Source: Alphaproteobacteria bacterium 43-37 (lineage in GTDB: Bacteria > Pseudomonadota > Alphaproteobacteria > 43-37). Taken from it: a stretch of DNA of 64,000 nt. The first letter of the stretch is position 1, and each line of letters opens with the position of its first letter. The stretch is from assembly GCA_001897475.1 (NCBI GenBank), contig MKSY01000016.1, forward strand, positions 1,177 to 65,176, written 5' to 3'. Position numbers and translations under genes: made by a program. The notes under the pieces are model-generated. The model saw only the letters and a program-made list of their open reading frames with translations, searched no databases and was not told the origin of the DNA. Below are positions 1 through 64,000 of the stretch, in pieces.

Positions 1-579
1 AAGTTCCCAAATAGCGCAAAATGGTTCTTAATTTTCGAATATAAGCCATAACCTCATCGGCTGAGCGCATATCAGGTTCAGAAACAATTTCCATGAGAGC
101 AACACCAGCTCTATTGAGATCAATGAATGATCGAGTCGGACTTTGGTCATGAAAGCTTTTGCCGGCATCTTGCTCAAGATGTAGGCGAATAATGCCGATT
201 CGTTTCGTTGCCCCATCAGATTTATCGATATCTATATAACCATTTCCCACTATTGGATGCAGGAACTGTGAAATTTGATAGCCAGCTGGTAGGTCCGCAT
301 AAAAATAATTTTTGCGATCAAAAATTGACTTAAGATTAATGATGGCATTCAGGCCGAGGCCAGTTTTTACGGCTTGTTCAACGCAAAATTTGTTCAGTGT
401 GGGCAGCATTCCAGGCATGGCTGCATCAATGAAGCTCACTTGCGTATTCGGCTCCGCACCAAATTTTGTAGCGGCTGGTGAAAAAAGTTTAGCATTTGAT
501 ACAATTTGAGCATGGACTTCTACACCAATAACAATTTCCCAAGGGCCTGTTGTGCCCATGTAAAAATCAGACTGAGACA
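1..579 (-). CDS. gatB: Asp-tRNA(Asn)/Glu-tRNA(Gln) amidotransferase subunit B, N-terminal part; gene runs off the window start
   Basis: The minus-strand translation from the ATG at 579 reads [26 protein letters not shown]..., a typical GatB N-terminus. Its start overlaps the gatA stop (580-582). It is absent from the ORF track because no stop lies within the window. Confidence 0.85.
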
Positions 580-2067
580 TTAGACGATCTCCCTGAGTGC
601 TTGAACTGGATCTTTTTCTGCAAAGGTATAAAGTGTTTGGCCAACCTTGAGAAGAAGGCTCTCCTCAAATGCCGGTGCAATAAGTTGCATTCCTAACGGT
701 AAACCTTCAGGTTTGCTTAATCCGAATGGAATAGATATTCCTGGCAATCCAGCTAGATTGGCAATCACTGTATAAATATCGTTCATATACATAGTAACTG
801 GATCTTTTGGCTCCTCACCAAATGTAAAAGCTGGGGTTGGCGCAGAAGGTGTCAAAATAAGGTCAATATCTGTAAACGTTTGTTGAAAATTTTGAATAAT
901 ATGCGTCCGCAATTTTTGGGCTTTGACATAATACGCATCATAAAATCCTGACGATAAAACATGCGTTCCCATAATAATGCGGCGTTTCACTTCAGGCCCA
1001 AATCCTGCTTCGCGTGTTTTCATATATAATTCATCCAAGCTATCGCCTTCTACACGCTGGCCAAATCTTACACCATCGTAGCGAGCCAGATTTGAGGAGG
1101 CTTCAGCTGGAGCAATGATATAGTATGTAGGCAGTGCATATTTGAGCATAGGCAAGGAAATGGGTTTAATTATTGCTCCTACGTCTTGAAGAATCTGAGC
1201 TGCTTTTTCCCATAATTCAAGGACATCGCTTCTCATCCCCTCCATTCGACATTCATTGGGAATGCCAATTTTCAAACCTTTAACAGATCCACCTATCTCA
1301 TCGAGGTAGTTAGGAGTAGGTTTGTTAACAGAAGTTGAATCATGTTCATCAAAGCCTGCCATATGCTGCAGCATAATGGCTGCATCTTCGACAGTCCTCG
1401 TCAACGGGCCCGCTTGATCGAGTGATGATGCGAAAGCAATGATCCCATATCGTGAGCAACGTCCATAAGTTGGTTTAATGCCAACGATGCCGCTAAATGA
1501 AGCGGGCTGGCGTATTGAGCCACCTGTATCTGTTCCGGTAGCCGCAATAGCACTAAATGAAGCAACAGCTGCCGCTGATCCCCCTGACGAACCGCCCGGT
1601 AAGCAGTGCTTGTTAGCAGGTGTTTTCCATGGACTTAATGTCGGGCCGTAAGCACTGGTAATATTGCTAGAACCCATTGCAAATTCATCCAAATTGGTTT
1701 TACCAATTGTGATTGCCCCTGCATCTAATAGCCTTTGTCCAATAGTAGATTCATAAGGAGGGATGAAATTTTCCAATATTTTGGATCCCGCTGTTGTCCG
1801 TACTCCTTTGGTGCAGAATAAATCCTTCATAGCTATTGGAATGCCCTCCAAGGGGCGAGTCTCGCCTTTAGCTATACGCGCATCTGAATCTTTGGCAGCA
1901 TTCAACGCGTGATCCGCCATTTGCGTAATGTAGGCATTCAAGTGATGTGTCGCATCCATTTGTGCAATGTGTGCAGCAACTAGCTCTTGTGCCGTAAAAT
2001 CTTTGTTAATCAATCCTTTTAAAGCATTTTGAAGAGTTAGATAAATCAAATCGCTATTGTTAGGCAT
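580..2067 (-). CDS. gatA: Glu-tRNA(Gln) amidotransferase subunit A (amidase signature family)
   Basis: 495 aa. Amidase signature [12 protein letters not shown] and [12 protein letters not shown], with global similarity to GatA. gatB lies immediately downstream. Confidence 0.95.
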
Positions 2068-2166
2068 TTCATCACCCTTTTATCCAAACATTTTATGTCA
2101 TAGATCACTGTTCTTTTGTTCAATAAATTTAAGGCTTTGTCACGTGATTTCTAATACCATTAAAAA

Positions 2167-3063
2167 TTAATGCACAGCCGTGGCTTTTTTTGACTCTAAA
2201 AATGAAATATATAGCCCGCTGCCAACAATAAGGGTCATTCCAATGATGGACATAAATCCTGGAATTTCACCCCAAAATGCAAAGCCTAAAATGATGGACC
2301 ACACGGATGCTGTGTATATCATTGGAGCCGCAACTGCTGTTGGAGCCAAGGCAAAACCTTTGGCCATGAAATATTGCCCAAAACCACCTCCCAGTCCCAT
2401 ACACATAAGTGAAATAAGATCGGATATACTGCTTGGCATTACTCCCCAAAACAACAAGGATATGCCGGCTAAAATGGACGCAACAATACCGAAGAAGAAA
2501 GAAATTTGCTCTGCTGAGACTTTTTCAAGGGTTAATTTTCGCCCTGTTGTCAGTGTGATTGAGTCAATAAAAGCTCCAATTATACATAATAAGGCTACGC
2601 CAGTGAAAACATTTCCGGTTGGGTTTGCAATAAAAAGAATCCCACTGAACCCAGCAAGAATGGCAATCAAGTGTTTTTGCGTAGGGCGTTCCTTTAGGAT
2701 GGGCAAGGCGACTATGACTGAAAATAGCGTTACGCTGAAGCTAATAGCAATCGCGTCCGCCAATGGCATATGGCCGAATGCGTAGAATAAACATGTCAAA
2801 CCGAGTGTGCCAAATGCAGCCCTAAATGTTTGTAATGGAAGTTTTTTAAACTTAAAACCAGAAATCCCTTCCATTTTATAAAGGATAATACCAGTAGGTA
2901 TAAGAGAGAAAAAGAAACGGAAAAAAACAACCTCGTTAACTGGGTAGCGGGCTGCTGTGCCTTTTATAAGAGCATTAACAAGCGAAAATACAAATACCGA
3001 CATCACGACATAGAGCATTCCAACTTGATGTTTAGTAATGTTTAGTCTTTTCATCTGTGGCAT
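2167..3063 (-). CDS. DMT superfamily (EamA-like) inner-membrane transporter
   Basis: 298 aa with about 10 hydrophobic helices in two repeated halves, typical of EamA/RarD-type permeases. Confidence 0.75.
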   Translation of the reverse strand: MPQMKRLNITKHQVGMLYVVMSVFVFSLVNALIKGTAARYPVNEVVFFRFFFSLIPTGIILYKMEGISGFKFKKLPLQTFRAAFGTLGLTCLFYAFGHMPLADAIAISFSVTLFSVIVALPILKERPTQKHLIAILAGFSGILFIANPTGNVFTGVALLCIIGAFIDSITLTTGRKLTLEKVSAEQISFFFGIVASILAGISLLFWGVMPSSISDLISLMCMGLGGGFGQYFMAKGFALAPTAVAAPMIYTASVWSIILGFAFWGEIPGFMSIIGMTLIVGSGLYISFLESKKATAVH

Positions 3064-3151
3064 ACCCCTTATTGCTAGTTGCTAGACTATACAGGTTGTT
3101 ATTTATAAAGGCTATAGCCAGTTTTTTACAAAGATTGTACCACAAATGGCA

Positions 3152-4381
3152 TCAGCCAGCTATGCCTTGGATCAATAAGTTGTAGATCTCCATTGCAATA
3201 ACGATAACGCCGGCAAAAATTATAGCAATGAGGATACTTTTGTTAGCTAATAGAGGGTAAAACAATACAGACTTTTTTTGATGAAAACCAGCTTTAAAAA
3301 ATAAGTATACGGGCAAGAATAATGCTATCACCACAAGAATCATGCCAGCAAATCCAAGTGCCTTGATAAAAGCGCTAGGGATAACCATGGCACAAAGTGT
3401 TGGCGGAATAAACGATAATAAAACCGGTATAATATGAGGCTTATTATTTATTGTATCGCTTGTCTTTTTCCAACTATCAATCAGGCCCATGCCGACCCCA
3501 ATGGCCGATGTGACCATGGAAAACGATGATGCAACCCAAACCAGCGCTTGCAGTATTTTTATATCCAAAATTTGGCTTAAATGAGATACTAATTCTCCGA
3601 TATCAATGCCTTGATGAAGCATGGCGGTATAAGCATCTGGCCTGTATAAACTAATAACTCCCACGACTGAAATAGTCCAAAGAATATAAATGATAGCCGG
3701 AATAAGGCTTCCCCAAAAAACAGCCCTTTTGAGGATAGTTTTATCCTTTTCACAGTAGTCAGTAATAGTATGGAAGATGACTTGAAATCCAAAAGAGGTA
3801 AAAACAACCGGAATACAAGCTGACCAAGTTTCTAAATTCCATGAGTTACCCGTTTCAATAGGTAATTGAGGCAAGTCAACTTTTACTATAAGGGCAACGA
3901 ATAGCAACGCCATCACGCCAATCTTTTTGGTTAAAAGAGTGCGATTAATGTAATCAACTGATGTTATGGAAAACAAGAGGATGGCCATCAAAAACAAACC
4001 AAAGCTAGCCATGGTGACATTAAGCGTTAGATTGAAGCCCACAACTGGCTTAAGCAGCGAAAAGATTGTTGAGCCACCACCGTATATGTAGGCCGCTAAC
4101 AAGGCATAGCAAAGCCCTTTAATGGACAAAAGGCCTATGGCTTCTGTTTTTGGTCCGCTAAATTTTTTAGCTAGAGCCCCTAATGGAAGCCCCGCTCCTG
4201 CTTTTAGATTGAGTTCCAAGCTGACGAGTGAAGAGATATACATGACTGTCCAAACGCCCAACATTAGGATTATACTTGGAATAATTCCCAATTTTGAAAG
4301 TGCCATAGGCAAAGCGATCATTCCAGCGCCTATTGAAGTCCCTGCAACAAGGCACATTGATCCAATCATTCGTTTGTTCAT
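3152..4381 (-). CDS. Aromatic amino acid (tyrosine/tryptophan-type) permease, HAAAP family
   Basis: 409 aa polytopic membrane protein. The N-terminus GSMCLVAGTSIGAGMIALP is typical of TyrP/Mtr transporters. Confidence 0.75.
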   Translation of the reverse strand: MNKRMIGSMCLVAGTSIGAGMIALPMALSKLGIIPSIILMLGVWTVMYISSLVSLELNLKAGAGLPLGALAKKFSGPKTEAIGLLSIKGLCYALLAAYIYGGGSTIFSLLKPVVGFNLTLNVTMASFGLFLMAILLFSITSVDYINRTLLTKKIGVMALLFVALIVKVDLPQLPIETGNSWNLETWSACIPVVFTSFGFQVIFHTITDYCEKDKTILKRAVFWGSLIPAIIYILWTISVVGVISLYRPDAYTAMLHQGIDIGELVSHLSQILDIKILQALVWVASSFSMVTSAIGVGMGLIDSWKKTSDTINNKPHIIPVLLSFIPPTLCAMVIPSAFIKALGFAGMILVVIALFLPVYLFFKAGFHQKKSVLFYPLLANKSILIAIIFAGVIVIAMEIYNLLIQGIAG

Positions 4382-4769
4382 AAAAAGCCCCTTTTGGCAA
4401 ATAATATTTGTTTTAATTTAAAACGGGAATCAAATTCAACAAGCTTTTATCCTGATGCGCATTGAATGTGGTGTAGTGATGACGAGAAAATCATAGTTAG
4501 CAAGAGATAGTTTGATCGCTTTTTGCACAAAGTTAGCTTTTTTGTAAGATAATTAGCTTGCTAAAAAAATGTAATCGTGTAATTTGACCGTGATGAAATA
4601 CAAAAAGATGACGATGACGGCGAAACTTGTTCTCTTCCATATAGTGAAGGGGTCAAGTTTTTTTGTTTAAGCTTTAAGTATTCATCAGGCCCTTTGGGCT
4701 TAAGAGTACGCTTATACCCATTTCTTTGGTATAGGCGTTTTATGAACTTAAATTTTTGGAGTACTACTA

Positions 4770-4979
4770 ATGAAGACCGGCACTGTTAAATGGTTTAATT
4801 CAACTAAAGGTTATGGTTTTATCCAACCAGACCAATCCGGGAGCGACATCTTTGTTCATATTTCTGCCGTACAACGTGCTGGACTGAATAATCTTCAAGA
4901 AGGTCAAAAAGTTAGCTACGAGCTCGTTACCAATAAAGGTCGCGCCTCTGCTGATAACTTGCAGCTTGTGAACGACTAA
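4770..4979 (+). CDS. cspA: Cold-shock protein CspA family
   Basis: 69 aa. Carries [12 protein letters not shown] (RNP1) and VFVHISAV (RNP2). It is preceded by a roughly 390 nt untranslated leader. Confidence 0.95.
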
Positions 4980-5002
4980 AACTATTTTAGTTTTTAAAAG
5001 GT

Positions 5003-5032
5003 GGGGAGCTTTAGCGCTCCCCATTTTTTTTG
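5003..5032 (+). terminator. Rho-independent terminator of cspA
   Basis: GGGGAGC...GCTCCCC stem followed by a T9 run, 24 nt after the cspA stop. Confidence 0.8.
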
Positions 5033-5039
5033 CATAGCA

Positions 5040-5325
5040 AAAAACCTTCACCTGCGGTGGGAGCTGTGACTGCCTCTTTGTCTCACTGTAACCCTCCCCT
5101 TGTCACTCCGCACCCCTTTTGTCTTTCCCGCGCGCCTTCTTTTGTCTTTCCCGCACTTGATGCGGGAACCCAGGCTTTTATATGGCCCCCCGCTTTCGCG
5201 AGGGTGACAAGAAAAAGAGCGAGAATGGCAGGGAAAAGAGCACAAGCGTGACAAGTGGAAAAGAGCGAGAATGGCAGGGAAAAGAGCACAAGCGTGACAA
5301 GTGGAAAAGAGCGAGGATGCACAAC
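5040..5325. repeat. Composite intergenic repeat, same family as 51690-52090. It has short tandem units, a 7-bp stem hairpin, a conserved core (CCCAGGCTTTTATATGGCCCCCCGCTTTCGCGAGGGTGACAAG) and 2.5 copies of a 46-bp tandem unit
   Basis: Direct sequence comparison with 51690-52090 shows a shared core of about 40 nt. The 46-bp unit GTGACAAG(T)GGAAAAGAGCGAGAATGGCAGGGAAAAGAGCACAAGC is repeated. The ORF-track ORFs inside this region are spurious. Confidence 0.85.
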
Positions 5326-5433
5326 TTTCTCAGAACTTAAGCAACTCTTTCCTCATACCTGACGGTGGAAGAAAACTCCAACCGGATAAACCTATATTTT
5401 GTTAGCACTTTAGCAGCCATCCATATTGATAAG

Positions 5434-6333
5434 TTATTTGTTTGGAAATTGCTCGATTTGCTTATAGAGATTATCCGGAAATGTAACATTCGCCCTGGCA
5501 AGCTCGCTGCGTACTTGCTTAAGAGCGCGGCGTAATAAGCCTGATTCACGCAACTTGCTTAAATGCTCTAACACAACATCCGAGTTATATCCGATCCTCT
5601 TTATTGGACCAAAGGTTGTCTCAAGCGTTTGTTCAGAAAAGTATTTCCACTTAGTATGTTGGAAAGCCGTTTCATAATCTCCTCTAACCAAATGACCATC
5701 TTGTGTTACATATAGTGCCCCAAGATCCGCAAACTCCTTCATTCCCACATACATCCACAGCGCGACCTCTTTCTCAATAGGATGTAACACTTTTACATTA
5801 GGCTCCAGTTGCGTTAGATTTGTCACTTCACTGGCTACACCAGCTACAAAACGTTCACCCTTATAACGCCCAAGAATAACACGGCTCTCTCCAATAGGAT
5901 TGAACTCAGCTAACTGGGCAACACAGGAGGCCACAATAGTGGCTAAATCTCGAAATGTTGGCGCTCCTTCTCGATTGAAAACAGCTCGCCATGTCCCGTT
6001 ATTGGGGCCATGAAATAAGGCTCGATCATCTGAAATATAAGTATCCAAAGGGTTGGAAAGCTCTTCACTAAATATGACATTATGCTGCAAAGCATCCAAC
6101 TCCGCCTTAAATTGGCTTTCATATTTTGATAAAAGCGCCTGCCTCACATCATTTGGCAGCATAACTGTTGTTTTATATATTGGTATACTTTGGTTTAGGA
6201 CAGCATGCTGCAACAAAGGAAAATGCTCCTCAAGGCTCACGCTGGTGTCAATTGGTAAACTATGCGCCCGTGCCTGCAGCCAACCAACAGAACATAACAA
6301 TAATAAGGCACCAAATACACGTTGTCTGATCAT
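5434..6333 (-). CDS. Hypothetical exported protein (Sec signal peptide)
   Basis: The ORF is 5434-6360. The preferred start is the ATG at 6333 (MIRQRVFGALLLLCSVGWLQARA/HS, AGGAGG 10 nt upstream). No recognisable family. Confidence 0.6.
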   Translation of the reverse strand: MIRQRVFGALLLLCSVGWLQARAHSLPIDTSVSLEEHFPLLQHAVLNQSIPIYKTTVMLPNDVRQALLSKYESQFKAELDALQHNVIFSEELSNPLDTYISDDRALFHGPNNGTWRAVFNREGAPTFRDLATIVASCVAQLAEFNPIGESRVILGRYKGERFVAGVASEVTNLTQLEPNVKVLHPIEKEVALWMYVGMKEFADLGALYVTQDGHLVRGDYETAFQHTKWKYFSEQTLETTFGPIKRIGYNSDVVLEHLSKLRESGLLRRALKQVRSELARANVTFPDNLYKQIEQFPNK

Positions 6334-6593
6334 CACTCCACACCCTCCTAAAACATCCACGCCAAATATTAAAGCAATTCCAACAAAAATCCAAGCGCAT
6401 TACTGAAGGTGATCGAATCCACAAAAATATGGATTCTTCAACCACAGCTCAATCGTCCGCTTATCCGACAAGCCTTCCGTATTGTGGCATCAACAGGCTG
6501 ACCATGAGCCGAATGGGTTTAAGCCAGATGGTCAAGTTTGGGGCTTTGATTTAGATGGTTTATGTAGCAACATACAAAGCCCACACACAGGCG

Positions 6594-7160
6594 CTACCTA
6601 GCTAAGCTAGGGTCAATCCAACCTATATTCCCGTCCTGACGACGAAATACAACGTTCAATTGCCCATTGGCATTATTCTTAAACATGAGCAGCTGTTGAT
6701 CCGTGATATCCAAGCGCATAATGGCCTCTGAGACTGTCATGGGTAAAATTTTCGTAGCCATCTCTGCTATGACAATTGGATTATTCGTTGAATCATGGTC
6801 AGATTCATCGCCTGAATACACAACTTGTTTAATGGTTGTTTCTTCGATTGATTCAGCTTCAGGCTTGTGATGATCACGCAAACGATTTTTATGGCGACGA
6901 AGTGTTTTGCCTACTTTCTCGACTGTGAGGTCGATGCATACATAAGGGTCATCATCCATTGCATGACAGCGTATAACAATCCCCTTGCCTATATGAATGG
7001 ACATGTCACACCTAAAATGAGATGACTCTTTTGATACAATAACTGTCGCCTCAATTGGATTATGAAAATATTTTTCCGTCGTATTATTCAGACTTTGGCG
7101 AATATAATCTCTTAGTGAATCACCAATATTAAGATTCTTTCCGCTGATTGTTAATTGCAT
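6594..7160 (-). CDS. hpf: Ribosome hibernation promoting factor, long form (HPF / sigma-54 modulation protein)
   Basis: 188 aa. The N-terminus MQLTISGKNLNIGDSLRDYI is typical of YfiA/HPF, and the protein has the C-terminal extension of long HPFs. Confidence 0.9.
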   Translation of the reverse strand: MQLTISGKNLNIGDSLRDYIRQSLNNTTEKYFHNPIEATVIVSKESSHFRCDMSIHIGKGIVIRCHAMDDDPYVCIDLTVEKVGKTLRRHKNRLRDHHKPEAESIEETTIKQVVYSGDESDHDSTNNPIVIAEMATKILPMTVSEAIMRLDITDQQLLMFKNNANGQLNVVFRRQDGNIGWIDPSLAR

Positions 7161-7239
7161 ATTGCACCCATTTAAAACACGTTTCTGTTATAGATCTTAT
7201 TTTAGGGCCTTTAACTTTAGCTCGTCAATGAAGATAGTA

Positions 7240-7275
7240 TAAAAAGGGGAGGATTTCCCCCCCCCCCCTTTTTTA
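7240..7275 (-). terminator. GC hairpin with a C12 homopolymer, followed by a T run. Putative terminator of the patatin-like gene
   Basis: AAAAAGGGGAGGATTTCCCCCCCCCCCCTTTTTT. Read on the minus strand it is G12...CCCC followed by T5. Confidence 0.5.
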
Positions 7276-7281
7276 ATACAC

Positions 7282-8442
7282 TTATGCGACTTTAGTTTTT
7301 TTTACTTTTGAAGCGCCTTGGCTCACAAATTTATGAACGCTGGATCCCTTATGAGAAGCGCCACGTTTTGTGTTTAGCCATGGTGCAGCTTCCATAACTC
7401 TATTCATATCGCTGTAACCATGTGTTGCACGATCAACGATAGAAGTCCTGGAAAACTCACAATCCTTTGATGAGACTTCATAAACAGGAGCGCGATAGAT
7501 GCACTGGACAATATCAAAATCAAAATCTGCAGCAAAACTTTGCAGCTCTTGAACGATTGGATCCTTTTGAGCGCTTGCACCGAGTGATTTAATCAAATGA
7601 TTGACGGCTTTGCGCAGGTTATGCTTCTCAGATGTATGACCAATATGGTGAGCTGTACGTGAAGCATAAAGAATATCTTTGGAGCGTGCAGAAACATCGT
7701 CCATATTCTTTGGCTCTTCACCTTCTGCACTGAACAAATCAATCATAAAGCATAGGGTATGAACTTTAGGATTAATGTTCATAATGCCTTCTAGTGGTGT
7801 GTTGGTAACGCAGCCACCATCCCAATGCATATCGCCATCGATAACCATGGGTGGGAATCCTGGAGGCATTGAACCGCTGGCCATGACATGCTCTGGGCCA
7901 ATTTTGATTTTCTCACTATCGAAGAACACCAATTCACCCGTGCTAACTTTAACGGCGCCTAAAAGGAGTCGTGTAGCATTTCGGTTGATCCGGTCAAAAT
8001 CAACAAAGTTAAGTAATGTTTCACGAAGTGGCGATGTGTCATAATAACTCAAGGCCGGAATAGTTCCCTCTTTTTGAAGCTGAGGAACAGGATTGCGTGG
8101 CTCAAAAAAGTTTGGTTGGCCAAAAATAAATCCCTGCATTGAACTAAATGTATTATGCTTACGACGCATTTCTACGTTCATTGGTAGATCTTCAGCAAAA
8201 TCTGGATAGGAAATTGTTTTCCAAAACTCTTTTAACGCTGAAACGCGATTTTTTGGTTCATTTCCCGCGATAAGAGCGGCTGTGAATGCGCCAATGGAAA
8301 TGCCACTAACAACATCAGGCAAATAACCTGCTTCATCCATAGCTTGGTATGCCCCAATATGGTACGCTCCGAGTGATCCACCACCTTGGCAGGCTAAGGC
8401 GATCCTCTCATAACCGTGGGTTTTTCCACTACCTTTACTCAT
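7282..8442 (-). CDS. Patatin-like phospholipase family protein
   Basis: 386 aa. Oxyanion motif GGGSLGAYHIG and nucleophile motif GISIG (GxSxG), followed later by a DGG motif. Confidence 0.9.
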   Translation of the reverse strand: MSKGSGKTHGYERIALACQGGGSLGAYHIGAYQAMDEAGYLPDVVSGISIGAFTAALIAGNEPKNRVSALKEFWKTISYPDFAEDLPMNVEMRRKHNTFSSMQGFIFGQPNFFEPRNPVPQLQKEGTIPALSYYDTSPLRETLLNFVDFDRINRNATRLLLGAVKVSTGELVFFDSEKIKIGPEHVMASGSMPPGFPPMVIDGDMHWDGGCVTNTPLEGIMNINPKVHTLCFMIDLFSAEGEEPKNMDDVSARSKDILYASRTAHHIGHTSEKHNLRKAVNHLIKSLGASAQKDPIVQELQSFAADFDFDIVQCIYRAPVYEVSSKDCEFSRTSIVDRATHGYSDMNRVMEAAPWLNTKRGASHKGSSVHKFVSQGASKVKKTKVA

Positions 8443-8655
8443 TATGACCTCCCAATCAATATTGTTGTATTTATATAAAATTTATATCCCTAAATTCATA
8501 AAACTCAAAGCCTTAATAGCTTTGCATTGTTAATCCAGTTTTAATGGATACTTTTTAATAAATCGTTAAGTTTTCTTGTAACTTTGTATTGTTTTTGAAA
8601 GGTTTTTTGATGTTTCTGGCAGAAATAATAGCCCACAAGCACAGATCAAACACCT

Positions 8656-9300
8656 CTAATCAACCAGTTTTCTTAGAGCTTTAATCTCTTTGTCTGCATT
8701 CAAAGCGTTATGAATAGCACCAATAACGGCAACGCCATGGGCACCAGCTTTTATAACATCACTTGCTGTCATGGTATTGATACCACCTATGGCAATAATT
8801 GGATGTCTAGAAGATTTGGATGCTAGAGCTAGCCCCTCTATCCCCCAAATTTTGGCCACATCCACTTTATTAGGTGTCGGGAAAATGGCCCCAACACCAA
8901 CGTAATCAATAGGCATTTCATTGGCTCTTTGTATGTGTTCTAGCGCATCAACCGATAAGCCAATAAGCTTACTTGGCCCAAGCATCTTCCGGGCCGTAAA
9001 AACACATCCATCTGATTGACCTAAATGCAGGCCGTCAGCGTTTACTTCAAGAGCAAGATCAATAGAATCATTAACAAATAAAGGAACTGAAAATTCTGAA
9101 ACAACTTCTTTTAGTTTTCTTCCAAACTTGGCCAGATCTTCAAATGGCATATTTTTTTCCCGAAGTTGAATAGAAGTCACGCCAGATTGACAGCACATTC
9201 TAAGCCAATCGAGATACTCTGACTCTTTATGATCCTGCTTTTGGGTTACAAGCATAAGTTTTAAATACTTAAGGTTGTGATAAGTTTTGAAAGGGTTCAT
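8656..9300 (-). CDS. thiE: Thiamine-phosphate synthase
   Basis: 214 aa with global similarity to ThiE. It has the characteristic TIM-barrel motifs and a C-terminal GAxGVAVI motif. Confidence 0.9.
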   Translation of the reverse strand: MNPFKTYHNLKYLKLMLVTQKQDHKESEYLDWLRMCCQSGVTSIQLREKNMPFEDLAKFGRKLKEVVSEFSVPLFVNDSIDLALEVNADGLHLGQSDGCVFTARKMLGPSKLIGLSVDALEHIQRANEMPIDYVGVGAIFPTPNKVDVAKIWGIEGLALASKSSRHPIIAIGGINTMTASDVIKAGAHGVAVIGAIHNALNADKEIKALRKLVD

Positions 9301-9304
9301 AACA

Positions 9305-10054
9305 CTAATTATTTGTTTTAGTTTGCCAGTTAACTGCGGTTAGCAATGGAGCATATAGATCATCCTCCATGGAAATATAAAAAACATCAATTTCTTCGTT
9401 TGTTGGTGGATTCTCACAAAATTTAATTTTTTGTAAATCAGAAATTATTGCCATTGGGGTTTGTTCATTGCCTTCTCCCATGGCAAAAACACTGGCTACA
9501 GACAATGCATCTGCGTAATTTGACATTGTTACGCGGAGCCTTTTACCAAATATGTCTTGCTTATTAATGTAGTTGTAAAGTGGATTAAACCCACACCAAG
9601 CTAAACAAATCCCTATTACGCCTCTTCTTAACGGAATAGTATGGCTATCCGTCACAATAACACCACACGGGGCATCATTGATTCTTTGTCTCAAATGCTG
9701 CCAAACTTGCTTTGCTGCAGCAAAGCAATCATGCGGGTATAAAATATAATGATCATTCCCATTGGATTGATCAATGCCTGCAGATGGAATCAACATACCG
9801 TTTTTAATAGTTAGACAGTGACCATATTTTTCTTGATAATCACCCAATAAATAGGCGTCTGCCTCTTGAATGATGAGCTCTTGTTTACATGGCGCTTGAG
9901 ATACAGGGACAATACGATTTTCACAAATACTAATTATCTTGCTGGTTATAGCTAAAATACTCCCCGGTTGAAAATCTTTGACATAGGAATCAATGAGATT
10001 TTCAAGCGTATCTTCAGGGGTAACAGCATGAGTATGAATAGGTATAACCTGCAT
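9305..10054 (-). CDS. CofE-like protein (F420-0:gamma-glutamyl ligase fold family), function unknown in this lineage
   Basis: Motifs GSILAITSKIISICENR, LIPSAGIDQSN, GVIVTDSHTIPLRRGVIG and MGEGNEQTP align with archaeal CofE. The ORF-track start is 10099; the preferred ATG is at 10054, with AAAGGA 7 nt upstream. Confidence 0.7.
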   Translation of the reverse strand: MQVIPIHTHAVTPEDTLENLIDSYVKDFQPGSILAITSKIISICENRIVPVSQAPCKQELIIQEADAYLLGDYQEKYGHCLTIKNGMLIPSAGIDQSNGNDHYILYPHDCFAAAKQVWQHLRQRINDAPCGVIVTDSHTIPLRRGVIGICLAWCGFNPLYNYINKQDIFGKRLRVTMSNYADALSVASVFAMGEGNEQTPMAIISDLQKIKFCENPPTNEEIDVFYISMEDDLYAPLLTAVNWQTKTNN

Positions 10055-10232
10055 TTTATATCCTTTGAGTATGAAAGTAGCACTAGGTTGAAAATCCACA
10101 CATAAAAAAACTTATGGCCCCTTGAAACCAGATAATGGTTCCATATATGTAGATCACAACCTGATTCAAACGGTCCCCCCCCCTCCTCATACCGCCTCTT
10201 CTTAAGGAATTCCCTTAAGAGGAGGCACGTTT

Positions 10233-11012
10233 TTAACCAAGGTCGATACACAAGCCATCGTAACTTGCAAATACATTTGGAGGCAATAGAGAGAAAATAC
10301 GGTCAAAATCTATGGAAGGGTCCATATGAATAAGGTAAGCGGCCTTTGGAGAAAATCTCTCTATCCAGTCTAAAGTTTGCTCTAAATGAGAATGAGTTGG
10401 CTTGGGTGTTAAGCTCATACAATCTACAAACCATATGTCCAAACCATGCAATGATTCTTCCATATCATTTGTAAGGTTTTTTACATCTGTGGAATAGGCA
10501 ACGTTCCCAATCCTATAACCAATGGTTTCCATATTGCCATGGTCTTGCCTAAACGCCTTAATTTGGGTATTAAAAATATCGAAATGCCCATAATCAATAC
10601 AATAAGTCTCGATAAAAGGTGGATAAAGAGAGTTAGTCGTTTCATCGTTAATATAGATCATGTAAGGAAAGCGGGCTTTAAGTGTTGCAAGCGTTTCATA
10701 ATTGGAATATACGGGAATCCGCTTTTTTCCTTGATGAAAAAAGAATGGGCGCAGATCATCTAATCCACCAGTATGATCAAAATGATCGTGAGTCAGTAAC
10801 ACCGCATCAACTCGCTTGCATTGTTCTCTTAAAAGTTGAAGGCGGATATCTGGTGAGGCGTCAATTAATATAGTGGTGCCATCATCCAATTCAACCATAG
10901 CAGATGTGCGTGTGCGATGGTTTTTAGGATTAGATGGATCACAGTTGCCCCAAACTCCACAAGCAAGAGGCACACCAGCTGATGGCCCACAGCCTAAAAT
11001 GGTGACTTTCAT
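10233..11012 (-). CDS. MBL-fold metallo-hydrolase (PhnP/PqqB-like)
   Basis: 259 aa. Metallo-beta-lactamase motif THDHFDHTGG and Asp/His ligands downstream. Confidence 0.85.
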   Translation of the reverse strand: MKVTILGCGPSAGVPLACGVWGNCDPSNPKNHRTRTSAMVELDDGTTILIDASPDIRLQLLREQCKRVDAVLLTHDHFDHTGGLDDLRPFFFHQGKKRIPVYSNYETLATLKARFPYMIYINDETTNSLYPPFIETYCIDYGHFDIFNTQIKAFRQDHGNMETIGYRIGNVAYSTDVKNLTNDMEESLHGLDIWFVDCMSLTPKPTHSHLEQTLDWIERFSPKAAYLIHMDPSIDFDRIFSLLPPNVFASYDGLCIDLG

Positions 11013-11818
11013 TGGAATGTTTCTGCCCGTGAAAACAATTTAAAGAAGTTAGCTGTGGTCGCTGTAGCAATTTCTTCAAGCGATTTTCCCTTAATTTGCG
11101 CTAACATTTTTGCTGTTTCAATAACATACGCTGGTTCGTTACGATGCCCTCGATGTGGAATTGGAGCTAGATAGGGAGCATCTGTTTCAACAAGCAATTT
11201 ATCTAAGGGAACAACCTCAGTAATTTTTCTTAGTTCATCAGCCTTTTTGAAAGTCAGAATACCAGATAATGATAAATAAAACCCGCGTGATATAGCTTGT
11301 TCAGCCAGCATTTCTGAACCGCTGAAGCAATGAAAAACACCTTGAACTCCTGGATAATCATCTAAAATACGGATAGCGTCTTCATCAGCGTCACGAGTAT
11401 GAATAATCAATGGTACATGATACTTAACAGCTAATTCACAATGAATGCGAAAGCTTTGCTCTTGGTCATCTTTTTCACTATGGTTGTAGTAATAATCTAG
11501 CCCTGTTTCCCCTAATCCAATTGTTTTCGGCGTTTGAAGGCGCTCTTCAAGAATATGTTTAAGTTTATTTGTGGTTTGCAACGTCATACTGGCTTCGTGG
11601 GGATGAATGCCAACAGAGCAATATACACCGGGCTCAGTCGTTAACGAATGCACCATCTCAATCTCATCTAGTTTGGTGCAAATATTTAAAAATGCCATAA
11701 CGCCTGCTTCACGCGCACGCCCAATGACCTTTTGCTGATCCTCTAAAAAATCAGGAAAGCTTAAGTGGCAATGGCTATCAACTAACTTCATTGGGCTCTT
11801 CCCATTTTTTGAAGACAC
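11009..11818 (-). CDS. tatD: TatD family metal-dependent hydrolase
   Basis: 269 aa. The N-terminus LVDSHCHLSFPDF is typical of TatD DNases, and a GETGLD motif is present. Confidence 0.9.
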   Translation of the reverse strand: MSSKNGKSPMKLVDSHCHLSFPDFLEDQQKVIGRAREAGVMAFLNICTKLDEIEMVHSLTTEPGVYCSVGIHPHEASMTLQTTNKLKHILEERLQTPKTIGLGETGLDYYYNHSEKDDQEQSFRIHCELAVKYHVPLIIHTRDADEDAIRILDDYPGVQGVFHCFSGSEMLAEQAISRGFYLSLSGILTFKKADELRKITEVVPLDKLLVETDAPYLAPIPHRGHRNEPAYVIETAKMLAQIKGKSLEEIATATTANFFKLFSRAETFQ

Positions 11819-13322
11819 CTACGGGCTCTGGGATTTTGATATTTGGGCCAAGAACCTTATCAAAGTGAGCAAAAGTTCTGTCATCTTCTGGCAAGCAAAT
11901 CATATCTAAAATTTTAGCCGAAGCATCAGGGATAATTGGTTGAGTTAAGATTGCTAAGCGACGTATAACATCAGTAAGTATTGCCATTATTTGCTTCATC
12001 CTATCTGGATTTGATTCTTTTAACCCCCAAGGTTTTTGAGCATCAATATACTTATTAGCATGAGCAATCACGTTCCAGACTTCTTCAACGGCCTTGCTGA
12101 TGGACATCTCGTTCATCAATGTGCGGACTTTGGATAGAGCTTCTTTTGCTATGCGAAGCATTTGCTTATCGTCATTGGATAAATCATCTTCTCTCATCAC
12201 GGGTAGTGTGCCGCCACAGTTTTTAAAGATAAAGCTTAAGACTCTGTGCACCAAGTTACCATAGTCATTAGCAAGGTCACTGTTAGAGCGTAAAATTAAA
12301 GCCTTCGATGAGAAATCCCCATCTGAACCAAATGGTACTTCTCTTGCCATAAAATATCTTACCTGATCCAAACCATATGTTTCATAAAGGGCAAGCGGAT
12401 CCACAGCATTTTTAAGTGATTTAGACATTTTTTGGCCATCAACAGTCCACCAGCCATGGGCATAAACTTGGCGGGGTGGTTCAATACCCGCTGCCATTAA
12501 GAATGCGGGCCAATAAACAGCATGAAAACGCAAAATATCTTTGCCAACTACGTGGACATTGGCCGGCCAAAACCTTTTAAAGTCGGCAGAGTCTATATCT
12601 GGGTACCCTACGCATGTCATATAGTTTGTTAACGCGTCCAGCCAAACATACATTACATGGTCTTTATTATTTGGAACAGGAACGCCCCAGTTAAATGTCG
12701 TGCGCGAAATGGAAAGGTCCTTCAATCCCGACTCAACAAAGCGAATTACTTCGTTAAAGCGTGTTTTAGGTGCCACAAAGTTTGGATTACGCTTGTAAAA
12801 ATCAAGCAGTTTATCCTGCCATTCGGATAGCTTGAAAAAATAACTAGGCTCTTCAACCCACTCAACAGGAGAGCCAGTGGGGACGGCAATGCCATCTTTT
12901 ACCTCTGTTTCAGCATAATAAGCTTCATCACGCATGGAATACCAACCAGCGTATTTATCCATATAAATCTGGCCATTTTTTTCCAAAGCGGTCCATAAAG
13001 CTTGAGCAGCAGCAATATGCCGTGGTTCTGTGGTGCGAATAAAATCATCGTTTGAAATATGAGATACTTCCATTAAATTACGGAAGTTTTGGGACATAAG
13101 ATCGACATGCTGCTGTGGAGCTCTCCCCTGCGCTTCCGCTGTTTTGGCATTCTTCTGCCCATGCTCATCGGTGCCTGTAGCAAAAAACACATACTTACCA
13201 TCCAACCTCATAAAACGAGCCACCATGTCACAGATAATAGTTGTGTAAGCATGACCAATGTGTGGAACATCATTTACATAGTAAATTGGTGTGGTTATGT
13301 AATATGCATTAAGCTGTGACAT
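11778..13322 (-). CDS. metG: Methionyl-tRNA synthetase
   Basis: HIGH motif PIYYVNDVPHIGHAYT and KMSKS motif. The ORF-track start is 13355, which overlaps holB. The preferred start is the ATG at 13322 (MSQLNAYYITTP), with AGGA 9 nt upstream. Confidence 0.95.
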   Translation of the reverse strand: MSQLNAYYITTPIYYVNDVPHIGHAYTTIICDMVARFMRLDGKYVFFATGTDEHGQKNAKTAEAQGRAPQQHVDLMSQNFRNLMEVSHISNDDFIRTTEPRHIAAAQALWTALEKNGQIYMDKYAGWYSMRDEAYYAETEVKDGIAVPTGSPVEWVEEPSYFFKLSEWQDKLLDFYKRNPNFVAPKTRFNEVIRFVESGLKDLSISRTTFNWGVPVPNNKDHVMYVWLDALTNYMTCVGYPDIDSADFKRFWPANVHVVGKDILRFHAVYWPAFLMAAGIEPPRQVYAHGWWTVDGQKMSKSLKNAVDPLALYETYGLDQVRYFMAREVPFGSDGDFSSKALILRSNSDLANDYGNLVHRVLSFIFKNCGGTLPVMREDDLSNDDKQMLRIAKEALSKVRTLMNEMSISKAVEEVWNVIAHANKYIDAQKPWGLKESNPDRMKQIMAILTDVIRRLAILTQPIIPDASAKILDMICLPEDDRTFAHFDKVLGPNIKIPEPVGVFKKWEEPNEVS

Positions 13323-13338
13323 TCGAATAATTCCTAAA

Positions 13339-14379
13339 TTAAGCTCTTTTTTCAAATATGTATACTATAGCGTTAAGAGTAGTTCTCCAGTCAAGGTTAT
13401 AGATTTTGGCTTCTCGCAAAAATGCAACCGATTTTTGCCAAATATCTACCCATTCTCCCACAGAAGTCTGGTTCATCTTCTCAAAGATATCACGCTCATT
13501 GAATAGTATTGGTTGTAGCTTATCCATTTTAAAATCAATGTATTTGCCAATAAATTCATAGAAATATTCGCAAAAGCTTTCAAAAATCTCAGCATTGTTA
13601 TCAAGAACAGATTGCAAACCAAATACGGCCTTTTCCCCCTGGCGGTTGAGGTTCATGGAAATAAAGGTGAGCATCCCTTTGTAAACATTGATTCCATTCT
13701 TGAACACTAAATCAGCTGCTTTTCCAGGAGAACCAGCTGCTAGATATCGAATGTCCTCAGAAAATTCCCCACCCGGAAAATTGGCAATAACCCTATCCAG
13801 AACATCTTTAGGCAATGGTAAAAATGAATACTGTTGGCACCTTGAGGTAATTGTAACAGGGAGTTTCCCCTTATTGGAGGACAGCAAGATAACAGTGGTA
13901 CGTGTTGGCGGTTCCTCAATTAACTTTAAAAGAGCATTGGCGGAGTTTTTGTTAAGTTCATCGGCACTATCAACAATAATAACTCGCCATCCTCCTTCAC
14001 CCGGTGTTTTTCTGGAAAAATTAATTGCCGCCCGTACATCATCGATTTGAATGTATTTACTCTTCTGACCATCTTTATTTCGGCCGGGTTCAACCACGCA
14101 TAAATCAGCATGCCCACCAGAACTGATGCGTTTGAAACTAAGGGCTTCGGGTGATATGTCAAACGATGGTGCTTCCTGAATTTCGCTGGAAGATTTCGTT
14201 AGGATAAATCGTGCAAAACGATACGCAAACGTTGCCTTGCCAATCCCTTTTGGCCCCTCAAAGAGCAATGTATGAGGCATGCGACCTGCATGCAACGCTT
14301 GCAAGAGATTCTGCTCATTAGCTTCATGTCCTAAACAATAAGGGTTGTTTCGTGGTGGAATTATTTGGTTTTCAACCAT
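13339..14379 (-). CDS. holB: DNA polymerase III delta-prime subunit
   Basis: 346 aa. AAA+ Walker-like motif LLFEGPKGIGKATFAYRFARFIL and SRC motif TSRCQ. The holB-tmk adjacency is conserved. Confidence 0.9.
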   Translation of the reverse strand: MVENQIIPPRNNPYCLGHEANEQNLLQALHAGRMPHTLLFEGPKGIGKATFAYRFARFILTKSSSEIQEAPSFDISPEALSFKRISSGGHADLCVVEPGRNKDGQKSKYIQIDDVRAAINFSRKTPGEGGWRVIIVDSADELNKNSANALLKLIEEPPTRTTVILLSSNKGKLPVTITSRCQQYSFLPLPKDVLDRVIANFPGGEFSEDIRYLAAGSPGKAADLVFKNGINVYKGMLTFISMNLNRQGEKAVFGLQSVLDNNAEIFESFCEYFYEFIGKYIDFKMDKLQPILFNERDIFEKMNQTSVGEWVDIWQKSVAFLREAKIYNLDWRTTLNAIVYIFEKRA

Positions 14380-15002
14380 GGTTCAATAACCCTCATCAAG
14401 CGTAAGAAAATTTCTTCAGGCATGAGTTCTGCTGAAATTACGTTAAACCGGTTTGGCTCCTCTTCTGCAATCTTTAAAAACCCATCTCTGATTTTTTGAT
14501 GATATTCCAGCGATTTATTCTCAAACCGGATTTCGTCATTGCTTTCGTCAGTTAACCTTTTAGAGGCTCTCGCGAGGCCTATAACAGGATCAATGTCCAA
14601 TATGAAGGTGGCATCTGGCATGACTCCTTCTGATATAGCTGCATAAATTTGACGAATGAGAGGAATGCTAATGCCACCAGCATAGCCTTGATACACGACA
14701 GTAGAATCAAAAAAACGATCGCAAATCACCCATTTACCCGCATCAAGTGCCGGCTTGATCAGGTTGATTATCAATTGTCGGCGAGAAGCAAAAAGGAGCA
14801 AAGCCTCTGAAAGAGCATCCCAACGAATGGTTGGCCCCTTAAGAAGAAGCTGACGTATTTGTTCACCTTGCTCGGTTCCTCCGGGCTCACGTGTCGTAAT
14901 AATATCAATCCTGTTGGATTCTAAGCTAGCTTTAAGCTTTTGAATGAGCGTAGTTTTGCCGCTTCCCTCGCCCCCTTCTATGGTTATAAAGCGACCTTTC
15001 AC
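14361..15002 (-). CDS. tmk: Thymidylate kinase
   Basis: 213 aa. P-loop FITIEGGEGSGKTT and DRF motif. Confidence 0.95.
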   Translation of the reverse strand: MKGRFITIEGGEGSGKTTLIQKLKASLESNRIDIITTREPGGTEQGEQIRQLLLKGPTIRWDALSEALLLFASRRQLIINLIKPALDAGKWVICDRFFDSTVVYQGYAGGISIPLIRQIYAAISEGVMPDATFILDIDPVIGLARASKRLTDESNDEIRFENKSLEYHQKIRDGFLKIAEEEPNRFNVISAELMPEEIFLRLMRVIEPWLKTK

Positions 15003-15017
15003 TGATGGCTTCTCCGG

Positions 15018-16229
15018 TTAGTGGGTAATTTTGGCAATCTCAGACTTTTTTTCTGAGCCAAAAATAAGGCGACGAATTGAATTTGAGATTCGCTTTACAA
15101 ACCCAGCTCTGTCAACTGACTCGTTGGCATAAAGCGGGAATGTTTTTTCTGGTTCGCCTGGAATAGAGATAACAAGTTTACCCACCTCATCACCCTCCTT
15201 AATGGGAGCGACAAGAGGCGAAAGATAATGAACTTGCGCCTTAAGATGTTTTTTATGATCCCTTGGGATAGTGATATAAACATCGTTAGCAACTTTGGCA
15301 TGAACACTGTGGGTTGTACCTTCTGCAACATCCAGCACGTCGACAACTTGCCCTGCTTTCGTTAGGGTAACCAAATCAAATTCATTGAATCCCCAGCGCA
15401 ATATCTTTTCAGCTTCACTTGCTCGGTCGTTCATTGAAGTATGGCCATTAACAACCAAAATCAAACGCCGGCCATTCTGGATGACAGAAGCAACCATGCC
15501 ATAACCACCACCTTCTGTGTAACCCGTTTTGACACCATCTGCTCCAATGTTCTTATACAGGAGAGGATTTTTATTGCCTTGATTTATACCGTTGTATGCA
15601 TACTCTTTTTCAGAAAATAGCGAATAAAACTCAGGAAAATCTTTAATAAGTCGCATCGAAATGACAGCCAAATCATAGGCTGTTGTTGTATGCCGAGGGT
15701 CTGGTAATCCAGATGAATTAATAAAGTTAGTTTGTGCAGCGCCCATCTCATGTGCTAAGCGTGTCATTTCATCAGCAAAAGCTCTTTCATTTCCTGAAAT
15801 ACCTTCAGCCAAAACTGTTGAGGCATCATTGCCAGACTGTATGATTACGCCCTTCAGCAGCTCTTCTATGGTAACGATTTGCCCGACTTCTAGGAACATT
15901 CGAGTCCCCTCTTTCCTGTAAGCATTATCCGAAACAACAAATTGGGATGATAGACTGAGTTTGCCTTCTTTAAGACGCTTGAAAGTAGTATAAGCTGTCA
16001 TAATTTTTGTCATAGACGAAGGGTAAAGTAATTCCTTTGAGGCTTTATCGAGTAAAACCACGCCAGTGGTCGCATCAATCAAAATAGCTTGCTTAGCCGT
16101 TGTTTCAATAGTTAGCTTTGGAAGCGATGGGACTGGATCATTTCCTGCTGCGCTGCTCGCTATTAGAAAAGCCGTTACAACCAAGACAAAACGCTTAAAC
16201 ACATTTACCTCGCTTTCATTCGACAACAA
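15018..16229 (-). CDS. D-alanyl-D-alanine carboxypeptidase (PBP5/6 class, S11 peptidase)
   Basis: 403 aa with a signal peptide. SxxK active site in PSSMTKIMTAY, SGN motif in IIQSGNDAS and KTG motif in GVKTGYT. Confidence 0.9.
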   Translation of the reverse strand: MLSNESEVNVFKRFVLVVTAFLIASSAAGNDPVPSLPKLTIETTAKQAILIDATTGVVLLDKASKELLYPSSMTKIMTAYTTFKRLKEGKLSLSSQFVVSDNAYRKEGTRMFLEVGQIVTIEELLKGVIIQSGNDASTVLAEGISGNERAFADEMTRLAHEMGAAQTNFINSSGLPDPRHTTTAYDLAVISMRLIKDFPEFYSLFSEKEYAYNGINQGNKNPLLYKNIGADGVKTGYTEGGGYGMVASVIQNGRRLILVVNGHTSMNDRASEAEKILRWGFNEFDLVTLTKAGQVVDVLDVAEGTTHSVHAKVANDVYITIPRDHKKHLKAQVHYLSPLVAPIKEGDEVGKLVISIPGEPEKTFPLYANESVDRAGFVKRISNSIRRLIFGSEKKSEIAKITH

Positions 16230-17166
16230 TTTTTACATCCTGATGGCCCATCTTTACCAGCTTTTGAAGCATTATGTCAGCCTCTTTTGCATTTATAAAT
16301 GGTCCCATTCGTACGCGATGAATGGGCTGAGAGCCAAATTGGATTTGCGTGCTAAATGTTCTGCCCAATTTAGAAAGCTTGTTTACAATATTTGTTGCAT
16401 TCGTTTGTTTAGCAAACGCGCCTAATTGGATATAAACCTGACGATAATTTTGCACTCTTCCTTGTTCAAATTTTTCAGGAACCAGCTGTGTTTTTTCGTA
16501 AGCAGCAAACAACGTATCTTGTGGTGCCTGGGTTGGCTTGGAGCCTGTTGTTGCTGGTTTGCCATCAAGAGTTTTAATCGTCATTTTTTTATCAGCTGAT
16601 GCTGCAAAATTGACCTTCTGGGACGGTTGCATAGGGATGCCAGAATTAAGAGCAATGCTCTCTTCAACCAAGCAATCAACTTTAACTTTTGCTAATCCGC
16701 TGTTTAATACACCGAGAAGCTCGGCTGCTTTTTTAGACAAATCAATAATTCTGCCAGGAACGAATGGGCCACGATCATTGATTTTAACTTTTAGCATCCG
16801 CCCATTTTCTAAGTTTGTAACCAAAGCTATGCTTGGCAAAGGTAATGTTTTATGCGCTGCTGAGATTTTGTTTTGGTCAAAAACTTCACCTGTTGAGGCT
16901 TTGTTCTTATGAAAGCCTGGGCCATACCATGAAGCAATGCCCATCTCAGAATAGTCATAGTGTTGTTGTGGATAATACCAAACGCCTTTGATTTGATAAG
17001 GCCTAGATGTGGCGCGATATGGCGCTTGATTTACGCCATTACCAACATAAATTTTATCGCGTCTTCCAAAATCGCATCCTGATAACAAAATAGATGCAGA
17101 CACATAAAGAAGCAAACAAACAAAGCTATTTTTGAAGCTATTATTAAAAAACATCTTATACATCAT
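16216..17166 (-). CDS. rlpA: Septal ring lytic transglycosylase RlpA-family lipoprotein with a C-terminal SPOR domain
   Basis: Lipobox LLSGC. A DPBB domain (SWYGPGFHKNKASTGEVFD...RMLKVKINDRGPF) and a C-terminal SPOR-like repeat. Confidence 0.85.
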   Translation of the reverse strand: MMYKMFFNNSFKNSFVCLLLYVSASILLSGCDFGRRDKIYVGNGVNQAPYRATSRPYQIKGVWYYPQQHYDYSEMGIASWYGPGFHKNKASTGEVFDQNKISAAHKTLPLPSIALVTNLENGRMLKVKINDRGPFVPGRIIDLSKKAAELLGVLNSGLAKVKVDCLVEESIALNSGIPMQPSQKVNFAASADKKMTIKTLDGKPATTGSKPTQAPQDTLFAAYEKTQLVPEKFEQGRVQNYRQVYIQLGAFAKQTNATNIVNKLSKLGRTFSTQIQFGSQPIHRVRMGPFINAKEADIMLQKLVKMGHQDVKIVVE

Positions 17167-18131
17167 TGCGCGCTCTTGAGTGAGTCAGCTAAAGCAGAAA
17201 CAGTGAGAGCAAAACGCTGTGATTTATTCCATTTCATAAGAATTTTAAAGTTTGAGTAAACAAGAAAGGCTTTTCCTTTTGTAGGGCCATCTGGCCTAAT
17301 TAATGAGGCTTGTATAGAGCTGTTGGGTAAAGGGCTGCCATCAATCGCGCGAATGCCACGTTTGTTCCACTCTGTTAATGACATGGTTTGCTCTAAAGAA
17401 ATGAGGTTCATATCAAAATGGCGTGGCAACTTAACAGGCCTGCCCCATCTTTCATTTGGATTCCATCCTTCAAGGTGCAAATAATTCGCAATGGAAGCTA
17501 ATGCATCTGTTTTAGAATGCCAAAGATCAATTATGCCATCTCGATCCGCATCTACTGCTTTGTCTCGTATGCTTGATGGCATGAACTGGCATTGCCCCAT
17601 AGCGCCAGCCCAGGAGCCAATTGGTTTGTTTTGAGCAAGCTTACCAGAATCTATGAGAGTAAGAAGAATCAACAACTCCTCTTGAAATAACTTTGCACGA
17701 CGCCCTTCAAATGCTAATGTCGCTAATGAAGATAAAACATCAAAATTTCCCATATTTTGGCTGAAATTTGACTCAATACCCCAAAGAGCAACGATATATT
17801 CTGCAGGTACATTATAGCGTTGAGAGATGCCTGCTAGCATTTTTTGATGTTGGTGCAATGCCTTTTTGGCTGGGCCAAGAAGTGGCTTCAGCTTAGCCTG
17901 ATAGGCGCTAAGAGAGAGGATACTTTCTGGTTGTTTACGATCTAACCTAATGACTTGATCATTAAAAGTGAGGGTTTCTAATACTTGAAGGGTCGCGTCA
18001 GAAATTCCTCTTTGGCTCCCAGTTAGTTTAAATTGTTGAATCCACGTGGAAAAATCGTTAGCTAATGCATCTGCCCCAGCGCATAAATAAAAAATCGCTA
18101 CAAAAATGCTTGCCAATGTTTTCAATAACAC
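17163..18131 (-). CDS. Lytic murein transglycosylase (MltB / SLT_2 family)
   Basis: 322 aa with a signal peptide. Catalytic Glu in IESNF and the GAMGQCQFMPSS motif. Confidence 0.85.
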   Translation of the reverse strand: MLLKTLASIFVAIFYLCAGADALANDFSTWIQQFKLTGSQRGISDATLQVLETLTFNDQVIRLDRKQPESILSLSAYQAKLKPLLGPAKKALHQHQKMLAGISQRYNVPAEYIVALWGIESNFSQNMGNFDVLSSLATLAFEGRRAKLFQEELLILLTLIDSGKLAQNKPIGSWAGAMGQCQFMPSSIRDKAVDADRDGIIDLWHSKTDALASIANYLHLEGWNPNERWGRPVKLPRHFDMNLISLEQTMSLTEWNKRGIRAIDGSPLPNSSIQASLIRPDGPTKGKAFLVYSNFKILMKWNKSQRFALTVSALADSLKSAQ

Positions 18132-18149
18132 GAAACCTCATCCTTTTCT

Positions 18150-19571
18150 TTAGCGCTTATAATGCCCAATTATGTCATACTGGCAAAGCCTTTTATCAAT
18201 TCCTGCCTCAACAAACTCTTTTTCAAGCATTTCTAATGTATTGTTTAAATCAGCCTGCGCAACAGATTCGGTTCTGAGCACCAAAATGGGTTCTGTATTT
18301 GAGCTGCGGATTAGCCACCATCCATTCCGATTACTATAACGAATGCCATCCAGCATCATCAAATCTAAACCTTTTGACTTTAAACTGTCAGCAATTTTTT
18401 TTATAACCTCCTGCTTATAAGATTCATCGCAAGGAATTTTAATTTCAGGTGTAATATAAGTTTTGGTTTGAAGAGCCAACCATTGCTCTAAGGGGATTTC
18501 CCCTGACGATAGCATTTCAATAAGTCTTAAGGCAGCATAAACACCGTCATCATAGCCACCATATCGATCCTTGAAAAAGTAATGCCCACTAACTTCACCG
18601 GCTAGTTTAGCGCCTGTCTCAAGCATCTTTTGTTTGATAAAGGAATGCCCTGTTCGACACATAATGGGCTCACCACCAAGTGCGGTTATAGTGGTAAAAA
18701 GAGCATCACTACATTTGAGATCGCCAATCACTTTTGCTCCTGGATGTTCCTGGAGAAAGCTCTCAGCAAAAAACTTGAGCAATTCATCCCCTGTCAACGC
18801 TTGTCCTTTTCCAGTTAGCGCTACTAAGCGGTCACCATCTCCATCAAAGGCAATCCCCAAATCAAAATTTTCTTCCGCTAAAACTGCTCGTAGTTGAGCA
18901 AGATTTTGCGGTTTGGTGGGGTCAGGAGGATGGCAAGGAAATGAGCCGTCAACGATATCATTAAGGACCTTATGCTTGCCAGGCAGCTTCTTAACCAATG
19001 ATGCAAATATTGCCCCAACAGCCCCATTTCCACAATCCCAGGCTATATTAAGCGGTTTTTGCGTGTGAATATTGGATAACAAATGTTGGCAATACTGATC
19101 ATGAATGTTTTTAAGATCCAAACATCCAAGATCTCCAGACAACTCAAACCCTTCAGCTGCCAGGCCCCCAAGCCGTTGGATATCTCCTCCAAAAAAAGGC
19201 CTATTGGATAGCATAATCTTAAATCCGTTATCTTCTGGAGGGTTATGAGACCCTGTGACCATAATGCCCGCTGCCGCTTGAAAAAGCCCCACAGCAAAAT
19301 AAAGCATGGGCGTTGGCCCTAACCCAACTTGAATAACATGGATACCTGCTAACATTAATCCTTGCGACAAATGGTTAGCCAATCCTTCTGAAGAATGACG
19401 CCCATCGTAGCCAACAACAACTGTGTTATTGCTGCTTTTTTCAATTTCTTTAAGGAAATATCCAAAAGAAGAACCTAATGCTTTTGCATCTTGATTAAAA
19501 AGAGTTTTACCAAAGGTTCCACGAAAATCGTAGGCTCTTAAAATTTCCCTATGAAACGAATGCTGAATCAT
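18150..19571 (-). CDS. Phosphomannomutase/phosphoglucomutase (alpha-D-phosphohexomutase)
   Basis: 473 aa. Active-site TGSHNP, metal loop DGDGDR and sugar-binding GEVSGH. Confidence 0.9.
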   Translation of the reverse strand: MIQHSFHREILRAYDFRGTFGKTLFNQDAKALGSSFGYFLKEIEKSSNNTVVVGYDGRHSSEGLANHLSQGLMLAGIHVIQVGLGPTPMLYFAVGLFQAAAGIMVTGSHNPPEDNGFKIMLSNRPFFGGDIQRLGGLAAEGFELSGDLGCLDLKNIHDQYCQHLLSNIHTQKPLNIAWDCGNGAVGAIFASLVKKLPGKHKVLNDIVDGSFPCHPPDPTKPQNLAQLRAVLAEENFDLGIAFDGDGDRLVALTGKGQALTGDELLKFFAESFLQEHPGAKVIGDLKCSDALFTTITALGGEPIMCRTGHSFIKQKMLETGAKLAGEVSGHYFFKDRYGGYDDGVYAALRLIEMLSSGEIPLEQWLALQTKTYITPEIKIPCDESYKQEVIKKIADSLKSKGLDLMMLDGIRYSNRNGWWLIRSSNTEPILVLRTESVAQADLNNTLEMLEKEFVEAGIDKRLCQYDIIGHYKR

Positions 19572-20929
19572 TAAAGTATCGATGCCTTCAAGGCTGAAAT
19601 ATCTCCTTTAGAAGATGAATCACTGACAGACCGTCCAATGGAATAATAGGTAAACCCAGCTTCTTTGGCTTCATTTGGTTTATATATATTACGCAAGTCA
19701 ATCATAAGCGGCTGATTAAGAATACTTTTAACCTTTTCCAAATCAAGGGCTCTAAATTCGTTCCATTCTGTCAAAATGACTACCCCATCGGATTCTTCCA
19801 TGGTCTGATAGGCATTGGAACACCACATCACACCAGGAAGAAAAGCCTCAGCTGCTTCCATTCCGGCAGGGTCGTAGGCCTTTATGGTAGCCCCTCTTTC
19901 TTGAAGAATAGGAATGATCCTCAAGCTTGGGCTCTCCCTCATGTCATCTGTATTGGGTTTAAATGTAACGCCAAGCACGCTTATTGTTTTATCATTTACG
20001 CTTCCACCAAAGGCATCAATGATTTTTTGGACCATTTTTATGGGGCGTTGCAGATTGCTCTCATGAACGGACTCCACAATACTCATGGGGGTACCATGAT
20101 TTTGAGCAAGTTTTGCCAGCGCAATAGTATCTTTAGGAAAGCAAGAGCCACCATACCCTGGGCTAGCATGCAGGAACTTGCTTCCAATGCGGCGGTCAAG
20201 CCCCATTCCTTTGGCTACATCCTGGACATCGGCTCCACACTTTTCGCAAAGATCAGCGATTTGGTTGATGAATGAGATCTTGGTCGCCAAAAAGGCGTTG
20301 GACGCATATTTTATGAGTTCTGCGGTCTCCAGAGAAACAAAAACCATAGGTGTTTCATTGAGATATAAAGGGCGATATAGTTGCTTCATTAACTCTCTTG
20401 CTTTTTCAGACTCAACCCCAATCACAACTCTGTCAGGGCGCATAAAGTCTTCAATAGCAGATCCTTCTCTCAAAAACTCAGGGTTTGAGACAACATCAAC
20501 ATTAGCGTTTGGATTGATTTCAGTAATGATTTTTTTGACAGCTGTTCCTGTCCCCGCTGGAACGGTTGATTTGGTAGCTATAATTGTATAGCCGCTTAAT
20601 GATTCTGCTATCTCTTTGGTTACGCTAAATACATAGCTAAGGTCAGCTTGTGAATCTTCTGCTCGCATAGGTGTTCCAACAGCAATCATCACCACATCCG
20701 CAGTTGCAACAGCATGTTTAAGGTCTGTTGAGAAACTGAGCCGGCCCTGCGCTGCATTTCGGTGAACTAATTCGTCCAGCCCTGGTTCAAATATTGGGAT
20801 AATTCCTTTTTCAAGGTCATGGATTTTTTCTTTATCCTTATCAACGCATGTTACATCAACACCAAATTCAGCAAAGCAGGCTCCCGAAACGAGTCCTACA
20901 TAACCAGTACCAATAACCGTCAGTTTCAT
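19571..20929 (-). CDS. ugd: UDP-glucose 6-dehydrogenase (UDP-glucose/GDP-mannose dehydrogenase family)
   Basis: 452 aa. N-terminal Rossmann motif MKLTVIGTGYVGLVSGA and a catalytic Cys region GGSCFPKD. Confidence 0.85.
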   Translation of the reverse strand: MKLTVIGTGYVGLVSGACFAEFGVDVTCVDKDKEKIHDLEKGIIPIFEPGLDELVHRNAAQGRLSFSTDLKHAVATADVVMIAVGTPMRAEDSQADLSYVFSVTKEIAESLSGYTIIATKSTVPAGTGTAVKKIITEINPNANVDVVSNPEFLREGSAIEDFMRPDRVVIGVESEKARELMKQLYRPLYLNETPMVFVSLETAELIKYASNAFLATKISFINQIADLCEKCGADVQDVAKGMGLDRRIGSKFLHASPGYGGSCFPKDTIALAKLAQNHGTPMSIVESVHESNLQRPIKMVQKIIDAFGGSVNDKTISVLGVTFKPNTDDMRESPSLRIIPILQERGATIKAYDPAGMEAAEAFLPGVMWCSNAYQTMEESDGVVILTEWNEFRALDLEKVKSILNQPLMIDLRNIYKPNEAKEAGFTYYSIGRSVSDSSSKGDISALKASIL

Positions 20930-20939
20930 ATGTTCCCCT

Positions 20940-21815
20940 TTAAAGCCATGGATTTATTAGCAATTTAACTTTTGATGCTAGCTTTGGTTCTTTTAAGCTA
21001 AATGCTACTTGCGCCGCCACCATTCCTTCAACGCTGCCACAGTCAAACCGATGCCCTTCGATAACCATTCCCGTTAATCCATAGGCAGGAATCATGGCAT
21101 CTAGCGCGTCTGTCAATTGAATTTCACCACCAACTCCTGGCTGTTGATTTGATAGCGCAGTGAAAATTTCTGGGTGAAGAATATAGCGGCCTAAAACAGC
21201 AAGTGATGATGGCGTCGAATCAGGGTGTGGTTTTTCAACAATGCCTTTAGCTTTAATGAGTTTATGATGGTCTCCAGAACTGACTGGATTAATAATCCCG
21301 TAGCGGTTTGTTTCTTCTTTTGGAACGTTAAGCAATGCAGGCATATTACCCATGGATATATCATAAGCCTCTATCATTTGGGCAATAGCAGGCGTATCTG
21401 ACATGACCAAGTCATCTGGTAGAATAACAGCAAAAGGTTCACAACCAATCCATGCTCTTGCACATAAAACAGCATGCCCGAAACCTTTGGGGTTAAGCTG
21501 CCGAACAAACGCGTATTTGCCAGCTTCAGGAACGATAGCACGTATCTCTTCCAGAACATCTTTTTTGCCTGACTCCTGCAGTCTTATTTCAACATCAGGA
21601 GCATAATCAAAATAATCTTCTATCGATTCCTTTCCACGAGCGTGGACAAAAAGAATCTCCTCAATACCAGCGGATAAAGCTTCTTCAACCGCGTATTGAA
21701 TAAGAGGTTTTGATAAAACTGGGAGCATTTCTTTTGGGATAGTTTTGGTTACAGGCAAAAAACGCGTCCCCAGCCCTGCCACTGGTAAAACCGCTTTACG
21801 AACCTGCTTTGACAT
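20940..21815 (-). CDS. galU: UTP--glucose-1-phosphate uridylyltransferase
   Basis: 291 aa. The N-terminus VRKAVLPVAGLGTRFLPVTKTIPKEMLPV is typical of GalU. Confidence 0.9.
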   Translation of the reverse strand: MSKQVRKAVLPVAGLGTRFLPVTKTIPKEMLPVLSKPLIQYAVEEALSAGIEEILFVHARGKESIEDYFDYAPDVEIRLQESGKKDVLEEIRAIVPEAGKYAFVRQLNPKGFGHAVLCARAWIGCEPFAVILPDDLVMSDTPAIAQMIEAYDISMGNMPALLNVPKEETNRYGIINPVSSGDHHKLIKAKGIVEKPHPDSTPSSLAVLGRYILHPEIFTALSNQQPGVGGEIQLTDALDAMIPAYGLTGMVIEGHRFDCGSVEGMVAAQVAFSLKEPKLASKVKLLINPWL

Positions 21816-21844
21816 GTAACCGCTCCTTTTATATCTTAAAATAT

Positions 21845-22675
21845 CTACGCAATCTTTTGAATAGTATCTTGGAAAACCCGGATAGAATCAATCAGCTGCT
21901 TGACTTCTTGTCTTGCCGCAATATGAGACAAAGTTGGCTTTATCTCAAGCTCGCGTAAATCCATGAGCGTAAGTCCTTGTAAGAAAAGTTCTCTAAAGAT
22001 GACCCTTTCACCAAGCCCATCAATGGTTCTAACGCCTATCCGCTTGCTAAGTAGGCCTACCCATTTTTCAACTTCAGCTTTGTTCTTCGCTTTGATGTTA
22101 CTGAGCCTATTGCGTAATACAATCCAGTCGATGGAACCGCCATCTCTCATAGCTTTATTTTTCTTTTGCTCCCAAACCATTTCGGCATATTTGCTCGGAC
22201 GAATATTATCACCTTCAACACGAGCCAACATGTCAAAGTCAACTAAGCTATCGTTCAGCGGTGTAATCAGTGTTGTGGCATAAGAATGTGCAACGCGTGA
22301 TAAATAGCTATCAGTGCCAGGCGTATCAATGACAATAACATCACAGCCCTTCAACTGATCAAGTGCCTCTAAAACCTTTGCCTCTTCTTCTTGCTGCGCT
22401 TCATTCAGATCTGTTTTGTCGCTTTTGAAAATAGCAATGTGCTTAGGTAAGGGAATAGATTTACCTGGAATTTTTTGGGCAAAATTTGCTCGATTCTCAA
22501 TGTAACGTGACAATGAACCTTGACGGGCGTCAACGTCAATGCTGCCAACAGTCATCCCTTCTCGCAACAAATATACAATAACATGCATGGAAATGGTTGA
22601 TTTTCCAGTCCCGCCCTTTTCATTGCCAATCACAATGATATAAGGTCTTTTCCCTTGTGTGTTAGCTTGATTCAT
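21845..22675 (-). CDS. mipZ: ParA-like division-site positioning ATPase MipZ
   Basis: 276 aa. Deviant Walker A IVIGNEKGGTGKST. Length and overall pattern match alphaproteobacterial MipZ. Confidence 0.75.
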   Translation of the reverse strand: MNQANTQGKRPYIIVIGNEKGGTGKSTISMHVIVYLLREGMTVGSIDVDARQGSLSRYIENRANFAQKIPGKSIPLPKHIAIFKSDKTDLNEAQQEEEAKVLEALDQLKGCDVIVIDTPGTDSYLSRVAHSYATTLITPLNDSLVDFDMLARVEGDNIRPSKYAEMVWEQKKNKAMRDGGSIDWIVLRNRLSNIKAKNKAEVEKWVGLLSKRIGVRTIDGLGERVIFRELFLQGLTLMDLRELEIKPTLSHIAARQEVKQLIDSIRVFQDTIQKIA

Positions 22676-22723
22676 GTATTCCTCCGCCCATGCCTACAGT
22701 CACTTGCTTACACAAATTTTACG

Positions 22724-22753
22724 AAAAAAGCCACCTAAAAGCGTGGCTTATTT
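22724..22753 (-). terminator. Rho-independent terminator downstream of cydAB
   Basis: On the minus strand: AAGCCACGC-loop-GTGGCTT followed by T6. Confidence 0.7.
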
Positions 22754-22885
22754 AGATTAAAAATGCATCAAGAGAGTATAGACTTAAAAAAATATTTAAG
22801 AATCTTGACTGAAGCATAAAATAACACAAGAGAACCAAGATAAATGACGGCGAACCACAGCTTCTTTTTCAAGTGTGGGCGCCTA

Positions 22886-23884
22886 TCAATGATACCCAAC
22901 ATGTTCTTTTACTTTCCCACGGAAGACATAAAATACATACGCTGTATACCCGAGAATGAATGGGATCAAAAGCCCAATACCAACCAGGATAAATATTTGT
23001 GTTTCATAAGGGGACGCCACATCCCAAAATGTGAAATGGCGAGGCACTACGTATGGCCACATACTCATGCCAAGCCCTAAGTAAGCCATCATGAACAGTC
23101 CGATGGAAAGAAAGAATGGCCTTTTTTCTAATTTCTTCCCAATTGAAACCCAAAGCATGTAGGTTAAGAAGAGTGTCAGCAGTGGTATCGGTGCTAGGAT
23201 AAAAAGGCCAGGCATATCAAACCACCGCGCTGCTATATGAGAATCCATAATGGGGGTCCATAGGCTAACAACGCCAATGCCAACACATAATGCCATCATC
23301 AACGGGCGGCCGATAGAATAGGCTTTTTCTTGGACGGTACCTGAAGTTTTCATCATAAGCCATGTTGCTCCAAGGAGTGCATAGCCAAGGACAAGAGCTA
23401 GTCCAGTAAAGAAACTAAAAGGTGTCAACCAATCCATTGCTCCGCCAACAAACTCACCGTTAGAAACATTAAACCCTTTGATAAAGGCGCCAAGCATACT
23501 CCCTTGTGCAAAACCAGCAATGAGAGAACCTAGGCAAAAAGCCCAATTCCATATAACTTTTGTTTTTCCAGCTTTAAAACGAAATTCAAATGCAACACCT
23601 CTGAAAATCAGTGCAAACAACATAAGCATAATAGGAACGTAAAGTGCCGGGAACAAAATAGCCGCAGCCTTCGGGAAAACACCATAAAACGCACCACCGC
23701 CGAGGATTAGCCATGTTTCGTTACCATCCCAGAATGGAGCGATTGAGTTCATCATCACATCTCGTTCTCGCTCATCTTTATCCCATAGGGAAAGGATACC
23801 TACTCCCAGATCAAATCCGTCGAGGATGATGTAAACACTAATGCCAAAGGCAATGATAATTCCAAATAAGAGCGGCAAATCCAT
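22886..23884 (-). CDS. cydB: Cytochrome bd ubiquinol oxidase subunit II
   Basis: 332 aa polytopic membrane protein immediately downstream of cydA. Typical CydB length and N-terminus. Confidence 0.95.
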   Translation of the reverse strand: MDLPLLFGIIIAFGISVYIILDGFDLGVGILSLWDKDERERDVMMNSIAPFWDGNETWLILGGGAFYGVFPKAAAILFPALYVPIMLMLFALIFRGVAFEFRFKAGKTKVIWNWAFCLGSLIAGFAQGSMLGAFIKGFNVSNGEFVGGAMDWLTPFSFFTGLALVLGYALLGATWLMMKTSGTVQEKAYSIGRPLMMALCVGIGVVSLWTPIMDSHIAARWFDMPGLFILAPIPLLTLFLTYMLWVSIGKKLEKRPFFLSIGLFMMAYLGLGMSMWPYVVPRHFTFWDVASPYETQIFILVGIGLLIPFILGYTAYVFYVFRGKVKEHVGYH

Positions 23885-23886
23885 AT

Positions 23887-25254
23887 TTAGGCTCCTTGAG
23901 GTGTACGAATGGACATTGGGTCGTCCACTGGCATGTCTGATTTTGAATGGTCTTCGGGACCCTTTTTGATGGTTTTTACGCAGTATATAACAAATGAAAA
24001 CAACAAAACTGCATAAACCAAAACAAATAATATAAGCGATGTCATCACGGCCTGCGGAGGAAGCTTTGACACGGCATCACGGGTCAAAACATGTCCGTAC
24101 ACTAGCCAGGGTTGCCTGCCAAATTCTGTCACATACCAACCCGACAACGTCGCGATAAAACCTACTGGCAAAGAATACAAGCACAACTTCAGGAATGAAC
24201 GATGCTTCTCAATTAGTTTTCGTCGCCATAGGAGGTACCCACCATAAAAAGCTATAGCCAACATCAACAGCCCTGCTCCAATCATTATGCGGAAGCTAAA
24301 GAAAACGAGAGCAACATTTGGACGTTTGTCAGCAGGAACCTCTTTAAGCCCCTTAACAACGCCATCCATTTCATGCGTTAAAATAAGGCTACCCATTTTT
24401 GGTAAATTTATCTCAAAATTGTTTTTCTCAGCTTTTGCATCAGGAATGGCAAATATTGTAAACGGCGCACCAGCCATAGTATCCCAACGGCCTTCCATAG
24501 CAGCTACCTTTAACGGTTGCTGCTCAAATGCAGCAAGTCCATGCAGGTCCCCAATAAAAATTTGCAGTGGCGCCAGAATTGCAAGGGCAATGATGGCATT
24601 CTTAAAACCTGTTTTTGCAAACTCAAGATGCTTCTTTTGAAGATAAAAATAAGCACAGACTCCCAAAATGACGAATCCTGCTGTCAAATAAGAACCAAGA
24701 ACCACATGCACAAACCGATAGAAGAATGTCGGGTTAAAAATAATATCTATCCAATTCCCAACAAAAAACACACCGTCTTTTAATAAATAGCCAGACGGTG
24801 ATTGCATCCAGGATATGACGGCAATAATCCAAAAGGCACTCATGGCCGTGCCAGCAGCAACAAGGGCCGTTGAGGTAAAATGAAGCTTCTTACCCACACG
24901 ATTAAGTCCAAATAACATAATACCAAGAAAGCCTGCTTCTAAGAAAAAGGCAGATAAAACTTCATAAGCTAATAATGGGCCCAAAACATTGCCTGTTTTA
25001 GTCGCAAATCCATTGAAGTTTGCACCAATTTCAAAAGATAATACCAGTCCCGTAACCACCCCCGTTCCAAACCCAAGAGCAAAAATCTTGGACCAGAATT
25101 TGTAAAGTGAGAGATAAACGTCATCCTTAGTCTTCAGCCACATGGCTTCAAAAAAAGCCAGGAAGCCAGCAAGACCAATGGTCAACGCGGGAAAAAGTAT
25201 ATGAAACGAGACAGTAAAAGCAAACTGTACGCGCGACAAAATTTCTGTGGTCAT
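23887..25254 (-). CDS. cydA: Cytochrome bd ubiquinol oxidase subunit I
   Basis: Q-loop and heme-ligand regions are present. The ORF-track start is 25308. The preferred start is the ATG at 25254 (MTTEILSRVQFAFT), with GGAG 8 nt upstream. Confidence 0.95.
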   Translation of the reverse strand: MTTEILSRVQFAFTVSFHILFPALTIGLAGFLAFFEAMWLKTKDDVYLSLYKFWSKIFALGFGTGVVTGLVLSFEIGANFNGFATKTGNVLGPLLAYEVLSAFFLEAGFLGIMLFGLNRVGKKLHFTSTALVAAGTAMSAFWIIAVISWMQSPSGYLLKDGVFFVGNWIDIIFNPTFFYRFVHVVLGSYLTAGFVILGVCAYFYLQKKHLEFAKTGFKNAIIALAILAPLQIFIGDLHGLAAFEQQPLKVAAMEGRWDTMAGAPFTIFAIPDAKAEKNNFEINLPKMGSLILTHEMDGVVKGLKEVPADKRPNVALVFFSFRIMIGAGLLMLAIAFYGGYLLWRRKLIEKHRSFLKLCLYSLPVGFIATLSGWYVTEFGRQPWLVYGHVLTRDAVSKLPPQAVMTSLILFVLVYAVLLFSFVIYCVKTIKKGPEDHSKSDMPVDDPMSIRTPQGA

Positions 25255-25418
25255 ACCATCTTCTCCTTGATTGCATAAGGTTATATGACATAGGCGGTTT
25301 ATGTGCAAATGGTTAAATTGCCGCAGGCATTATTTTATCCACTTAATGAAACTAAACATTGGAATGTCAGGGCTAGCCAGCTTAAGAAATCTGGATTAAT
25401 GTAATCCTATCAAGGGAG

Positions 25419-27023
25419 ATGACGGTGGCTATCTTAAAAAGTGCCTATCAAACAATTGAGACCATGAAATCCTCAGCCTTAAAGGCTGCATCCGAGGATC
25501 TGCGAGCTAAAGTGCAAGCTATAGCTGGTGGTGGCGGCCAAGATGCGACGCAAAAGCATCAAGCCCGTGGCAAGCTTTTGGTCAAAGACCGTATCCACAG
25601 TTTAATCGACCCAGGCACACCTTTTCTGGAAATTGGCCAATTTGCCGCTTACGAATGTTATGAAGATTCAGTTGCTAGTGCTGGCATTGTTGCTGGTATC
25701 GGCCAAGTTCAAGGGCGCCTTTGCATGATTGCAGGAAATGATGCAACAGTCAAAGGTGGATCCTATTTTCCATTGACCGTTAAAAAACATCTAAGAGCTC
25801 AAGCAATTGCGGATGAAAACAACCTTCCTTGCATTTACATGGTAGATTCTGGTGGCGCGAACTTACCACACCAATCAGATGTTTTTCCTGACAAAGAGCA
25901 CTTTGGGCGAATTTTCTATAATCAAGCTCGAATGTCTGCCAAAGGCATCCCTCAACTGGCTATCGTAATGGGGTCATGCACTGCTGGTGGAGCTTATGTT
26001 CCGGCTATGTGCGATGAAGCTATTATTGTTCAAAATCAAGGGACAATTTTTTTGGCCGGCCCACCTCTTGTCAAAGCCGCCACTGGTGAAGTTGTCGATG
26101 CGGAAGCTTTAGGTGGAGCTGATCTCCACACACGCCTATCTGGCGTGGCAGATCATATGGCCGCGGATGATGAGCATGCCATTGAGATTGCTCGCAATAT
26201 TGCACGCACATTCCCGGAAACCACATGCGCGTTGCCACCTGTTGCGGATTTTGCTGAGCCGCTGTATCCTATTGAAGAGCTTTATCACGTAATCCCTAAC
26301 GATTTGAAAACACCTTATGATGTTCGAGAGGTTATTGCTCGAATTGTAGATGGAAGCGAGTTTCAAGAGTTTAAGGAAAGATATGGCACAACTCTGGTTT
26401 GTGGGTTTGCGACAATTTATGGTTATAAAGTTGGCATTATTGCCAATAATGGCATCTTGTTTTCTGAAGCAGCTCTTAAAGGGGCGCACTTCATAGAGCT
26501 CTGTTGCCAAAGGAAAATCCCTCTTATTTTTCTGCAAAATATTACCGGATTTATGGTTGGCCAAAAATATGAAGCAAGCGGCATTGCCAAAGATGGAGCA
26601 AAACTTGTTGCTGCGGTTGCCTGCGCAAATGTTCCTAAGATTACATTAATCATCGGAGGAAGTTTTGGGGCTGGAAACTATGCCATGTGTGGACGCGCCT
26701 ATGGCGCTCGGTTTTTATGGATGTGGCCAAATGCAAGAATTTCCGTGATGGGCGGCGAACAGGCGTCTGTTGTTTTATCTCAAATCAAGCAGGCTAGCAT
26801 GGAAGCAAAAGGCAAAAAAATTTCACCTGAAGACGCTCAATCATTCCAAAATGAAGTTCGCAGCAAATATGAACGTGAAGGGCATCCCTACTACTCAAGT
26901 GCGCGCCTTTGGGACGATGGTATCATTGACCCCCTTGATACACGACTGGTCCTAGCTTTAAGCTTACAAGCATCATTATGCACCCCTATGGTTGACACTA
27001 AATTTAATGTATTGAGGATGTAA
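25419..27023 (+). CDS. Methylcrotonyl-CoA carboxylase carboxyltransferase (beta) subunit
   Basis: 534 aa acyl-CoA carboxyltransferase with two crotonase-fold halves. It sits in an operon with a hydratase, a biotin carboxylase subunit and HMG-CoA lyase (liu-type cluster). Confidence 0.85.
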
Positions 27024-27026
27024 CAT

Positions 27027-27821
27027 ATGACTGTTATCGCCGAATTTACTCTTACACCAGCTCAAGTCGCTGTAATCACTCTCAATAGGGTTGGGTCACA
27101 GAATGCCTTAAATGAAGCAATGATCGATCAACTTCAGGCTCACTTTGATTCTATAAAAAATGACACTACAATCCGTGCTGTCATTTTAAATGCCAAGGGC
27201 AAATCATTTTGTGCCGGTGCTGATATTGGCGAAATGCGACTTTCTGGCCAGGCATCTTATGAGCAAAATAAAATGGATGCCATGAAGCTGGCAGCTCTCA
27301 TGAACACAATATACAGTTTGCCTATCCCAACCATAGCGTCTGTGCACGGCCCAGTGTTTGGTGGAGGGTTAGGTCTTGTTGCCGCCGCCGATATAGCAAT
27401 TGCTGCAGATAATTCGGTGTTTTGCCTGTCTGAAGTGCGATTAGGTTTGATCCCCGCCATTATTTCACCTTATGTCCTTGCTGCCATTGGCCCAAGACAC
27501 GCACGGCGATATTTTCTTACAGCTGAAAGATTTGGCGTAATGGAAGCTCAACGCATTGGCCTTGTTCATGAAACAGTATCTTTAGGTGAATTAGAAGGCT
27601 TCACTCAGCACCTTGCTCGCTCTATCCTCGACGGAGCCCCTCAGGCTCAAAAACTTGCTAAATCTTTGATCGAAAATGTTGCGTTGAAACCTGTGAATGC
27701 CCAGCTTATAGAATGGACAGCCGATGAGATTGCCAGAATTCGGACATCACCCGAAGCTCAAACAGGCTTATCAGCTTTTATAGATAAAAAACTCCCCCCA
27801 TGGCGCGAGAATTCGTTTTGA
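27027..27821 (+). CDS. Enoyl-CoA hydratase family protein (methylglutaconyl-CoA hydratase-like)
   Basis: 264 aa crotonase fold with CAGADIGEM and GGGLGLVAAADIAIA. Assigned from its position in the liu cluster. Confidence 0.8.
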   Translation: MTVIAEFTLTPAQVAVITLNRVGSQNALNEAMIDQLQAHFDSIKNDTTIRAVILNAKGKSFCAGADIGEMRLSGQASYEQNKMDAMKLAALMNTIYSLPIPTIASVHGPVFGGGLGLVAAADIAIAADNSVFCLSEVRLGLIPAIISPYVLAAIGPRHARRYFLTAERFGVMEAQRIGLVHETVSLGELEGFTQHLARSILDGAPQAQKLAKSLIENVALKPVNAQLIEWTADEIARIRTSPEAQTGLSAFIDKKLPPWRENSF

Positions 27822-27832
27822 GGAGCATTTAA

Positions 27833-29809
27833 GTGAAACGACTGCTGATAGCAAATCGCGGAGAAATAGCCTGTCGCATTATCCGTACGGCTCATGCACT
27901 GGGGATCGAAACGGTTGCCATTTATTCGGCCCAAGATGCCAATTCACCTCATGTTTCACAAGCAACTTTTGCATTTGAAATAGCAGGCCAAACGGCACAA
28001 GAAACCTACCTTCATATTCAGAAGGTTATCTCTGTTGCAAAAGCCTCTGATTCCGATGCGATCCACCCAGGCTATGGTTTTTTGTCGGAAAATCCTGACT
28101 TCGCACAAGCATGTATACGCTCTGGCATACAATTTGTAGGACCATCCGCAGATGTGATTCGCCTAATGGGATCTAAAATTCTTGCTAAAGAAGCAGCTCA
28201 AAATGAAGGATTGCCGCTTATCCCTGGGTATACGGGTAGTCGCCAAGAAAGCGATTGGCTGAAAAAACAAGCCGGTGAAGTTGGGTTTCCTCTCATGATC
28301 AAAGCCACAATGGGTGGTGGCGGAAAAGGCATGAGAATTGTTACGAATGCTGAAGAATTTTTGAGTGCGTTGGAATCATGCCAGCGCGAAGCTTTATCTG
28401 CCTTTGGCAATGCTGAAATCATGCTGGAAAAGTACATCCCAGTGGCTCGGCATATTGAAGTTCAAGTTTTTGGCGACATGCATGGCAACACCATTCATAT
28501 CTTTGATAGAGATTGCAGTATCCAAAGGCGTCATCAAAAAGTAATTGAAGAAGCGCCTGTTGTTAATATTCCTGAAACAGTTCGGCAAAATATTCTTTCA
28601 AAGGCTGTAAACCTTGCTAAAAGTGTTGGGTATGTTGGTGCGGGCACAGTGGAGTTTTTGCTTGATGATCAAGATAACTTCTATTTCATGGAAATGAATA
28701 CCCGGCTACAAGTAGAGCATCCTGTGACTGAAATGGTCACTGGCCTTGATTTGGTTCAATTGCAGCTTAAGGTTGCCATGGGTGAGCCGCTTGGCCTTAC
28801 GCAATCAGATATTAAAGTTAATGGCCATGCTATTGAAGCACGGCTTTATGCCGAAGATCCGTTCAATGAATTCTTGCCTTCAACAGGCAACATATTTGAG
28901 TTTAAACTTCCTCAAATATCTTCACTTAGGATTGATTCTGGCGTACTCGCTGGCAGCAATGTTTTAGTCCATTATGATCCAATGTTGGCTAAATTCATCG
29001 CCTACGGTGATACGCGCGCGGCAGCTATCCTGACTGTTAAAAAATCACTAAGAGAGTCCAAGATATGGGGAGTTAAAACTAACCAACCCTTTTTAGTCGA
29101 ACTTTTGAAGCATCCAGAAGTTAAAGCTGGGTTATTCCATACGCACTTTTTAAACCAGAACATGGAACTCATACTCCAGGGGTTAAGCCACTCCCCTTTA
29201 CATATTGCATTGGCTCTAGTGCTGGCCCATTTGCCTGATACAGGGCAAATGGCGTGTTCTTCCCCATTTTCTACACCATCCTTTTTTAGCCTAAACTTTG
29301 TTCGGAAAATGCCGTCAAACATAAAACTTATGGGGAATCATTATTCTGGCATTGTGACATGGGAAAAAGGAGAAATCCATATTGAGCAAGCTGGCTTTCC
29401 GACCATAACTCTCAAGCATGCATGCCTTAAGGGCAATTCGTTTCATGCCGTTTATAACCAAGAGCCCATACATATTTCTTATTGCAAGAGCAAAAAAACC
29501 ATTTGGGTAAATCTGCTCGGGCTGAACCTCGATATTCATATCCTCCCTACTCTTGAGAAAAAAGATTATGCATCGTTGCACGCAGACTTATCGTGTGCGG
29601 CTCCTTTGCCAGGGAAAATCATAAAATTGTGGGCGGCTGAAGGCCAATCACTTAATGCCGGTGACCCCGTGGTTACGGTTGAAGCCATGAAAATGGAGCA
29701 TACATTAAAAGCCAGGAAGCCCTGCATTATTAAACAAATTTTTGTTCAAGAAGGGCAGTTAGTTAAAGAAGGAGAAATCCTTGTTGATATGGAAGGTATA
29801 GATGCATGA
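27833..29809 (+). CDS. Methylcrotonyl-CoA carboxylase biotin-carboxylase/BCCP (alpha) subunit
   Basis: 658 aa with a GTG start. ATP-grasp biotin carboxylase domain (GGGGKGMRIV) and a C-terminal biotinyl domain (EAMKMEH). Confidence 0.85.
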   Translation: MKRLLIANRGEIACRIIRTAHALGIETVAIYSAQDANSPHVSQATFAFEIAGQTAQETYLHIQKVISVAKASDSDAIHPGYGFLSENPDFAQACIRSGIQFVGPSADVIRLMGSKILAKEAAQNEGLPLIPGYTGSRQESDWLKKQAGEVGFPLMIKATMGGGGKGMRIVTNAEEFLSALESCQREALSAFGNAEIMLEKYIPVARHIEVQVFGDMHGNTIHIFDRDCSIQRRHQKVIEEAPVVNIPETVRQNILSKAVNLAKSVGYVGAGTVEFLLDDQDNFYFMEMNTRLQVEHPVTEMVTGLDLVQLQLKVAMGEPLGLTQSDIKVNGHAIEARLYAEDPFNEFLPSTGNIFEFKLPQISSLRIDSGVLAGSNVLVHYDPMLAKFIAYGDTRAAAILTVKKSLRESKIWGVKTNQPFLVELLKHPEVKAGLFHTHFLNQNMELILQGLSHSPLHIALALVLAHLPDTGQMACSSPFSTPSFFSLNFVRKMPSNIKLMGNHYSGIVTWEKGEIHIEQAGFPTITLKHACLKGNSFHAVYNQEPIHISYCKSKKTIWVNLLGLNLDIHILPTLEKKDYASLHADLSCAAPLPGKIIKLWAAEGQSLNAGDPVVTVEAMKMEHTLKARKPCIIKQIFVQEGQLVKEGEILVDMEGIDA

Positions 29810-30720
29810 CGAGCGATGTCCAAATTGTTGAAGTTGGTCCTCGCGATGGCCTTCAAGCTGAATCGACCATTGTCCCTGCAGACCTAAAAGCCTTACTCAT
29901 TGAGAAGTTGCATCAGGCCAAGTTAAGTCGCATTGAGTTGGGAAGCTTTGTATCGCCTCGTTCTGTCCCCCAAATGGCCTCGACATCTGATGTTATCAAT
30001 CATCTTAAAGGTTTAACGGCAGGCAGAAAAATCATGTCAAAAGGCTCTGTCCTTGTTGCCAATCAAAAAGGTCTGGATGCCGCGCTCGAATCTGGCGCAA
30101 CGCACATAGCCGTGTTCACAGCAGCTTCCGATGCATTCACCCTTAAAAACATTAATGGTACCATCCAAGAAAGTTTGGATCGATTTGCTCCTCTTATGGC
30201 TCAGGCCAAAACAACAGGCATCAGTGTACGCGGGTATATTTCATGCGTCATAGGCTGCCCTTATCAAGGGCCGACATCGCCTTCGCAAGTTGTACCTGTT
30301 GCAGAAGCTCTCTTGGATTTGGGATGCGATGAAATTTCACTGGGTGATACCATCGGCGTGGGCACACCAGCACAAGTGAAACAGTTGCTTTCAGCCCTTC
30401 AATCCACCCTTCCCTTGCATCAAACCGCTGTTCATTTCCATGATACCTATGGGCAGGCTTTGGTGAATATTTTAACAGCTATTGAGCTGGGCGTCAAAAT
30501 CATTGATAGCTCCATAGCAGGTCTTGGCGGGTGCCCTTACGCTCCTGGCTCTTCTGGCAATGTGGCAACCGAAGATGTGGTATATATGCTCAACGGTATG
30601 GGGATTGAAACAGGCATTGATGTGGAAAAATTGCTTATGGCTTCACGCTTTGTTCGTGATGAGCTAGGTTTGCCTATTCGATCAAAAGCTGCGTTGGCTT
30701 TAACCGCGTTAGGTCATTAA
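29806..30720 (+). CDS. Hydroxymethylglutaryl-CoA lyase
   Basis: 304 aa. HMGL-like TIM barrel with EVGPRDGLQ and the catalytic GGCPYAPG motif. Confidence 0.9.
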   Translation: MTSDVQIVEVGPRDGLQAESTIVPADLKALLIEKLHQAKLSRIELGSFVSPRSVPQMASTSDVINHLKGLTAGRKIMSKGSVLVANQKGLDAALESGATHIAVFTAASDAFTLKNINGTIQESLDRFAPLMAQAKTTGISVRGYISCVIGCPYQGPTSPSQVVPVAEALLDLGCDEISLGDTIGVGTPAQVKQLLSALQSTLPLHQTAVHFHDTYGQALVNILTAIELGVKIIDSSIAGLGGCPYAPGSSGNVATEDVVYMLNGMGIETGIDVEKLLMASRFVRDELGLPIRSKAALALTALGH

Positions 30721-30765
30721 GAACATTAGCTCCTCGACATCATTCAAGAAACACTGTTTTGCTAA

Positions 30766-31200
30766 CTACTTAATATAAACTTCCTCCGCCCGCTTTTCGA
30801 ATGCAACAACCATTTTATGGACGGCCTCTGTAAAAAGCAGCTCGATCAAATTCTGCATAAAAAAAGACTTAAATTCAAAGTCGACATAAAACTCTATCTC
30901 AGTCCCGCCATCTTCAGTGGGTCTAAAAATCCAGTGATTTTCAAGATATTTAAATGGTCCGTCTGTATAGCGAACATCAATGCGTGATTTTGGTGTTAAC
31001 TTTACTTCTGATGTGAAGCCTTCTTGAAAAAATTTATAGCCAATTTTTAAATCAGCTATGATACATTCTTCGGTTTGAGAATGAACAACAGCCCCAACAC
31101 ACCATGGCAAAAACTCAGGGTAAGATCTCACATCTGAGACAAGATCATACAGTTTATCGCTAGTAATAGAAAGACGTTTTACCTCGCGGTGCCTAGGCAT
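30766..31200 (-). CDS. SRPBCC-fold protein (RatA / COQ10-like polyketide cyclase family)
   Basis: 144 aa with the START/Bet v1-like pattern. Immediately downstream of lipA. Confidence 0.75.
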   Translation of the reverse strand: MPRHREVKRLSITSDKLYDLVSDVRSYPEFLPWCVGAVVHSQTEECIIADLKIGYKFFQEGFTSEVKLTPKSRIDVRYTDGPFKYLENHWIFRPTEDGGTEIEFYVDFEFKSFFMQNLIELLFTEAVHKMVVAFEKRAEEVYIK

Positions 31201-31201
31201 T

Positions 31202-32122
31202 TTAGAGACTTTGAGCTAAGGCTTTTTGCCGCGCTTCTTGAAGTCGCTGAAAATCAGCCCCTGCATGATATGAGGAACGTGTCAGTGGAGATGATGAAAC
31301 CAACAAAAACCCTTTTCCACGAGCCATAGATGCATATTCAGCAAACTCCTCAGGAGGAACAAACCGCATCACCTCATGATGTTTTTGGGTAGGTTGTAGA
31401 TATTGACCAATGGTCATAAAATCGACTTCTGCTGACCGCAAATCGTCCATCAATTGGAAAATTTCTGACTTTGTCTCCCCTAGCCCAACCATAACACCTG
31501 ACTTGGTAAAAATACTTGGATCAAGCTCTTTTACTTTTTTTAACAGTGAAAGTGAATGAAAATAGCGAGCGCCTGGACGCACCGATGGGTAAAGCCTAGC
31601 AACTGTTTCAAGGTTATGATTGTAAACATCTGGTTTGGCTTCAACAACGACTTCTATTGCGCCTTCTTTCCTTAAGAAGTCAGGTGTTAAAACTTCAATA
31701 GTCGTTTTGGGCGATGTTGCTCGAATCGCTTTGATCACGCGAGAAAAGTGTTGAGCCCCGCCATCGTCTAAGTCATCGCGGTCAACGGAGGTGATGACCA
31801 CATGATTCAATCCCATTGCTTGAACAGCCTCGGCCACATGCTCTGGCTCGTGAGGGTCAAGCTTATCTGGCATACCTGTTTCAACATTGCAAAAGCGACA
31901 TGCACGTGTGCAAACACTGCCTAAAATCATCACCGTAGCATGCTTTTTTGCCCAACACTCTCCGATATTAGGGCATGCGGCTTCCTCGCAAACGGTGTTT
32001 AGTTTAAGTCGACGCATGAGGTCTTTAGTCTCTTGGTACTCCTTGGAAACAGGCGCTTTTACCCGGATCCACTCTGGCTTACTAAGTTTCTTTTCAGCAA
32101 TAGGCGATGTTGTCATAGTCAA
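31202..32122 (-). CDS. lipA: Lipoyl synthase
   Basis: Radical-SAM cluster motif CTRACRFC and auxiliary cluster motif [13 protein letters not shown]. Confidence 0.95.
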
Positions 32123-32125
32123 CTC

Positions 32126-33538
32126 CTAAAAATGAATGGCCTTGCCATAAGCATCCAAAACAGACTCATGCATCATTTCTGAAAGCGTTGGATGCGGAAA
32201 GATGGTGCACATCAGATCAACTTCAGTTGCTTCCATTGTTTTAGCAATACAGTACCCCTGGATCATTTCGGTTACTTCTGCACCAATCATGTGCGCACCA
32301 AGTAACTCTCCAGTCTTCTCGTCAAAAATTGTTTTTACCAATCCTTCAGGCTCACCTAGAGCAATAGCTTTTCCATTAGCTAAGAATGGGAAGCGCCCTA
32401 CTTTAACCTTATGGCCCGCATCGAGTGCCTGCTTTTCTGTCAACCCCACACTAGCAATTTGAGGAAAACTATAAGTACATCCTGGTATATTGCTTGTTTT
32501 CATGCCATGAGCTGGTTTTTTCCCAGCAATAAATTCAGCACAATGAACACCTTCGTGGCTTGCTTTGTGAGCTAACCATGGGCCAGCTGTTACATCGCCA
32601 ATAGCAAAAAGCCCAGGCTCATTGGTTTGCCCGAATTCACGCGTAGTGATATGCCCACGGTCAACCTTAACTTTTGTGTTTTCTAGCCCTAAATCTTCCG
32701 TATTTCCAATAATGCCAACAGCACTGATGATGCGATCAACCATGATCTTTTTCTCACCATCTGCTGTTTTGATAATAACTTCAACTTGATTGCTTTGCTT
32801 GTTCAACTTTATGACAGAAGATTTGGTCATAAACTGAATACCCTGCTTCTCAAAGCTTTTGATAGCTAAAGCGGAAATTTCTGCATCCTCATTTGGCAAG
32901 ATTCGATCTTGAAGCTCAACAACAATAGTCTCAACGCCAAAAGCACTGTAAAAACTGGCGAACTCAATTCCAATAGCGCCTGATCCAATGACAAGCAGCT
33001 TCTTAGGCAAATCTTCGGGAATCATAGCTTCTTTGGATGTCCAGACAAACTTGCCATCGGCCTCAAGTCCTGGCAGCTGCCTTGGGCGTGCACCCGTTGC
33101 TAAAATGGCGTTTTTGGCTTGAACAGATGATTTTTCGCCAGACTTTCCAATGACCTCAATTGACCGCACACCAGCAAGTAAAGTACCAATTTTAGCCGTC
33201 CCTTCGATAAGGGTGACTTTATTTTTCTTTAAAAGATGACTAATACCTTTTGAAAGTTGGTCAGCAACTTGGCGTGATCGGGCAACAATCTTTTTCAAAT
33301 CAAATGTTGGTTTTTCAACGCTTAAGCCAAAATCTTGCAAATGGCCAAGTGTCCTGTAGATTTCGCTAACGCGCAATAAAGCCTTAGTGGGAATGCAGCC
33401 CCAATTAAGACATATTCCACCCAAATGCTGTTTTTCAATCAATGCAACATTGAGACCTAACTGGGAAGCTTTAATGGCAGCAACATATCCACCCGGGCCC
33501 CCACCAATAACTATGAGATCAAAAACTTTCTGTGTCAC
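32126..33538 (-). CDS. lpdA: Dihydrolipoyl dehydrogenase
   Basis: 470 aa. FAD motif VIGGGPGGYVAA, redox disulfide GGICLNWGCIPTK and the C-terminal HPTLSE motif. Confidence 0.95.
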   Translation of the reverse strand: MTQKVFDLIVIGGGPGGYVAAIKASQLGLNVALIEKQHLGGICLNWGCIPTKALLRVSEIYRTLGHLQDFGLSVEKPTFDLKKIVARSRQVADQLSKGISHLLKKNKVTLIEGTAKIGTLLAGVRSIEVIGKSGEKSSVQAKNAILATGARPRQLPGLEADGKFVWTSKEAMIPEDLPKKLLVIGSGAIGIEFASFYSAFGVETIVVELQDRILPNEDAEISALAIKSFEKQGIQFMTKSSVIKLNKQSNQVEVIIKTADGEKKIMVDRIISAVGIIGNTEDLGLENTKVKVDRGHITTREFGQTNEPGLFAIGDVTAGPWLAHKASHEGVHCAEFIAGKKPAHGMKTSNIPGCTYSFPQIASVGLTEKQALDAGHKVKVGRFPFLANGKAIALGEPEGLVKTIFDEKTGELLGAHMIGAEVTEMIQGYCIAKTMEATEVDLMCTIFPHPTLSEMMHESVLDAYGKAIHF

Positions 33539-33732
33539 CGTTTGTATCTCCGAAACTTGAGGTGCTTTTATTGTATGAGGAGAAAATTCAACAACTGATT
33601 ATCTCTCTCATAAGATTTTCCTTATCACATAAAATACGCTAACACCAAGTATTTATCTGGTTGCTTGCTCTTTCGAGAGTGGACGAGTAATATGTGTAAT
33701 GAATGGTTAATGTAAATTTACAAGGTGGGTAT

Positions 33733-35226
33733 ATGAAGATCGTTTTTAAAAAAGAACCAAATTTGAATGTTCGTGTCATCAGCGGTTGCGGCGAAGATCT
33801 ATCCATCTCAAGCACTCTTGCTGCCACAAATTCTGAAGAGTTCTCCTTTATAACACAGGCACTTAAATCAAAAAGTTTTACTGGTAAAAGTGGCAAATAT
33901 GCTGAAGCCACCGTTCCAAATAAAAAGTCTCCTACCCTTGTAGGAATGGTTGGATATGGAGATATCAGTAAATTCACAGCAGCTAAAATTGTCGCACTTG
34001 GTGGGTCTATTGCTTCTTACATCAAAACTATAAGTGGGGATGATGTTTGTATCATTATGGATAATCTAAAGGCTGACTCGCTCACGGATGCACAGATCGC
34101 TGCGAATCTGGCTTATGGCCTACTTTTGAAAAGCTGGGCATTCGATAAATATAAAAAACCCAAAGATGATGCACCAAAACTGCCCAAGACCATCACTTTT
34201 GTTACACCATCTCCTGATAAAGCTGAAGTCGCGTTTGAGGAGCTTAAAGCTGTGGCTGATGGTGTATTTCTCACCCGCGAACTTGTCAGTGAACCTTGCA
34301 ATATTATCTATCCTGAAACTTTTGTTGATCGTGTTCAAGATCTGAAAAAACTTGGCGTCAAAATTGAGGTTTTGGAAGAAAAAGATATGGCCAAACTTGG
34401 GATGAATGCTTTGCTGGGAGTTGGCCAAGGCAGCGTTAAGGATTCAAAGCTCCTCATCTTAACCTGGGATGGTGGAAAGAAAGATCAACCACCAGTAGCC
34501 ATTGTTGGCAAGGGTGTTACATTTGACACCGGCGGTATCTCCCTCAAACCTTCAGCCAACATGGATGAAATGAAGATGGATATGGCAGGTGCTGGAGTTG
34601 TTGCCGGCTTACTGCAGGCTCTGGCAAGCCGCAAAGCCCAAGTGAATGTTGTTGGCGTAGCGGGCCTGGTTGAAAACATGCCATCCGGCTCAGCTCAAAG
34701 GCCAGGAGATGTTGTAAAAGCCATGTCTGGAACAACTGTTGAAATTTTAAACACAGATGCTGAAGGGCGCCTTGTTTTGGCTGATGCACTTTGGTACACA
34801 CAAAATCGGTTCAAGCCAAAAGTGATGATAAATTTGGCAACACTAACGGGGGCAATACTTGTTGCGTTGGGGCATGAATTTGCAGGCCTTTTTTCCAATA
34901 ATGATGATCTATCACAAAAACTCATTGAAGCTGGCCAAGCCACAGATGAGCCATTGTGGCGTATGCCACTTTCTGAAGCGTTTGATAAAGACATTGAGTC
35001 TGATATCGCTGACATCAGAAACATAGGCACAGGTGGCCTAGCAGGCAGTTCAACTGCCGCGCAATTCCTGCAACGCTTTGTTAATGATGTACCTTGGGCT
35101 CATCTTGATATTGCAGGAACAGCATCGACCAAGAAGGACAAATCACTTTCCGGCAAGGGAGCCAGTGGATTTGGGGTCCGACTTTTAAATGACTATATCC
35201 AAAAAAACTTTGAGGGCAAAAGTTGA
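33733..35226 (+). CDS. pepA: Leucyl aminopeptidase
   Basis: NTDAEGRL signature in the M17 catalytic domain. The preferred start is the ATG at 33733 (MKIVFKK); the ORF-track start is 33703. Confidence 0.95.
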   Translation: MKIVFKKEPNLNVRVISGCGEDLSISSTLAATNSEEFSFITQALKSKSFTGKSGKYAEATVPNKKSPTLVGMVGYGDISKFTAAKIVALGGSIASYIKTISGDDVCIIMDNLKADSLTDAQIAANLAYGLLLKSWAFDKYKKPKDDAPKLPKTITFVTPSPDKAEVAFEELKAVADGVFLTRELVSEPCNIIYPETFVDRVQDLKKLGVKIEVLEEKDMAKLGMNALLGVGQGSVKDSKLLILTWDGGKKDQPPVAIVGKGVTFDTGGISLKPSANMDEMKMDMAGAGVVAGLLQALASRKAQVNVVGVAGLVENMPSGSAQRPGDVVKAMSGTTVEILNTDAEGRLVLADALWYTQNRFKPKVMINLATLTGAILVALGHEFAGLFSNNDDLSQKLIEAGQATDEPLWRMPLSEAFDKDIESDIADIRNIGTGGLAGSSTAAQFLQRFVNDVPWAHLDIAGTASTKKDKSLSGKGASGFGVRLLNDYIQKNFEGKS

Positions 35227-35681
35227 ACCTAAGTTTTTATAAGCTCAGCGTTGGCACGCTAGATCAAGCACTTTCGAAGCTTTTACCTAAAATTCTGAGC
35301 AATGGAATGCGAGCGGTTGTTGTATTGGAAAACGAAGAGAAAGTTGACGCTTTTAATGCTTCTCTTTGGACCTTGGGTTCTGGTTCGTTTACTCCTCACG
35401 GTTCAAGCAAAGATGCTATTGACCCAATGCTGCAACCTATCTGGCTAACAGATAAATTTGAAAACCCCAACAAATCTGAAGTGGTTGTTCTGGCCGGCAT
35501 GCCTCATTCAGGCGATCTAGACACCCTCGAATTTAAACGAGTGGTAGTGGTTTTTAATTCTAATATCCCAGATCAAACTGAAGGATCTCGTACGCTTTGG
35601 CTTCGTTATCCTGATTTAGAAAAAACACTATGGTGCCAATCCAAAATAGGCGAATGGATAAAGCAAGATGGCTTTGATTAA
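35223..35681 (+). CDS. holC: DNA polymerase III chi subunit
   Basis: 152 aa. Conserved pepA-holC adjacency. Pattern FY.L...RV.VL.E......LD..LW...SF.PHG matches HolC. Confidence 0.8.
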   Translation: MNLSFYKLSVGTLDQALSKLLPKILSNGMRAVVVLENEEKVDAFNASLWTLGSGSFTPHGSSKDAIDPMLQPIWLTDKFENPNKSEVVVLAGMPHSGDLDTLEFKRVVVVFNSNIPDQTEGSRTLWLRYPDLEKTLWCQSKIGEWIKQDGFD

Positions 35682-35775
35682 CTGCCTTATCAGCCCTAAA
35701 AAAGTGATTGCGCATTACCAATCTTCATTTTATAAAAATCAAGAAATAATTTAGTAGTAAAATAGGACTAATAAA

Positions 35776-36198
35776 ATGCCAGTAGAACAAACACTTTCCA
35801 TCATTAAACCGGACGCAACTAGGCGTAACCTTACAGGTAAGATCAACGCATTATTTGAAGATGCAGGCCTGAAAATTGTAGCGCAGCGACGCATTCGGCT
35901 TACAAAAGAAATGGCGGAGAAATTTTATGAGGTTCATGCTGAGCGTTCATTTTTTGATGATCTTTGCAACTTTATGATTTCTGGCCCAGTTGTGGTTCAA
36001 GTACTTGAGGGCGAAAATGCTGTGGCACAAAATAGGCAAATCATGGGCGCAACTAACCCTGCCAATGCAGATGCTGGAACAGTTCGCAAGCTCTTTGGTG
36101 AATCTATTGAGTGTAATTCTGTCCACGGTTCTGACTCTTTGGAAAATGCCAAAACAGAAATCGAGTTTTTCTTCGCAAAAATGGACATTGTCGGCTAA
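35776..36198 (+). CDS. ndk: Nucleoside diphosphate kinase
   Basis: 140 aa. Contains LSIIKPDA and the active-site His in NSVHGSDS. Confidence 0.97.
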
Positions 36199-36234
36199 TA
36201 TCAATTAACTGATCTAAACAATAGGACTCGCAAT

Positions 36235-37416
36235 TTGCCCCTTAAAAATAAAGTTAGGACAGCGCTTTTAGTCTCTTTATTTTTCCTTGCTCTTCAAACT
36301 AATGTAGCGCAAGGCCAGTGGTATGAGATTGTTCATGTGGATCATGAAGCTCAAGATGCGGTGGCAGCTAAAGAACAAGCCACCGCTCAAGCGGAAAAAA
36401 TTGCAACTGAACGGTTTTTTTCAAGAGTCGCCCCTGAAGTTCTTAAATCCCCTGAAAAACTCGATGATGTCTCATCAAGATGTTACGCTGGAATGGATAT
36501 TCTGAGTGAAAAAACATCTGGTATTCGTTATATTGCCAAAATCCAACAAAATTTCAATCGATCCTGTGTTCTGTCATTCCTAGAGCAAAATGCCATCCCA
36601 CTTAAGAATAAGCCTTTAGATAATGTATCTTTCGCCGCACAAGCCGCTGTTGCAGCAGCAGACGCGAATGAAGGGGCGCAAAAATTAGGCGAACCTCAAT
36701 CTTCCAAAACATTGCTGTTTATTGTGCCAGCAAATCATGCTGATACAAGGATAACTCCTTGGTCAGACAATACTGAGCTGCAATCACTTATTGCGCAAAA
36801 CTTAAATAATCAAAACTCTTATGTCGTCCCTCTAGGGGATTTAAACGATCAGATTAAATTACCAGCCATTGAGTTGGGCAATATGACATATGAAACTTTT
36901 CAAAAAATTATGGAGCATTATGAATCCACACAAGCGGTTTTGCTGCTTATCAAATCAAATGTACAAAATGACCCAAATCCTCTGACCGCTATCGAATCTT
37001 ATAAGATATCATCAGAATCATTCAAACGTTGCCCTATTAAAGAAGTTCCTGGAGCTGGAAAAGTTTCTCCTATTGAGTTTGCAACTTTCATTGCTGAAGC
37101 AGCTGGTCAGGCTATACAATCCTGCAATGTGGAAGAAATGCTACACAATACGGGACAAACACCAACAGTTTTACAAGTCTCTGTTCCCATTAGTGGTTAC
37201 GCTAGCTGGCTTAAGATTAAAAAAGACCTCCTATCTTTAAGCGAAATTTCAAAAATTATGATTAATGAAATGGCGGCCAGTTATATAGTGATAGATATAC
37301 ACCTAAACAGCAGCTTCGAAAATTTTCAAAGAAATTTGCAATACTTAGGCTTGATCATTAAGGAAATTTCTGAGCAAAATAGATTTGAATTGCGATCAGG
37401 GGCAGCAACCGAGTAA
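36235..37416 (+). CDS. Hypothetical periplasmic protein (signal peptide, TTG start)
   Basis: 393 aa. N-terminal signal peptide LVSLFFLALQTNVAQG. No recognisable motif. Confidence 0.55.
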   Translation: MPLKNKVRTALLVSLFFLALQTNVAQGQWYEIVHVDHEAQDAVAAKEQATAQAEKIATERFFSRVAPEVLKSPEKLDDVSSRCYAGMDILSEKTSGIRYIAKIQQNFNRSCVLSFLEQNAIPLKNKPLDNVSFAAQAAVAAADANEGAQKLGEPQSSKTLLFIVPANHADTRITPWSDNTELQSLIAQNLNNQNSYVVPLGDLNDQIKLPAIELGNMTYETFQKIMEHYESTQAVLLLIKSNVQNDPNPLTAIESYKISSESFKRCPIKEVPGAGKVSPIEFATFIAEAAGQAIQSCNVEEMLHNTGQTPTVLQVSVPISGYASWLKIKKDLLSLSEISKIMINEMAASYIVIDIHLNSSFENFQRNLQYLGLIIKEISEQNRFELRSGAATE

Positions 37417-37429
37417 TAAGTAGCGAGCA

Positions 37430-38089
37430 ATGGCAAATAACTTGAATCGACAAAAGGCAGAGTTTGAAGCCAGACAAATACAAAACGAGGCTAAAGTCAT
37501 CCCATGGCCGCGTGGCCTTACTAAACCTTCTACGCGTATTTACACTTTTGCAAATGTTATCACAACCTTACGGATTCTGATTGTGCCATTTATTGCCTAC
37601 GGGTTGCTTAAAGGATATTTCCTTTTTGCCACCATCAGTTTTTTTGCCGCGGCAATAAGCGATGGCTTAGATGGTCTTATTGCACGCACACTCAGTATTC
37701 GCTCCAAGCTGGGCGCTATTTTGGATCCATTGGCAGACAAATTGTTGCTTATGACTGTCTTTGCTTACTTTGCCTTCAGCCAACAATTACCGATAGCTTT
37801 AGCCATTGCGATTATCACACGAGATGTGTTGATCATGCTGGGTGTAGCCTATTTTATGCATAAGGGGTCTTTGCGTAGAATGAGTCCCGCCCTGATGAGC
37901 AAAATTAACACCTGTGCGGAGTTAGTGTTGGCCTCACTTATTCTTTGCCGTTTAAGCAACATTTTCTCGTTAAGTATTCTAGAAGAAAGCTTTTATATCA
38001 TTGTTGCATTGACACTTTTTTTGTCAACTGTTGCCTATTTTCAGATTGCTCTAGCACTTCGCAGTTCCCCATCCCAGGCTAGTCCATGA
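37430..38089 (+). CDS. CDP-alcohol phosphatidyltransferase family protein (PgsA-like)
   Basis: 219 aa. Signature DGLDGLIARTLSIRSKLGAILDPLADK (D-G-x2-A-R...G-x3-D-x3-D). Confidence 0.8.
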   Translation: MANNLNRQKAEFEARQIQNEAKVIPWPRGLTKPSTRIYTFANVITTLRILIVPFIAYGLLKGYFLFATISFFAAAISDGLDGLIARTLSIRSKLGAILDPLADKLLLMTVFAYFAFSQQLPIALAIAIITRDVLIMLGVAYFMHKGSLRRMSPALMSKINTCAELVLASLILCRLSNIFSLSILEESFYIIVALTLFLSTVAYFQIALALRSSPSQASP

Positions 38090-39135
38090 GCATTCCATTT
38101 TCTCTAAAAACCCTGGCGTTTACCGCTTTAATAATCGGTTTCGTCTATTTTCTACAAGGTATTTTGGCACCCTTTATTATTGCTGGGATTTTGGCTTATG
38201 CCTTTAACCCGTTAGCCAAAAAGCTTGGGAAATATTCCATCTCTCGACCGACAGCATCCATCATTATTGTTGTGCTTATTTTAACCTTTTTGGCGTTGCT
38301 CATAATTTGGATTGCCCCAATTATTCAGCTTGAGATTTTATCATTCGCTAAAAAAACTCCAGTCCTAGCTAAACGGCTTATAGAAGTACTAACCCCCATA
38401 TTTCAAAATCTAGCAGATACACTTGCCCCAGCCGACTTAGAAAAATTAAAAGATATGGTAGGCACCTATTTTGGCGATGCCATGTTTTTCACAGCTAAAA
38501 TTGTTGGCAACATTTTAGGAAGCAGCCTTGCTTTAGCAAACTTACTCGCCTTGATCATTATTACCCCTGTTGTATGTTTTTATATGCTGAAGGATTGGGA
38601 TAAAATGCTTAAAAGCGTTTATAATCTCGTACCGACTGGCTATAAAGATCAAGCGCTTAAAATTGCTCATGACATCGATAAAACAATGGCGGGATATGCG
38701 CGTGGTCAGGCGCTAATTTGCGTGATCCTTGCCACCTATTATAGCCTCGCCCTAAGCCTGATTCGACTCGAATATGCATTACTCATTGGCATTGGGACTG
38801 GCCTACTCACATGCATTCCATATGTTGGTTATGTTATTGGCATCATTGCGGCTTTCACGGTTGCTGTTACCACGCAAGGAGTAACCATGGACCTGATCAA
38901 GCTAATGGTTATTTTCGCAGCTGGCGTTGGACTGGAAAGCATAGTGTTAACCCCACGTTTAGTAGGCAACCGGATTAACATTCACCCCGTGTGGATTATC
39001 TTTGCTGTTTTAGCCGGAGGCCACCTTAAAGGAATTGTGGGCGTACTAATAGCCATACCTACGGCCTCTATTATTGGTGTTTTAATTCGCCATGCTTTAA
39101 AAAATAATGCCTCTGGCACTCTTAAAAACGCTTAA
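38086..39135 (+). CDS. AI-2E family transporter (PerM-like)
   Basis: 349 aa with 7-8 TM helices. The C-terminal region carries the conserved Gly-rich helix typical of AI-2E/UPF0118. Confidence 0.75.
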   Translation: MSIPFSLKTLAFTALIIGFVYFLQGILAPFIIAGILAYAFNPLAKKLGKYSISRPTASIIIVVLILTFLALLIIWIAPIIQLEILSFAKKTPVLAKRLIEVLTPIFQNLADTLAPADLEKLKDMVGTYFGDAMFFTAKIVGNILGSSLALANLLALIIITPVVCFYMLKDWDKMLKSVYNLVPTGYKDQALKIAHDIDKTMAGYARGQALICVILATYYSLALSLIRLEYALLIGIGTGLLTCIPYVGYVIGIIAAFTVAVTTQGVTMDLIKLMVIFAAGVGLESIVLTPRLVGNRINIHPVWIIFAVLAGGHLKGIVGVLIAIPTASIIGVLIRHALKNNASGTLKNA

Positions 39136-39151
39136 TGTTTTATAATCGGGC

Positions 39152-39838
39152 TTGATAATGAAGCAGATTCCTCTGGATTTAGAATACCATGAAGGGTTAA
39201 CCGAAGAGGATTTCTTCACTAGTAGATGTAACGAAGATGCTATAAAGTTTGTTTTGAATTGGCATGAGTGGCCAAACCAGGCCTTAATCATATGGGGGCC
39301 AAGAGCCTGTGGGAAGACCCACTTAACTCATATTTGGCAATCTCATGTGGGTGGAAAATTTTTGTCTAGCCCTACATTTTCAACCCTTAACCCCTCAGAA
39401 ATTGTCGATGGAGCTAAAGCGCTGGTTATTGACGATGCACATTTGATCAAAAATCAAACAGCTTTTTTGCACACATTAAACCTTTGCCGTGAAAGAAAAA
39501 TTCCTCTTTTGATTACCATGGAATGCCCACCTCAAGCGTTAGATATCGAATTGCCAGATTTATTATCCAGACTCAAAGGGATTGTTGCTATTGAAATTTC
39601 ATCACCGCAAGAGGATACCTTGCGTCTTTTGCTGATTAAACAATGTATGGATCAACACTTACCTCTTTCTAAAGACATGATCCCATATATCATTAATCGG
39701 ATTGAACGAAGCTATTCTGCAATAAAAAGATTTGTTAACCATTTAAGACACCTATGCTTGCGACAAAAAAAAGACCCTACACTTCCGCTTGTTAAGGAAG
39801 CCCTTGATCGAGTCAGCGAAGAACTAGAGTCTGCTTAA
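39152..39838 (+). CDS. hda: DnaA-inactivating protein Hda (HdaA)
   Basis: 228 aa truncated AAA+ protein with Walker A IIWGPRACGKTHL and a DnaA domain III-like fold. The size matches Hda. Confidence 0.75.
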   Translation: MIMKQIPLDLEYHEGLTEEDFFTSRCNEDAIKFVLNWHEWPNQALIIWGPRACGKTHLTHIWQSHVGGKFLSSPTFSTLNPSEIVDGAKALVIDDAHLIKNQTAFLHTLNLCRERKIPLLITMECPPQALDIELPDLLSRLKGIVAIEISSPQEDTLRLLLIKQCMDQHLPLSKDMIPYIINRIERSYSAIKRFVNHLRHLCLRQKKDPTLPLVKEALDRVSEELESA

Positions 39839-39953
39839 AACTTAAAATCAACCTTCTTTTCAAGATTCATAAAAAATTCCATTATAAATGGAGAATTTTT
39901 CTGGACTTGTTTCCTCCAGCCATGTAGAAAATGTGAAAACAAGAAGGAAGACT

Positions 39954-41771
39954 ATGGAAGCGTTTCGTAATCTAGCCATTATTGCCCACGTCGACCACGG
40001 AAAAACCACCCTCGTTGACGCTCTCCTCAAGCAGGCTGGGACATTTCGTACGAATCAAGCTGTTGCAGAGCGAGCTATGGATTCAAACGATCTTGAAAAA
40101 GAACGAGGAATCACGATCCTAGCCAAATGCACATCCGTTTCATGGGGCGATTTTCGTTTAAATATTGTTGACACACCTGGCCACGCTGACTTTGGTGGAG
40201 AAGTTGAGCGTATTTTAAGTATGGTTGATGGTGTTGTCATTTTGGTTGATGCGGCTGAAGGCCCCATGCCACAAACAAAATTTGTAACAGCCAAAGCTCT
40301 TAAGCTAGGTTTAAAACCTATTGTCGTTGTCAACAAAGTTGATCGTCCAGATGCTCGGCCTAATGAAGTACTCGACGAAGTTTTTGATCTTTTCTTGTCA
40401 CTAGAGGCAACGGAAGAACAGTTAGATTTCCCAATTATCTATGCTTCAGGTCGAAATGGCTGGGCAACCAAAGATCTTGACCAGAAAAAGCAAGATTTAA
40501 AGGATCTTTTTGATACTATTGTTTCTCATATCCCCTCACCTGTTGCTGACGCGACAGCGCCATTTTCAATGTTGGTCACAACGCTTGAATATGACCCATA
40601 TCTTGGTCGAGTTCTAACAGGCCGCGTTCACAGCGGTGTGCTTAAACCTAATATTGCAGTAAAAGCAATGACCCACGATGGGCAGACACGTGAGATGGGC
40701 CGTATCACTAAAATCTTAGCCTTTAGAGGCTTAGAGCGGGTTGCGATTGAAAAAGCTGAGGCTGGTGATATTATTGCTGTTGCTGGGCTGGAAAAAACAA
40801 CAGTATCCGATACCGTTGTTGAAAATCAATCGACACTTGCCCCTCTTCCAGCACAACCTATTGATCCACCAACATTGGCTATGACCTTCTCCGTGAACGA
40901 TTCGCCACTTGCTGGGCGTGAGGGAACAAAAGTCACCTCACGAATGATCAAAGATCGCTTGGAGCGCGAAGCAGAAGGAAACATCTCAATCATCATTCGC
41001 GAAACACCAGATAAAGATGCTTTTGAAGTTGCGGGTCGTGGAGAATTGCAGTTAGGTGTTTTGATCGAAACAATGCGCCGCGAAGGCTATGAGCTTTCCA
41101 TTAGCCGACCAAGAGTATTATTCCAAGATATCAATTCAGAACGCCATGAGCCCATTGAAGAGGTCATGGTGGATGTAGATGAAGATTTTTCAGGGATTGT
41201 CGTTGAAAAAATGAGCATGAGAAAGGGTGAGATGACTGACATGCGCCCTTCTGCTGGTGGAAAACAACGCTTAACATTTAAAATCCCTTCTCGAGGATTG
41301 CTCGGTTATCAGAGCGAGTTTCTAACAGATACCCGTGGTACGGGCATCATGAGTCGCTTATTCCATGGTTACGCTCCATTTAAAGGGACTATTGAAGGGC
41401 GCCGAAATGGCAGCCTTATTTCAAATAGTGATGGTGTTGCCGTTGCTTATGCCTTGTGGAACCTTGAAGAACGTGGCACACTTTTTATACACCCAAGCAC
41501 GCAAGTTTACCAAGGGATGATCATTGGTGAAAATGCAAGAGGTAGCGATTTGGAAGTTAACCCATTAAAAGGTAAGCAACTTACCAACATTCGAGCCGCT
41601 GGCAAAGACGAAGCCGTGCGTTTAACGCCTCCAAGAATTATGACATTGGAACAAGCCATTACTTATATTGAAGATGACGAGCTTGTTGAGATTACCCCCA
41701 AGAGCATTCGATTAAGGAAAAAATACCTTGATCCGCACGAGCGAAAGCGTGCTGAACGTATGCAGTCTTAG
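39954..41771 (+). CDS. typA: Translational GTPase TypA/BipA
   Basis: G1 motif [13 protein letters not shown] and G3 DTPGHADF, with an EF-G-like domain order. The preferred start is the ATG at 39954; the ORF-track start is 39888. Confidence 0.95.
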
Positions 41772-41783
41772 AGGAGATATGCG

Positions 41784-43085
41784 GTGATTCAACAGTGGTT
41801 TAAAGACACTAAGGTATACCTCGAACCTCGTATTATTGCCATCGGGTTTCTAGGTTTCTTTAGTGGCCTTCCACTTCCCATTACCACATCAACCCTCACT
41901 TTTTGGCTTTCAAAAGTTGGCGTCAATTATACGTCTCTTGGCCTTTTTGCATTAGCTGGCATTCCATACACTTTAAAGTTCTTATGGGCTCCATTGCTTG
42001 ATAATATGAGAATCCCACTGTTGACCAGCTTTTTTGGCCAACGTAGAGGCTGGATGATTTTTGCTCAAATTGGATTGATTATTTCTTTCTTTGGTTTAGC
42101 CTTTTCAGATCCACAAACCCACCTTGAACATGTTGCCATTTGGATATTTCTTGTATCTACTTTTAGTGCCACTCAAGACATCGCCATTGACGCTTATCGC
42201 GTAGAAACTTTAAATGACCGCCAATATGGTGCCGGAGCGGCTATTGGCGTCCTTGGATATCGCATTGGTATGCTAGCTTCAGGGGCAGGTGCGATTGTTT
42301 TTGCTAGTTATTACGGCTGGCAAACATGCTTTACTTTAGTTGCTATTGTTATGTCCTTGGGTGTGATTGCTGTACTTTCGCAGCCAGAACCTTTTCGGTT
42401 AACTGGAAGTGAAAATGAGCAACAAAGCTTGCTCTCTCACGATCAGGCAGCGCGCGTTAGCAGATGGATTACGGATACAATTGCATCACCGTTTAAAAAT
42501 TTTATGAGTAAGCCCTATTGGTTATTAGTCATTATCTTTATCCTCATCTACAAGGTAAGTGATGCTATGATTGGCCATATGGCAACTCCACTTTACAATT
42601 ATTTGCAATTCACACCGGGTGAAATTGCAGCGGCTGCGAAAGTTTTTGGCCTTTGGGCTACTATTGCTGGTGGCTTTATTGGGGGAATTATCACCACCAG
42701 ATTAACCATTGGAAAGGCGCTTTTCATTGGAGCCATTTTGCAAACAGTTTCGAATGCCGCTTATCTTATTTTGCTTGCTAATGGCCACCAACTTACCATT
42801 TTATATTCAACTATCCTTATAGAAAACTTATGCAGCGGAATTTCCACTGCTGCTTTAATAGCTTATTTGTGTCATCTTTGTTCTGTGCAATTTGCAGCCA
42901 CACAATTTGCTCTCATGAGTGCCCTTGCCGCTATCCCCCGCACTGTATTTGCAGCTTCGTCGGGTTATCTTGTCGATAAACTAGGCTGGACACAATTTTT
43001 TATTGCAACAATTATTTTAGGCATTCCTGCTATTGGGCTAGCATGGTTCTTTGCAAATAAGAGCGTGCAGCATCATGAAGCTTGA
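41784..43085 (+). CDS. ampG: AmpG-family MFS permease, paralog 1
   Basis: 433 aa, 12-14 TM. N-terminal AmpG pattern IAIGFLGFFSGLP...LKFLWAPLLD...FGQRRGW. Confidence 0.8.
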   Translation: MIQQWFKDTKVYLEPRIIAIGFLGFFSGLPLPITTSTLTFWLSKVGVNYTSLGLFALAGIPYTLKFLWAPLLDNMRIPLLTSFFGQRRGWMIFAQIGLIISFFGLAFSDPQTHLEHVAIWIFLVSTFSATQDIAIDAYRVETLNDRQYGAGAAIGVLGYRIGMLASGAGAIVFASYYGWQTCFTLVAIVMSLGVIAVLSQPEPFRLTGSENEQQSLLSHDQAARVSRWITDTIASPFKNFMSKPYWLLVIIFILIYKVSDAMIGHMATPLYNYLQFTPGEIAAAAKVFGLWATIAGGFIGGIITTRLTIGKALFIGAILQTVSNAAYLILLANGHQLTILYSTILIENLCSGISTAALIAYLCHLCSVQFAATQFALMSALAAIPRTVFAASSGYLVDKLGWTQFFIATIILGIPAIGLAWFFANKSVQHHEA

Positions 43086-43131
43086 TGTTTTTCTTCTCAA
43101 TGAGTAACAACTCTATGAACAGGTATAAAAA

Positions 43132-44469
43132 GTGAAAGAACGTTGGAAAAAAATTTACCGCAAATTCTCTGACCGCAGAATTGTGACGCAGCTTTTCTTA
43201 GGTTTCTCTGGGGGCCTTCCTTTTTTGCTTACAGGCCAGACCTTTAACCACTGGCTAAAAAAATCAAATGTTAGTTTAACTGAAATAGGTTTTTTAGCCA
43301 TTATTGCAGCACCATATTTTCTACGTTTTCTCTGGGCTCCAATCATTGACCATACCCATATTCCTTACCTCACAAACCGGTTAGGCCAACGACGTAGCTG
43401 GGCACTTTTGAGTCAAACTAGCTTAATTATAAGTATTCTTGCCCTATCATTTTGCAACCCATCACAAAACATTTTGGCTACAGCCTTTTGCGCCTTCTTG
43501 GTTGCCCTTTCATCTGCTACCCAGGATATTGTTTTGGATGCCTACCGCGTAGAAATATTAGACAAATCTGAATATGGTATTGGCGCTTCCAACTACGTTC
43601 TCGGTTATCGCATCGGCATTATGATTGCTGGTTCTGGGGCTATATTTTTATCCACTGCCTTAAACTGGAATCTCACCTACAGAATTGTAGCAGTCCTTGT
43701 TCTTGTTGGGATGATAACTATTCTTCGTAGCCCTGAGCCACGCCAGGAGAATAGACAAAGCAATGAGCATAATAGCCTTAAAAATAAACCTGATGAGCAA
43801 AATGCTTTAAAGTGGTATGGACACACCATATGGAGCATTCTCAAAGATTTTTCCCATCAGCAAAAATGGGGAGCTGTTATTGCCTTTATTATGCTTTACA
43901 AAATTAGCGATAACTTGCTTGGCGGGATGTTTAATCCATTTTTGCTTGATATTGGATTTTTAGACACTTCAATTGCGTGGGCTCAGAATGTTGGTCTATG
44001 GACGAGTATTTTTGGAGCGACTCTAGCGGGGATCTTGATCAGCCGATTTGGCCTTTTTAACATTATGATTTTATGCGGTATTTTAGAAGCTGTATCTAAC
44101 CTTATGTTTGTTTTGCTTGCTAAAACAGGCGCCAGCTTGCCGCTGCTTTACGTATCAACAATTATTGAAAATGTCACTAGCGGTATGGCTGTCGCGGCTT
44201 ACGTTACGTTCTTATCCAGCGTTTGTAGCGTATCTTCTACCGCAACACATTATGCCATCATGACATCCCTATCCTCATTTGGCCGCATTATTGTTTGCCT
44301 CCCTTCTGGCTGGATCGCGGAACATCATGGCTGGTCCAAATTCTTCAGCCTATCTGCGCTAGCGGGTATACCAGCGGTAATACTGTTATTTTATGTTGGC
44401 CCACGCTTATTAAATAAACGAATTGATGGAAATGAAACTGACGACGAAGCTGCAGCAAAAACTACTTAA
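43132..44469 (+). CDS. AmpG-family MFS permease, paralog 2
   Basis: 445 aa with a GTG start. Same motifs (LKFLWAPIID, LGQRRSW). Confidence 0.75.
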   Translation: MKERWKKIYRKFSDRRIVTQLFLGFSGGLPFLLTGQTFNHWLKKSNVSLTEIGFLAIIAAPYFLRFLWAPIIDHTHIPYLTNRLGQRRSWALLSQTSLIISILALSFCNPSQNILATAFCAFLVALSSATQDIVLDAYRVEILDKSEYGIGASNYVLGYRIGIMIAGSGAIFLSTALNWNLTYRIVAVLVLVGMITILRSPEPRQENRQSNEHNSLKNKPDEQNALKWYGHTIWSILKDFSHQQKWGAVIAFIMLYKISDNLLGGMFNPFLLDIGFLDTSIAWAQNVGLWTSIFGATLAGILISRFGLFNIMILCGILEAVSNLMFVLLAKTGASLPLLYVSTIIENVTSGMAVAAYVTFLSSVCSVSSTATHYAIMTSLSSFGRIIVCLPSGWIAEHHGWSKFFSLSALAGIPAVILLFYVGPRLLNKRIDGNETDDEAAAKTT

Positions 44470-45742
44470 CTTCCTCAAAGGCTTTGCGGATAAGAAGGTA
44501 CTCACTCTCTTGTTGTTCGGCATTTCAAGTGCTGTGCCGTATGTTATGATCTTGGGCACACTTAGTGTTTGGTTAACGGAAATTGGCTTTACAAAAACAC
44601 TGATTGGTTATTTTGCTATTATTAGTGCAACTTATCCTTTCAAATTTTTATGGGCTCCCTACGTTGATACTTGGCAGATACCTTGGCTTGGCAAACGTTT
44701 AGGTCAACGCCGAAGCTGGATATTATGTAGCCAGGTAGCCGTTATCATTGGCTTGATTCTTATGGGATGGACCAATCCTGTCGAACAGTTTGTTCCATTC
44801 ATTTGTTTTAGCATTCTTGTGGCATTTGCCTCTGCTATCCAGGATATAGCCGTTGAAGCTTATCGGGTAGAAACTTTATCTGTAACTCAGCTTGGATTTG
44901 GCGCTGGCATGAGCGGATTTGGTTATCGCATTGGTATGTTAACGGCAGGAGCAGGATCTTTATATGTTTCATCCTTTTTTAGCTCTTGGACTATGGCCTA
45001 TACGATTATGTCTTTTTTAGTAGGCCTTGGGATTATGGCTGTCTGGCTTGCCGAAGAACCTCTTTTAATTGATAAAATGGCCACAACCTCATTTAATAAG
45101 CGCTCATTCATTGATAGCGCAAAACAGTTCTTCCATCAGCCTAAATCATGGGCAATGTTCATATTTATTGCGCTTTATAAAATGAACGATGCGATGGTTA
45201 TGGTCATGATGGCTCCTTTTGTTGAGCATATTGGCTTTACGAAAGTGGATATTGCCAACATCGTTAAATTGCTCGGAACAGGTATGATGATGTTTGGGGC
45301 ATTAAGTGGTGGGTTTCTCATGTCCAGGTTTGGCAGCTTTTTAACCTTGCGAGCTTGCATAGCATCCTTAACAAGTGTTAGTAGCCTTTTCATCATCCTA
45401 TCTCTTCTTGGCCATAATTATATGATGCTCACCGCTACTATGGCTATTGAGCATTTTGTCAGCGGTATGTTCTCCTCGTCTTTGATTGCCTATCTTTGCA
45501 CAAAGTGTCGCCCTGGAAACGCTGGAGCTGACTTTGCTTTCATCTCTTCCTACAACTCATTTTGCCGTGTGGTTTTTTCATTCTTCTCTGGCTGGCTGGC
45601 CGATCATTTAGGTTGGACCGGTTTTTTCTCACTAATTTTAGTAGCCACCATTCCGGGCATCTTTTTAATCAATCGTTTTAAAGACGTTTTCAGTACTATC
45701 CCTCCAGCCCACGATAATTCGATTATATCGGTCTTAAAGTAA
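44423..45742 (+). CDS. AmpG-family MFS permease, paralog 3
   Basis: 439 aa. Same motifs (FKFLWAPYVD, LGQRRSW). The start is ambiguous (ATGs at 44423, 44426 and 44432) and overlaps the end of paralog 2. Confidence 0.75.
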   Translation: MMEMKLTTKLQQKLLNFLKGFADKKVLTLLLFGISSAVPYVMILGTLSVWLTEIGFTKTLIGYFAIISATYPFKFLWAPYVDTWQIPWLGKRLGQRRSWILCSQVAVIIGLILMGWTNPVEQFVPFICFSILVAFASAIQDIAVEAYRVETLSVTQLGFGAGMSGFGYRIGMLTAGAGSLYVSSFFSSWTMAYTIMSFLVGLGIMAVWLAEEPLLIDKMATTSFNKRSFIDSAKQFFHQPKSWAMFIFIALYKMNDAMVMVMMAPFVEHIGFTKVDIANIVKLLGTGMMMFGALSGGFLMSRFGSFLTLRACIASLTSVSSLFIILSLLGHNYMMLTATMAIEHFVSGMFSSSLIAYLCTKCRPGNAGADFAFISSYNSFCRVVFSFFSGWLADHLGWTGFFSLILVATIPGIFLINRFKDVFSTIPPAHDNSIISVLK

Positions 45743-45832
45743 CCCTTGACCACACATTCGATTTGTGTAACGGTATTCAAGATACTGATGAAAAATAATA
45801 AACGTTGAAACCTTAAACCGTACATAAGGAAA

Positions 45833-46477
45833 ATGAGCATGCCCAATAATCATGGCGGCACGAGGCATGGTGCAGGTCGCCCACCTGGAACAGGCAAATA
45901 TAAACAGCCGACAACTGTAGTCCGCATTCCACAAAATCTTCTGCCAACAGTCCATGCCTTGTTGAAGAATCCCTCACCTGATTACGGAAGCCCGACTAAT
46001 AATAACCATGAGCTGGCCATAAATCCACTCGCCTATCCCCATGGCGAAGGCATTGCCTCCGTCAGTAGCGTTGATCAATCATCTACACACGCTTTGGTTC
46101 CCCTTTATGAAAGTCGTGTTGCAGCAGGATTTCCCTCCCCAGCCAGTGATTATGAGGAAGGAAAAATCGATTTAAACGATATGCTCATTCGCCATCCAGC
46201 GGCTACGTTTCTGGTACGTGTACAAGGTGAATCTATGTTAGGGGCAGGCATTCATCCAAATGATATCCTTGTGGTTGATCGCTCGCTTACACCTAACCCT
46301 GGGCGTATTGTTATCGCTGTAGTAGATGGCGAGCTCACCGTTAAACGGCTACTTAAGGCACACAATCAAATCATTCTCATGCCTGAGAACGAAGCCTTCC
46401 AGCCTATACATATTTCTGATCAACAAAACTTTATGGTCTGGGGCGTGGTCACCAATGTGATCCACTCGGTACTGTGA
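45833..46477 (+). CDS. umuD: UmuD-like S24 autopeptidase with a roughly 90-aa N-terminal extension
   Basis: C-terminal 120 aa match UmuD almost motif for motif: AAGFPSPASDYEEGKIDLNDMLIRHPAATFLVRVQGESM...TVKRL...VWGVV. It has an Ala-Gly cleavage site, a Ser in GESM and a Lys in TVKRL. The extension contains a strand-helix segment (TTVVRIPQNLLPTVHALLKN). Confidence 0.85.
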   Translation: MSMPNNHGGTRHGAGRPPGTGKYKQPTTVVRIPQNLLPTVHALLKNPSPDYGSPTNNNHELAINPLAYPHGEGIASVSSVDQSSTHALVPLYESRVAAGFPSPASDYEEGKIDLNDMLIRHPAATFLVRVQGESMLGAGIHPNDILVVDRSLTPNPGRIVIAVVDGELTVKRLLKAHNQIILMPENEAFQPIHISDQQNFMVWGVVTNVIHSVL

Positions 46478-46726
46478 GTGGGCATTAGTTGGGGCCCTGA
46501 TGAATGGCGTTTTACAAGTAAAAAATTTAACGTAGTGTGATTTTATAGCAACCAGTTTTTACCGCCATTTAAATTATGAATCGTAACAATCCAAACAATC
46601 ATAGTTGCCAAATTTAGGAAGCCTATCTAGGATTAAAATCTGTAGCGTTGTACAAATTGTGGATTAAAGATGATTAAGCGCCCTATGTAGATTGAAGAAA
46701 ATGATAATGCCACCAATGTAAGCCAT

Positions 46727-47698
46727 TTACTTGAAACTATGATTTTGAAGCCATGTTTTGCTTATGTCACTCTTCAAAGTTGACAACATAAAGTCGCGAA
46801 AGGCTCTTATTTTTGCATTATCTTTTCCATAAGCTGGATAAACTAAATTAACTGCCCCACCAATGCTCATTGCTGGATCATATAGCCCTTGAAACAATTG
46901 AATAAACTCAGTGTTTCTTGCTAAATACTTAGGTATTGTACCAATTCCTAAGCCGTTTTGTATTAGAAGTTTGCATTGAACAGTATCATCCATAATAGCT
47001 GTATGCGCTCTAGGGGAACTACACTTTCGTCCTAGGTAAAGTAGCGGATTATTCTTGGCATCATCTCGATAATCTGTGTAAGCATTATTCCACTCATAAC
47101 GAAAGATATTATGGCAGTCTAAATCTTCGAAGGTTTCAGGCAAGCCATATTTATCAATATAGCTTTTGTGAGCATATGGATAAAATTCTGCTTTTCCTAG
47201 CTCTTTCCAAATAAACAACGAATTGTTTGGTATTGGTAACCCTGTTAAACCCACAAAAGCACCATTTAATTGCCCGGCATAAGTAAGGGCTTTAGATTCC
47301 TCCGCCCTAACATTTAAAAAAACAGTTGGATACCGCACATGGAATTCTCCTCCATATTCTGAAATGAAAGCTCGACAAAAATTCTCGCCAATCACACGGA
47401 GTTCGCCAGAAGCACCGTATTGGATTTCGCGAATATCAGCCGTTAGCTTTTCAACGTTCTCGTAGATATTTGAAGCATGTTGCTCGAGGTACTGTCCAGC
47501 TTCGGTTAAAATTAATCCTGTTGAATATGCTTTAAGCAATTCAACATCTCCTAACTGTTCTTCAAGTCGTTTGATCCGCCGGCTTACTGTTGGCTGTTCC
47601 ACACCGATAACTTCCGAAGCTTCAGTCAATGTTTTGCACTGAACCACAGTCATAAACGTTTTCAGGAGGTCAATATCAATCATGTAAAACCTTGTCAA
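46727..47698 (-). CDS. LysR-family transcriptional regulator
   Basis: 323 aa. N-terminal HTH LTEASEVIGVEQPTVSRRIKRLEEQLG and a C-terminal substrate-binding domain. Confidence 0.9.
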   Translation of the reverse strand: MTRFYMIDIDLLKTFMTVVQCKTLTEASEVIGVEQPTVSRRIKRLEEQLGDVELLKAYSTGLILTEAGQYLEQHASNIYENVEKLTADIREIQYGASGELRVIGENFCRAFISEYGGEFHVRYPTVFLNVRAEESKALTYAGQLNGAFVGLTGLPIPNNSLFIWKELGKAEFYPYAHKSYIDKYGLPETFEDLDCHNIFRYEWNNAYTDYRDDAKNNPLLYLGRKCSSPRAHTAIMDDTVQCKLLIQNGLGIGTIPKYLARNTEFIQLFQGLYDPAMSIGGAVNLVYPAYGKDNAKIRAFRDFMLSTLKSDISKTWLQNHSFK

Positions 47699-47880
47699 AT
47701 ATCTTAAGCCAACAGCTCATAACATACCCATTAATAGTTAAAAAAAACCTCAGCCTTTTGAGGAGCTGAGGGTTCTTTCTGCGGTCTTCAATCTGGCCCT
47801 TATCTTGCGGCCTTGTCCATTGATATAAAGTTTTATAGCAAATCTTATGGGCAGATTAAATAGACTCTCATGTATTCATT

Positions 47881-47901
47881 GCATACCAGATGAGTATATG
47901 C
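47881..47901. promoter_or_regulatory. Candidate LysR-type (T-N11-A) operator: GCATAC-N7-GTATATGC interrupted dyad
   Basis: Inverted repeat ATAC-N7-GTAT in the lysR-umuC intergenic region, about 150 bp upstream of umuC. Confidence 0.35.
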
Positions 47902-48039
47902 TTTGGCTTAAAAACACTCTTGCATCTTATTTTGATTTATGTAACGATAATCATGTGGCGCTATAATCCTCATATTGAAAGGGCAGGATCATGAAAAACA
48001 TTTCTCAAAACTATTTAACAACAACACTGTGGTGATTTC

Positions 48040-49323
48040 ATGAACAACACTTCTTCTTACCAGGAGGCATACAAACCCATTGCCCTACTCGATTGCAATA
48101 ATTTCTATGTCTCCTGCGAGAGGGCTTTTAACCCGAAGCTTCACAACAAGCCTGTTGTTGTCCTTTCGAATAATGATGGATGCGTGGTTGCTCGTTCACA
48201 GGAAGCAAAGCAACTTGGGATCAAAATGGGCATTCCATTTTTCCAAATCCGCCACCTTGTGCACGAGCAAGGTTTGACTACCTTATCTTCCAATTATGCT
48301 TTGTATGCGGATATGTCAAACCGTTGTATGCACCTTATTAAGCAGTTTTCACCACGCATTGAAATTTATTCCATTGATGAAAGCTTTATGGATCTTAGCC
48401 ATATTCCAGAAAGCTGCTTGATGGAGTATGCAATCAGCATTCAAGACACTATCGAGACTGTTTTAGGCCTGCCGATTTCGATCGGGATCGCGGCCAACAA
48501 AACACTCGCTAAAGTGACTAGCTTGTTTGCAAAAAAACACCCAGAGGGGATCTTTATGATCAATCGACAACACCAATTAGGCCCTCTCTTGAGCCAAATC
48601 CCAGTTGAAGGCATATGGGGCATTGGTCACCGTCTTTCCCTAAGGCTTCGTAAAAAAGGGATTTATACAGCCGAAGACTTGAGGCAATGCCGCATGAGTC
48701 ATCAATTTAATCATTTTGATGTTCAATTACGACGCTTGATTCTTGAGCTAGATGGTGTTTGTTGTCGCCCTGTTGAAGAAGAGGCTAGCGATCCTAAAAG
48801 CATTGCTTGTACCCGTTCTTTCATGAAAGGCCAGACATCTTTACACACTCTTGGCGAAGCTGTTGCGACATTTGCTTCAAAAGCGGCTGAGAAGCTGCGC
48901 AAATCCAAGCAACATGCACGAGCTGTGATGGTTTATCTAAGAACCAGCCCATTTAAACAACCTGATTCTTTTTATAAAAACACAGCCATTATTCCTCTCT
49001 CCCCTTCCACAGCGGATACCCGGCGAATCATTCAGGCTAGTTTAACTGCATTAAACAGCATTTTTAAACCGAACCTAACGTACCAAAAAGCAGGTGTCAT
49101 TTTGCTTGATTTGCTAGCAGAACAATCATATGACGCCACATTATTCGAAACACGCCAAGATAATCATCGTCTTATGGAGGTCCTTGATAACACTAATGCG
49201 AGGTTTGGTGTGGGCACTCTCAAATTTTTAGCTGCAGGCGTCAACAACGCTTGGATAACCTTGCCACAAAACCGCTCACCACGATACACGACGCATGTGA
49301 AAGAGTTGATGGTAGTATCTTAA
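48040..49323 (+). CDS. umuC: Translesion DNA polymerase V catalytic subunit (Y-family polymerase)
   Basis: 427 aa. [12 protein letters not shown]...[15 protein letters not shown]...IYSIDESF. The C-terminal motif SPRYTT is diagnostic of UmuC/MucB rather than DinB. Confidence 0.9.
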
Positions 49324-49391
49324 AAAAGCTTCACAAATCAAATCACACCAAATATGATGGAATTAGGCAGAAAAAATAGCAGGCTAACCCA

Positions 49392-49706
49392 ATGAAAAAT
49401 ATCACAGATGAATCTTTTGAAACCGACGTTATACAGTCCGACCTCCCAGTAGTCGTTGATTTTTGGGCTGAATGGTGTGGCCCCTGCCGCATGCTCGCGC
49501 CCGTTTTGGATGAATTATCCGAAGAGCTTTCAGGGAAGGTTTCCATCGTCAAAATAAATATTGATGAAAACCCTGAAATACCTACCAGCTTTGGAATAAG
49601 ATCTATCCCAACCTTAATGATTTTCAAAGGTGGGGAAAGAATCGCCGTTCAAACTGGTGGATCCCCAAAAACGAGTCTTAAGTCCTGGATTGAGTCTAAT
49701 ATATAA
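49392..49706 (+). CDS. trxA: Thioredoxin
   Basis: 104 aa. Active site WAEWCGPCR. Confidence 0.95.
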   Translation: MKNITDESFETDVIQSDLPVVVDFWAEWCGPCRMLAPVLDELSEELSGKVSIVKINIDENPEIPTSFGIRSIPTLMIFKGGERIAVQTGGSPKTSLKSWIESNI

Positions 49707-49761
49707 ATATCAAACCAAAAATATTAGCTGCCTAGATGATCCACCTTGTAAGGTGTAATAA

Positions 49762-50109
49762 CTACTGCATCAATTGGAAGTAGTTAGGATGCAGGAAGTA
49801 GTTAGGATACTGACCAATAGGCGGTGGGGTTATGCAGCTGAACCATACGATCCATGAAAATGGTGAATAAAACTCCTCAGATAAGCTGTTACAACAGTTA
49901 TTCCATTCTCTACAAATCTCAGTGTGGCTTATTTTCTGCTCTTGGCCTACCGGAAGAGCAGTTTGCTGATTTGTTACTGACACCACTCCATTAGCATTCG
50001 CAATCATTTCTTCGCAAATACCCCCATCACCACATTTTTGATCAGCAAAAGTTTGATGCGTTGATATAAACAAAGCTACTAAACTTAATAATAAAAATCT
50101 AGATATCAT
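49762..50109 (-). CDS. Hypothetical small secreted cysteine-rich protein
   Basis: ORF 49762-50136. Signal peptide from the ATG at 50109 (MISRFLLLSLVALFISTHQTFA). The mature part contains 7 Cys. Confidence 0.45.
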   Translation of the reverse strand: MISRFLLLSLVALFISTHQTFADQKCGDGGICEEMIANANGVVSVTNQQTALPVGQEQKISHTEICREWNNCCNSLSEEFYSPFSWIVWFSCITPPPIGQYPNYFLHPNYFQLMQ

Positions 50110-50201
50110 AATTCCTCCATAATTCAGGAGCAACATAGAGAACTAAGCACATAATTTTCAACAAAATTTTTGAAACCTAACGAAAGATAAATAAAGAGAC
50201 T

Positions 50202-51122
50202 CTATTTTAAATGCTTACGCACAATTTCTAACAGAGTAGTGACTAAAGGATTATCCAGATAGGTACAATGCACGGTAGCAAAGACATTGATTTTTGTCGA
50301 AAAACTTTCAGGCAGAACTTGAACTAGCTTAAGTTGCTGTTTTGCCACCATCTCTTTTGCATAATGGCAAATACCTAAGCTTCGTTCAGATAGCTCAGCC
50401 GCAGGGATCGAGTTATTCACTGAGCAACGAATCTTTGGTGATAATCTTTCTTTCTTAAAAAATTTAGAAACCAAGTCAAGCTCTGTCTGAATATGCGAAG
50501 AACTTAAATGTATAAAATCATGGAATTGAAGGTCAGAAGGTGTCTTCGGGAGCCCCTTCTCTTTAAGATACTCTTCAGAGCAATAAAAATACCCTGTCAT
50601 TTCAAGGATAGGAAGGCTTTCAAAAAGTGGATGATCAAAACGCACAGGCATCAAAACGATATCTATATTTTCTGAGGTTAACTCAGGCATATCAGATGTA
50701 AGATTGAGTCGAACTTCCACCAAAGGATACAGCGCAGAAAACTCTTTAACAATATCAGGGAGATAAATTGTTCCCAAAGGAATAGTTGTCACAATGTTAA
50801 TAACTTTGATCTTCTTGTCTTGATGCAAAGCAATAATCTTACGGTTTGTTTCAGCCAAACCCTGAAACATCTCTGATAACGCTTGATATAATAACCGGCC
50901 AGCTGGCGTAAGCTTGAGCCCTGAACTCAACCTTTCAAATAAGAAGACGCCCAGCTCTGTTTCTAAAGACGAAATTTGGTTGCTTAATGTAGGTTCAGCT
51001 GAACCAAGTTTTATTGCCGCAATTTTTCGGCTTCCAAAATGCGCGCAAGCATAAAACGCTCGTAAATTTGAGAAGTTAGTTTGCTGAAGGACACTATCTA
51101 AGAAAAATGACATCGGTTCCAT
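50202..51122 (-). CDS. LysR-family transcriptional regulator
   Basis: 306 aa. N-terminal HTH (LRAFYACAHFGSRKIAAIKLGSAEPTLSNQISSLETELG). Confidence 0.85.
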   Translation of the reverse strand: MEPMSFFLDSVLQQTNFSNLRAFYACAHFGSRKIAAIKLGSAEPTLSNQISSLETELGVFLFERLSSGLKLTPAGRLLYQALSEMFQGLAETNRKIIALHQDKKIKVINIVTTIPLGTIYLPDIVKEFSALYPLVEVRLNLTSDMPELTSENIDIVLMPVRFDHPLFESLPILEMTGYFYCSEEYLKEKGLPKTPSDLQFHDFIHLSSSHIQTELDLVSKFFKKERLSPKIRCSVNNSIPAAELSERSLGICHYAKEMVAKQQLKLVQVLPESFSTKINVFATVHCTYLDNPLVTTLLEIVRKHLK

Positions 51123-51318
51123 ACTTTTTTAGTTAACATTACGAGCCTATGACACTTCGCCCGCAAGTGTAAATAAAAAACTTAATTTTTCCCTGGAAAA
51201 ATTGACACAAACTCATCTCACAAGAATTTAAAAAAATAATTCAACCCCATTCAACCGTTTATTAAGAAAATTTCGTTATCCTAAAACTATAAAAAATCAA
51301 CCTAAGGATTCTGTTACC

Positions 51319-51642
51319 ATGAGTAAGTTTGGATTGTTTTTAAAAGATTGGTACCCAGTTGTTTGGCGCAGTTTATGCCTCGCTATCCTCATAGGGTTAA
51401 CTCTTGGTTTAAGCTCTGGATATGCTTTAGAGGCGTGGTCTTCAATGGATACTTTTGAGCTAAGCATCGCCCTTGGTTGCGCACTCTGGTTTGTATCACT
51501 CATCTCAGCCATCTATATAACCGAGCTTGCGATTAAACGCAAGATTCGCAAGTATGCATATGTATTGACGCCAAATCAAGGCATGACAACTCAAAAGACA
51601 CCTGTGAACCATAACCAAAGATTTTTTACACGCAAATTTTAA
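51319..51642 (+). CDS. Hypothetical small membrane protein
   Basis: 107 aa with two hydrophobic helices. Divergent from the LysR gene at 50202-51122. Confidence 0.45.
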   Translation: MSKFGLFLKDWYPVVWRSLCLAILIGLTLGLSSGYALEAWSSMDTFELSIALGCALWFVSLISAIYITELAIKRKIRKYAYVLTPNQGMTTQKTPVNHNQRFFTRKF

Positions 51643-51689
51643 TCGATCGCGTAAAAATTACTTTTGCTTATAGATTTTTAAATTAAAAG

Positions 51690-64000: not shown

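Follow-up and report, generated by a model that had tools for sequence, protein, structure and literature searches.

What controls a mutagenic polymerase gene when a LysR-type regulator gene lies between it and its partner, umuD? A first-pass annotation of the DNA analysed here, a 64-kb stretch of an alphaproteobacterial metagenome-assembled genome (hereafter the window), had reported an opposite-strand LysR gene between umuD and umuC, and open reading frames are indeed found at those positions. Had a metabolite-sensing LysR protein governed a mutagenic polymerase, this would have been a new principle of regulation; what the evidence indicates is the ordinary insertion of a gene. We suggest that control of the polymerase most likely lies with a self-cleaving long UmuD, not with LysR, and that the locus is probably a UmuDAb-type, LexA-independent SOS-mutagenesis module with an acquired passenger gene.

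Locus layout and the lysR insertion

The gene order umuD(+)–lysR(−)–umuC(+) is real, as judged from the ORF calls and profile hits. The umuD gene (45839–46477, plus strand, with an alternative start at 45833) encodes 212 aa, or 214 aa from 45833, with Pfam and NCBIfam matches and a Peptidase_S24 domain at residues 90–206, and its 5′ neighbor is a co-directional ampG paralog. At 212–214 aa this UmuD is about 75 aa longer than that of E. coli, a feature missed in the earlier annotation. The lysR gene (46727–47683, minus strand, extendable to a TTG at 47698) encodes 318 aa with HTH_1 (PF00126, E = 2.5e-15) and LysR_substrate (PF03466, E = 5e-11) domains. The umuC gene (48040–49323, plus strand) encodes a Y-family polymerase of the Pol V catalytic subunit type with all three Pfam domains, IMS, IMS_C and DUF4113; it matches NCBIfam PRK03609 at 389 bits (E = 2e-116), the curated cut-off being 431, and by these profile matches the product is clearly UmuC-like but divergent. 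It is followed by trxA (49392–49706), as in a relative. The umuD–umuC spacer measures 1562 nt, and umuC does have the 340-bp upstream region of its own that had been described (47699–48039). In it the sequence can be read to contain an upstream ORF of 14 codons (47991–48035, plus strand), which stops 4 nt short of the umuC ATG; the relative L009 keeps the context of its start but not the peptide.

In relatives without lysR, umuD and umuC are adjacent. The P0003 contig, whose UmuD is 80% identical, is arranged umuD–177 nt–umuC–trx and has no lysR; the 177-nt gap of the JGI 3300059473 contig holds no counterpart of the insertion. L009 and L010 (UmuD 82% identical) also lack lysR after umuD; there CTCTTGCATCATATTTTGATTTATGTAACATTAATCAT, 70 nt past the umuD stop, represents the block at 47917–47955 of the window and is followed by the umuC start. 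The umuD–umuC spacers of the lysR-less close relatives are 174–187 nt long and hold the umuC promoter and operator, and the junctions in the outgroups L001, L095 and L096 are tight. Because the relatives' spacer has the same promoter/operator block and no lysR, the approximately 1.4 kb at about 46488–47906, which holds lysR, its flanks, a terminator-like hairpin and an LTTR-like dyad, is best read as a lineage-specific insertion. Its bounds are approximate (left about 10 nt past the umuD stop, right between 47866 and 47907), and its polarity is based on two close relatives, with DNA for one lineage only, plus the outgroups. No second copy of the inserted sequence occurs elsewhere in the window and no mobile-element ends are recognizable at the flanks; an 11-nt direct repeat, TTTTATAGCAA (46541 and 47831), does not stand out from another 11-mer repeat nearby that is due to chance. 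The synteny comparison that had been proposed as a check therefore supports insertion, which the first-pass annotation had entertained as its alternative, but not the idea that the insertion uncoupled the two genes: the lysR-less relatives already have a 174–187-nt spacer with a separate umuC promoter and operator, which are intact here.

The inserted regulator is itself an orphan. Among 5.8 billion proteins it has one homolog at 47% identity, all others being at 33% or below, and it is 22% identical to the window's second LysR. The sole 47% homolog (L014) sits on an unrelated-looking 1.8-kb contig. The word TTAAGATA is present at −24 and −28 of the lysR ATG, in the window and L014, and a possible lysR −10, TAAGAT, lies at 47701–47706 on the minus strand; of the candidate site upstream of L014, ATGAAT-N11-ATTCAT, the window has one half-site at most, and the shared words are at chance level. 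Adjacency of lysR and umuC was found in none of the relatives examined. The LysR gene is most likely a passenger that is tolerated at the locus.

Two elements between lysR and umuC had been given regulatory roles. The strong hairpin with a T8 tail exists, with the tail on the minus strand (A8 at 47740–47747 on the plus strand), and is thus an intrinsic-terminator-like element upstream of lysR (minus strand; stem 47748–47771, U8 47740–47747). The stem has 8 bp, five of them G-C pairs (−17.8 kcal/mol, z = −1.7); the plus-strand form is weaker, with a 7-bp stem, a 10-nt loop and the tail GTTCTTTCT, and no ORF ends ahead of the minus-strand terminator. It cannot insulate lysR from antisense readthrough, as had been suggested, because for plus-strand transcription from umuD the hairpin lies beyond lysR. 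The supposed textbook LTTR dyad, GCATA-N11-TATGC, is likewise present (47881–47901, at the right junction of the insertion), with arms of only 5 bp, or alternatively as GCATAC-N7-GTAT[AT]GC with a 2-nt bulge, and it does not exceed chance. Dyads whose arms have 5 bp or more and whose spacers have 5–13 nt occur at 12.9 per kb across the window, and the 341-nt region upstream of umuC holds 6, as compared with 4.6 ± 2.6 in dinucleotide shuffles; even the UmuDAb-type operator described below, read as TGATT-N11-AATCA (47933–47953), falls in the same formal T-N11-A class. The dyad has no counterpart in the relatives or upstream of the sole LysR ortholog (L014), and, given its place in non-conserved DNA at the junction, it probably arose through the insertion.

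The long UmuD and two 23-bp sites

BLASTP aligns the UmuD of the window with A. baumannii UmuDAb at 38% identity over residues 5–205 (E = 1e-41), a stretch that includes the N-terminal domain, and the comparison shows that its first ~45 residues are homologous to the N-terminal domain with which Acinetobacter UmuDAb binds DNA. The UmuDAb reference was L098 1574–2185, recognized by the published primers (MPKKKE...LKRMR) and the divergent ddrR. Residues ~4–44 constitute the UmuDAb-like domain (GGxRxGAGR...PTxxxRxP plus a helix), which is followed by a low-complexity linker and by the C-terminal S24 domain (Pfam PF00717, E = 5e-31) with its Ala96-Gly97 cleavage site, Ser132 and Lys169. These residues align at identical spacings with A83-G84, S119 and K156, the cleavage site and catalytic residues of UmuDAb (PMC4807011). 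Invariant in the alignment are G6, G7, R9, A12, G13, R14, P24, T25, R29 and P31; the N-terminal motif is almost invariant across 117 homologs, and the residues mutated in the literature, E24 and K40/N41, map to the conserved EPT motif and the helix. In an AF2 model (pLDDT 81–91 at residues 21–40) the domain is an extended segment plus a single helix at 32–43.

Both genes have a candidate promoter of their own. Upstream of umuD, sequence reading gives a −35 element TTGACC (45746–45751, plus strand), a 16-nt spacer and a putative −10 TAACGG, and the layout TTGACC-16 nt-TAAC(G/A)N recurs in the relatives L009 and L097. Upstream of umuC, TTGCAT (47920–47925, plus strand) is followed after 16 nt by TAACGA, and the window and L009/L010 share an identical promoter block, CTCTTGCATC(T/A)TATTTTGATTTATGTAAC. 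Over each core promoter lies a predicted UmuDAb-type SOS box. The umuD box, O_D (TCGA-TTTGT-GTAAC-GGTAT-TCAA, 45758–45780), has a core overlapped by the putative −10 and is kept in L097 and, as core and right arm, in L009; the umuC box, O_C (TTGA-TTTAT-GTAAC-GATAA-TCAT, 47932–47954), is kept in the lysR-less L009 and L010. A 23-nt direct repeat, D1, is common to the two upstream regions, and the site T(T/C)GA-N5-GTAAC-N5-TCA(A/T) has just two matches in 64 kb, one over each of these promoters. The left arm is degenerate at the umuD sites (TCGA in the window, TGGT in L009). Neither alpha-type (GTTC-N7-GTTC) nor gamma-type (CTGT-N8-ACAG) LexA boxes occur anywhere in the 64-kb window, which also holds no second S24 gene. 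On this sequence evidence the 23-bp site probably controls the locus, and the remark in the first-pass annotation on control of umuC, 'possibly instead of LexA', may in a broad sense be correct. That annotation had also held that a three-gene order shared by relatives, with a recognizable SOS box at umuC, would speak against it; a recognizable box, of UmuDAb type, does stand at umuC, and the order is not shared.

We propose that dimers of a UmuDAb-type protein would sit on O_D and O_C and occlude both promoters. The simplest candidate for the binder is the long UmuD encoded at the locus; a stand-alone paralog from another part of the genome is the alternative. DNA damage would stimulate, via RecA*, self-cleavage at Ala96-Gly97 and so remove the DNA-binding domain; umuD and umuC would be derepressed, and the same cut would yield the UmuD′-like fragment needed by UmuC. 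One umuD is visible in the window, and it therefore presumably doubles as the Pol V subunit. The approximately 1.4 kb carrying the orphan lysR and a relic terminator upstream of it entered an existing spacer just 5′ of the umuC promoter and operator, in this species only. The insertion would have been tolerated since umuC did not depend on umuD for a promoter and operator, and LysR would regulate something else, or nothing nearby.

Alternative explanations

Could LysR have been co-opted for umuC, binding GCATA-N11-TATGC and activating or repressing the promoter when a small-molecule signal is present, either by itself or in addition to the SOS operator? The lysR ORF is intact with both domains, and its divergent orientation to umuC is the typical LTTR–target arrangement, known from classical pairs such as ampR-ampC and ilvY-ilvC. 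The dyad fits T-N11-A formally, and its center, at 47891, falls near −64 relative to the umuC start site as inferred, which is where an LTTR recognition site classically lies. Unlike in the classical pairs, however, the intergenic region spans 341–356 nt and contains an intrinsic terminator, leaving no compact shared control region; the dyad, which that terminator separates from the lysR ATG about 195 nt away, cannot be a shared divergent-promoter site, and it occurs at chance frequency in non-conserved junction DNA. This orphan LTTR has no ortholog of known function, its sole ortholog (L014) has a different candidate upstream site, no relative shows the pairing, and umuC has the same promoter and operator as in lysR-less relatives. 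The LysR-type control of umuC through the dyad that had been proposed finds no support in these observations, and we regard co-option as very unlikely. We give as little credence, or slightly less, to the view that the three-gene order came first and that the relatives have since lost lysR from between umuD and umuC. Only two close relative lineages are at hand and the insertion lacks recognizable mobile-element ends, as this view would have it; but umuD is directly followed by umuC in all outgroups examined (L001, L095, L096), both close relatives have a similar 174–187-nt spacer, a single 47% homolog of LysR exists among the 5.8 billion proteins, and a single insertion is more parsimonious than a precise deletion that left the spacer intact in two lineages.

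A further possibility, unlikely in our estimation and still deserving attention, is that the 23-bp sites bind a repressor encoded elsewhere, whether LexA (canonical or divergent) or a dedicated UmuDAb-type paralog that stands alone, and that the adjacent UmuD is a mere accessory subunit. Our view covers 64 kb of the genome, and stand-alone long umuD genes with the same box do occur in related metagenomes, for example L011 (TTGATTCTGGTAACGTGATTC) and P0005, the latter from the same sample as P0003; P0005 and P0006 show that stand-alone UmuDAb-type paralogs exist in related samples. In A. baumannii ATCC 17978, deletion of umuDAb alone derepresses the umuDC operons, repression requiring the dedicated UmuDAb and not the operon-encoded UmuD paralogs (PMC4807011); if those paralogs are of the long type, the N-terminal domain alone may not suffice for repressor function. 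Against a distant repressor, the N-terminal domain is strongly conserved in operon-encoded proteins, the window has neither LexA boxes of alpha or gamma type nor another S24 gene, and the box travels with the domain-bearing umuD across alpha-, beta- and gammaproteobacterial contigs and Legionella and Acinetobacter plasmids. This co-travel argues for a self-contained regulator–operator pair and not for host LexA, the motif of which differs between groups.

Relation to known systems and distribution

The UmuDAb-DdrR regulon of A. baumannii and A. baylyi, which provides LexA-independent control of error-prone polymerases, is the system that the long-UmuD module proposed here would most resemble. 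The proteins share a homologous N-terminal domain (GG-R-xAGR...EPT..R.P plus helix), the Ala-Gly site and a Ser/Lys dyad at the same spacing, and differ in the linker, which is longer here, with cleavage at 96/97 as opposed to 83/84. The UmuDAb operator has been defined experimentally as TTGA-N4-GTnAC-N4-TCAA, with a core essential for binding (PMC11332147). The sites of the window share its palindrome, TTGA/TCAA arms, central GTnAC core and promoter overlap, but are a spacing variant, with N5 in place of N4 spacers and 23 in place of 21 bp, and they cover the spacer and −10 region, not the −35. As in Acinetobacter, operators stand both at the regulator's own gene and at a separately promoted umuC, the umuC genes there being unlinked (A1S_2008, A1S_2015). 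The host, however, is an alphaproteobacterium and not a member of the Moraxellaceae, and no DdrR homolog is found by umuD or elsewhere in the window, where tblastn with A. baumannii DdrR gave no match better than E = 0.6.

Other systems fit less well. An E. coli-type LexA-regulated umuDC likewise combines an S24 UmuD with a Y-family UmuC bearing DUF4113, and RecA*-dependent UmuD cleavage would be expected in both. The UmuD here has 212 aa in contrast to 139 aa, CTGT-N8-ACAG and GTTC-N7-GTTC boxes are absent from the window, and even lysR-less relatives have no tight operon (174–187 nt, with a second promoter and operator). A canonical LexA-controlled umuDC operon was rejected on these grounds: no LexA box in the window, a long UmuD and spaced genes. 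[quoted passage not shown]

A survey for T[TC]GA-N13-15-TC[AT]A within 130 nt upstream of umuD found the box at 8 of 9 distinct long-umuD genes and at 4 of 61 short-umuD genes (Fisher p = 4e-7). Members of the long-umuD set come from alpha-, beta- and gammaproteobacteria and from Legionella and Acinetobacter plasmids; 192-aa Acinetobacter UmuD paralogs with the same N-terminal domain lie in umuDC operons with the same box. At the protein level, full-length long-UmuD homologs are also encoded on Synechococcus plasmids. In the searchable literature, UmuDAb-type regulation is described as a peculiarity of Acinetobacter. We tentatively suggest that it may instead represent a cassette that is self-contained, widespread and horizontally mobile, made up of long UmuD, TTGA-N13-15-TCAA operator and umuC and carried by Legionella plasmids as well as by Alpha-, Beta- and Gammaproteobacteria, in which, here, one DdrR-free protein would serve as SOS repressor of two promoters and, once self-cleaved, as Pol V accessory subunit.

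With LysR set aside, the interest of the locus lies in an apparent UmuDAb-type SOS-mutagenesis circuit outside Acinetobacter, with the same domain and operator logic, another spacing and no DdrR. To our knowledge, Legionella is reported to lack a classical SOS response. If the cassette proposal is true, the N-terminal motif and the box would together be a simple predictor of LexA-independent control of mutagenesis in genomes and plasmids, including those of Legionella, and the natural spacing variants N13, N14 and N15 could be used to dissect how a core-dependent operator is read. UmuDAb would then be a single representative of a broad family, the self-regulating Pol V cassettes, and not a genus-specific oddity.

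Gene order at the locus and the probable gain of lysR

In the window, part of the MAG Alphaproteobacteria bacterium 43-37, the order umuD(+)-lysR(-)-umuC(+) proposed by the first-pass annotation holds, with the open reading frames as described and their families backed by Pfam and NCBIfam. umuD (45833/45839-46477, + strand) encodes a Peptidase_S24 protein (Pfam, NCBIfam), the LysR-family gene (46727-47683, - strand, extendable to a TTG at 47698) has the Pfam domains HTH_1 and LysR_substrate, and umuC (48040-49323, + strand), with trxA next downstream, matches IMS, IMS_C and DUF4113 (Pfam) and scores 389 bits on the NCBIfam UmuC subfamily model, whose cut-off is 431. Sound as these gene calls were, they overlooked the length of UmuD, which is 212-214 aa, with an S24 domain that begins only at residue 90. 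Five public contigs carry the same locus, 99.6-100% identical, and the same-species contigs (L004-L008), at 99.6-100% identity over the locus, give no population-level sign of selection on lysR. Farther to the right lie a tandem repeat array at 51698-52073 (a 22-nt unit x 8 at 51698-51878 and a 118-nt unit x 2 at 51838-52073), which gives spurious repetitive ORFs in several frames, and a giant ORF at 52200-56663 (- strand, 1484-1487 aa) with no Pfam match recorded in any public contig copy.

A search with UmuD identified three close relatives, 80-83% identical. On the contig of one of them (P0003; JGI 3300059473), the best relative contig and compared by gene coordinates, umuD (3403-4029) and umuC (4207-5502) are separated by a gap of 177 nt without lysR, and the right-hand neighbour, trx (5570-5884), is the same as in the window. 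The close-relative loci L009 and L010 (82%), whose contigs end shortly past umuD, carry CTCTTGCATCATATTTTGATTTATGTAACATTAATCAT, a block equivalent to window 47917-47955, 70 nt after the umuD stop, with the umuC start ~100 nt later. In pairwise and multiple alignments, homology between the window and its relatives breaks ~10 nt past the umuD stop and restarts between 47866 and 47907, so that ~1.4 kb (roughly 46488-47906) has no counterpart in the relatives. A UmuC search of genome contigs reached only relatives of 38-45%, with no close synteny, and these were used as outgroups. umuD and umuC are contiguous in outgroup loci, overlapping in Sulfurirhabdus (5995/5998), adjoining on a Legionella israelensis plasmid (3022/3023) and 31 nt apart on an A. 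baumannii plasmid. On these comparisons parsimony favours one gain of lysR, in this species, and the gene appears to be a passenger. Insertion was the alternative that the first-pass annotation had named, and the lysR-less relatives back it. Compared by BLAST with the remainder of the window, the insert shows no repeats, IS ends or MITE, and an 11-nt direct repeat flanking lysR, TTTTATAGCAA, was rejected as a target-site duplication, being no better than a second fortuitous 11-mer repeat nearby. Directly 5' of umuD stand three tandem paralogs of an AmpG-family muropeptide MFS transporter (41784-45742, + strand). The upstream neighbours in relatives are instead a Peptidase_M23 gene and an unknown gene of ~360 aa, indicating that the left flank of umuD was rearranged too.

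The LysR protein itself is an orphan. Among 5.8 billion proteins searched, its homologs besides itself comprise one of 47% identity, on a 1.8-kb contig (locus L014), and others of at most 33%; with the other LysR encoded in the window it shares 22% identity. A search for a LysR site common to the upstream regions of the window gene and L014 gave only chance-level words, such as GCWATGAATAC, matched at 10/11 positions between the two with ~0.8 expected by chance (estimated from sequence lengths). L014 has a perfect ATGAAT-N11-ATTCAT dyad, 114-136 nt ahead of its ATG, with no conserved counterpart in the window. In L014 the LysR homolog gene is followed, at 1410-1560, by a ~150-nt degenerate duplicate of its own middle part, which hints at local rearrangement around this regulator in another organism too.

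Candidate operators and promoters at umuD and umuC

The longest direct repeat of the region pairs 45757-45779, 5' of umuD, with 47931-47953, 5' of umuC, and a pattern derived from it occurs at only two places in 64 kb, ahead of these two genes. Both sites (45758-45780 and 47932-47954) take the form T(T/C)GA-N5-GTAAC-N5-TCA(A/T). Each begins 6 nt past a -35-like hexamer, TTGACC at umuD and TTGCAT at umuC, and the GTAAC core lies over the -10 position (TAACGG and TAACGA, respectively) at a spacing of 16 nt. This layout of box and promoter is kept at the umuD promoters of L009 and L097, at the umuC promoter of L009/L010 and at a stand-alone long umuD (L011, 54% identity); the umuC promoter and its operator are thus present in relatives without lysR. 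A sigma-70 consensus scan did not call the proposed promoters because their -10 elements (TAACGN) are weak; what supports their assignment is that -35, spacing and box are conserved across five or six promoters, rather than a strong match to the consensus. The window contains neither an alpha- or gamma-type LexA box nor a second S24 gene. The operator of UmuDAb, the long UmuD-type SOS repressor of Acinetobacter, is TTGA-AAAT-GTAAC-TTTT-TCAA, in which the 5-bp GTnAC core outweighs either arm for binding (PMC11332147); the window sites have the same architecture with one extra bp per spacer. We suggest that what really matters for regulation at the locus is a UmuDAb-type operator present in two copies, on which a long, self-cleaving UmuD acts.

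A short ORF of 14 codons (47991-48035, + strand) stops just short of the umuC start codon, and its L009 counterpart (~5532-5564) has 10 codons. The start context, GATCATGAAAA, is conserved between the two and the peptide is not; the ORF might act on umuC as a leader or through translational coupling.

The regulatory signals first proposed between lysR and umuC were over-interpreted. Control of umuC by LysR had been read from a dyad at 47881-47901, GCATA-N11-TATGC, whose arms are 5 bp and whose centre, ~64 nt 5' of the inferred umuC start site, is at the classical position for a LysR-type regulator. This AT-rich window holds 12.9 dyads per kb (arms of at least 5 bp, spacers of 5-13 nt), the 341-nt lysR-umuC region contains six such dyads against 4.6 +/- 2.6 in dinucleotide shuffles, and the SOS operator at umuC, formally T-N11-A as well, is one of the six. 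With a count near that of shuffled sequence, and a position at the right junction of the ~1.4-kb insert, in non-conserved DNA, the dyad does not support such control, and a LysR input to umuC through it is unlikely. The hairpin (stem 47748-47771) had been taken as a shield of lysR from plus-strand read-through from umuD. It is a good intrinsic terminator on the minus strand only (8 bp, 5 G-C pairs, U8, -17.8 kcal/mol) and lies upstream of lysR on that gene's own strand, which rules out this role. No ORF ends ahead of it, and an Rfam search of 45500-48200 (E <= 1) returned no match, hence no known sRNA or riboswitch ending at this orphan terminator.

A long UmuD related to UmuDAb

Long UmuDs encoded on plasmids of Acinetobacter, Legionella, Sulfuricella and Synechococcus match the window UmuD over its full length in tblastn, which shows the N-terminal extension to be a conserved domain. 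Across 117 homologs the motif GGxRxGAGRPxGxGxYxEPTxxxRxPxxL hardly varies, and Pfam assigned no family to the first 87 residues (E <= 10). UmuDAb was not reached by a third protein search, with an Acinetobacter plasmid UmuD as query, and was found by matching the published 37-nt EMSA probe to PLSDB, which lists as plasmids the A. baumannii chromosomes that it hit. NZ_CP077849.1, NZ_CP104448.1 and NZ_CP064203.1 are 3.6-4.1-Mb A. baumannii replicons so listed, almost unannotated and evidently chromosomes. The ORF by the probe, divergent from ddrR, encodes 203 aa with the MPKKKE start and LKRMR end given by the published cloning primers. BLASTP aligns it with the window UmuD at 38% identity over residues 5-205, N-terminal domain included (E = 1e-41). 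In an eight-sequence alignment that includes UmuDAb, G6, G7, R9, A12, G13, R14, P24, T25, R29 and P31 are invariant and the cleavage site and Ser/Lys dyad are in register, and the UmuDAb residues whose mutation impairs binding or repression (E24; K40/N41) map to the EPT motif and the next helix. By these alignments the N-terminal domain is homologous to that of UmuDAb, and the predicted self-cleavage apparatus is intact.

AlphaFold2 models residues 1-45 (45839-45973) as a basic arm rich in Gly and Arg, then an extended segment and one helix (32-43), with pLDDT of 81-91 at residues 21-40; the linker that follows is disordered, and the S24 domain is modelled with confidence. The UmuDAb literature assigns a helix-turn-helix by threading; our monomer model is unlike it and cannot settle the fold, and in the dimer two copies of the domain may come together as a ribbon-helix.

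The association of domain and box was assessed in the loci in hand, deduplicated by protein; a search of metagenome contigs with the alignment of close UmuDs had yielded 80 distant loci, most of them encoding a short UmuD and none from the close relatives, which were reused as controls. The site T[TC]GA-N13-15-TC[AT]A occurs within 130 nt upstream of 8/9 long-umuD genes, the ninth keeping core and right arm, as against 4/61 short-umuD genes (Fisher p = 4e-7). The arms are separated by N13 in Acinetobacter (GTnAC core), by N14 in Legionella israelensis and Sulfurirhabdus (GTAC core) and also in L037/L045, and by N15 in the clade of the window (GTAAC core). As the LexA motifs of these groups differ and the cassettes occur on plasmids, the simplest reading is that domain and box form a self-contained regulator-operator pair. 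In plasmid umuDC operons of A. baumannii (pBJAB0715; 2501-3079 of L095) and Legionella israelensis (2486-3022 of L096), UmuD is long and shares this N-terminal domain, and a TTGA...GT(n)AC...TCAA box lies 34-40 nt before the start codon. For Legionella the lack of a classical SOS system has been reported, and such plasmid-borne cassettes may accordingly be self-regulated. In L011 a long umuD (54% identical) stands alone, with an operator of this type and no umuC beside it, and a 122-nt x 5 tandem array (6779-7373) lies immediately 3' of that gene.

Proposed regulation and known systems

Both the umuD and the umuC promoters would be repressed by a dimer of a UmuDAb-type protein, the simplest candidate being the long UmuD encoded next to them. 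RecA*-stimulated cleavage at A96-G97 would detach the DNA-binding domain and derepress both genes, the same cut also making a UmuD'-like subunit for UmuC. The insertion would have been tolerated, its landing point being upstream of an already autonomous umuC promoter, and any umuD read-through would now run antisense across lysR. The actual repressor could also be a paralog elsewhere in this genome, given that stand-alone long umuD genes occur in related metagenomes. Operon-encoded UmuD paralogs of 192 aa in Acinetobacter also carry the N-terminal domain and the box. Yet in strain ATCC 17978 loss of umuDAb by itself is enough to derepress the umuDC operons (PMC4807011); if the UmuD paralogs of that strain are of the long type, the domain may not suffice for repressor function.

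The locus is not a canonical LexA-controlled umuDC operon, nor does it qualify as a divergent pair of LysR-type regulator and target. The closest known system is the Acinetobacter UmuDAb(-DdrR) regulon. The two have in common, at sequence level, the N-terminal domain, the site of cleavage and operators of one type, placed both at the regulator's own gene and at umuC; the window locus departs from that regulon in DdrR, of which the window contains no homolog. The searchable literature, which describes UmuDAb as Acinetobacter-specific, yielded no paper on homologs outside that genus, an absence that is no proof. We rate the window locus as a putative UmuDAb-type module outside Acinetobacter, in a variant of operator spacing.

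What the first reader, a model, noticed from the sequence alone, without database searches (positions are those of the whole stretch)
45833..46477. UmuD homolog with an unusual 90-residue N-terminal extension containing a possible ribbon-helix-helix-like segment, preceded by an ACACA-N7-TGTGT dyad
Canonical UmuD has about 24 residues before its Cys/Ala-Gly self-cleavage site. Here the Ala-Gly site (RVAAGFPSPA) is preceded by about 95 residues, including GTRHGAGRPPGTGKYKQPTTVVRIPQNLLPTVHALLKN (a beta-strand followed by a helix). That would make the protein a LexA-like self-cleaving DNA-binding regulator rather than a plain polymerase accessory subunit. A 17-bp perfect dyad ACACATTCGATTTGTGT (45752-45768) lies 65 bp upstream of the start codon and could be its operator. 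No alphaproteobacterial SOS box (GTTC-N7-GTTC direct repeat) or E. coli-type CTGT-N8-ACAG box was seen upstream of either umuD or umuC.
Basis: partly seen in the sequence, partly recalled or inferred. Interest (0 to 1): 0.6.

Follow-up and report, generated by a model that had tools for sequence, protein, structure and literature searches.

The report
UmuDAb-type self-repressing UmuD with operators
This gene encodes a UmuD mutagenesis protein with an extra N-terminal DNA-binding piece, the same design as the Acinetobacter repressor UmuDAb, and matching operator sites lie in front of both umuD and umuC; the design, described as Acinetobacter-specific, turns out to be spread across many bacterial phyla.

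Summary
The ORF is real (45833-46477; likely start 45839). It has a UmuD-type S24 core with Ala98-Gly99, Ser134 and Lys171, preceded by about 96 extra residues.

The extension is a conserved 40-residue module, GGxRxGAGRPxGxGKYxEPTxxxR(V/I)PxSLxxxVxxLL, followed by a variable disordered linker. The module has no Pfam or PDB match. It is homologous to the N-terminal domain of Acinetobacter UmuDAb, the experimentally shown LexA-like repressor of umuDC. At least 1341 protein clusters carry it.

Upstream of family genes in many phyla lies a conserved palindrome, TTGA-N5-GT(n)AC-N5-TCAA. This is a spacing variant of the UmuDAb operator. A matrix built only from other genomes puts its two best window hits at 45758-45780 (before umuD) and 47932-47954 (before umuC).

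The ribbon-helix-helix idea is not supported: models show one extended segment and one helix.

Most likely the protein is both a self-cleaving autorepressor and the Pol V subunit precursor. It is a new member of a known kind, but the family's breadth is not described in the papers searched.

The parts
45746..45751 (+). -35-like hexamer TTGACC of the putative umuD promoter. With a 17-bp spacer, the -10 position (45769-45774, AACGGT) overlaps the operator core.
   Evidence: Invariant in the window and in two relatives, L149 and L151. Its promoter role is inferred; the sigma-70 consensus scan did not call it.
45752..45768 (.). It is not the operator and overlaps the operator's left half by chance.
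   Evidence: One match in the window. Any-sequence 5+5 dyads are common: 107 with gap 7, and about 1.7 per 90 bp for gaps 0-12. The arms are not conserved in L149 or L151.
45758..45780 (.). Operator O_D: TCGA-TTTGT-GTAAC-GGTAT-TCAA, a UmuDAb-type box with N5 spacing and a degenerate left arm (TCGA).
   Evidence: Scores 11/12 in the simple model and 23.2 bits with a matrix built from 73 sites in other genomes. It is the second-best hit in 64 kb. The core and right arm are invariant in close relatives.
45839..46477 (+). UmuDAb-type umuD gene. The listed ORF starts at 45833; the likely start is 45839, giving 212 aa.
   Evidence: (P0001, 100% identical, 212 aa).
45854..45967 (+). N-terminal module, residues 8-45: GGTRHGAGRPPGTGKYKQPTTVVRIPQNLLPTVHALLK. 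It consists of an AT-hook-like GRP stretch, an extended segment and one helix, and is the putative DNA-binding domain.
   Evidence: Invariant G8 G9 R11 G13 G15 R16 G19 T27 R31 P33 in 105 sequences. 1341 clusters at 50% identity carry it. AF2 gives a helix at 34-45 with pLDDT about 95 and residues 21-30 extended with pLDDT 82. Homologous to the UmuDAb N-terminal domain.
45968..46099 (+). Low-complexity, disordered linker, residues 46-89.
   Evidence: Length varies from 0 to about 70 aa among homologues. pLDDT is 41-58.
46124..46129 (+). Codons of Ala98-Gly99, the predicted self-cleavage site.
   Evidence: A98 and G99 are invariant. They align with UmuDAb A83-G84 (PMC4807011).
46100..46465 (+). 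UmuD-type S24 core, with catalytic Ser134 (46232-46234) and Lys171 (46343-46345). After cleavage this would be UmuD'.
   Evidence: Pfam and NCBIfam hits. S134 and K171 are invariant. The best structural matches are E. coli UmuD' 1umu, 1ay9 and 8gmt at 45-47% identity, ahead of LexA C-terminal domains.
46727..47698 (-). LysR-family regulator gene lying between umuD and umuC. It is context, not part of the system.
   Evidence: HTH_1 plus LysR_substrate domains. It is absent in relatives, where umuD, umuC and the thioredoxin gene are adjacent.
47920..47925 (+). -35-like hexamer TTGCAT of the putative umuC promoter. The -10 position (47943-47948, AACGAT) overlaps the operator core.
   Evidence: The same TTGCAT and register are found in relative L149. 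Promoter role inferred.
47932..47954 (.). Operator O_C: TTGA-TTTAT-GTAAC-GATAA-TCAT.
   Evidence: Best matrix hit in the window at 25.5 bits. The orthologous site TTGATTTATGTAACATTAATCAT lies between umuD and umuC in L149 and L150 at 28.2 bits.
48040..49323 (+). umuC, a Y-family polymerase (Pol V catalytic subunit) and the presumed second target of the repressor.
   Evidence: IMS, IMS_C and DUF4113 domains; the NCBIfam UmuC model scores 389 bits.

Best explanation
The gene encodes a UmuDAb-type bifunctional UmuD.

A dimer held together by the S24 core presents two N-terminal modules on flexible linkers. The modules bind the two halves of a 23-bp palindrome (half-site tTTGAWTAnTGT). One such palindrome overlaps the promoter of umuD and another overlaps the promoter of umuC, so both are repressed.

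After DNA damage, RecA-ssDNA filaments stimulate self-cleavage at Ala98-Gly99 by the Ser134/Lys171 dyad. Cleavage separates the DNA-binding modules from the dimerising core and relieves repression. The same cut produces UmuD' (residues 99-214), which can join UmuC to form Pol V. The cassette would therefore be damage-inducible without the host's LexA.

Shown here: the domain anatomy, homology to UmuDAb, the position and family-wide conservation of the operators, and conservation of the catalytic and cleavage residues.

Taken from Acinetobacter experiments: DNA binding, repression and RecA-dependent cleavage.

Inferred: all of these activities for this particular protein; that the GRP stretch reads the A/T-rich spacer through the minor groove; and the promoter assignments.
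For: (1) The core is UmuD-type with intact cleavage and catalytic residues.

(2) The N-terminal module is homologous to the UmuDAb N-terminal domain. The derepressing E24K mutation falls on the nearly invariant Glu of the 'EPT' motif, and K40P/R41P falls in the module helix (PMC4807011, mapped).

(3) A palindrome TTGA-N5-GT(n)AC-N5-TCAA scores at least 11/12 in 64 of 119 family upstream regions, against 1 of 595 control windows. It is a spacing variant of the EMSA-defined UmuDAb operator TTGA-N4-GTWAC-N4-TCAA (PMC11332147).

(4) A matrix built only from other genomes gives its two top window hits exactly upstream of umuD and umuC, at 23.2 and 25.5 bits. The next hit scores 14.0 bits and lies inside a gene. 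Twenty shuffles gave maxima with mean 10.9 and highest 21.6.

(5) The motif stays the same across phyla whose LexA boxes differ (my own knowledge of LexA motifs), so it tracks the module rather than the host's LexA.

(6) Protein and DNA co-vary. Acinetobacter-type modules have a loop 3 residues shorter and N4 operators in all cases examined: four distinct plasmid operator regions plus chromosomal UmuDAb. Standard-loop modules have N5 operators in 84 of 85 sites.

(7) The module also occurs fused to DNA methyltransferases (P0196, L119) and as small stand-alone proteins, as expected of a portable DNA-binding unit.

(8) 54 of 120 loci have umuC within the fetched stretch of up to 8 kb, 40 of them directly downstream. 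Full-length UmuDAb supports mutagenesis with UmuC (PMC13062779).
Against: There is no experiment on this protein or on any member outside Acinetobacter.

The left arm of O_D (TCGA) and the right arm of O_C (TCAT) each deviate from consensus. Arm-to-core spacing is N5, not the N4 tested by EMSA.

Monomer AlphaFold models show no compact DNA-binding fold, only an extended segment and one helix, which does not dock on the core.

The consensus scan finds no canonical sigma-70 promoter over either operator.

The loop/spacing covariation may reflect a single evolutionary event.

Whether the organism has LexA cannot be judged from one window.

The DdrR corepressor that assists UmuDAb in Acinetobacter is absent here and in all 120 loci.
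Confidence: 0.8

Rival explanations
1. The protein is purely a regulator, a LexA substitute that has lost the Pol V accessory role.
For: About half of the family genes have no umuC within the fetched locus, and some sit next to other repair genes such as rdgC or a radical-SAM/HHH gene. Earlier Acinetobacter papers favoured a regulatory-only role (PMC4807011).
Against: The core scores above the UmuD-specific NCBIfam cutoff and below the LexA one. umuC is the next gene in relatives and carries the same operator. Full-length UmuDAb yields active Pol V with UmuC2015 (PMC13062779).
Confidence: 0.1
2. The palindromes are bound by some other regulator, such as the host's LexA or a TetR- or LysR-type protein. 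The N-terminal module then serves protein-protein contacts (RecA, the beta clamp, UmuC) rather than DNA binding.
For: Module and operator are linked only by correlation outside Acinetobacter. The AlphaFold monomer shows no folded DNA-binding domain. In Acinetobacter a second repressor, EppR, also binds these promoters (PMC12242105).
Against: The motif is the same in Alpha- and Gammaproteobacteria, Actinomarina, cyanobacteria, Opitutia and others, and it always accompanies the module. Purified UmuDAb binds the operator, and N-terminal-domain mutants bind less well (PMC11332147). Loop length co-varies with operator spacing. The module is also found fused to DNA methyltransferases.
Confidence: 0.07
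3. The module is half of a ribbon-helix-helix. In the dimer the two TxxxR(V/I)P strands would pair into an Arc-like beta-ribbon that reads the major groove.
For: The pattern xxxR(V/I)PxxLxxxV, a strand followed by a helix, resembles Arc 'NLRWPREVLDLV' when recalled sequences are compared by eye, and the profile aligns them in that register. The extended segment is predicted with pLDDT about 80. Binding depends on dimerisation (PMC11332147).
Against: There is no second helix, so a defining element of the fold is missing. No Pfam RHH family matches even at E up to 10, the PDB profile search finds nothing, and Arc, Mnt and CopG score about 1 bit. The operator tolerates 0 or 1 central base and has two distant arms, which fits two separately tethered modules better than one central ribbon.
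Confidence: 0.12
4. It is an ordinary UmuD. The upstream reading frame would be an annotation artefact or a non-functional extension.
For: None beyond the canonical UmuD length expected from E. coli.
Against: Ten module positions are invariant in 105 sequences and the module occurs in 1341 clusters at 50% identity. No start codon is available near residue 75. The ribosome-binding site and start are conserved at 45839.
Confidence: 0.01

Closest known systems
UmuDAb of Acinetobacter baumannii / A. baylyi (A1S_1389, ACIAD2729)
   Same: The N-terminal module is the same: GGxRxxAGR...EPTKxIRVPxS followed by a helix. Both have a linker, an Ala-Gly site and a UmuD-type S24 core. The operator logic is the same, with TTGA/TCAA arms around a GTnAC core overlapping the promoters of the protein's own gene and of umuC genes.
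   Different: The window protein has a loop 3 residues longer between GRP and EPT, and its operator has N5 rather than N4 arm-core spacing. There is no ddrR partner. The gene is still linked to umuC, which has its own operator. The host is an alphaproteobacterial MAG, and its LexA status is unknown.
Canonical UmuD (E. coli; RumA, MucA, SamA)
   Same: S24 core at 45-47% identity to UmuD', with the same cleavage motif and Ser/Lys dyad and a partnership with umuC.
   Different: Canonical UmuD has about 24 residues before the cleavage site, has no DNA-binding activity, and is repressed by LexA at a CTGT-N8-ACAG box. Here there are about 96 residues that include a conserved module, and no LexA box.
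LexA
   Same: The same working principle: a dimeric S24 protein whose N-terminal DNA-binding part is cut off after RecA* activation, and which represses its own gene.
   Different: There is no winged helix-turn-helix. The LexA model TIGR00498 scores 87 bits, below its cutoff of 110.95, and matches only the C-terminal half. The operator type differs, and the cleavage product has a second job as UmuD'.
Arc/MetJ/CopG ribbon-helix-helix repressors
   Same: A short basic strand with an R-x-P motif followed by an amphipathic helix.
   Different: The second helix is missing and there is no significant sequence or profile similarity. Membership test failed.
AT-hook (HMGA-type R-G-R-P core)
   Same: A GRP core in a Gly/Arg/Lys-rich unstructured stretch, next to A/T-only operator positions (W-T-A in the half-site).
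   Different: This is resemblance by inspection only.
HdiR (Streptococcaceae) and the non-canonical LexA of Bacteroidetes (PMC8565304)
   Same: Non-LexA S24 repressors that control error-prone polymerases.
   Different: Their N-terminal domains are phage-repressor-type HTH domains, unrelated to this module.

Membership tests
UmuDAb-type UmuD regulators | N-terminal domain homologous to the UmuDAb N-terminal domain | tested here: met
   BLASTP against A. baumannii UmuDAb (recovered) gives 39% identity over 205 aa from residue 5, E 1e-42. A module HMM built without Acinetobacter sequences hits UmuDAb residues 8-44 at 35.3 bits.
UmuDAb-type UmuD regulators | S24 core with an Ala-Gly cleavage site and a Ser/Lys dyad | tested here: met
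   A98-G99, S134 and K171 are invariant in the alignments. PF00717 E 4.7e-31.
UmuDAb-type UmuD regulators | Operator with TTGA/TCAA arms around a GTWAC core upstream of its own gene and of umuC | tested here: met
   45758-45780 and 47932-47954 are the two best matrix hits in the window. Spacing is N5 instead of the N4 in Acinetobacter.
UmuDAb-type UmuD regulators | Divergently encoded DdrR corepressor | tested here: not met
   tblastn with DdrR from L124 finds no match in the window (best E 0.25) or in 120 loci. DdrR is reported as Acinetobacter-only (PMC7273328), so it defines the Acinetobacter system rather than the wider family.
UmuDAb-type UmuD regulators | Sequence-specific DNA binding, repression, and RecA-dependent self-cleavage | not testable with these tools
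   Needs EMSA, reporter and cleavage assays. Known only for Acinetobacter proteins (PMC4807011, PMC11332147).
UmuDAb-type UmuD regulators | Host lacks LexA | not testable with these tools
   Only 64 kb of the genome is available. No second S24 gene lies in the window.
UmuD (Pol V accessory subunit) | Core matches the UmuD-specific model above its cutoff | tested here: met
   NF007621/PRK10276 scores 167 bits against a cutoff of 110. The best fold matches are UmuD'.
UmuD (Pol V accessory subunit) | Encoded together with umuC | tested here: met
   umuC lies 1.5 kb downstream, after a LysR gene that is absent in relatives. The two genes are adjacent in relatives.
UmuD (Pol V accessory subunit) | Short N-terminal arm of about 24 residues | tested here: not met
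   96-98 residues precede the cleavage site.
LexA | N-terminal winged-HTH LexA DNA-binding domain and a full-length match to the LexA model | tested here: not met
   No Pfam hit in residues 1-89 even at E up to 10. TIGR00498 scores 87 bits, below its cutoff of 110.95, and aligns only to residues 82-211.
Ribbon-helix-helix (Arc/MetJ/CopG) | Strand, helix A, turn, helix B | tested here: not met
   AF2 models of the window protein and of a 171-aa member show an extended segment and one helix only. There is no Pfam or PDB similarity, and Arc, Mnt and CopG score about 1 bit.
AT-hook | GRP core flanked by basic residues that binds the minor groove of A/T tracts | tested here: inconclusive
   GAGRPPG with R11 and R16 invariant, and A/T-only operator positions 5-7 of the half-site. 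Binding mode was not testable.

The most novel reading that the evidence does not exclude
The UmuDAb design is not an Acinetobacter invention. It would be an old, widespread, portable cassette: a roughly 40-residue DNA-binding module with no Pfam or PDB match (an AT-hook-like GRP stretch, an extended strand and one helix, rather than the helix-turn-helix assumed in the literature), paired with its own palindromic operator. This pairing makes umuD/umuC self-regulated and independent of the host LexA in Alpha- and Gammaproteobacteria (including Legionella, Coxiellaceae and Rickettsiales), Actinomarina, cyanobacteria, Verrucomicrobia and on plasmids. It can also be attached to other enzymes, such as DNA methyltransferases. 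The window's gene would be a typical member.
Probability: 0.65. Interest if true: 0.7.

Novelty: new member of a known kind. Interest (0 to 1): 0.55.

Why it matters
UmuDAb is treated in the papers I read as a peculiarity of Acinetobacter/Moraxellaceae, with an 'atypical SOS box' said to be unique to that genus (PMC11332147, PMC8565304).

This window and the related loci show the same module-operator pair in many phyla and on plasmids. That gives a concrete, testable candidate for how error-prone polymerase V is kept silent and then induced in lineages where LexA control of umuDC is absent or unknown, and on mobile elements that move between hosts with different LexA boxes.

It also yields a family-wide operator model. 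It predicts that loop length and operator spacing are linked. And it gives reason to re-examine the helix-turn-helix model of the UmuDAb N-terminal domain. The module has no Pfam family, so these proteins are currently annotated simply as UmuD or 'LexA family protein'.

Tried and rejected
- Pfam on residues 1-89 and on a 42-aa minimal module at E up to 10 gave nothing.
- A PDB profile search with the module found only chance hits.
- PHROGs gave only weak hits to families of unknown function.
- The module HMM against Arc, Mnt and CopG (sequences recalled from memory) scored about 1 bit.
I replaced it with a degenerate DNA pattern.
- A homologue search with an Arenicella-type orphan, meant to reach UmuDAb, returned no Acinetobacter protein in the top 120. 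UmuDAb was recovered instead by scanning metagenomes for its published operator.
- The supplement of PMC13062779 is not held.
- The sigma-70 consensus scan did not call promoters at either operator, so my promoter assignments rest only on hexamers conserved among relatives.
- The third matrix hit (25013-25034, 14 bits) lies inside a 473-aa ORF and was dismissed as chance.
- Searches for alphaproteobacterial and E. coli LexA boxes found nothing relevant.
- The second AlphaFold job, on a 171-aa member, was run to see whether the module docks on the core. It does not.
- No DdrR homologue was found.
Full report
**The observation**

The window contains an ORF at 45833-46477 (+) of 214 aa. Pfam finds Peptidase_S24 at residues 90-206 (E 4.7e-31). 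The NCBIfam UmuD model PRK10276 scores 167 bits against a cutoff of 110. The LexA model TIGR00498 scores 87 bits, below its cutoff of 110.95, and matches only the C-terminal half.

The cleavage motif RVAAGFPSPA is present. Ala98-Gly99, Ser134 and Lys171 are invariant in alignments of 23 and 105 homologues.

An exact database match (P0001) is annotated 'Alphaproteobacteria bacterium 43-37' and starts two codons later. That start, ATG 45839, has an AAGGA ribosome-binding site 8 nt upstream and aligns with the starts of close relatives, so it is the likely true start.

There is no start codon that would give a UmuD of canonical length. The long N-terminus is therefore real.

**The extension**

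It is not an oddity of this gene. The first 45 residues form a strongly conserved module, GGxRxGAGRPxGxGKYxEPTxxxR(V/I)PxSLxxxVxxLL. G8, G9, R11, G13, G15, R16, G19, T27, R31 and P33 are invariant in 105 sequences.

The module is followed by a linker that varies from 0 to about 70 residues among homologues. The shortest members are 171 aa.

A profile of the module alone finds 1341 clusters at 50% identity with E up to 0.001 in 1.84 billion representative proteins. The module has no Pfam match even at E up to 10 and no relative in the PDB.

AlphaFold models of the window protein and of a 171-aa member agree. Both show an extended segment (pLDDT about 80), one helix (residues 34-45 here, pLDDT about 95), a disordered linker, and a confident S24 core. 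The module does not dock on the core. The best structural matches of the core are E. coli UmuD' at 45-47% identity, ahead of LexA C-terminal domains.

**Related loci**

They come from:
- Alphaproteobacteria: Rickettsiales, Puniceispirillales, the PS1 and OCS116 clades, Hyphomicrobiales
- Gammaproteobacteria: Legionella, Tatlockia, Coxiellaceae, Berkiella, Francisellaceae, Halothiobacillus, Sulfurivirga, Arenicella
- Candidatus Actinomarina
- Planctomycetes
- Cyanobacteria
- Opitutia
- Other phyla

Nearly all hits are module plus S24 core. 54 of the 120 loci have umuC within the fetched stretch of up to 8 kb. In 40 it is directly downstream, and in 12 Actinomarina loci it is divergent across a 73-bp spacer.

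In a relative 80% identical to the window protein, umuD, umuC and a thioredoxin gene are adjacent. The LysR gene at 46727-47698 therefore separates the pair only in this window.

**The operator**

Printing the upstream regions showed the same palindrome in front of most family genes, whatever the phylum. An example is TTTTGAATAGTGTACATTATTCAAAA.

A 12-position model, TTGA-N5-GT(n)AC-N5-TCAA, scores at least 11/12 in 64 of 119 upstream regions. It does so in only 1 of 595 control windows taken from the same loci. The half-site consensus from 73 unique sites is tTTGAWTAnTGT.

A matrix built only from those external sites gives its two best hits in the 64-kb window at 47932-47954 (25.5 bits, upstream of umuC) and 45758-45780 (23.2 bits, upstream of umuD). 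The third hit scores 14.0 bits and lies inside a gene. Twenty shuffles of the window gave maxima with mean 10.9 and highest 21.6.

Two relatives whose proteins are 82-83% identical were compared. The GTAAC core, the right arm TATTCAA and an upstream TTGACC hexamer are invariant. The second operator sits between umuD and umuC, preceded by the same TTGCAT hexamer.

ACACATTCGATTTGTGT (45752-45768) exists. However, 5+5 dyads are common: 107 with a 7-nt gap in the window, and about 1.7 per 90 bp for gaps of 0-12. Its arms are not conserved in the close relatives. It overlaps the left half of the real operator by accident.

**Link to what is known**

The palindrome is a spacing variant of the UmuDAb operator of Acinetobacter baumannii, TTGA(N4)GTWAC(N4)TCAA, which was defined by EMSA (PMC11332147).

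I recovered UmuDAb itself by scanning metagenomes for the published operator probe. The adjacent 203-aa protein begins MPKKKE and ends LKRMR, as the published cloning primers require. The divergent gene matches the ddrR primer.

Its N-terminus, MPKKKEFEHGGVRENAGRKAQFNEPTKVIRVPESQVNFIKNWL, is the same module. A profile built without Acinetobacter sequences hits residues 8-44 at 35 bits. The window protein aligns to UmuDAb from residue 5 to 205 at 39% identity (E 1e-42).

The published derepressing mutations map onto the module. E24K falls on the nearly invariant Glu of 'EPT', and K40P/R41P falls in the helix (PMC4807011). Plasmid-borne Acinetobacter UmuD/RumA proteins also carry the module and a perfect TTGATTTTGTCACAAAATCAA box.

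A 2026 paper notes that all three A. baumannii UmuDs are long and that full-length UmuDAb supports mutagenesis with UmuC2015 (PMC13062779).

**Mechanism**

Taken together, the most likely reading is a bifunctional protein. A dimer formed by the S24 core places two flexibly tethered modules on the two half-sites of operators overlapping the umuD and umuC promoters. RecA*-stimulated cleavage at Ala98-Gly99 then removes the modules, which derepresses both genes and yields UmuD' for Pol V.

Four observations support direct binding by the module rather than by the host LexA:
- The motif is constant across phyla whose LexA boxes differ (my own knowledge of LexA motifs).
- Acinetobacter-type modules have a loop three residues shorter and N4 operators in every case examined. 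Standard modules have N5 in 84 of 85 sites.
- The centre tolerates GTAC or GTnAC (67 versus 17 sites), as expected for separately tethered modules.
- The module occurs fused to N6_N4 DNA methyltransferases (P0196; Solimonas L119, with a partial box upstream) and as stand-alone small proteins.

The GRP stretch resembles an AT-hook core, and the half-site positions next to the arm are A/T only. This is an inference, not a test.

**What does not fit, or is unknown**

- No member outside Acinetobacter has been tested.
- One arm of each window operator deviates from consensus (TCGA, TCAT).
- The consensus scan calls no sigma-70 promoter there.
- Monomer models cannot show a DNA-binding fold.
- DdrR is absent from the window and from all 120 loci.
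- The LexA status of the organism is unknown.
- The ribbon-helix-helix proposal fails its defining test, because there is no second helix and no similarity. A dimeric strand-pairing variant cannot be excluded without a multimer model.
- The helix-turn-helix model used in the UmuDAb literature is also not what these models show. The stretch said to form 'helix 1' is Gly/Arg/Pro-rich and predicted extended.

**Novelty**

The gene is a new member of a known kind, a UmuDAb-type UmuD.

The papers I could read treat UmuDAb and its operator as specific to Acinetobacter/Moraxellaceae (PMC11332147, PMC7273328, PMC8565304). A search for 'UmuDAb-like' returned nothing. The wide distribution of the module-operator pair therefore appears not to have been described, within the limits of that library.

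Noticed in passing
window 46727-47698 (-): A LysR-family regulator gene lies between umuD and the umuC promoter/operator. In close relatives umuD, umuC and the thioredoxin gene are adjacent, so this looks like a recent insertion that split the pair without disturbing either operator.
   Followed up: partly
window 47991-48035 (+): A 14-codon mini-ORF ([14 protein letters not shown]) ends 4 nt before the umuC start. Relative L149 has a 10-codon mini-ORF of different sequence at the same place. It may be a leader peptide or it may be chance.
   Followed up: no
window 41784-45742 (+): Three tandem paralogous MFS/AmpG-like transporter genes (433, 445 and 439 aa) lie directly upstream of umuD. The last stop codon is only 16 nt before the operator.
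   Followed up: no
L010, L011, L012, L016, L036, L042, L050, L074, L103, L112 (Planctomycetes); proteins P0137, P0150, P0154, P0231: Planctomycete members keep the N-terminal module, but several of the proteins listed (P0137, P0150, P0154, P0231) have lost the catalytic Ser (GxSM replaced by, for example, DDFM or DNAM). In the loci listed the genes have no umuC nearby and lack the palindrome upstream. They may be uncleavable derivatives with another target or role.
   Followed up: partly
P0196; L119 (Solimonas sp. SE-A11, 316-aa ORF): The module is fused to an N6_N4 DNA methyltransferase domain (Pfam E 8e-20 and 5.5e-17). L119 has a partial box, ACAATTTACGTACCTTAATCAA, just before the start codon.
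   Followed up: partly
L007, L015, L043, L056-L058, L064, L068, L071, L076, L087, L122 (Candidatus Actinomarina): umuC and the 171-aa umuD are divergent across a 73-bp spacer holding a single GAATACTGTACACTATTC box. This is the same layout as umuDAb-ddrR in Acinetobacter, but with umuC as the partner.
   Followed up: partly
L055, L078, L085, L096, L109, L117 (gammaproteobacterial MAGs); L006: Orphan family genes are followed by rdgC (Pfam E 1e-116) in six MAGs and by a radical-SAM/HHH gene in L006. This hints at small damage regulons beyond Pol V.
   Followed up: partly
L123 and L156 (Acinetobacter-type plasmids); L011, L036, L103: Eco57I-type / N-6 DNA methylase genes recur next to family umuD genes, both on Acinetobacter-type plasmids and in Planctomycetes. 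This may be coincidence or a linked mobile module.
   Followed up: no
P0049 (269 aa): A homologue with two tandem S24 UmuD cores in one polypeptide and no N-terminal module.
   Followed up: no
window 45811-45829: A second perfect 5+5 dyad, CCTTAAACCGTACATAAGG, spans the ribosome-binding site. Only the CCGTACA(A)TAAGGA part is conserved in relatives. It does not fit the operator half-site.
   Followed up: partly
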